DNA from: the human T2T-CHM13v2.0 reference genome, Homo sapiens
Strand: one strand, 5' to 3'
Assembly (NCBI RefSeq): GCF_009914755.1
Contig: NC_060931.1
DNA: 64,000 bases
The notes beneath the pieces are model-generated. The model saw only the letters and a program-made list of their open reading frames with translations, had not been told where the DNA came from and did no database searches. Made by a program: the position numbers and the translations under genes. Positions 1 through 64,000 of this stretch are shown here, in pieces (position 1 is the stretch's first letter; the number at the start of each line of letters is the position of its first letter).

Positions 1-14
1 GGTCTCATCATTAG

Positions 15-3237
<3,223 letters not shown>

Positions 3238-3520
3238 CAGTTCTCCTTTTTGTCTTGGTGAAGGGCCGTGGGGTGGGGTCCACTGACCGTCAGCGAGACC
3301 GTGAGGCAGAAGCTGTCTCCTTGGTGCCCTGGCCTCCATGTCCTCTTCTGGAACCCCTGACCCTTTCCCCAGACAGACACCCAGCACTCAGCTCTTGTCC
3401 AGCTGGCTCAGGAGGCAATAACTCACTGGCACCTTGGAATGAAGTGTGCGTGAGGCCCTCCTGTACATGCCCACATGCTAAAGAGAAAACCCATGGGAGA
3501 ACATTGTGCACCCCAAGGGG

Positions 3521-4960
<1,440 letters not shown>

Positions 4961-6544
4961 ACACAGAAATACCAGAGGCCCAGGGAGAGTCACCTCCCAG
5001 CCAGAGGATCCACTGGGCTTCCACTGTGGAGCTGGATTACAGAGGAGCTTTTTGTTAGGCAGTGGACTGGGGGAGACATTTGGAAGCAAGGCCCAGGAGT
5101 GGTCAGTGCTGGCCTGGGGCAGGACAGAGCCGACTTCCCTCAGTTCACACAGACATCTCAGAGAAGCACTGGCTGGGGTCCCTCCCCACGACTGCCATCC
5201 GCAGGGGCACGGGGACAAGAGTGAGAGTAGCCTCTGCTGCTGCTTGCAAAGCCCTGGAAAAAGCCAGACCCCGGCAGAGTCAAGAGTCATAAGGAGCAGG
5301 GGCGTCCCGTGGCAGCCCCGTCCATCCCTGTCACTCTGCCTGTCACCTCCTGGGGCTTCTCTGGAAGATCTGAGGCCTCCACCCAGAGCCCCACCCAGAC
5401 TGGTTCTCCTGGAAATGCCAGCTCCTCCCTCCCTGCTCCGGGGACCTGCCTTTCCCTGAACAGGCGGCTCTGTCTCAGCAAGATGGCAAGGTCAGCTCGT
5501 TCGCACTCACATGTAAATGACTGAATGACGAGAGCCTCTTGGGGCAGAGGAGGGATCAGAGGGCGGGCTGGGTCTGTCAGGACGGTTTTCTCCAGGGGAC
5601 TGGGAGACGTTTCTCAGGGGCTGGGGTTGGGTGGAGGCACCTGCCTGCTCCAGCCCTGCCCAGGGGGCATGGGGGCACCCAGGGATGACCGAGGAAGGGG
5701 CTCAAGCACAGTGTGGGCCTGTGTGTGGGAAGGCAGGAGCCAGGTGGAGGCCTAAGGGGAAGGGAATGAGTCAGGCGGGGCAGTCAGGCTTGCCTGGTGC
5801 GTCAGGAGGCAGGCCCAGGACAAGCGTGTGTGTGTGTTTGGGGGTGGGGGGGGTGCACACTCTGCAGCTCAGCTTTTCAAGCCAGGGCTGCCTCTGTCCC
5901 CGACGCTGCCTCATCTGGGGCCGCATCTGACCCTTCCGTGGCTGCAAACAGCACCACCAGCCCCTCCTGGAGTCATCTGCCTTCCCCAGGGCTTTGGTGC
6001 CCAGGGCACCATGCAAATGTGTTCTGGGAAGGAACAGCACAGACTGTGCTCACCTGGGCCGGGAGGGCAGGGCCTCAAGGCTGCATGGAGACTCGGGGCA
6101 GGGGAGAGGACTGGGGGCGCTGGGAGGATTGCGGGGGCTGGGGGGGGGGGCTGGGGCCCACCCCCAGGTGGCTGGAAGTGAGCACAGTGGCCCAAGGCCC
6201 CTCCAGGTGAAGGAAGAGGGAAAGGTCCTGGGGACCGTCCATGCACCTGTGAGTGGGGCCAAGGCTTTGCCCCTAGGACACGGCGATCCCTGCACGGCCC
6301 AGTGCAGCGAGTGGGTGACCCGTGCAGCTCCGGTTGCTTCCCAGTTACTCTTGGCCACGCACACAGCCTGAGAGCAGGAGCTCTGCGCTGGTTTCACAGC
6401 CCTGGAGCCTGGGGGAAGAACCAGTCGCCTGCATGGGGATGGGGAGGCGCAGGGGTGCCGGGGGCCCTTCCAGGGGGTGCGGTTCTGCCATTCAAGGTCC
6501 AGAAAAATGACAGAGGAAGAAGAGTTAGAACAGATTCTGAATCG

Positions 6545-6892
6545 TTCCGCCTCAGCAGGAAGGAAACCCCGTCCCTGCTCCACCACTGGCGCACCTTGAG
6601 GACCTAATGCCGGGCACAGAGGGACAGGCGCTGCAGGACCCCGTGTATGCGGCTCCTAGAGTTCTCAGACCCCTGGAGACAGGAAGAAGAGTGGGGGTGC
6701 CGGGGGACAGGAGTCAGCGTTTCATGGGGACAGAGATTCAGCTTGGGAAGATGGAAAGTTCTGCGGACGATGGAGGTGATGGCTGCACATCAGTGCGAAC
6801 GTGCTCCATGCCACCGAACTGTGCGCTTGAAGACGGCTGAGATGGTGCATTTTATGTTATGTTAGATGAACTTTACCACAATTTTTTAAAAA
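6545..6892 (+). mobile_element. Old L1M (L1MB-like) 3'UTR end
   Basis: ...cagagattcagcttgggaagatggaaagttctg...gatggctgcaca...gccaccgaactgtgcgctt...ttttatgttatg...tttaccacaattttttaaaa follows the characteristic L1MB 3' terminus. Confidence 0.7.
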
Positions 6893-6954
6893 ATCAAGAA
6901 GTGAAAATTTAGACCATGATCCCCAAGTGAAAGCAGATGAAAATCGGAGGAGGG

Positions 6955-7508
<554 letters not shown>

Positions 7509-8204
7509 TCACCTGGGCGCCAGGGTGCAGAGGGGGGTCGCAGGGCAGATGGGGGAGGATGGGGGCTCCAGCCAGGCCTTCAGAGACCGCGCGCCTGGAG
7601 GAGCGTTTGGCATCACTCAACACTAAAGTGCAAACGTGGGCTCCAAGAGCAAGTCAAGGGTGTTACCAGCTGGGCTCTGGGAGCAAAGACAAAGGCCAGT
7701 GGCCTCCCACCCGCCGTGGCAGGACAAGCAGAGTGTGGTCTCCACGCAAGAGGCTGGAGCCTGCAGACCCGGGAGGGCCCCGGGCTGGCGTCACATAGCA
7801 CAGCAATGCCAGCAGCAGCGCAGTCTCAGGCTCTCCCCGCCCCGATGATTCTCCACTCCCAACATAAGGGTCATGTGGTCTGGAGGGACCTTTGGCCCAG
7901 CTACAGGGGACCAACTCAGGGAGACCCCTCCTTGGCTCCGTGTGGGTCAAGAAGGAAAGGATGGATTCCTCGTGTCCATGTAGAGGCAGAGAGCGCTTCC
8001 AAAAAGACAGATGAGTGACCATTGCCTCGGCTGCCTGGGCCCTGAAGGGCTCCCCTGTCCTGCTGACTGTTCTGTTCTCAAGGACCTCGGAGAAATCGTG
8101 TCGCAGTTTAAGGTCCCTTCCTTGCTGCCACCCAGACTTCTCCTTCCCAAACCTTTAGTGAACAACAGCACCGGGAGAGCTCACTGAGCGTGTGCACCTG
8201 TGCA

Positions 8205-8463
8205 CCTGTGAGCGTTGCTTGTGCGTATGTATGTGTGTACATGTGTATGTATGTACATGTAATGTAGGTGTATGTATCTGTGCGAATGTGTGTTGTGTGT
8301 GTGTATGTATATGTGTGGGAGGGTGTGTGTATCTGTGTGAATGTGTGTGGGTGTGTGAGTGGGTGTGTTACACGTGTGTGTATATGTATATGTGCGGGAG
8401 GGTGTGTGTATCTGTGTGAATGTGTGTGGATGTGTTACACATGTATGTGTGTGTTGGTGTGTG
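8205..8463. repeat. Degenerate (TG)n/(TATG)n low-complexity tract
   Basis: Directly visible. Includes a ~50-bp internal block (tgtatatgtg.gggagggtgtgtgtatctgtgtgaatgtgtgtgg) present twice. Confidence 0.85.
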
Positions 8464-9361
8464 CACACGCAGCTCTGCAGTGGGCCTGGCCTCGCCTGGT
8501 CCTGGGGGAGGCCAGGACCGTGGAGTTCTAGAGGGGGCACCAAGGGCCCGTGTGTCCGCGTGGAGCTGGACATGCTTCTGTGGGCCAGGCACCCTGACCC
8601 TGATCCTCTCCAGTGAAGAGGCCGGGGGCAGGCGGAACTGGGTCAGGCTCCGGGACACAGCCTCACCCTATCAGGGCAGCGAGGGCTGGGGCGGACAGGG
8701 GAGCCGTAGACAGCCCGTCCCTGGGTGGGCCTGGCCTTCCCGGCCCTGACTCAGCGTGAAGGGGCAGACAGGGCGCGGCCGCCCACGGGGATTCCCAGTT
8801 CCAGCCCAAACCCCACCTTTTGCTGGCTGCAGGCCCAGGGCCCAGCCCCTCCCAGCGCCCGGTGAGGCCCCAGGTGAGACCTAAAGATCCTCGGCGGGGA
8901 CGGAGGATGCACGTACCTTCCGAGACAGGGTCGCTGCTGGCGGCAGGAGGGGCTCCCGGCCCTGCCTTCCTTCCCAGGGGCTGGACCAGGCAGTGCTGGG
9001 CGTGGTTCTCAACCTTGCCTGAGAAAAAGCGTGAAAAGTGCACACAGGGCTCTGGGGCCTGCGGAGCTCATGGCCCCCTGAGGGCAGGGAGAGCTGCTGC
9101 CCGGCCGAGCCTCTGCTCCCACGGTCTCAGGCCCTCCCCGCCCTGATGAGTCTCCGCTCCCAACACAAGGGCCACGTGGTCTGGAGGGACCTTTTGCCCA
9201 GCTGCAGGGGCCATCTCAGGGAGACCCCGCCTTGGAGGACTTGTTCTCCGGATCTCCAGACGTTTAGGCTGAAAGTGCAGAGATTTAGAAGTCGGACAGG
9301 GAGTTGGGGAGCAGCGCTGTGCACGTTCCACTCACCTGAACCGCATCGTCTGAGTCGCGTT

Positions 9362-10724
<1,363 letters not shown>

Positions 10725-11762
10725 AGTTGTAAGCTTAGCGATGGTCTCTGGCTTGTAGAGGAGCCTCCAGGGTGACTCGATTAGCCCCTACTCACTTGTG
10801 TGGTTGTACCTTCATTCTTTTCCAGCAGACAAGCCTGTGCTGAGCACCTGCTGTGTGCCAGCGACTGTCTGAGTTGCACAGCTGATACGGGACCCAGGCT
10901 TGGACCTGCACGGCTGCCAGCCACTGAGCCTGGAGTGCCACAAGCAGGGTTCAGTCGCCATCGTGGGAATGCCACGCAGGAGATGCATGGGTTTCAGCGT
11001 GCCATGAGGATGAACCCAACCTACAGAAATGATCATTATTTAGACTGAACTCTGAAAAAGTAGAGGGGTTTAGCCAGGGAGTGGTAATGGGGGGACAGAC
11101 AGGCCGTGGTGGGAAGGGAGGGAGGGGACCCCAGGCAGAGGGAGCAGCCTGTGAGGAAGAGCAAGGACACCGTGATTCTTGGACTGTGGTGGCCGAGAGT
11201 GGCTCAGACTCCCTGGCTAGGGAAGCGGGGACGCCTGCTTTCTTCTGGGAGCCCTGCCCCACACAGTGGAGTCTGAGGGTATTTTAAGCTGAGGACCAGA
11301 TTCTGAACAGCGGTGACCCTCCCCTAGAGCCCAGCCCTTATGGTGGGAGAAGCCCCAGTCATCCGGGGAGGCATGTGATGCCAGCCCGGCCCCCAGCAGC
11401 CAGTGCCAGGCCTGCGAGCGGGTATCCTGGGGGAGCCCCGGCCAGCATCTGCCTTCACTTCAGGAGAGGAGAGCCTCCCAACAGAGCCCCGTCTCCCGGA
11501 GCCCTCAGAGAGCTCTGCCACCATTGCTTTAAGACAACATAACCAGAGCCAGTGGGAACCCTTCCAGTTCTGGGGCGGGTGCAGGACTCCCACTTCCCTT
11601 AACTCAGTCTTCAAGAGTCCCTCCAGCCTGCGAGACCGTGGTGGGCACCTGGTGAACCATTGAACCCCAACATCCCTATGGAAGCCCTGCACAGTGAAAG
11701 TCCCAAGAAAAATATCTGTGAAATGAGTAAAGGGTTATTCTCAGTTTACAACAAAGACTTGA

Positions 11763-13008
<1,246 letters not shown>

Positions 13009-13878
13009 TAACCCAATCTCAGGGAATTCCCCTAGGGGAACACTGTTTCTCCGTCTCCCATCCTAGGCTCTGAATTCCCCAGTGATTTCAGAGGAAGTTT
13101 CTGATAAGCCAAAAACAAAGACACATAATCCAGCGGAAAGCCTCCTGTGGCTCTGACGGGCGAGAATATCCCCGGTGATTTGGACACACGCACCTCTTCC
13201 TGGCGGGGTATTTGATTAAGGAAGAAACTCCCTGTGTTATGTAAGATCTGTGTCATCTGATCCATCAGGGTTTCTTGTCCAGATGCTCAGGCTGAAGAGG
13301 TACCGTCGGTCCGAGGTCACTGCCTGGCAAGCGAAGGCCATGATGGTGGGTTGGATGGGTCATAGGTCACGGTCATGGGCTCCAGGCCCTCAGACCCCAC
13401 CTCCAAATGCCCGGTCATCCTGCTAAGATGTTTATAGCATACATCGTATTTAACCTTTGAAGGTGTTAGATACAGTCAACATGGTAGTTCCATATTTTGA
13501 GTACGAGAACCACGTTTAACATCAAGAGATTATCATGTCCTCTCAACTGGTCATGGTTATAATTTTGTTATTTATTGAAAGAGAAAATTCTGAGGGACTC
13601 CAAAACCACTATAAATTCAGGAACATTTACAGGAGCTTGTGTCTCATTCATTTGAACAGCCCGTATATTTCATTTCTTACCTTGGAGGACTCCTGTTGTT
13701 CACCCACAAGGCTTGCTGTGTTCAGGAACTTCCAAATCTTAGAGTGAGGCAGCCACGTCCAGGGGCTGAGGTCCGCTGTGAGGAGCCCCTCAGCTGCAGG
13801 TGCCAGGGTGGGGATGCGTTCAGACAGCCTTGAAGGGCCGTGGGCCACCCTGTGGGTGCAGATGAGCTTCACATGGGT

Positions 13879-14603
<725 letters not shown>

Positions 14604-14787
14604 GTGGTCCTGTGCTCTTAGCCTTTCATTGAAAGAGTCCACATGCGGTTGCTAGAAAGCACACGGAGCCCTTTGCCCAGGCCCCTCCACGGTGGCGTCG
14701 TGCGGAATCACCGCATGGCGTTCCCGCCAGCACGGCCACAGAGACACAGCCACGCCTCTTGTCAGGCCTCCTGGTGTTTCTTGTACT

Positions 14788-15678
14788 TGTGTGTGCTGCG
14801 TATGTGTCTCTATGTATGTGTGGTGTGGTGTGTGTATGTGGTGTGATGTGGTGTGGTATGGTGTGGTGTGTGGCATATGTGTGTGGTGTGTGTGGTGTGT
14901 GGCATGCTGGGTAGTGTGTGGTATGTGGTGTATAATGCTGCGTGGTGTGTGGTGTGTGTGTGTTCTGTGGTGTATGGTGTGTGTGGGTGTGATATGTGTG
15001 TGGTGTGTGTGGTGTGTAGTGTGTGGTGTATTGTGTTGTGTGGTGTGTGTTGTGTGGTGGTGTGTGGTGTTGCCTGGTGTGTGTGTGCTGTGTAATGTGT
15101 GTTGTGTTGTGTGTGGCGTGTTGTGTTTGTGTGCTGGCTGGTGTGTGATGTGTGGTGTGCTGTGTGTGTGGTGTGTGTGGAGTGGTGTGTTGTGTGTGGT
15201 GTGTGTGATATGATGTGTGTATGCTATGTGTGGTGTGTCATGTGTTGTGTATGTTTGTGTGTGCTGGGTGGCATGTGGTGTGTGTGTGCTGTGTGGCGTG
15301 TCATGGGTAGTGTGTGATATGCTGGGTGGTGTGTGGTGTGTGCATGGTATGTGGTGTGTGTGTGGTGTGTGGTGTGCGGTGTGCGTTGTCTGGTGTGTGT
15401 GTGGTGTGTGGTGTGGTGTGTGTGGTGTGTGGTGTGTTGTGTGTGTGGTGTGGTGTGTGTGGTGTGTGTGGTGTGTGGTGTGTGTGGTGTGGTGTATGGT
15501 GTGTGTGGTGTGTTGTGTGGTGTGTGCGGTGTGTTGTGTGGTGTGTGTGGTGTGTGGTGTGTGATGTGTGTGGTGTGTGTGGTTTGTATTGTGCGGTGTG
15601 TGTGGTGTGTTGTGCTGTGTGTATGGTGTGTGGTGTGTGTGTTGTGCGGTGTGTGTGGTGTGTGGTGTGTGGTGTGTG
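14788..15678. repeat. ~0.9 kb degenerate (TG/TGG)n simple-repeat tract
   Basis: Almost exclusively G and T on the + strand, with tgtgg/tgtgtgg units that become purer toward the 3' end. Confidence 0.95.
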
Positions 15679-15689
15679 CAGAGGCTTCT

Positions 15690-16700
15690 AGTTCTCTACG
15701 ACTCCACCACCCATGGGTGCTCACAAGCTCCCTCTACAGGAGCGGCTCCGCCCCGCCCTGCACCCAGCACCCCTCCCCACGTGGGACCCTCCCCACGTGG
15801 GACCCTCCGCCCTGCTCTAACCCTGCCGGCGGCGCCGCCCTCCACGTCTGAGATTCTGTCATTTCCGCTGTGCTCTGTGAGTGGCATCAGGCCGCAGGTC
15901 GCCTTTGGGGGTGGCTTCCCACACAGCCGAGGCCCCAGAGGCTGCCTTGAGCGTGGCGGGGGCCAGGAGTCCGGGGCGGGGGAGCCCGGGGTTTGCTCCT
16001 CGGGACGGAGGAAGATTCCAGGCTCAGCCGCCTCCAGTCTGCAGCCCTGCGAACCGCCTGCCACGCGCATTCCTGAGCAGGGCTCTGCAGGGCGCGGCGT
16101 GCACGGCTCTGGAACCTGCCAGGATGCGCTGATGTGGCAACTCACTCAGGGTGGCATCGTTCCATGGGCAAGCACCCCTTAGAGAAATGAGGAATGACTC
16201 AGATGATCGGCTTCTACGAGTCTCTGCTGCCATTTTAGGGGCCCCGTAAGGTTCCAGCTGTTTTTTGTTTTGCTTTGTTTGCTGTTTGGTTGGACGACAA
16301 CGTGAGTAGGACTCCTGTCCCAAGGGGAGGACGCGTCCAGCCCGCCCGCCACGTGTCCAGCCTGCTCTCCGGAGCTGCACCAGAGCCTGTGTGGAAAGGA
16401 GAAGACGCAGCTCTCCCTGGGAGAGGCCTCAGCACAGCGATGCGAACCTCTCACACGCATGCAGAATTCTCCCACGTGTGTCAGGGAGCCCAGGTCCACC
16501 TCCCAGGAAGGCCGGCTCCCCAGCGTCCAGCACGTGGCCTGCTCTGCAGGGGAGCGGGAGGCCGGGGTCCCCCACACAGCTTCTCTCCGTCCACCTGCGC
16601 GGAGGCTCCTGCACAGGAACCCTGGTGAGAAAACACCCGCGGTGGGAGGAGAGCGCACGCCGGTGTTGCACACGCTCCCGTGTCACTTTCCCTGGTGGTC
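15690..16700. promoter_or_regulatory. Orphan CpG-rich candidate regulatory element (five CACGTG E-boxes, GC boxes, YY1-like site)
   Basis: CACGTG at 15778, 15794, 16350, 16473 and 16531; CCGCCCCGCCC ~15748; GGGGCGGGG ~15973; GCTGCCATTTT ~16225; many retained CpGs. Function is inferred only. Confidence 0.45.
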
Positions 16701-17484
16701 TAAAGACATGGTATTCACTCACCAACATCCCACTGCATTGTTCGGAAATAAAAATGCCATTAGTCCTGCCTCTGTCAGGCTGAAAGCAGTCACGGCCCTG
16801 GAACCAAGAATGGCTTTTACATCTATGGAGGGTTGCAAAAGACAAACAAGGGAAGGAGGATCACTTGAGGCCATGAGTTTGAGACCAGCCCAGACAACAA
16901 AGCAAGATCTCATCTCTACAAGAAAAAAAAAAGGCCGGGAACAGTGGCTCACGCCTGTAATCCCAGCACTTTGGGGCTGGCAAATTGCTTGAACCCAGGA
17001 GTTTGGGACCAGCCTGGGCAACATGGTGAAACCCATCTCTACTAAAAAATACAAAAAAGTAGCTGCTCAGGAGGCTACGGTGGGAGGATCACCTGAGCCC
17101 TGGAAGTCAAGGCTGCAGTGAGCCGTGTTCACGCCACTACACTCCAGCCTGGGTGACAGGAGTGAAACTGTCAAAAAACAAACAAACAAACAAAAAACTA
17201 GCCTGGCATTGTGGTGAATGCCTGTATTCCCAGCTACTTGGGGCAGGAAGATCGCTGGAGCCCATGTTCGAGGCTGCAGTGTGCGGAGAGCTATTATTAC
17301 ACCACTGCACTCCAGCCTGGGTAACAGTGATCCTGTCTCAAAATACATACATATATCTAGCAAGTAATTCAGATCATGTTGATTTAAAGACAACACAGCT
17401 GAATATACGATGGCAAGAACAAAATGTATGACTCCAATATATAATATGAAACCTTAGAGCATTTATTCCCCTTGGCTAAGAGGG

Positions 17485-17889
17485 TCTGAATTCCTTTCGC
17501 AGGGCTGCCAGAACAACATCCCACAGACTGGGCAGCTTAAACAAGAGATTGAGCGTCTCGCACTCTGCAGTCTGGAAGGCCAAGGTCAAGGTGTAGGCAG
17601 GGCTGGTTCCTCAGTGGCTCTGCAGGACGACTGTGTCCCAGGCTACTTCCCTTTGCTGATCGATGGCCCTTGGCCCTCTGTGTCCTCACAGGGTGGCCCT
17701 TCTGTGCACGTCTGCATCCTGATCTCTTCTGGTAAGGACCCCAATCGGATTGGAAGAGGGCCCACCCTAATGGCCTCCTTTTGGCTTAATGATCTCTCGG
17801 GAGACCCTGTCTCCAGGTACAGTCACATTCTGGGTACTGGGAGTTGGGCTTGAACACAGGGCTTGGAGAGCACTGTTTTGCCCATAACA
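17485..17889 (-). mobile_element. MLT1A-type (MaLR) solo LTR
   Basis: gggctgcc..aacaa...cacagactggg..gcttaaacaa...tctgga.gg..aag.tcaaggtgt.ggcagggctggttcct...cagtcacattctg..gtactgg...cccataaca. Confidence 0.7.
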
Positions 17890-18585
17890 GGGCCTCTGGG
17901 GAAAAGTTCAAAAATCTGTCAAAAGAAGGAGAAGACAGGAGAATCGCATCGCTTGAACCCGGGAGGCGGAGGTTGCAGTCAGCCAAGATTGCGCCACTTC
18001 ACTCCAGCCTGGGCGACAGAGGAAGACTCTGTCTCAAAAAAAAAAAAAAAAGAACGGTAGATCCTTCTGTTCTGCCTGGAAGGTTGTCCACGAGGCCTTA
18101 GTGAGTGAAAGAGCCGTTCTGGGGGCGTCTAAACTGTATGTTCCCATGTGTATGTTCAGGCTACTGACCTGTAGCTCGAGTGGAATTGCAGGGGCCTGTC
18201 TGCATCATAGACAGGGCACACTTTGAATTTTCCTGACAACGTGCGTTTTATCTATTATAGGCACACATTTTAAAAACTGGAAATGGAAACCAGAGCAAAC
18301 ACACGAAAACAAAAACCCCCAAACAGATGAGTAAGGGAAACCACTCAGTATGTGTAAACCGTGCCACCAACGTTCCAGTTCACAGCAGCCAGATCACAGG
18401 AAGCTGCCTGGCACAGGCGCCCACTTCCTGGTGTCGGGTGGCCCAGAAACCGCCTTGTCATCAGCGTTGCTTGGTGAGCACAGCCCCAGGCACAGCCCCA
18501 GGGCTCGACTGTCTTTCTGAGCCCAGCTCCCTCCTGGTGGGAACATTCAGTATGTCTTCCTCGGAGGAGGCCATGTCAACCCTGA

Positions 18586-18846
<261 letters not shown>

Positions 18847-18849
18847 TGA

Positions 18850-19313
<464 letters not shown>

Positions 19314-19922
19314 TGATCCGCCCGCCTCAGCTTCCCAAAGTGCTGGGATTACAGGCATGAGCCACCGCGCCCGGCCTCTGCCCTTCTTTTCAGTTGCTGC
19401 ATAGTCTCCATTGCATGGTCCTACTGTGTCCATCTCATCAGTTCCTTAGGAATTAGTGCTTAGGGTAGCTGCAGTCTCTGCCACTCTCACCATGGCTGCA
19501 GAGCGTGTCCCGGCATATATTTAATGTGTTTCACTTTGTCTACTCCTGCAAATGGATCTGCAGACGTTCCTGTCAGTGGAATTGTTAGGTCAAAGACGAT
19601 GCATGTCTTCCTCTGAGTATTGATTGTCACGTCTCTCACACTGACATATGCTACTGATTGCAAATCTATGTGGATGCTGCTGTATCAAATAACATTCAAA
19701 TTAGTCGCAAAGGAAAAGAGAGATGGATTCCTTTCATATGAATTGTCCAACATAGGCAGGTGCACGGGGACAAAGTGGAAGAAGGGGAGAGCCTGTGATG
19801 GATCTGAGGTGGTTGTTGTTTTTGTTTTGTTTTACTGCTCCTTGTGGGGTAGGTCCTCCTCGTAGACAGTGTGCCCAGCATAGCCCAAGGTTTCTTTCTT
19901 TCTTTTTTTTTTTTCTTTTTGA

Positions 19923-20030
<108 letters not shown>

Positions 20031-20215
20031 TAGCGGGGACTACAGGCATGTGCCACCGTACCTGGCTCATTTTTGCATTTTTGGTAGAGACGGTGTTTCA
20101 CCATATTGGCCAGGCTGGTCTTGAACTCCTGACCTTGTAATCCGCCCACCTTGGCCTCCCAAAGTGCTGGGATTACAGGCATGAGTCACTGCGCCCGGCC
20201 TGCTTTTCATATTTT

Positions 20216-20444
20216 AGAGATGGGTCTGGTGATGTTGCCCAGGCTGGAGGGCACTGGCCATGGTCAGCACAGAAGCTCTTAACCTGCTCCTGTTCCCCGC
20301 TGACATGGGCTCGTTCACCCCACCTTGGGCAACCTGGTGGCCCCCAGCTTCCAGAGGTCACCATATTGATGCTGAATTTAGCATGGACACCTAATCAATT
20401 TAACACACTGCAGCCTCAAGCTCCCGGGCTCACACAGTCATCCT
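20216..20444 (-). pseudogene. RN7SL142P: 7SL (SRP) RNA processed pseudogene, 5'-truncated, small internal deletion near the 3' end
   Basis: The reverse complement contains the 7SL-specific S domain, which Alu lacks (ggtgtccatgctaaattcagcatcaatatggtgacctc...ccaccaggttgcccaagg.ggggtgaac...ggagcagg), and ends ...ctccagcctgggcaacat...gacccatctct-AAAA. The symbol is recalled from the gene order next to DNAJB6 and is less certain than the 7SL identity. Confidence 0.85.
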
Positions 20445-20948
20445 ACACTCCTGGCAATTCTGTTTTAGGAATTTAACTTTAGGAGATAGTAAAAGATAAC
20501 TTCTTTTTTTTTTTTTTAAGTTGAGACAGGGTCTCGCCTTGTCTCCAGGCTGGAGTGCAGTAGTGCACTCACGGCCCACTACAACCTCAGCCTCCTGGGC
20601 TCAGGAGATTCTCCCACCTCAGCCTCCTGAGTAGCTGGGACTACAGGCACGCGTCACCATACTCAGCTAATTTTTAAATTTTTTTTGTAGAGATGGGGTC
20701 TCGTTATATTGCCCAGGCTGGTCTGGAAATCCTGGCAGCAAGTAATCCTCCTGCCTCAGCCTCCAAAAGTGCTGGGATTACAGGCAGGAGCCACCACCCT
20801 CGACCCCAGCAAAAGATAACTTTTAAAAAGAATATAGTCGTGATTCATACAGATATAAAATGAGCATGTGTTAAAAGATTTCATGTAACTCGTTCAGATG
20901 TTACAACTGGTTTAAAAATAATTCCAAGAACCACACACATATAGGAAA

Positions 20949-22783
<1,835 letters not shown>

Positions 22784-23399
22784 TCTCTGAAGACGTCCCG
22801 CTGAGCCCTGGTGGACTTGAATCCACTAGGAAAGCTCAACCCAGCACAGCTCTCTAAGTCAGCATCCCAGTAAATGCACGTGGAGAGGAGGTTGGGCCAG
22901 GGCCACACAGAGCCTCAGGTCCGACATCTGCCAAACAAGACACCAGCTGTGTGCAGCCACAGCTCCTTCATGAAACTCTTGGGACCCAATGTGCTTTGGA
23001 ACTCGGAATTTTCCCAAACTTTGAAAAGTCGATTCTGCACATATACTATGGTTCTGTTCCATCCCATCTCCGGAGGGTAGGCAGCAGAGTGTGTGCAGGT
23101 CCACACTGGCCATCAGTAGCCTCAGACCAATTATGTCATATTTTACAACCAAGGAGTTTCTTAAAAATGTACTTTCTGACCGGGCGCGGCGGCTCATGCC
23201 TGTAATCCCAGCACTTTGGGAGGCCCCGCCACTCTAACTAGGTGAACTCTCCCTCGCCCGAGGCTCCAACCAGCTTCCACCTCCTGGTTTGTCCACTCCG
23301 CTTCACGGCCACACCTCTGACTGCGCTTTGAGGGCTGCACCAGCTGTGTGAGCATCTCACCTGCTCGTCGGACAGACTTGGGTTTCTCGGTCCCCTGCT

Positions 23400-25265
<1,866 letters not shown>

Positions 25266-26489
25266 GACAGCTTGTTGTAAATTCTCTTTGCCCAGCACTC
25301 GTCACAGGGGCTGGCCCTTTCCGAGCTCATGTCATGTTGTCATTTCCACACTCGATCCTAACTTTCCTTCATCGCGAGGTCTTTCCCACTGTAGGACACA
25401 CGGGGCCACCTGTGAGTAGCGGAGACCCGTGGTACCAGGAGCCCACCTAACACTGCGGTCCCTGCCTCTCTCACCCAGACAGCTGCAGGGAGGTAGGTGA
25501 GGCTTGGGCAGCAGCCCTGCTCACACAGGGCCGGGGCTTCGGGACCCAACTGTACATTTCAGGCTGCAGGAGGGGAAGAATCAGTGAAACATGGGCCTCT
25601 GCTGCATCACGCTCAACCCTGGGCCTGACCTCGTTCTGTGGCCACACCCAGCCACAAGCAATGCCAGCCAAGAACCTAGAACCCAGGGCTTAGTTCTGAA
25701 GAACAAAGGGAAGATGCTCCCTGGAGGACACTGGCAGTTTCCACTTGGAAAAGTTATGCTTTCCAACTCGAATGGGCTGAGGTTTCCGTCCCAGTACCCT
25801 GGGTTCTCTAGTGACCAGAAAGACCCCTGGTCGAGACCAGGGAGCACCCACCACCTGATCAGGGACACGGAGATGGCTCTCAGATCGTCCAGCCATTCTG
25901 GGGAGGCCAGCCCCGCCATCCCCCAAAGATTGCGGTTAAATTTCTCCGCAGCTTCAGATGCATTTGCAGTTCTTTGGAACTTCAGGTATTTAAAGATTCT
26001 CCAACTGGGTTCAGGGCTCTGTCTGACTCCACAGTCATGACTCATAAATTGTGGTAATAACATAAATATTTGGGAAATGAATGAGGCTGGGAGCCTAGGA
26101 AGTGAGGATGTTACGGCTGGTGGAGGAGAAGGCTGAGACCCATACTGAAATTATAAATCTAAAGGGAAAGGAATGCAGAGTCGGTCCAGCAGCCACAATC
26201 TGGTATCTTGGTGGAGTGAGAGCCACACGAGAGGTTTCCTTGCCTCTCAGGTTAGTTCATCTTACCTAGATCACCTGAGGCCCCGCAGAATGGGAGCCAT
26301 TGTTCCCTTCCATTAACAGCACACAAGGAGCAGTTGTCACCACTGGCAGAATAACAATGAGAGCATTATGATTGCATTTCCTATGAATGGAAGGCATCAT
26401 TGCCATGATTTTTCCATTTGAAACTATTTCACTCTGAAGTGAGGAAAAGTACCAGATTAAAAAGAATGAAAGTTTCCTTGTTTTCAATT

Positions 26490-26884
26490 TGACAGAGACA
26501 AAATTACCACAAACTTGGCTTTATTTGCAATTCTAGAACTGGGAAACACCCCATTCTATAAAACAGAACGAGGGCTCCTGCGTGCTGGGTAGAGGAGGTT
26601 GGTTCTGTAAACAGAAAGGGGCTGAGGAGGCAGACACAGAACAAAAAGCAGATTGGTCATTTCCAAGAGGTTTTCCTTGGAAGGTTCCAGCAGAGGGGAC
26701 TTCCTCATCATGCTGGCAAGACCTGGCTGGCTTGGGGCTATTCCCTGTCTCCTGGTTTCCTGGAAGGTGAGATGAACAAGTTAGTTTTGGCTTGGTGACG
26801 TGGAACTCTAGCATGAGTGGCTGTGTTTTGGGCTGGTCTACCAGGCCTAGAGCAGGAGCTCAGGCCAAACCAGTGCACTCCTGT
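26490..26884 (-). mobile_element. MER31-family solo LTR (inverted relative to the copy at 9362)
   Basis: The reverse complement aligns without gaps to 9382-9705 (21 mismatches in 324 nt by hand count) and ends aattttgtctctgtca. Confidence 0.75.
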
Positions 26885-26919
26885 ATAGTGCAGCCTTGAC
26901 ATAACTAACTCCATCTTGA

Positions 26920-29465
<2,546 letters not shown>

Positions 29466-30276
29466 GTATGGCCTTCCTAAATTGGAATTATTTCAACAAT
29501 GTCCATTTTTTCTGATATAATTTCTGTTAAGTCATCAGTAAAATGTATCGATTACGTCTGGATTTACTTAAAAGAGCCTCCCTCTCGTGAACTGCCCCGA
29601 GTTGTACGTGCCCTAAAGTGAGGAAAGCATCTCGCCGAGCCGGTCCGGAGAGGCAGGCTATGTGCCTGTGTCCACTGCCTCCTGCCTCCAGTAAGCACAC
29701 ATCGTGTGTCCATCCAGCTAATGGCCAGATGAGCAACCTACCGCTGCACATGTATCCCTGGCTTGGGTGTTACTGCCGTGACCTTTAACCTCTTTTAACA
29801 ATTGGAAGCCCACTGTGTGCCACCACGCCGAAGGCTGAGCATCTCTGGGGATGGAGAGTGAGGCGGCAGAGCTGCATGGGGCAGCGCAGGTGCACGTCGT
29901 CAATTCTCTGAATCAGAAAGTGAACTGGAGGTGAGTGTGAGGGAAGAGAATAAAAACCCGACCCAGCCCTGGGAGCGGGCTCTGCAGCGCGCCTGTGGCT
30001 CTGCCCGCGGCTGCTGGCTCTCACCTTTCTGGCCGCCATGCTGGGCAAGGATGCAGGACTCCTGCCCTGCCTTCCTGGGGGCCAGAGGCCTGCAGGGCAC
30101 CCTCGACTGTGGGCGGCATGGCTGGGGCCTCAACAGCTCCTCTCAGGTAGGCTGCCCTTCCAGTATCGAAGACTCGTCACCCATGTCCCCTCTTTCCAGG
30201 CCTCCACTCCATTGGGGACCCACATCCTCCTGCTGCTTTCGTGGGATCCGTGCTGGTCGCTTTCTCAGGACTGAAT

Positions 30277-32567
<2,291 letters not shown>

Positions 32568-32681
32568 CAATGAGTGCCCAGAGCCTTTGATCTTCTAAAA
32601 AAGTCACACACCTCTCTAGTGTGTCCATGTCCAATTAAGCCACTGTCCAAGAATACGTTTGTTCATTCACTCATTCCATCA

Positions 32682-33021
<340 letters not shown>

Positions 33022-33200
33022 TCAAACAACTGGGGTCACTTACCTATGGGTTATATACCAGCCCATATTATTGAATAAATGTTTTCTTAGGAGTGTCAAA
33101 AGACAAAATTAGGCTGGGCACGGTGGCTTACACCTGTAATCCTAGCACTTTCAGAGGCTGAGGCGGGCGGATCACTTGAGACCTCCTGGGCAGGAGTTCA

Positions 33201-33464
<264 letters not shown>

Positions 33465-33486
33465 CTACTTGGTGAATACCTTTTGA

Positions 33487-33717
<231 letters not shown>

Positions 33718-34402
33718 TAGCCAGGATTGTCTGGATCTCCTGACCTTGTGATCCGCCCGCCTCAGCCTCCCAGAGTGCTGGGATTACAGGCATGAGCCAC
33801 CGCACCCAGCCCACTTGATTATTTTTTCAAATTTTCTGTAGGTTTGAAAAATGAAATCAGAAACGGGGACAGTGTTTTGTGTTTTGTGTTAAAGGGACGG
33901 TCAGCTGGCGCATGGGACCTCTGCAGCCTGGCTTTGGGCCCTTGGACGCTGATGACCCCGCCATGCCCAGGAGCCCCGGGTGGCTCCCTTGAGCTGCAGG
34001 TTGAGCTTGTCAGGGCCTGCCCAGTGGCTGCTGGGAAGGGACAGGGAAAACCCTGCCCTGTCATTTCATAGGGCTGAGCATCAACTAGAAAAGAAAATTT
34101 CCCAGATTTCAGACTTCAAAAAAGTGGGGGAAGTGTGGGGAAAATCTACCAATTGACTGAAAATGAGAAAACATTCCCTCTGGAGGGGACGCTGCTTGAC
34201 AGGCTGAGTGCTAGAGAAGCTTGCAAGAGCAACAAAGGCCCGGCTTTAGTTTCCTCCGCAGAATCTGCCTGTTCTTTCACTCTGCTGATCACTCTCAGGG
34301 TTCAGGCATGAAGAGGAGACCTCAGCGTTCTGAGCCCAGGACAGTCACTTCCTTCTGGCTCAGCTGAGGGTTCCTGGAGGCGTTTGTTTGCGTGCTGTCT
34401 CA

Positions 34403-34870
<468 letters not shown>

Positions 34871-34873
34871 TCA

Positions 34874-34978
<105 letters not shown>

Positions 34979-34981
34979 TTA

Positions 34982-35485
<504 letters not shown>

Positions 35486-35769
35486 TTAACCCTCATGGTT
35501 TGAATTTTCTCTCAAATAGCATAACAGAGATTAGTCTGCTCTGAGTTTGACTCCTCTCATTACTTCATGAGGCAGCCCCTTCCATTTGGAGAAGTGTGGA
35601 TGAAAATTATTGCAAACACCCACCTCCTCTGTAAAGCTCCCCCGTGTCTGCTCACCCTGATGACCTTTTAGAGCCCGGGCAGGGACCTGAAGGCTACTGG
35701 TAGGGACAGTTTATAACAGGGGACTACATGTCCCGCGAGAGAGGCCACGAGTGGCATAGGTTATGCATG

Positions 35770-35942
35770 GAGCTATGGTTGGCCTGGAAGGTCACCCCGA
35801 GGATCTCATCCTGAGCTATGGTTAGCCTGGAAGGTCACCCCGAGGATCTCATCCTGAGCTATGATTGGGCCTGGAAGGTCACCCCAGGATCTCATCCTGA
35901 GCTATGATTGGGCCTGGAAGGTCACCCCTGCATCTCGTCCTG
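35770..35942. repeat. 43-bp minisatellite, 4 copies
   Basis: agctatg recurs at 35771, 35814, 35857 and 35900; unit ~gagctatggttggcctggaaggtcaccccgaggatctcatcct. Confidence 0.95.
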
Positions 35943-36787
35943 GGTCCAGCTCAGTCTAGGGCTGTCTTTGTTTTATTTTGTTGAGACAGAGACTTCCTCT
36001 GTAGCCGAGGCTGGAGTGCAGTGGCTCCATCCCAGCTCACTGCAACCTCCACCTTATGGGTTCAAGTGATTCTCATACCTCAGCCTCCTGAGTAGCTGGG
36101 ATTAAAGGCAAGCACCACGACACCTGGTTAATGTTTGTATTTTCAGTAGAGACAGGGTTTTGCCATGTTGGCCAGGCTGGTCTTGAACTCCTGACCTCAA
36201 GTCCTGATCCACCTGCCTCGGCCTCCCAAAGTGCTGGCGTTACAGGCTTGAGCCACCCTGCTTGGCCTTGGGCTTGTCTTTGAGATGGAGTCTCGCTCTG
36301 TTGCCCAGGCTGCAGTGCAGTCGTGCCATTTCAGCTCACTGCAACCTCCGTTTCCTGGGTTCAAGTGATTCTCCTGCCTCAGCCTCCTGAGTAGCTGGGA
36401 TTACAGGCGCACGCCACCAAGCCTGGCTAATTTTTTTTTTGTATTTTTAGTAGAGACGGGGTTTCAACATGTTGATCAGGCTGGTCTGGAACTCCTGACC
36501 TCATCAGCTGCCCGCCTTGGCCTCCCAAAGTGTTGGGATTACAGGCTTGAGCTACCGCCCCCGGCCTGGGCTTGTCTTTTGTTGTTGTTGTTGTTGCTGA
36601 GGCTGGTCTCAGACTCCTGTGCTCAGTGATCCTATTGCCTCAGACCTTCAAGCAGCTGGAACTGCAGGTGGAAGCCACCACAGCATTCTGAGCCCAGAAC
36701 TCTGGGCTCAGAGCCTGGCTTTTTCATTTTTATACTGTGGTTTTTGGAAAGTGAAAGTGTTTAATTTTGAAGAGATCTAATTTATGA

Positions 36788-37012
<225 letters not shown>

Positions 37013-37236
37013 TGAACTTTTGACCTTGCGATCCTCCCGCCTCGGCCTCCCAAAGTGCTGGGATTACAGGCATAAGCCTCTGCGCCCAGCCATGAATTTT
37101 TTTCTTTTATGGCAAATGCTTTTGGTATCCTGAGCAAAAAAACTCTGCCTCCCAGAAAGTCTCAATTATTTTCACCTGTTTTCTTCTAGAAGTGTTATTG
37201 TTTCAGATTTTCATTTGAGTTTGTGATCTCTCTTGA

Positions 37237-37629
<393 letters not shown>

Positions 37630-37909
37630 TGAACTCCTGAGCTCAAGCTATCCTCCCGTCTCGGTTTCCCAAAGTGCTGGGATTATAGGGATGAGCCCCT
37701 GCATCCAGCGGAAATAAAATTTTTAGAATAAAACTCTTGCATTTTTTGATGGCAGCCCTTATATACTTGGTATTATTATTACTACTATGAATGATATTGA
37801 AATCACAGTGAATGCCAATTTGCAAAACATATGAAATACAGAATTAGGCCGGGCGTGGTGACTCATGCCTGTAATCCCAGCACTTTGGGAGGCCGAGGTG
37901 GGCATATCA

Positions 37910-38176
<267 letters not shown>

Positions 38177-38294
38177 CTAAATTTTAACTGATAAAATAGA
38201 AAGCCCTCAGCAAGGTCAGGAGCTCAAACATGGCCAAGTGCGGTGGCTCACCCCTGTAATACCAGCACTTTGGTAGGCCAAGGTGGGCAGATCA

Positions 38295-38543
<249 letters not shown>

Positions 38544-40134
38544 TTACTTTATATCAAAATAATGATTTGGTCCCATACTTTGTTCTGGGAAGGGTAGGGA
38601 ATATCTCTTCAATAGAAATTTGGCCGGGTGCGATGGCTCATGTCTGTAATCTCAGCACTTTGGGAGGCCGAGGCTTGTGGATCACCTGAAGTCGGGAGTT
38701 CGAGACCACCCTGGCCAACATGGAGAAACCCCGTCTCTACTAAAAATACAAAAATTAGCTGGGCATGGTGGCATGTGCCTGTAATCCCAGCTACTCAGGA
38801 GGCTGAGGCATGAGAATCACTTGAACCCAGGAGGTGCAGGTTACTGGGGGCTGAGATCATGCCACTGTACACCAGCCTGGGCGACAGAGCGAGATTCTGT
38901 CTCAATAAATAAATAATAAATAAATGAACAAATCAAAAACAGGCACATGCCTGTTGTCGTAGCTACTCAGGAAGCCGAGGTGGGAGGATCACTTGAGCTG
39001 GGGAGATGGAGGCTGCAGAGAGCCGTGAGCACGCACTTCATTCTAGCTTGGGCAACGTGGTGAGACTGTGTAAAAAATATATTTAAAAAAAATAAATACA
39101 AATAAAAAATTATTTCAATTAAATTGATTATAATTGAAAATTATAATAATTTGAAAGCAGTAAATATTTTATCGAATCGGAATTTGAAGTGCTAACACAG
39201 ATTCAACATATTTCTAGGGCAGATGGCAGGTCTTAAGGCTCAGCTCTGTTGAAAGGGACGGTGTCTGTGAAACTAACTGGAGCCTCCTGGGGCTTCAGTG
39301 TTGGTCCCAGCTGAACTTTTTTGTTTGTTTTGTTTTGTTTTTGAGACAGGGTCTCACTCTGTCACTCAGGATGGAGTACAGTGGTGTGATCTCAGCTCGC
39401 TGCAGGCTTGACCTTCCAGACTCAACCTATCCTCCCACTTTAGCCTCTCTAGTTACTGAGACTACAGTCACGTGCCACCATGCCCAACCAATTTTTCTTT
39501 TTTTAAATTTTTGTTCTGAGACACAGTCTCCCTCTGTTGCCCAAGCTGGAGTACAGTAGTGCAATCTTGGCTTACTTCAACCTCTGCCTCCTGGGTTCAA
39601 GCGATTTTCCTGCCTCAGCCTCCCAAGTAGCTGAGATACGGAGGCACCCGCCACCATGCCTGGCTAATTTTTGTATTTTTAGTAGACACAGGATTTCACC
39701 ATGTTGGCCAGGCTGGTCTCACCTCATGTGATCTGCCTGCATTGGCCTCCCAAAGGGCTGGGATTACAGGTGTGAGCCGCCGCGCTGGCCTCCAGCATTT
39801 GTTTTTTTCCTGAAGCTTTCCCTCCTCGCATTCTCCTCTCTCACGTAAGCCCTATGCTGTTGTTCCCCAAGATACTCTTTTTCTTCCTTTTAAACCTTAC
39901 CTATTCTCTAAAATGGGTGACTACTATTAGTTTAGTATTAGAGGGAACCCACTTGGTGATAGTGTTTGCATTGCTTTCTCTATTGGAATTTGTGTGTGTG
40001 TTTTAGTAGAGATGGGGTTTCACCATGTTGCCCAGGCTGGTCTCGAACTCCTGAGCTCAGGCAATCTGCCCGCCTTGGCCTCCCAAAGTGCAAGGATTAC
40101 AGGCGTGAGCCACTGCACCTGGCCTCTGTATTAG

Positions 40135-41217
<1,083 letters not shown>

Positions 41218-41849
41218 ATGCTTAAAAATTTAAAGAGGCAGCAACAACCACTTTTCTCAGTGAACTAATTCCTACAGTTGAGGTCTCAAGCACAACCACA
41301 CAGGGTTCTAACTAGGTGCTCTCAAGTACCAGGCAGGGTTTAACCCTGAGTTTCATTGTAATGTGTCCATGGTATTGCATGATGTCTAGATTTGATGTCC
41401 TTGCATTATGAGAACATAAGAACAACATATAGTAACAGAAACACATGATGCATGGTGATTTGGAGGAGTCTCGCGGTTGGAGGAGAGCGGACAAACCGTA
41501 ATGATGTGAAGTGAAGAAGCACTCATTAGAGAAGTGCCCAGCGAGCAGAAGCAAACGAAAAAGAAAGCAATCGCTGTGAGCATCAGAAACCAATGTGTAT
41601 GTCCCCAGTGAAGGGCTACCAAACGGAAGTTCCTGGAGCGCCAGGGCTCTCTGGGAAGAAACCCGTACAGGGTCCTGTGTGGCAATGGTGGGTCAATGGA
41701 AGCAGAGATACCAATGAATGTTTTCACTGGTCATTGAATTTCTCTTACCCTGTTTGTTAGCATTCATTCAAAGAAAACGAGGTCAAGGCCAGGTGCGGTG
41801 GCTCACACCTGTAATCCCAGCACTTTGGGAGGCCAAGGTGGGCGGATCA

Positions 41850-42162
<313 letters not shown>

Positions 42163-42903
42163 TCAATGTTAGGCTGACTGTCGCGTGGGGTGGGGTGCGG
42201 TTGGCTTGGGGAGAGACAGCCTTTCAGTTTGACTTTAAGATTTTCTTGTTGGGTACAGTGGCTCACGCCTGTAATCCCAACATTTTGGGAGGCTGAGGTG
42301 GGTGGATTCATTGAGCCCAGGAGTTCAACACCAGTTTAGGCAACAAAGTGAGACCATGTCTCTACAAAAAAAAACATAAAAAATTAGCCAGGCTTGTCCA
42401 GCTACTCAGGAGGCTGAGGTGGGAGGATTGCTTGAGCCTGGGAGGTCAAGGCTACAGTGAGCTGTGGTCGTGCCACTGCACTCCAGCCTGGGAAGAGTGA
42501 GACCTTGTCTCAAAAAAGGAAAAATTTTCTTTTTTTTTTTTTTGAAATGGAATCTCGTTCTGTCACCCAGGCTGTAGTGCAGTGGTACAATCTCGGCTCA
42601 CTGCAAGCTCCACCTTCCGGGTTCACGCCAATCTCCTGCCTCAGCTTCCCAAGGAGGTGGGACTACAGGTGCTCGCCACCACACCCAGCTAATTTTTTGT
42701 ATTTTTAGTAGAGATGGGGTCTCACTGTGTTAGCCAGGCTGGTCTCGATCTCCTGACCTCGTGATCCGCCCACCTCGGCCTCCCAAAGTGCTGGGATTAC
42801 AGGGGTGAGCCACCACGCCCGGCCAGAAGATTTTCTTCTGTCTCCTTCCTTCTGGGTTGGGGAACGGGATGATGCCTATTTTTTGTTTTGTTTTTTTAGT
42901 TAG

Positions 42904-43310
<407 letters not shown>

Positions 43311-43852
43311 TGATCAGCCCGCCTCAGCCTCCCAAAGTGCTGGCATTACAGGTGTGAGCCACCTTGCCCGGCCCCAGCTAAGTTTTGTATTTTTAGTAGA
43401 GATGAGGTTTTGCCATGTTCACCAGGCTGGTCTTGAAATCCTGACCCCAGGTGATCCACCTGCCTCAGCCTCCCAAACTGCTGGGATTACAGGTGTGTGC
43501 CACTACGCCCAGCTAATTGCTGTATTTTTAGTAGAGAGAAGGTTTCGCCAGGTTGGCCAGGCTGAAGGAGTGATGCCTGTTCTGAAGTGGGCACAGTGAC
43601 GATGGTGACAAGCCTTGCCACGCTTGGGGTTAGTGTTTCATTTTATCCAAGGTGGCCTCTTCAGTCATTGCTTCAGAGGCTCTGTAAGGCACCCGCTAGA
43701 ACCTTGGGATTCATTATTTAAAGCTTATTTATTGGCCGGGTGCGGTGGCTCACGCCTGTAATCCCAGCAATTTGGGAGACCGAGGCGAGAGGATCACGAG
43801 GTCAGGAGATCAAGACCATCCTGGCTAACATGATGAAACCTTGTCTCTACTA

Positions 43853-44110
<258 letters not shown>

Positions 44111-44354
44111 TCAGCAAGACAAACACTAAATCCCCAAACCATTTTTGGATATTTTTGTCATTTAAATGAGCCTAGTGGTGATGTGACTGCCATGATACCA
44201 GTCAGCCATAAAGGGATCAATGAAAAGCAATTGGGGCTGGGCACGTGGTTCACACCTGTAATCCCAGCACTTTGGGAGGCCGAGGGGGGTTGATCACTTG
44301 AGGTGAGGAGTTCAAGACCAGCCTGGCCACCATGGCAAAACCCTGTCTCTACTA

Positions 44355-44600
<246 letters not shown>

Positions 44601-44603
44601 TCA

Positions 44604-44870
<267 letters not shown>

Positions 44871-45803
44871 CTACAAATAATTTTTGGCATCAAACTCATT
44901 CTTTTGTTTCTAGATCCCGGTATGTAGTTTCTTTTCACAGCTATTCTAAAGTAATGCTGAATGATATATGGAGAATATAGAAGACTTTGCAGAGCTAGCA
45001 CGAAATTAAATTGTGACTTGATCTGTGACTATCACCCATCATCAGTATTATTTTTTCTCTAATGGTGTGCAGGTTTCCTGAGCACACAGAGTCTCCTGTG
45101 GATTCCTCCTGGGACACAGACCCTGTGCTTGCTTATTGTCAGGAGCTCACACTTTTCCTGGAAGGAGGAATGGGGAGCTTAATGCCACAGAGAGTTTACA
45201 TGGAACTGGTGTAGTGGATGTGTGGGAGCTGGACTTGCCCACATTAGCTGAATTTGTCGAAGTGGTGTTTCGTATCTAATTCCCCTACTCAAGTGAGACA
45301 AACCCATCTGCGAAGAAATCAGAGGATGCAAGGCTGAGAAGCAAACTCACGGCCCATCTCGTGTTTAGAGAAGCCTGACTTATCTTTGATCCAGTGTCCT
45401 GAGGCAGTGTGAGGCTGCTCACCAGCTGCCAATGAAAGCCCGGCCTGACCCACTTTCAAGGCCACGCAGACACAACAGTCTCTCCTGCCACAGTCGGGAT
45501 CTGTCACCACCAGCGGCCAGCCTTCGGGGAGTGCTGACCCGTGCTGACCAGCCTGACCAGCATGGTGAAACCCTGCCTCTACTGAAAATACAAAAATGAG
45601 CCAGGCGTGGTGGTGCATGCTTGTAATCCCAGCTATTTGGGAGGCTGAGGTGGCAGTATTGCTTATACCCGCTGGAACCCCGGAGGTGGAGACGCAGCAC
45701 CAGGTGCTTCTGTCTCGCCCTTTCTACTCCACATTTCCTCTTGGTCTATTTATTCTATATGTGAATACATTCCCATGCCACGAGGTTCAAACAAGAAGTA
45801 TAA

Positions 45804-45908
<105 letters not shown>

Positions 45909-46263
45909 TGAGACCAGCCTGGCCAACATGGTGAAACTAAGGATACAAAAAAATTAGCCAGGCGTGGTAGCGCACGTGCCTGTAGTCCCAGCTACTCAAG
46001 AGGCTCATGCAGGAGAATCAGAATCACTTGAACCCGGGAGGCAGAGGATGCAGTGAGCTGAGATCGTGCCACTGCACTCCAGCCTGGGTGACAGGGTGAG
46101 ACTCTGTCTCAAAAAAAAAAAAAAAAAGAAAAAATTCCTCTTTCCTTCTCTGCTTCTCAGGACTTACCCCTAACAGTTTTCTGCTCTTTTGCCCATCCCC
46201 AACCCCTGCAACTTAAAAAAAAGTTTTGTTTGTTTCTTTCGTTTGTTTCTTTTGTTTGTTTGA

Positions 46264-46563
<300 letters not shown>

Positions 46564-46566
46564 TGA

Positions 46567-46815
<249 letters not shown>

Positions 46816-48328
46816 TGAGTCACTGAACCTGCCAAAACAATTTTAAAGCTAAAGAAAAGTTAAAAGAATAGAATAGGCTGAGTGTGGTAGCTCATGCCTG
46901 TAATCCCAGCACTTTGGGAGGCTGAGGCAGGTGGATCACTTGAGGTCAGGAGTTTGAGAACAGCCTGACCAACATGGTTAAACCCCACCTCTACTGAAAA
47001 TACAAAAATGAGCCGGGCTTGGTGGTGCATGCTTGTAATCCCAGCTATTTGGGAGGCTGAGGTGGCAGTATTGCTTATACCCACTTGAACCGTGGAGGCG
47101 GAGGTTGCAGTGAGCTAAGATCATGCCACTTCCCTCCAGCCTGGGCGATAGAGTAAGACTTCGTCTCAAAAAAAAAACATGTGTGTGTATATATATACGT
47201 TTATGTCTATTAAACATATATATTTTGATATTTTTATTAAACATATATATTTTAAAAACATATTAAACATATATACCATTTTGATATTTTTTATTAAGCA
47301 TATATATGTTTAACAGGCAATATATTCACATAGTTTAAAACATATTCAGTGAACATCATTTTACCCTCAGCCCCCTCTTCTCTGTATTTTCTGCCCCACT
47401 CCCCAATGTCTTAAGTGTAATTGCAGAGTTTCTTATACAAATGCATGTTCTTTTTCTTTCTCTCCTTGCTATACACACTGTTCTAATGTTTTAAACCTTG
47501 CCTTTTTTTCTTACTTAGCAATATATCTTGATGATGATAAGATAAAGTGATTTCTAAGAATATATGTGAATAATTCTGTAATACAGTGAAAGTTCCTTAC
47601 TCCTGGCCTCAAGTCATCCTCCCACCTCAGTTTTCCAAAGTGCTGGGATTATAGGCATGAGAAAGTTCCTGTTTAGTGTGTTTGAATAATCAGGGATTAA
47701 GCCAATATTTGTCTTTTTTAAAGCTAACATTTCTAAAATGAGCAGTGGGTAATTTATTTTGATGGCGGGAAACGTAACAAGTAAAGCACTTATATATAGG
47801 ACTCTTCAAAGGTAATCAAATTTTAGGTATTCTTTGACAGTTTTGATTTACATACTTTCCTCTGAGGGTTTGAGCACAGGGATTTCATTAGAGAAACATT
47901 AAATAAGTATGTGTGTGAGATACCACAGTTCTCATACACTGCCCTGTTTATTTCTGATACCAGTATAGTAGCTATCCGTAGCTATCCTTCTTCCTATTTT
48001 ACAGATAGGGAAACCGAGGCTTGTTGATGTGGGTAAAGTCAGTGTGTCATCAGCCCTAAAGTTTTATTGGGCATCAGGGGATGTGGGCACCACAGGGAAC
48101 CATGCCTCGCACCCCTGTGGCCACTCAGCCTCCAGTCTGGCCCCAGTCAGCACTGGGTCCTCTTCCCTCTGCCCTGCAGCCTCTGTGCTTGCTGGCCCAT
48201 GAAGCTTCTCGGTCCACTTTTGGCCTTGAACATTTCAGCTGCCCTCAACCCCCGGGGCTCCCTGCAAGCCATTACCCCAAATCCATCCACATTCTCCACG
48301 CTCCTCCTTTCTTTCTTTTATTTTTTGA

Positions 48329-48799
<471 letters not shown>

Positions 48800-48855
48800 T
48801 GATAAAATTTATTGTATTGACATGCTTCTTAAAAATTATGTATGTATTTGTTTAG

Positions 48856-49290
<435 letters not shown>

Positions 49291-50076
49291 TAGGCGTGAG
49301 CCACTGTGCCTGGTCATAATTTTCTATGTATTTATTTTTGAGACAGGGTCTGTGTTGCCTAGACTGGAGTACAGTGGTGCTCTACTGAAGCCTGGACCTC
49401 CCTGGGCTGAGGTGATTCTCCCACCTCAGCCGCCTGAGTGGTTGGGACTATAGGTGTGTGCCACCGCACTTGGCTAATTTTGCTATATTTTGTACAGATG
49501 GGGTTTCACCAAGTTGCCCAGGCTGCTGTCGAACTCTTGAGCTCAAGCAATCTTCTCGCCTCGGCCTCCCAAAGTGCCAGAAAAAAATAATTTATTTTTG
49601 GTAGAAATGGGGTCTTGCGGTGTTACCTAGGCTGGTCTGGAATTCCTAGGTTCAAGCAATCCTCCTGCCTCAGCTTCCCAAAGTGCTGGGATTACAGGTG
49701 TGCACCACTGTGACCAGCCTGATACGCGTTTTAATGTGTGTGTGTGTGTGTATATATATATACACACACACACATACACACACATATATTTTCTTTTTCG
49801 AAGGGGGAAAAGCTATTTGTGGCTAGCCTACCACTTACAATGTAAAATTCATGTCTGTGCTGCTTACATTTCAAGATGAGCTCACAATCACTGTAGGGAC
49901 GTATTGACATGTAAAATGTCCCATGATAGTACTGTCTGTCCACACTGAGATGGAACTAAACCTCCATCAATCTGCAAGCAGATAGGTTACATGTGACAGT
50001 GCCAAGCTGTGCACATATCTGAAATTCCAGTCTTTGCTGAGATTATTTTAGGTTTTATTATGAGATGCCCATACTA

Positions 50077-50274
<198 letters not shown>

Positions 50275-50511
50275 TTAGGCATGCATGGTTGCTCATGCCT
50301 GTAATTCCAGCTACTCAGGAAGCTGAGACAAGAGAATCACTTAAACCTGGGAGGTGGAGGTTGCAGTGACCCTAGATTGTGCCACTGCACTCCAGCCTGG
50401 AGGACAGACAGAGAGACTCAGTCTCAAATAAGAATAGAGAATCCAGTCAGATTTTCCTTTGCTAACTGATCATTTGCTAGAAATGACATGCAGTAATACA
50501 ATTAAAGTTTA

Positions 50512-51309
<798 letters not shown>

Positions 51310-51413
51310 TTACTAACGAGCTATTTTAAACCAAAAGTGATTCAAGTGTTAAAGTGCCTTTTACTTGAATATCTCCCAGGCTTAAACGATCACGAATTCA
51401 TAAGCGTTGTTAG

Positions 51414-51779
<366 letters not shown>

Positions 51780-52705
51780 TGAGCCACCGCACCCAGTTGA
51801 GATTTTTATTTCTTAAAGGAAAGGATAAGGTGGGCCAGGACTAAGACAACACAGTAGCAAACATCTGGCTGAATGCTGGAGAGGAAGACAGTGGGAGATC
51901 CAGGCCAGGCTCCATGGACGAACTGCTTGTTGGCTCCTTAGGCTTTGGGTCTGCGGGACCCTTTCGCTACTGGGAATGGGAGCCTGTCTGACTGCACTGG
52001 GTCTGAGACTCCCTGCTCCTGCTGGTCACCATCTACACGCATGTGGTGTTGGTCTCCAGGGTTAGAACCAGAACCCCTGAGGACGCGGGAAAGGCTGGGG
52101 AGCCTGGGGATGACCTAAAGTCCAGCTATCAAAATGCGCCGCGTTTTCAGAAAAACTACTGCCACGATTTAACCTAAAAAGCTTCATCTGTATTTTCTGC
52201 CACAGTTTGCTTCCGTTTCCTTCAGTCACTATTCCCTGGCGAAGTCTCCACGCGCTCCCGTTCGCCGGGGAACTTAGGGTATCCGGGCTTCCCTAAATTG
52301 ACAAGCGGGGGCCGGCGCCTTCGCCCGCCTTCGCTGGCCGCCGCTTGGTTTGTTCTTCTTCTCCTTCGGGGACTTCTCCGCCCGCGCCCGCGCCCGCGCC
52401 CCAGCTTTCGTCCCGCTGTGCGGAGATGCCACCCAGCTCCACCGCAGGACCGCGGAGCGAGAGGCGGCAGACGCGCTCCGGGGGCCGCCGGTCAAGAGGA
52501 AGATGAAGGGCGCGACGACTTCGCGGTTTCCAGAATGGGCTCCTTCTGGCCCAACAATAAGTGCCATTTGGAATCTTCTCGGCCTTCTCTGTGCCTTCCG
52601 CGCGTCTGGGCTCCCCGGTACCGTAGACCCGGCCCCGAGCTCCGCCCCCTCGCCCTGGGCTTCCCCGCCCCCTCGCCCCCAGTCTCCCGGGCTCTTCGGG
52701 GCGGC

Positions 52706-52730
52706 GGAAGAGCCGAGAACCTTCGCGAAG
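52706..52730. promoter_or_regulatory. Heat-shock element (HSF1 site)
   Basis: aGAAc-cTTCg-cGAAg at 52716-52730 is three perfect alternating nGAAn units, with a further in-phase gGAAg at 52706-52710. About 120 bp upstream of a chaperone gene start. Confidence 0.8.
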
Positions 52731-52779
52731 GTGGGGCGGGCGCCCCCGAGGTTGGGCCCGCGGTATGGGCAGTGGAAAC

Positions 52780-52791
52780 TGCGCATGCGCG
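52780..52791. promoter_or_regulatory. NRF1 site
   Basis: TGCGCATGCGCG fits the YGCGCAYGCGCR consensus within the CpG-island core promoter. Confidence 0.7.
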
Positions 52792-52805
52792 GCGTCAGGG
52801 TCGGG

Positions 52806-52850
52806 CGGAAGTTGACGCCGCCGTGCCGCCGCCGCGTGACGCATTTCCTG
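52806..52850. promoter_or_regulatory. ETS (GABP-type) and CRE half-site motifs at the TSS
   Basis: CGGAAGT (52806-52812) is followed directly by TGACG (52813-52817). A second TGACG lies at 52837-52841 and a reverse ETS core ATTTCCTG at 52843-52850. Confidence 0.55.
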
Positions 52851-52988
52851 TTTGTTGTTGGAGAAAGGAGAGAAAGGAAAGCGCGAGGAGCCGCCGCCAC
52901 CACCAGCGCAGCAGTCCTGGAGCTGTGAGGAGATTCGGGCCGTCACCCTGCCTCCCCTGCGTCCCGCCACCGGCCGCTTCTGTCCTCG
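52848..52988 (+). other. DNAJB6: DNAJB6 exon 1 (non-coding 5'UTR exon; start approximate)
   Basis: Sequence ggagaaaggagagaaaggaaagcgcgaggagccgccgccaccaccagcgcagcagtcctggagctgtgaggagattcgggccg...gcttctgtcctcg matches my recollection of the DNAJB6 mRNA 5'UTR. It ends at a consensus donor TCG|GTGAGG (52989-52994) and contains no ATG, so the start codon should be in exon 2 beyond the window. Confidence 0.85.
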
Positions 52989-54071
52989 GTGAGGGTCTGT
53001 TCCGAGGGTCGGGGGAGGTCGCCTAGGGCCCCGCGCGCGCCCGGCAGACGGCGGACCTCACCCGGCGCCTGGCAACAGCGCGGGGGGTGACCGGGGTCGC
53101 CGGCCGGGGAAAGGACTGGACGGGGCGGGGGTCGTGGCCGGGGTTGCGGGGCGAAGGGTGGGCGGGGTCCTCTGGGTCTGGTCTGGGGCCGGGGCCGGGG
53201 CTGGGGTCTGGGGCCGCCCGGCCGCGTCCTCCCCGCCCGGCGTCCTTGCCGGAACGCGGCCCAGCCTCCGCGGCGGCGGTTGGGGGTGGGGCCCGGCCTG
53301 GGAGCGGCCGGCTGGGGCTCGGCTGGGGCTCGGCGGGGCCGGCAGCGTGGGAGGCGTGGAGCGCCTTCTTTTTCTAAGGCTCCCGCACTCGCGTCTGAAA
53401 CCAGAAACGGGAGTGGCTTGCGGAGCAGGAATGCCGCAGCCGTGCCGCCAAGTTCGGAGGGAGAAGAAGCAGGTGGGGGACCGCAAAGCCCTGTTTCTAG
53501 AACTCCGGACGGATTGTTCAGAAGTTTGTGGAAGAGCAGGCTGCCTTTCTCACTCAGAATGTTTGTCTGCTTTGCTTTGCGTTAAAGAATCTGCACCGTA
53601 GTTGATGCAACTGAAGTTTATATAAGAAGTTTACATTAACTCTTACCTAAGGAAGGTCAGTGACACACGCAGTGTAAACTGCAAATCATATATTGGCTCG
53701 AGAAAGGTTTTGGCACTAGCGAATTTTTTAAAGGATGGGTTTGCTAGTCAGACGTAAACTTCTGTGCTAACTTTCTCACGTAAACGGGGCAGGAAACAGC
53801 GCAAGTAGAACGATCGTGCCACCACCGAAGGGGTGCCGCCTGCGAGCTCGGAGGCTTCAGCCTGTTTGGGAAGAGTAGGCTGAGCGGCGCTCTTTGTAGT
53901 TTTCAACGTTTTTATTGAGTTGCGAATTTTAGTAAGGATTTGTCGCTACAATTTAAGCCAAATTATTGATTTAGTAGAAAAGTTAGAGTGAAGACCGAAG
54001 AAAGGAAACAGACGTTAACCATTAAAGCTTGATTGCTGCTGCTTCGTGTTTAACCGCACTTTTCCAAATAG

Positions 54072-54302
<231 letters not shown>

Positions 54303-55124
54303 TGAGTAGCTGGGGTTACGGGTGCTCGCCACCATGTCCGACTAATTTTTGTATTTTTAGTAGAGACGGGGGTTTCACCGTGTTGGTCAGGCTGGTCTCG
54401 AACTTATGACCTAAAGTGATCGCCTGCCTCGGCCTCCCAAAGTGTTGGGATTAGAGGCGCGAGCCACCGCGCCTCGCCGACTCCAGACTTGTTTCCACTC
54501 CTGAGGGCCTTAAGCTCCCTTGGAGTTTGTGCTTTCACATTTCTTTCTGCCTTCCGTGATAAAGGGATGAATAGTTTTTATGCACGCTTCAGCGAGCTGC
54601 GGGTTTTTGTGGATTACGCAGGCTGTGAAATTTGGGAAGTAAGTTGCCTTAAGTTGGTAGATGTGGAGATTTGACAGGAAGTGGGAGAACAAAGGGGTTG
54701 GGAAGCTTTTGGAAAGTGTCCAGGCTTCATCTGTGCTGTGGAAGGTGAGAAAGTTGGGAATTCCAGAGGGCAGAGCTCTTAAAGAATTTGAGATGAGTTC
54801 AGCACTCTCTTCAAAACAGTGTTTTAAAATTTATTTTCTTCTGGATATGAAAGTGTTAGGTTTGGGAAGTAATTCTGGCTGTAGGACAGTTTTTCCGGAA
54901 CACTAGGTGGGGAGTGTTGAATGTTGTGAAGACTAAAATATGCATATGGTATTACAGTGTGATACCTGTTACTGAGTGGCGTACATTAGCTTTCATTTTT
55001 AAGCAAGCCCGTAATTCCCTTCTATTAACTCTGTTTTGGACAGTGGTACCCGTCACCCTCATCAGTCTTCAACCTAGATAACCTAAATCCAGGTCTGAGG
55101 TGGGGGTGGAATGGTCTGTTTGCA

Positions 55125-55157
<33 letters not shown>

Positions 55158-55194
55158 AGACGGAGTCTTGCTCTGTCGCCCAGGCCGTAATTAA

Positions 55195-55350
<156 letters not shown>

Positions 55351-55441
55351 TAGCCAGGATGGTCTTGATCTCCTGACCTCGTGATCCGCCTCCTCGGCCT
55401 CCCAAAGTGCTGGGATTACAGGCATGAGCCACCGCGCCCGG

Positions 55442-55446
<5 letters not shown>

Positions 55447-55480
<34 letters not shown>
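55447..55480. repeat. (TG)17 microsatellite
   Basis: Directly visible, at the tail of an antisense Alu. Confidence 0.95.
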
Positions 55481-55481
<1 letters not shown>

Positions 55482-56794
55482 TGGAGTTTAGCTCTTGCCC
55501 CTGCTGGAGTACAATGGCACCATCTTGGCTCACTGCAACTTCGCCTCCCAGGTTCAAGCGATTCTCCTGCCTCAGCCTCCCGAGTAGCTGGGATTACAGG
55601 CATGCGCCACCACGCCCAGCTAATTTTTTCTATTTTTATTAGAGACGAGGTTTCACTATGTTGTTCAGGCTGGTCTCGAACTCCTGACCTCAGGTGATCC
55701 ATCCGCCTCGGCTTCGCAAAGTGCTGGATTACAGGTGTGAGCCCGCGCGTCCGGCTGTCACTTTAAAGAGTATTATAAGAGGGCACTTCATAACTTGGGC
55801 AGGTATTTTTAGTCATCCTGAACGTGTCGCTGTGGACTGGGTGTCACCGCGGGACCGCACAGACACCTTACTGTCGTCTGCTGTAAAGGTCAGCTTCTAT
55901 ATTGGTTAATGCTTACAGATATCTGTTGAGGAATAAGAGAATGTAATTAGCCTTTGTATTTGTGAGTTGACGTTTTGACGGGATTTTTACTTCTTAGTAT
56001 TTATTTGCATCGAGGTTACACACTGGATTAACAGCGTTTTTTGGAAACCTTTTTAAAACTTTTTCATTTCCTCAGAAATGATTCTGTTCAAAATCTGGTT
56101 TGGTTAAATTTGTGCAGGACCCCACCTGGTGGTGAGAGGCGGGTAACTGCAGGCTCATTAGCGAGTAAGAGTAGGATCAGTGGCAGGATTTAGCAAATGG
56201 TGTAGTTCAAGGATGAATAGAATTTGAGAATATCAAACTCAAAAAAATGAGGTTAATGAGAAGAAGAGCAAAGTTGGTGAAAACAAGAATATGTTAGAAA
56301 CGATGATGTAGGAATGGAAAAACGACAACGCCTACCTGCAGAAAAGTCAACTAGTAAAAATGTGATTTTTTTTTTTGTATTGATATTAATGAGGTGTTTT
56401 GTCAAACAAAACCCTTTATGTTTTTGTATGGACATAAATCACTGTTGACCTGTTTCATGTTCCTGGAGATATCCTACTTGAGAAGGAATATTGATTGATG
56501 ATTAGTTGACTGACTGATTTACTTGAGATGGAGTCCTTGCTGTGTGTCCCAGGCTGGAGTGCAGTGGCGCGGTCTTGGCTCACTGCACTCCTGGGTTCAA
56601 GCCATTCTCCTGCTTCAGCCTGCCAGGTAGCTGGGATGACAGGCGCGTGTCACCACGCCTGGCTAATTTTTGTATTTTTAGTAGAGACGGTTTCACCATG
56701 TTGGTCAGGCTGGTCTCGAACACCTGACCTCAGGTGATCCCCTGCCTCCGCCTCCCAAAGTGCTGGGATTACAGGCGTGACCCACCGCACCTGG

Positions 56795-56795
<1 letters not shown>

Positions 56796-56833
<38 letters not shown>

Positions 56834-56847
56834 CGCTCGCGCGCGCA
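56796..56847. repeat. (TG)15(CG)n compound microsatellite
   Basis: (TG)15 then cgcgcgcgcgc-t-cgcgcgcgca. Confidence 0.95.
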
Positions 56848-58111
56848 GGTGGAATCACCCTGTGTGCCCAGGCTGGTCTCGAACTCCTGGCCTCAAGTGA
56901 GTCTTTCATCCCGGCCTGTCAAAGTGCTAGAATTACAAGTGTGAGCCAGGTGCCTGGCCAGATTTTAGATTTTTTTGTTGTTGTTGAGATGGAATCTCAT
57001 ATTGCCCAGGCTGGATGCAGTGGCGCCATCTCGGCTCACTGCAACCTCTGCCGCACGGGTTCAAGCGATTCTCCTGCCTCAGCCTCCCGAGTAGCTGTGA
57101 TTACAGGCACCTGCCACTGCGCCCGACTGATTTTTGTATTTTTAGTAGAGACGGGGGTTTCACCATCTTGGCCAGGCTGGTCTTGAACTCTTGACCTCGT
57201 GATCCACCCGCCTCGGCCTCCCAAAGTGGTGGGATCACAGGTGTGAGCCCCTGCGCCAGGCCATATTTTAGAATTCTTAAGCTGTGTTGCAAAATTACGT
57301 GTCTTTGGAAGGGTGATTTAGTTTACACTACATATGATTTTTCCCCCTTTGATATTTTTCTACTTACCTTTTGCCACCAAAGGCTTAAATTAAAAGTGTG
57401 TTTTATATTTGTGTTGTGCATATATATGTGTGTGCTCTAGTTGGTATGCTTATGAACTGTGTACTAATACTTATTCCTCTCTGCCACCTTGAGATGGCAT
57501 ATACCACTTGGGTGGGCTTTGAATCTGAAGTTATTTTTGTTTATAGGAATGTCCAGGACACAGAGTGCTTAGAAAGTATTGATTGAATTAGATTCTTTCT
57601 AGTTTGTGTATGTCCTGATGACCTTCCTGTGATTAATAATGGAATCCAGAATTCAAGAAAGTTGGAAAAAATAAGTTTCAGCAGCACTGGAGACTGAGTA
57701 CTTAACCGAGTGTTGCTTTGTTTATTTTAGAGTCTCACACTGTCACCCAGGCTGGAGTGCAGTGTCGCGATCTTGGCTCACCGCAACCTCCACCTCTGGG
57801 GTTCAAGCGATTCTCCTGCCTCAGCCTCCCTGGTAGCTGAGATTACAGGCGTTCGCCACTACACCTGGCTAATTGTTGTATATTTAGTAGAGAGTGGGTT
57901 TTGCCATGTTGGCCAGACTGGTTTGGAAGCAGGTGATCCACCTGCTTTGGCCTCCCAAAGTGCTGGGATTACAGGTGTGAAGCACCGAGCCTGGCCCTAT
58001 TTTATTATAATAATAATTTTTTTTGAGACAGGGTCTCACTCTGTCACCCAGACTGGAGTGCAGTGGCGTGATCTCAGCTCACCCCAGCCTCCGCCTCCTA
58101 GTGTCAAGTGA

Positions 58112-58356
<245 letters not shown>

Positions 58357-60140
58357 TAGTAGAGACAGGGTTTTGCCCTGTCCAACTCCTGACCTCAGGT
58401 CATCCGCCTGCCTTGGCCTCCCAAAGTGTTGGGATTACAGGCGTGAGCCAGCGTGCTGGCCTAACTTCTATATTTTTAGTAGAGATAGGGTTTCACCATG
58501 TTGGCCAGGCTGGTCTTGAACTTGTGACCTCAATCCACCTTCCTCGACCTTCCAAAGTGCTGGGATTACAGGTGTGAGCCACCAAGCCTGGCCTATTATG
58601 ATTTTTTAATGAAAGGGAGTTAAGCTTGGAAGTATCTAATAGGTGATGAGTGCTAGTTGAAGAAATGGTCTCTGATCTTGAGTAATGGGGAAATAACTTC
58701 TGTGTTTGTTTCAGAAATATTTTAGGACATACTGGATAATGAAATAAGTAGGTGATGTGTGTGATAAGGAATGAAAATTCACTGCTGTGGGTTTTTTTTT
58801 TCCTACCTGTCTGTACTTTTTTTGTTTTTGCTTTTTTTTTTTGTTGTTTGAGACCAAGTCTCACTCTGTCACTTAGGCTGGAGTGCAGCGGCGTGATCTT
58901 GGCTCACTGCAACCTTTGCCTCCCAGGCTCAAGCAATTCTTGTGCTTCAGCCTTCTTTCTGAGTAGCTGGGATTACAGATGTGCACCACCACACCCAGGT
59001 AATTTTTTTTTTTTTTTAAGACAGAGTCTTGCTCTGTTGCTCAGGCAGGAGTGCAGTGGCACTATCTTGGCTCACTGCGCCTGCACCTCCCAGGTTCAAG
59101 CAATTCTCCTGCCTCAGGCTGCCGAGTAGCTGGGACTACAGGCGCTCACGACCATGCCTGGCTAATTTTTGTATTTTTAGTAGAGAAAGGGGTTTGCCAT
59201 GTTGGCCGGGCTGGTCTTGAACACCTCAGGTGATCTGCGTGCCTCGGCCCTCCAAAGTGCTGGGATTACAGGCGTGAGCCACCTCACCTGGCCTCAGATG
59301 AATTTAGAAACCACTATTTTTTTTTGAGATGGAGTCTTGCTCTGTTGCCCCGGCTGGAGTGCTGTGGTGTGATCTCAGCTCACTGCAAACTCTCCCGGGT
59401 TCAAGCAGTTCTCCTGCCTCACCTGGAACTACAGGCGCCACCACGTCTGACTGGGTTTTGTATTTTTAGTAGAGACGGGGTTTCACCACGTTGGCCATGC
59501 TGTTCTCAAACTCCTGACCCCAGGTGATCCACCTGCCATGGCCTCCCAAAGTGCTGGGATTATACGCATGAGCTACCCACGCCTAATCTTTATGTGACGT
59601 GTTTTTTTAAAAGTCCTAAACTTAGAGGTCATTGAATTTATTGGAGAAGGTTATTTTTGATTAATGGCGATTAGGCTAATTTTTTTCATGGTTTTAATAG
59701 AGATTTTTCGTTTTTTTAAACTTGATTTAGATGTATTGCTTTTGGAAATTGCAGAAATTAACAAACCGAGTTTTCCTAAGAAATATTTTTTCTTAATTTC
59801 TTAATTGAAAAGTTTTCTATGGCTTCCTTAATAGACAGTAGGACCTAGTTAATAGTTTAAAGAAGTTTCATAATTGTTATTAGAAATGTTAATTATGGGC
59901 CGGGTGTGGTGGCTCACACCTGTAATCCCAGTACTTTGGGAGGCCAAGGTGGTCAGATCACAAGGTCAGGAGTTTGAGACCATCCTGGCTAGCATGGTGA
60001 AACCCCATCTCTACCAAAACAATACAAAAATCAGCTGGGCGTGGTGACGGGTGCCTGTAGTCTCAGCTACTTGGCAGGCTGAGGCAGGAGAATGGCGTGA
60101 ACGCGGGAGGCGGAGCTTGCAGTGAGCCGAGATCCCTCTA

Positions 60141-60398
<258 letters not shown>

Positions 60399-60851
60399 CT
60401 ACGCAAATTCCCTTCCAGCCTGAAATTATTTGTTTTTTTATTTTTTATTTAAAAAAAAATTTATTATTTTTGTGACAGGGTCTTGCTCCGTTACGTAGGC
60501 TGGAGGGCATTGGTGCGTTCACGTCTCACTAGCATCGACTGCCTGGGCTCAAGTGATTTTCCTGCCTCAGCCACTTCCAGTAGCTGGGACTACAGGTGCA
60601 CACTGCCACACCCTACTGAGTTTTTGTATTTCGTAGAGACAAGATCTTGCTGTGTTACTCAGCGTGGTCTTGAACTCCTGAGCTGAAGTGATCCCCCTGC
60701 CTCAGCCTGCCAAAGTGTTAGGATTACAGGCATGAGCTACTGTACCCAGCTGTGATTTCTTTTAAAGTGCTACTTTACAGCACTGTCACTTTTATTTTAT
60801 CATTTTTAACTTTAAAGTTTTTTGTTTATTTTTATTTATTTTATTTTTTGA

Positions 60852-61211
<360 letters not shown>

Positions 61212-61410
61212 TGACATGACATGGCTCACAGCATCCTTGATCTCTTGCGCTCAAGTGATCCTGCCATTTCAGCCTCCTGCGTAGCTGGGAGTACAGGCAT
61301 GTGCCACCCCACTCAGCTAATTTTTTTTATCTTTTTGTAGAGATGGTGTCTTACTGTGTTGCCCAGGCTGGTCTCAAGCTCTTGGGCTCAAGTGATCCTT
61401 CTGCACATTT

Positions 61411-61533
61411 CCAAGGTTGTTTCACTCCTGTGTCTTTGCTGTCTAGAAGCTTTTCAGTGTGATGTAATCCCACTTGTCTGTTTCGGCTTTTGTTCCTTGT
61501 GCTTTTGGGGGTCATATCCAAACAAAGATTGCT
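61411..61533 (-). mobile_element. L1M ORF2 fragment
   Basis: tttgctgt..agaagcttttcagt.tgatgtaatcccacttgtct.tttt.gcttttgtt.c.tgtgcttttggggtcatatcca is typical antisense L1 ORF2 sequence. Confidence 0.65.
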
Positions 61534-62102
61534 GAGGGGCCAAATTTTAAATTGTGTATAATTTTAATGACTTCAGATTTAAATAGCTGCATTTGGCTTA
61601 TGGAGTCTTTTGAGCAGCATGGTTTTAAAAAGGTTTTTGCCAAGTGGGGTTCTAATGGACACCTATGCTTGTAGAGCTCTGATGTGAGTGATCTGCTGTA
61701 GAAATTACTTCTTTTGATTTAGTATATTATTTTAAAATGCAGGTGATGCACTGGTTTCTTGGTGAGGGAAGCTGGTTTTTCCTGGCTGAGCTTCTGTAGG
61801 GTGGAGGGCTGGAGTCCAGGCTCTCGCTGGGCAGGGAAGGCAGCTTGAGTGTGCCTTCCAGTCCTCCTGAGGGCCCACTTTTTCTGGGATCACCTGTTTT
61901 CTGTAATGTGCATTGAACACACGGGCCAGGAGAAGAGGGAAGTAGAGGAGCTTTGTCCTCTGTGCTCATCCTCACAGTGCTGGGCGGGCCAGAAGGATTC
62001 AGGGCCAACCTTAGGGAGATGAAGGCCAGTTAAAATGTTTTATTGCCACAAATGGTGTCTTTTAAGAAATGAATCCATGTATTTTACACTTAAATGATAT
62101 TA

Positions 62103-62151
62103 GGCTACTCCGGGCACACTGCCTATGGGGTAGCCCTGCTCTGCAAGGAGT

Positions 62152-62182
<31 letters not shown>
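62103..62182 (+). mobile_element. Short (52-nt body + A28) retroposed element, copy 2
   Basis: GGCTACTCCGGGCACACTGCCTATGGGGTAGCCCTGCTCTGCAAGGAGTAGT followed by a pure poly(A) run at 62155-62182. Confidence 0.65.
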
Positions 62183-62185
<3 letters not shown>

Positions 62186-62683
62186 AAAGATACAACTTAG
62201 TTTCTCTGTGACTAGGGAAATCGTCCAAGTATGTATCAAATAATGCTAATTGGTACCTAGTTTTATATCTTGATTAGGCAACTTTTTGCTTAAAATTGTT
62301 TTGGAATGCATTAGTATTTCTACAGCTTCAGGCTGCTTTATCATCTAATACACAGTTGGATATTTAATATATAGTTTTATCAGTTTTTTTTAAACACTGT
62401 TTTTGAGAGGTCTGAGGAAAAAAAAGATAGTGTTACCAAAAATACTTCTATAGGGAAATACTGATAGAAATGTATAGGTAGCCTTGAAATTCTGAAGTTA
62501 ATAAAAAAATTTGAATGCAGGTAACCTTTCATGGAGTTTGTCAAATTTTAAATTGTGTCTTACATCAGTGATGACTGAAGCAGTAAGGAGTGAGCTTGCA
62601 GCAAACAGTGGGGATTGTTGCAGCATCAGCACTTCAGCCAGCTCTGCAGGTTTCCTTGGAGACACGTGGATTTCTCTTTCTAG

Positions 62684-62905
<222 letters not shown>

Positions 62906-62939
62906 TAGCTAGGATGGTCTTGATCTCCTGACCTCGTGA

Positions 62940-63041
<102 letters not shown>

Positions 63042-63387
63042 TAATTTATATTCTAAATTTGTTAGTCTTACTGGCATTTGATGAAAACTAAAAAGGTAAT
63101 TTTGAGATTTCAAGTACTGGTGAGAGAATGTCCCATAGCCTTGAGGGTTGGAATTGTGTACATTGACAGCATAGTGCCACGATACAGGCTAGCATGAGTT
63201 CTGGAGGCAAACTTGGATTCTTACTATTTTTAAAGATGCAATGTCTTTGGTATGTTGCCCAGGTTGAACTCAGACTCCTGGGCTGAAGCCATCCTCCTGC
63301 CTCAGCCTTCTGAGTCACTGGGACTTTAGGTGCACGTGACTGTGCTCGGCTCAGACTTGGGTTTTGAACTTGCTGGAACATTGACAT

Positions 63388-63500
63388 TTACTTAATTCCT
63401 TTGAGCCCCCGTTTCCTCACCTACAAACAGTAACTCACAGAATGACTGTAATGGAATACGTACCTGTAAGAATGTGTGACACGTGAGTCAGTAACACATT
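63388..63500 (+). mobile_element. MIR fragment
   Basis: ttacttaa..ct.tgagcc.c.gtttcctcacct..aaa resembles the MIR core. Confidence 0.5.
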
Positions 63501-63590
63501 GTTGCCCCAGCTCCTTTCCCCCTTAATCGGCTAATAATTAAGCCTCAATTATTAGTAAACTAATTAAGCATCATATGACTTGATGATTAG

Positions 63591-63998
<408 letters not shown>

Positions 63999-64000
63999 GT

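What the first reader, a model, noticed from the sequence alone, without database searches (positions are those of the whole stretch)
62103..62182. 52-nt two-hairpin, poly(A)-tailed mini-retroelement present twice, related to an ERV LTR segment
Seen: 62103-62154 (+, then A28) and 41166-41217 (-, then a degraded A-rich tail) have the same 5' end (GGCTACTC), the same 3' end (AAGGAGYAGT) and the same 52-nt length, with no gaps and 41/52 identity. The sequence folds into two adjacent hairpins: GGCTACTC pairs with GGGTAGCC around an inner GGGCA-cac-TGCCT stem, followed by CTGCTC-loop-GAGYAG. The core CTGCCTATGGGGTAGCC matches 16/17 nt of the MER41B LTR in this window (23727-23743, minus), just upstream of the LTR poly(A) signal region. 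It does not resemble the Alu, 7SL, tRNA or snRNA sequences I know. Inference: a short structured RNA with fixed ends, possibly an LTR-initiated prematurely terminated transcript analogous to HIV TAR short transcripts, was repeatedly retroposed by L1. Two copies in 64 kb hint at a sizeable SINE-like family that maskers may label only as an LTR fragment. It may already be catalogued.
Basis: partly seen in the sequence, partly recalled or inferred. Interest (0 to 1): 0.7.

Follow-up and report, generated by a model that had tools for sequence, protein, structure and literature searches.

The report
Retrocopied start of retroviral LTR transcript
This is an old, dead DNA copy of a very short capped RNA that began at the promoter of an ancient endogenous retrovirus LTR and ended after two hairpins, one of at least about a hundred such copies pasted into the human genome by the LINE-1 machinery.

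Summary
Window 62103-62154 (+) plus A28 and 41166-41217 (-) are two copies of a 52-nt element. A third, more decayed copy lies at 19834-19885 (-).

The family is real. I inspected 98 retroposed copies on many chromosomes. They share the same 5' and 3' ends and have A tails and target-site duplications.

The whole 52-mer also sits inside a roughly 460-490 bp class-I (ERV1-type) LTR. There it starts about 31 nt after a TATAAA box, and it ends 7-30 nt before the LTR's AATAAA. It is therefore the first half of R.

Retroposed copies start with a G that the LTRs do not encode (65 of 80 against 3 of 35). This is the known mark of a reverse-transcribed cap. At least two LTR subfamilies gave copies with the same ends, which argues against a single master copy.

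Best reading: L1 retrocopies of a roughly 51-nt capped, prematurely ended LTR transcript, analogous to HIV TAR short RNAs. How the A tail arose is inferred, not shown.

Divergence of about 10-15% suggests roughly 50-80 Myr. The parent is not the window's own LTR. Its Repbase/Dfam name could not be established here.

The parts
62103..62154 (+). Retrocopy body, copy 1: an untemplated G followed by the first 51 nt of the R region of an ERV1-type LTR. It folds into two hairpins.
   Evidence: It is 94% identical to the same stretch inside the LTR copies L033 and L035. It lies in the first intron of DNAJB6, on the same strand as the gene (gene table in the brief).
62155..62182 (+). Pure A28 tail of copy 1.
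   Evidence: It is the longest pure A run among the 80 copies measured (see the slip note on that call).
62090..62099 (+). Possible 5' target-site duplication of copy 1. It pairs with 62184-62192 at 9 of 10 with one indel, and 3 nt lie between it and the element.
   Evidence: Read. It was not among the exact repeats of 8 nt or more, so it is weak.
62184..62192 (+). Possible 3' target-site duplication of copy 1.
   Evidence: Read. Weak.
41166..41217 (-). Retrocopy body, copy 2. It is more decayed.
   Evidence: 78-80% to the LTR copies; E 1.3e-13. It is 41 of 52 identical to copy 1. An 8-nt flank repeat, 41218-41225 against 40817-40824, matches 7 of 8.
41133..41165 (-). Degraded A-rich tail of copy 2. 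A full Alu inserted after it (about 40841-41132), followed by that Alu's own A run.
   Evidence: A masked block spans 40814-41171.
19834..19885 (-). Retrocopy body, copy 3.
   Evidence: 75-77% to the LTR copies; E 3.2e-06, profile positions 1-52.
19811..19833 (-). A-rich tail of copy 3.
23727..23743 (-). A 17-nt stretch in the R-start region of the window's own, related LTR that resembles the element (16 of 17). This LTR is a relative of the source family, not the source.
   Evidence: E 0.016. This LTR does not fold into the two-hairpin module (z -0.80). Its U3 shares 41-45 nt at 80-85% with the parent LTRs (23891-23937).

Best explanation
Window 62103-62182 is a dead-on-arrival retrocopy made by the LINE-1 machinery through target-primed reverse transcription. 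The two further copies at 41166-41217 and 19834-19885 are the same kind of thing.

The template was a capped RNA of about 51 nt. RNA polymerase II started it at the U3/R border of an ancient class-I (ERV1-type) LTR, and it ended 1-2 nt after the second of two stable hairpins. That end lies inside R, before the LTR's own poly(A) signal.

Shown: the anatomy in the LTR, the fixed ends, the extra 5' G, the A tails, the target-site duplications, and origin from more than one LTR subfamily.

Inferred:
- The 3' end arose by promoter-proximal premature termination or cleavage, with the two hairpins protecting both ends, as with HIV-1 TAR short RNAs.
- The short RNA then received an A tail (some with one extra U first) by a non-canonical route.
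- That tail made it a substrate for L1.

The copies have no evident function of their own. Their value is as a nucleotide-resolution fossil of that transcript.
For: Parent LTR.
- The whole 52-mer lies in LTR copies that are 463 and 487 bp long, begin TG and end CA, and have 4-bp flank repeats in 2 of 2 examined (L033, L035).
- Among 66 distinct LTR-embedded copies, 44 keep an exact TATAAA. In 28 of those it lies 83 nt before the module's end, which is 31 nt before its first position.
- An AATAAA, ATTAAA or AGTAAA follows 7-31 nt after the module in 40 of the 66.
- One paralogous pair of retrocopies (L071, L075) shows the LTR's real poly(A) site further downstream.

5' end.
- Of 80 retroposed copies, 54 start GG, 8 start at the templated G, and 18 have the local alignment starting later. 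Most of those 18 look mutated rather than truncated.
- Position 1 is G in 65 of 80 retroposed copies but in 3 of 35 LTR copies, where T is seen in 25 of 35 (Fisher p 1e-13).

3' end.
- All 80 copies end at or within a few nt of the same point. They then run into A: 25 directly, 21 after extra T, the rest after 1-3 other letters or a decayed A-rich stretch.
- The LTRs have no A run at that point.

L1 marks.
- Exact flank repeats of 8 nt or more occur in 24 of 80 loci, against 1.9% of 6320 mismatched pairs. Thirteen of those 24 start with AA.

Several sources.
- A second LTR subfamily has an inserted G in the 5' arm, a matching change in the 3' arm, a different end of U3 and a shorter R. It has its own retrocopies with the same two ends (12 LTR copies and 8 retrocopies among 20 loci).

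Structure.
- Well-kept copies of both subfamilies fold into the same two hairpins: -30.2, -27.8 and -29.7 kcal/mol, z -4.3, -4.2 and -4.7.
- 85.8% of cells are paired in 47 LTR copies, against 40-51% when the partners are slid.
Against: - No RNA data: the short RNA, its cap and its tail are inferred from DNA alone.
- No RefSeq gene starts or ends at 100 LTR copies examined, so the start site has no independent support here.
- The element holds no poly(A) signal, so a normal poly(A) tail is not expected, and the route to the A tail is open.
- There is no covariation beyond shuffles (85.8% paired against 85.6%; covariation score reached by 44 of 500 shuffles). Selection on the fold therefore rests on one compensated indel between subfamilies.
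- Three of 35 LTR copies do have G before the start, so a G-bearing source cannot be excluded for every copy.
- Three copies in one 64-kb window is far more than a family of some hundreds predicts.
- The target-site duplication of window copy 1 itself is weak.
Confidence: 0.8

Rival explanations
1. Same source RNA, but the A tail is not its own. The L1 reverse transcriptase began on the poly(A) of another RNA (L1, Alu or mRNA) and switched template to the 3' end of the short RNA. Alternatively, the short RNA was ligated to a tailed RNA before copying, as proposed for U6/L1 chimeras.
For: The element has no poly(A) signal (read). U6 is joined to L1 or other RNAs by ligation before retrotransposition (PMC6789731, search listing with the start of its abstract only). 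Non-A letters lie between the element and the A run in many copies.
Against: In the 98 copies inspected, the element is followed directly by an A run or a decayed A-rich stretch. None is followed by a piece of L1 3' end or mRNA. Where an Alu follows, it is a complete Alu behind the tail, which fits a later insertion. Chimeras of the U6 type usually keep part of the second RNA (recalled, from no call).
Confidence: 0.2
2. A true SINE: one or a few retrocopies became master genes with their own promoter and spawned the rest.
For: The ends are fixed, the element is short, and there are hundreds of copies. Four loci (L119, L126, L123, L134) share about 13 nt in front of the element. This could mean a copy was copied again.
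Against: No tRNA, 7SL, 5S or other Rfam likeness was found. Retrocopies follow the diagnostic letters of at least two LTR subfamilies, including an indel. Retroposed and LTR-embedded copies are equally diverged (14.7% against 14.5% off the commonest letter in columns 1-33). No run of T that would end a polymerase III transcript follows the element.
Confidence: 0.06
3. Ordinary 5'-truncated retrocopies of long LTR-terminated transcripts, or internal priming on an A-rich stretch. On this view the fixed 5' end is a place where the reverse transcriptase stalls at a hairpin.
For: Hairpins can stop reverse transcriptases (general knowledge). One retrocopy pair of a longer LTR transcript exists (L071, L075).
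Against: The 3' end lies before the LTR's poly(A) signal, and the LTR has no A run there. A stall would not add a G that the template lacks. Truncated copies of longer transcripts would include the rest of R.
Confidence: 0.03
4. Not retroposed at all: LTR fragments left by deletions that lie next to A-rich microsatellites by chance.
For: None beyond the shared sequence.
Against: The two ends are identical in dozens of loci on many chromosomes, and A runs, flank repeats and the extra G are all present.
Confidence: 0.01

Closest known systems
HIV-1 TAR short RNAs from non-processive LTR transcription (PMC4872094; abstract seen)
   Same: The RNA starts at the LTR start site, consists of a stable 5' hairpin structure in R, and ends just after the structure, long before the poly(A) site.
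   Different: Here the virus is an ancient class-I (gamma-like) ERV rather than a lentivirus. There are two hairpins in 51 nt, and no trans-activator is known. The RNA is known only from its DNA retrocopies. Retrocopies of TAR RNA are not something I know of (recalled, no call).
m7G-capped pre-miRNAs / TSS-miRNAs (PMC6009592; abstract seen)
   Same: Short capped polymerase II transcripts whose 5' end is the start site, that fold into hairpins, and that exist as stable small RNAs.
   Different: The stems here are short (33-nt and 18-nt hairpins). The only Rfam miRNA hit is chance-level (mir-320, 14.4 bits against a gathering score of 55.5, E 2.4). No small-RNA data were available.
HERV-W processed pseudogenes made by L1 (PMC5537654 and PMC5016936; search listings with the start of the abstracts)
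   Same: An ERV transcript that starts at R and is copied by L1, with an A tail and flank repeats.
   Different: HERV-W copies are long (R-U5 ... U3-R) and end at the LTR's normal poly(A) site. These are 52 nt and end inside R. The abstract of PMC5537654 calls HERV-W the sole HERV group specifically mobilised by L1. This family would be a second, very different case.
Retropseudogenes of small RNAs (U6, Y RNA and others) and microRNA retrocopies (PMC6789731 and PMC7692494; search listings only)
   Same: L1-made copies of short non-coding RNAs. The retrocopies preserve the ends of the parental transcript.
   Different: The source here is a promoter-proximal by-product of a retroviral LTR, not a cellular RNA gene. 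The 5' G points to a polymerase II cap.
SINEs and SVA (non-autonomous L1 passengers)
   Same: Short, A-tailed, L1-dependent, hundreds of copies. SVA also shows untemplated 5' G (PMC3287187; passages seen).
   Different: There is no internal promoter and no sign of self-sustained amplification. Copies derive again and again from LTR promoters.

Membership tests
L1-mediated retrocopy (processed retropseudogene) | A tail directly at the 3' end of the copied RNA | tested here: met
   A28 in window copy 1. All 80 copies run into an A run or a decayed A-rich stretch within a few nt of the same end. The junction pattern gave 69 matches against 0 in the control.
L1-mediated retrocopy (processed retropseudogene) | Target-site duplications of about 7-20 bp | tested here: met
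   For the family: exact repeats of 8 nt or more in 24 of 80 loci against 1.9% of 6320 control pairs. For window copy 1 alone the result is inconclusive (9 of 10 with an indel). For copy 2 the match is 7 of 8.
L1-mediated retrocopy (processed retropseudogene) | Insertion at A-rich sites of the TT/AAAA type | tested here: inconclusive
   Thirteen of the 24 exact repeats begin with AA and 17 begin with A (list). The nick site itself was not scored against a control.
L1-mediated retrocopy (processed retropseudogene) | Lacks the promoter (U3) of its source and is dispersed over the genome | tested here: met
   The upstream flanks of the 80 copies are unrelated to U3 and to each other, apart from two paralogous pairs. 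The copies lie on many chromosomes.
R region of a class-I (ERV1-type) LTR | Lies in a repeat that begins TG, ends CA and has 4-bp flank repeats | tested here: met
   L035 706-1192 has GTTT on both sides. L033 729-1191 has GAAG on both sides. The shared stretch among 7 copies runs from about 270-290 nt before to about 190 nt after the module's start. Only 2 LTRs were checked for flank repeats.
R region of a class-I (ERV1-type) LTR | Starts about 25-32 nt after a TATA box and precedes the AATAAA | tested here: met
   of 66 distinct LTR copies, 44 keep an exact TATAAA, and in 28 of those it is 31 nt before position 1. A poly(A) signal lies 7-31 nt after the module in 40 of the 66. The rest are decayed or were not matched by the exact words used.
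R region of a class-I (ERV1-type) LTR | A named Repbase/Dfam family | not testable with these tools
No repeat library was available. Printed MER4D primers (PMC8711646) amplify chr21:39842451-39842535 in T2T-CHM13. That locus has no module and no similarity to the parent LTRs, so the parent is not that MER4D.
SINE | Head derived from tRNA, 7SL or 5S with an internal polymerase III promoter | tested here: not met
   ARAGORN found 0 genes. No Rfam family reached its gathering score, and only chance-level hits appeared at E of 2 or more.
SINE | Copies descend from master copies of the SINE itself | tested here: not met
   Retrocopies carry the diagnostic letters of two different LTR subfamilies and are as diverged as the LTRs. 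Four loci with a shared 5' extension are a possible small exception.
TAR-type short LTR transcript | 5' end at the LTR's start site, capped | tested here: inconclusive
   This is supported indirectly by the TATA spacing and the untemplated G (PMC3287187). There are no CAGE or RNA data, and no annotated gene start at 100 LTR copies.
TAR-type short LTR transcript | 3' end just after a stable 5' stem-loop and before the poly(A) signal | tested here: met
   The end lies 1-2 nt after hairpin 2. The poly(A) signal lies downstream in the LTR.
TAR-type short LTR transcript | Release by a viral trans-activator that binds the hairpin | not testable with these tools
   No such factor is known for this ERV. 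Inner genes were not examined.
Capped pre-miRNA | A hairpin long enough for Dicer, and matching small RNAs | tested here: not met
   The hairpins are 33 and 18 nt. The mir-320 hit scores 14.4 bits against a gathering score of 55.5. Small-RNA data were not available.
HERV-W-type processed provirus | R-U5 ... U3-R ending at the normal poly(A) site | tested here: not met
   The copies end inside R. None of the 66 LTR-context copies began at the start site without U3.

The most novel reading that the evidence does not exclude
The two-hairpin module at the start of R was a working attenuator of an ancient gamma-like retrovirus, a TAR-like checkpoint outside the lentiviruses. Its stable, capped by-product of about 51 nt was abundant in the germ line of early primates. 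It was exported and tailed, perhaps with a role of its own as a decoy or small-RNA precursor. L1 copied it hundreds of times over the active life of several LTR subfamilies. The retrocopies would then be a base-by-base fossil of polymerase II premature termination from roughly 50-80 million years ago.
Probability: 0.2. Interest if true: 0.8.

Novelty: new variant of a known kind. Interest (0 to 1): 0.6.

Why it matters
L1 is known to copy mRNAs, SINEs and some small cellular RNAs. Among human ERVs, only HERV-W is described as mobilised by L1 (PMC5537654, start of abstract).

Here a different class of template appears: a promoter-proximal, prematurely ended LTR transcript. If this holds, it has four consequences.

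- It maps the start site and an early stop of an extinct retrovirus's promoter at single-base resolution without any RNA.
- It shows that short capped RNAs of this kind could reach the L1 machinery and carry A tails.
- It suggests that TAR-like early termination is older and wider among retroviruses than the lentiviral case.
- It flags a set of short 'LTR fragments plus (A)n' that repeat maskers probably file under the LTR's name. Such fragments would inflate counts of that LTR and hide a distinct origin.

For the locus itself (first intron of DNAJB6) nothing points to a function.

Tried and rejected
Leads that went nowhere:

- Rfam on the element and on four family loci gave nothing at gathering score. 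At E up to 10 only chance-level hits appeared. ARAGORN found nothing.
- Covariation on 47 LTR copies was no better than shuffles. This is expected for decaying copies.
- The window's own LTR is not the parent.
- My recollection that the parent might belong to the MER4 group was tested with printed MER4D primers. They do not hit my LTR loci at up to 4 substitutions. The amplicon locus L188 has no module and no similarity to the parent LTRs. The name stays open.
- A table of ERV1 families in PMC5753468 (passages seen) lists names but no sequence.
- No RefSeq gene end coincides with the predicted start site or poly(A) site at 100 LTR copies.

Literature:

- Searches, and a search for three natural sequence strings (0 papers), found no description of this family.
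- The preprint 10.1101/2025.02.02.635956 on L1 chimeras does not mention ERV or MER4, and mentions LTR only in passing, in the passages found.
- Supplementary tables of that preprint and of PMC7692494 could list such copies, and I could not see them. PMC7353768 held nothing relevant.

Census:

- The 19-mer with up to 3 mismatches gave 1975 matches against a control of 49. The reversed control is rich in CpG and so underestimates chance, so I did not use this count.
- The random genome sample planned to measure copy density was not obtained.
- A polymerase III (U6-type) reading was considered because of an octamer and a TATA box in U3. I dropped it because no T run follows the element and the spacing of the motifs does not fit. 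This rests on recalled consensus, with no call.

Full report
**1. The observation**

Window 62103-62154 (+) reads as the finding says and is followed by 28 A. On the minus strand, 41166-41217 has the same first eight letters, the same end and the same length. Forty-one of 52 letters are identical, by my count. Its tail is A-rich but decayed, and a complete Alu follows it. The 17-mer at 23727-23743 (-) in the window's LTR matches 16 of 17. A BLAST of the later-found parent LTRs and a profile of the family showed a third, more decayed copy at 19834-19885 (-) with an A-rich tail (E 3.2e-06).

**2. The family**

A 70-nt query around copy 1 found 515 first-look candidates in the reference. Forty were scored, at 86-94% identity apart from the query's own locus, and most began at the element's first base.

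The 30 saved loci show the same start and the same end, followed by an A run. Many have plain flank repeats. Twenty-two ungapped copies are on average 88.3% identical pairwise, range 78.8-98.1%.

Patterns taken from natural copies gave these counts:

| Pattern | Mismatches allowed | Matches | Reversed control |
|---|---|---|---|
| Whole element | up to 3 | 17 | 0 |
| Last 19 nt plus ten A | up to 3 | 69 | 0 |
| Last 19 nt alone | up to 2 | 637 | 2 |

I gathered 101 entries (100 loci plus window copy 2). They reduced to 81 distinct loci. One, L135, proved to be LTR-embedded and was dropped, which left 80.

**3. The parent**

Some hits had T, A or C instead of the first G and had no A tail. Fetched with flanks, they lie inside a repeat of about 460-490 bp that begins TG and ends CA. 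L035 706-1192 has GTTT on both sides, and L033 729-1191 has GAAG on both sides. These 4-bp flank repeats are as expected of class-I (gamma-like) ERVs (general knowledge).

The junction of the element with the following LTR sequence gave 199 matches against 0 in the control.

In 66 distinct LTR-embedded copies:
- An exact TATAAA survives in 44. In 28 of those it lies 31 nt before the element's first position.
- An AATAAA, ATTAAA or AGTAAA follows 7-31 nt after the element's end in 40.

The paralogous pair L071 and L075 is a retrocopy of a longer LTR transcript. It ends in an A run further downstream, which shows the normal poly(A) site (one event only).

So the element is the first half of R, from the expected start site to a point before the poly(A) signal.

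**4. The 5' end**

Of the 80 retroposed copies, 54 begin GG and 8 begin at the second G. In 18 the local alignment begins later. Reading those 18, most are full length with mutations or small indels, and two or three are truly truncated.

Position 1 is G in 65 of 80 retroposed copies and in 3 of 35 LTR copies. In the LTRs T is seen in 25, A in 3, C in 3, and there is one gap (Fisher p 1e-13).

Among the 18 further retrocopies seen later, I read GG at the start in 12.

[quoted passage not shown] This fits a capped polymerase II transcript copied to its very end.

**5. The 3' end and tail**

After the last shared letters, 25 of 80 copies go straight into four or more A. Twenty-one have one or more extra T first. 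The rest have one to a few other letters or a decayed tail.

In LTR copies the next letter is A in 47, C in 11, G in 5 and T in 3 of 66. The extra T is therefore mostly untemplated (Fisher p 5e-04). A few copies run 3-5 nt further into R (L108, L157, L183).

The end lies 1-2 nt after the base of hairpin 2.

**6. L1 marks**

Exact flank repeats of 8 nt or more occur in 24 of 80 loci, against 1.9% of 6320 mismatched pairs. Repeats of 10 nt or more occur in 12 of 80 against 0.3%. Thirteen of the 24 begin with AA.

For window copy 1 the best candidate is weak: 62090-62099 against 62184-62192. For copy 2, 41218-41225 matches 40817-40824 behind the Alu at 7 of 8.

**7. More than one source**

A query from a variant retrocopy (245 candidates, 40 scored) and 20 small fetches showed a second LTR subfamily. 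It differs in four ways:
- one extra G in the 5' arm of hairpin 1;
- changed letters in the 3' arm that restore pairing in a shifted register;
- a different end of U3, with the same 31-nt TATA spacing;
- an AATAAA only about 7 nt after the element.

Twelve of the 20 loci are LTR copies (T before the start in 11) and 8 are retrocopies with the same two ends.

A third LTR type with yet another continuation after the element appeared, and I saw no retrocopies of it. The ends are therefore a property of the LTR's transcript, not of one master copy.

**8. Numbers**

All 84 exact matches of the 19-mer were classified: 32 are retroposed and 52 are LTR-embedded.

Applied to about 635 net matches with up to 2 mismatches, this suggests about 240 retrocopies with a well-kept second hairpin. 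Allowing for decay, I infer some hundreds in all. Ninety-eight were inspected one by one.

The count with 3 mismatches (1975) is not usable, because its control is rich in CpG. No further copy lies in the 127,357 bases of the first 138 saved loci, the central one aside.

**9. Fold**

Well-kept copies fold into two adjacent hairpins:

| Copy | Free energy (kcal/mol) | z-score |
|---|---|---|
| Window copy 1 | -30.2 | -4.29 |
| L004 | -27.8 | -4.15 |
| Second-subfamily LTR copy | -29.7 | -4.72 |

The decayed window copies 2 and 3 no longer fold this way (z -0.87 and +1.46). In 47 LTR copies 85.8% of cells pair, against 40-51% with slid partners. Shuffles do as well (85.6%), so there is no statistical covariation.

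The compensated indel between subfamilies is a single event. In the full R of one copy, the 3' arm of hairpin 2 can pair instead with a downstream stretch (L033). I note this but do not build on it.

**10. Age**

In columns 1-33, which were not used to pick the sets, retroposed copies are 14.7% off the commonest letter and LTR copies 14.5%. Half the mean pairwise difference is 12.6% and 13.0% respectively. Subfamily mixture and the indel inflate these figures. Over all 52 columns of the selected sample the values are 11.6% and 10.0%.

LTR copies of one subfamily are 72-84% identical pairwise over about 400 nt.

Using recalled neutral rates of 1.7-2.2e-9 per site per year (from no call), 10-15% gives about 50-95 Myr. 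I take roughly 50-80 Myr, early in primate history, with wide error. The retrocopies are as old as the LTRs themselves.

Window copy 1 is among the best kept: on average 47.0 of 52 letters are identical to 21 other copies. By the count, which I flag as a slip, it has 2 of 52 differences, 95% interval 0.5-13%. It also has the longest pure A run. Its own age is therefore open. Copy 2 (9 of 52 by the same flagged count) and copy 3 are clearly old.

**11. Family name**

By its LTR features the parent is a class-I (ERV1-type) element related to the window's LTR. The shared parts are 41-45 nt of U3 at 80-85% and the 17-mer. It is not the same family: the 3' end is different and the window's LTR has no two-hairpin module.

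It is also not the MER4D that printed primers amplify.

Without a repeat library I cannot give the Repbase/Dfam name.

**12. Mechanism**

Shown: the anatomy, the ends, the extra G, the tails, the flank repeats and the multiple sources.

Inferred:
- Polymerase II started at the templated G, paused or terminated early, or the RNA was cut or trimmed back.
- The two hairpins protected both ends, as with HIV-1 TAR short RNAs made by non-processive transcription (PMC4872094, abstract). This also resembles capped hairpin RNAs that start at start sites (PMC6009592, abstract).
- A non-canonical tailing step added A, sometimes after U.
- L1 then used the tailed RNA.

The template-switch or ligation route for the tail remains a live rival.

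**13. What stays unexplained**

- Three copies lie in one 64-kb window, where 0.005-0.02 are expected. Their flanks differ, so this is not a local duplication.
- The extra T at the 3' end of about a quarter of the copies.
- The A28 tail of copy 1.
- Four loci with a shared 13-nt 5' extension.

I found no description of this family in the paper library. Supplements were closed, and the repeat databases could not be consulted.

Noticed in passing
window 19834-19885 (-), tail to about 19811: A third, decayed copy of the same 52-nt retrocopy, just behind the A tail of an Alu. Three copies in 64 kb, spaced about 21 kb apart, is far above what the genome-wide counts predict.
   Followed up: partly
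window 20971-21102, 21501-21558, 22484-22781 (+) and 30857-31080, 31847-31991 (-): Stretches 70-80% identical to the locus that printed 'MER4D' primers amplify (L188). The window therefore holds pieces of two oppositely oriented MER4D-like LTR elements, unrelated to the finding.
   Followed up: no
L031 (chr15:67843351-67845402 in T2T-CHM13), around 988-1052: An LTR copy whose U3 is replaced by an inverted piece of the same LTR (its end and hairpin 2 in reverse complement), directly abutting the R start with GG. This is a rearranged or inverted-duplicated copy.
   Followed up: no
L071 (chr10:88.74 Mb) and L075 (chrX:119.22 Mb): A paralogous pair. The last roughly 40 nt of U3 plus all of R end in an A run at the LTR's normal poly(A) site, and both share the downstream flank. 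This is one retrocopy of a longer LTR transcript that was later duplicated.
   Followed up: partly
L071, L075 and L090, upstream of the TATA box: In three LTR copies, A-rich tails of other insertions abut the same AAAAGT-type site in U3. This suggests the site attracted L1-type insertions.
   Followed up: no
L119/L126 and L123/L134: Four retrocopies share about 13 nt directly 5' of the element. Within each pair the flanks are shared further out. Either they come from an upstream start site of one LTR variant, or a copy was copied again with a little flank.
   Followed up: partly
80 retroposed loci, 3' junction: Twenty-one of 80 copies have one or more T between the element's end and the A run, while LTR copies have T there in 3 of 66. 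This may be untemplated uridine added to the RNA.
   Followed up: partly
U3 of parent LTRs, e.g. L035 about 915-930 and L033 about 915-925: A TTCnnnGAA (GAS-like) word and an ATTTGCAT octamer lie shortly upstream of the TATA box. The window's related LTR also has a TTCCAGGAA word (about 23843-23851, minus strand). The motif meanings are recalled and were not tested.
   Followed up: no
L145 (chr18:67280114-67280326): An LTR copy of the second subfamily lies 434 nt from the annotated MIR5011 gene. No link was examined.
   Followed up: no
window 62124-62169 (+): A chance-level Rfam hit to mir-320 (14.4 bits against a gathering score of 55.5, E 2.4). mir-320 is the textbook capped pre-miRNA (recalled), but the score gives no support.
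   Followed up: yes
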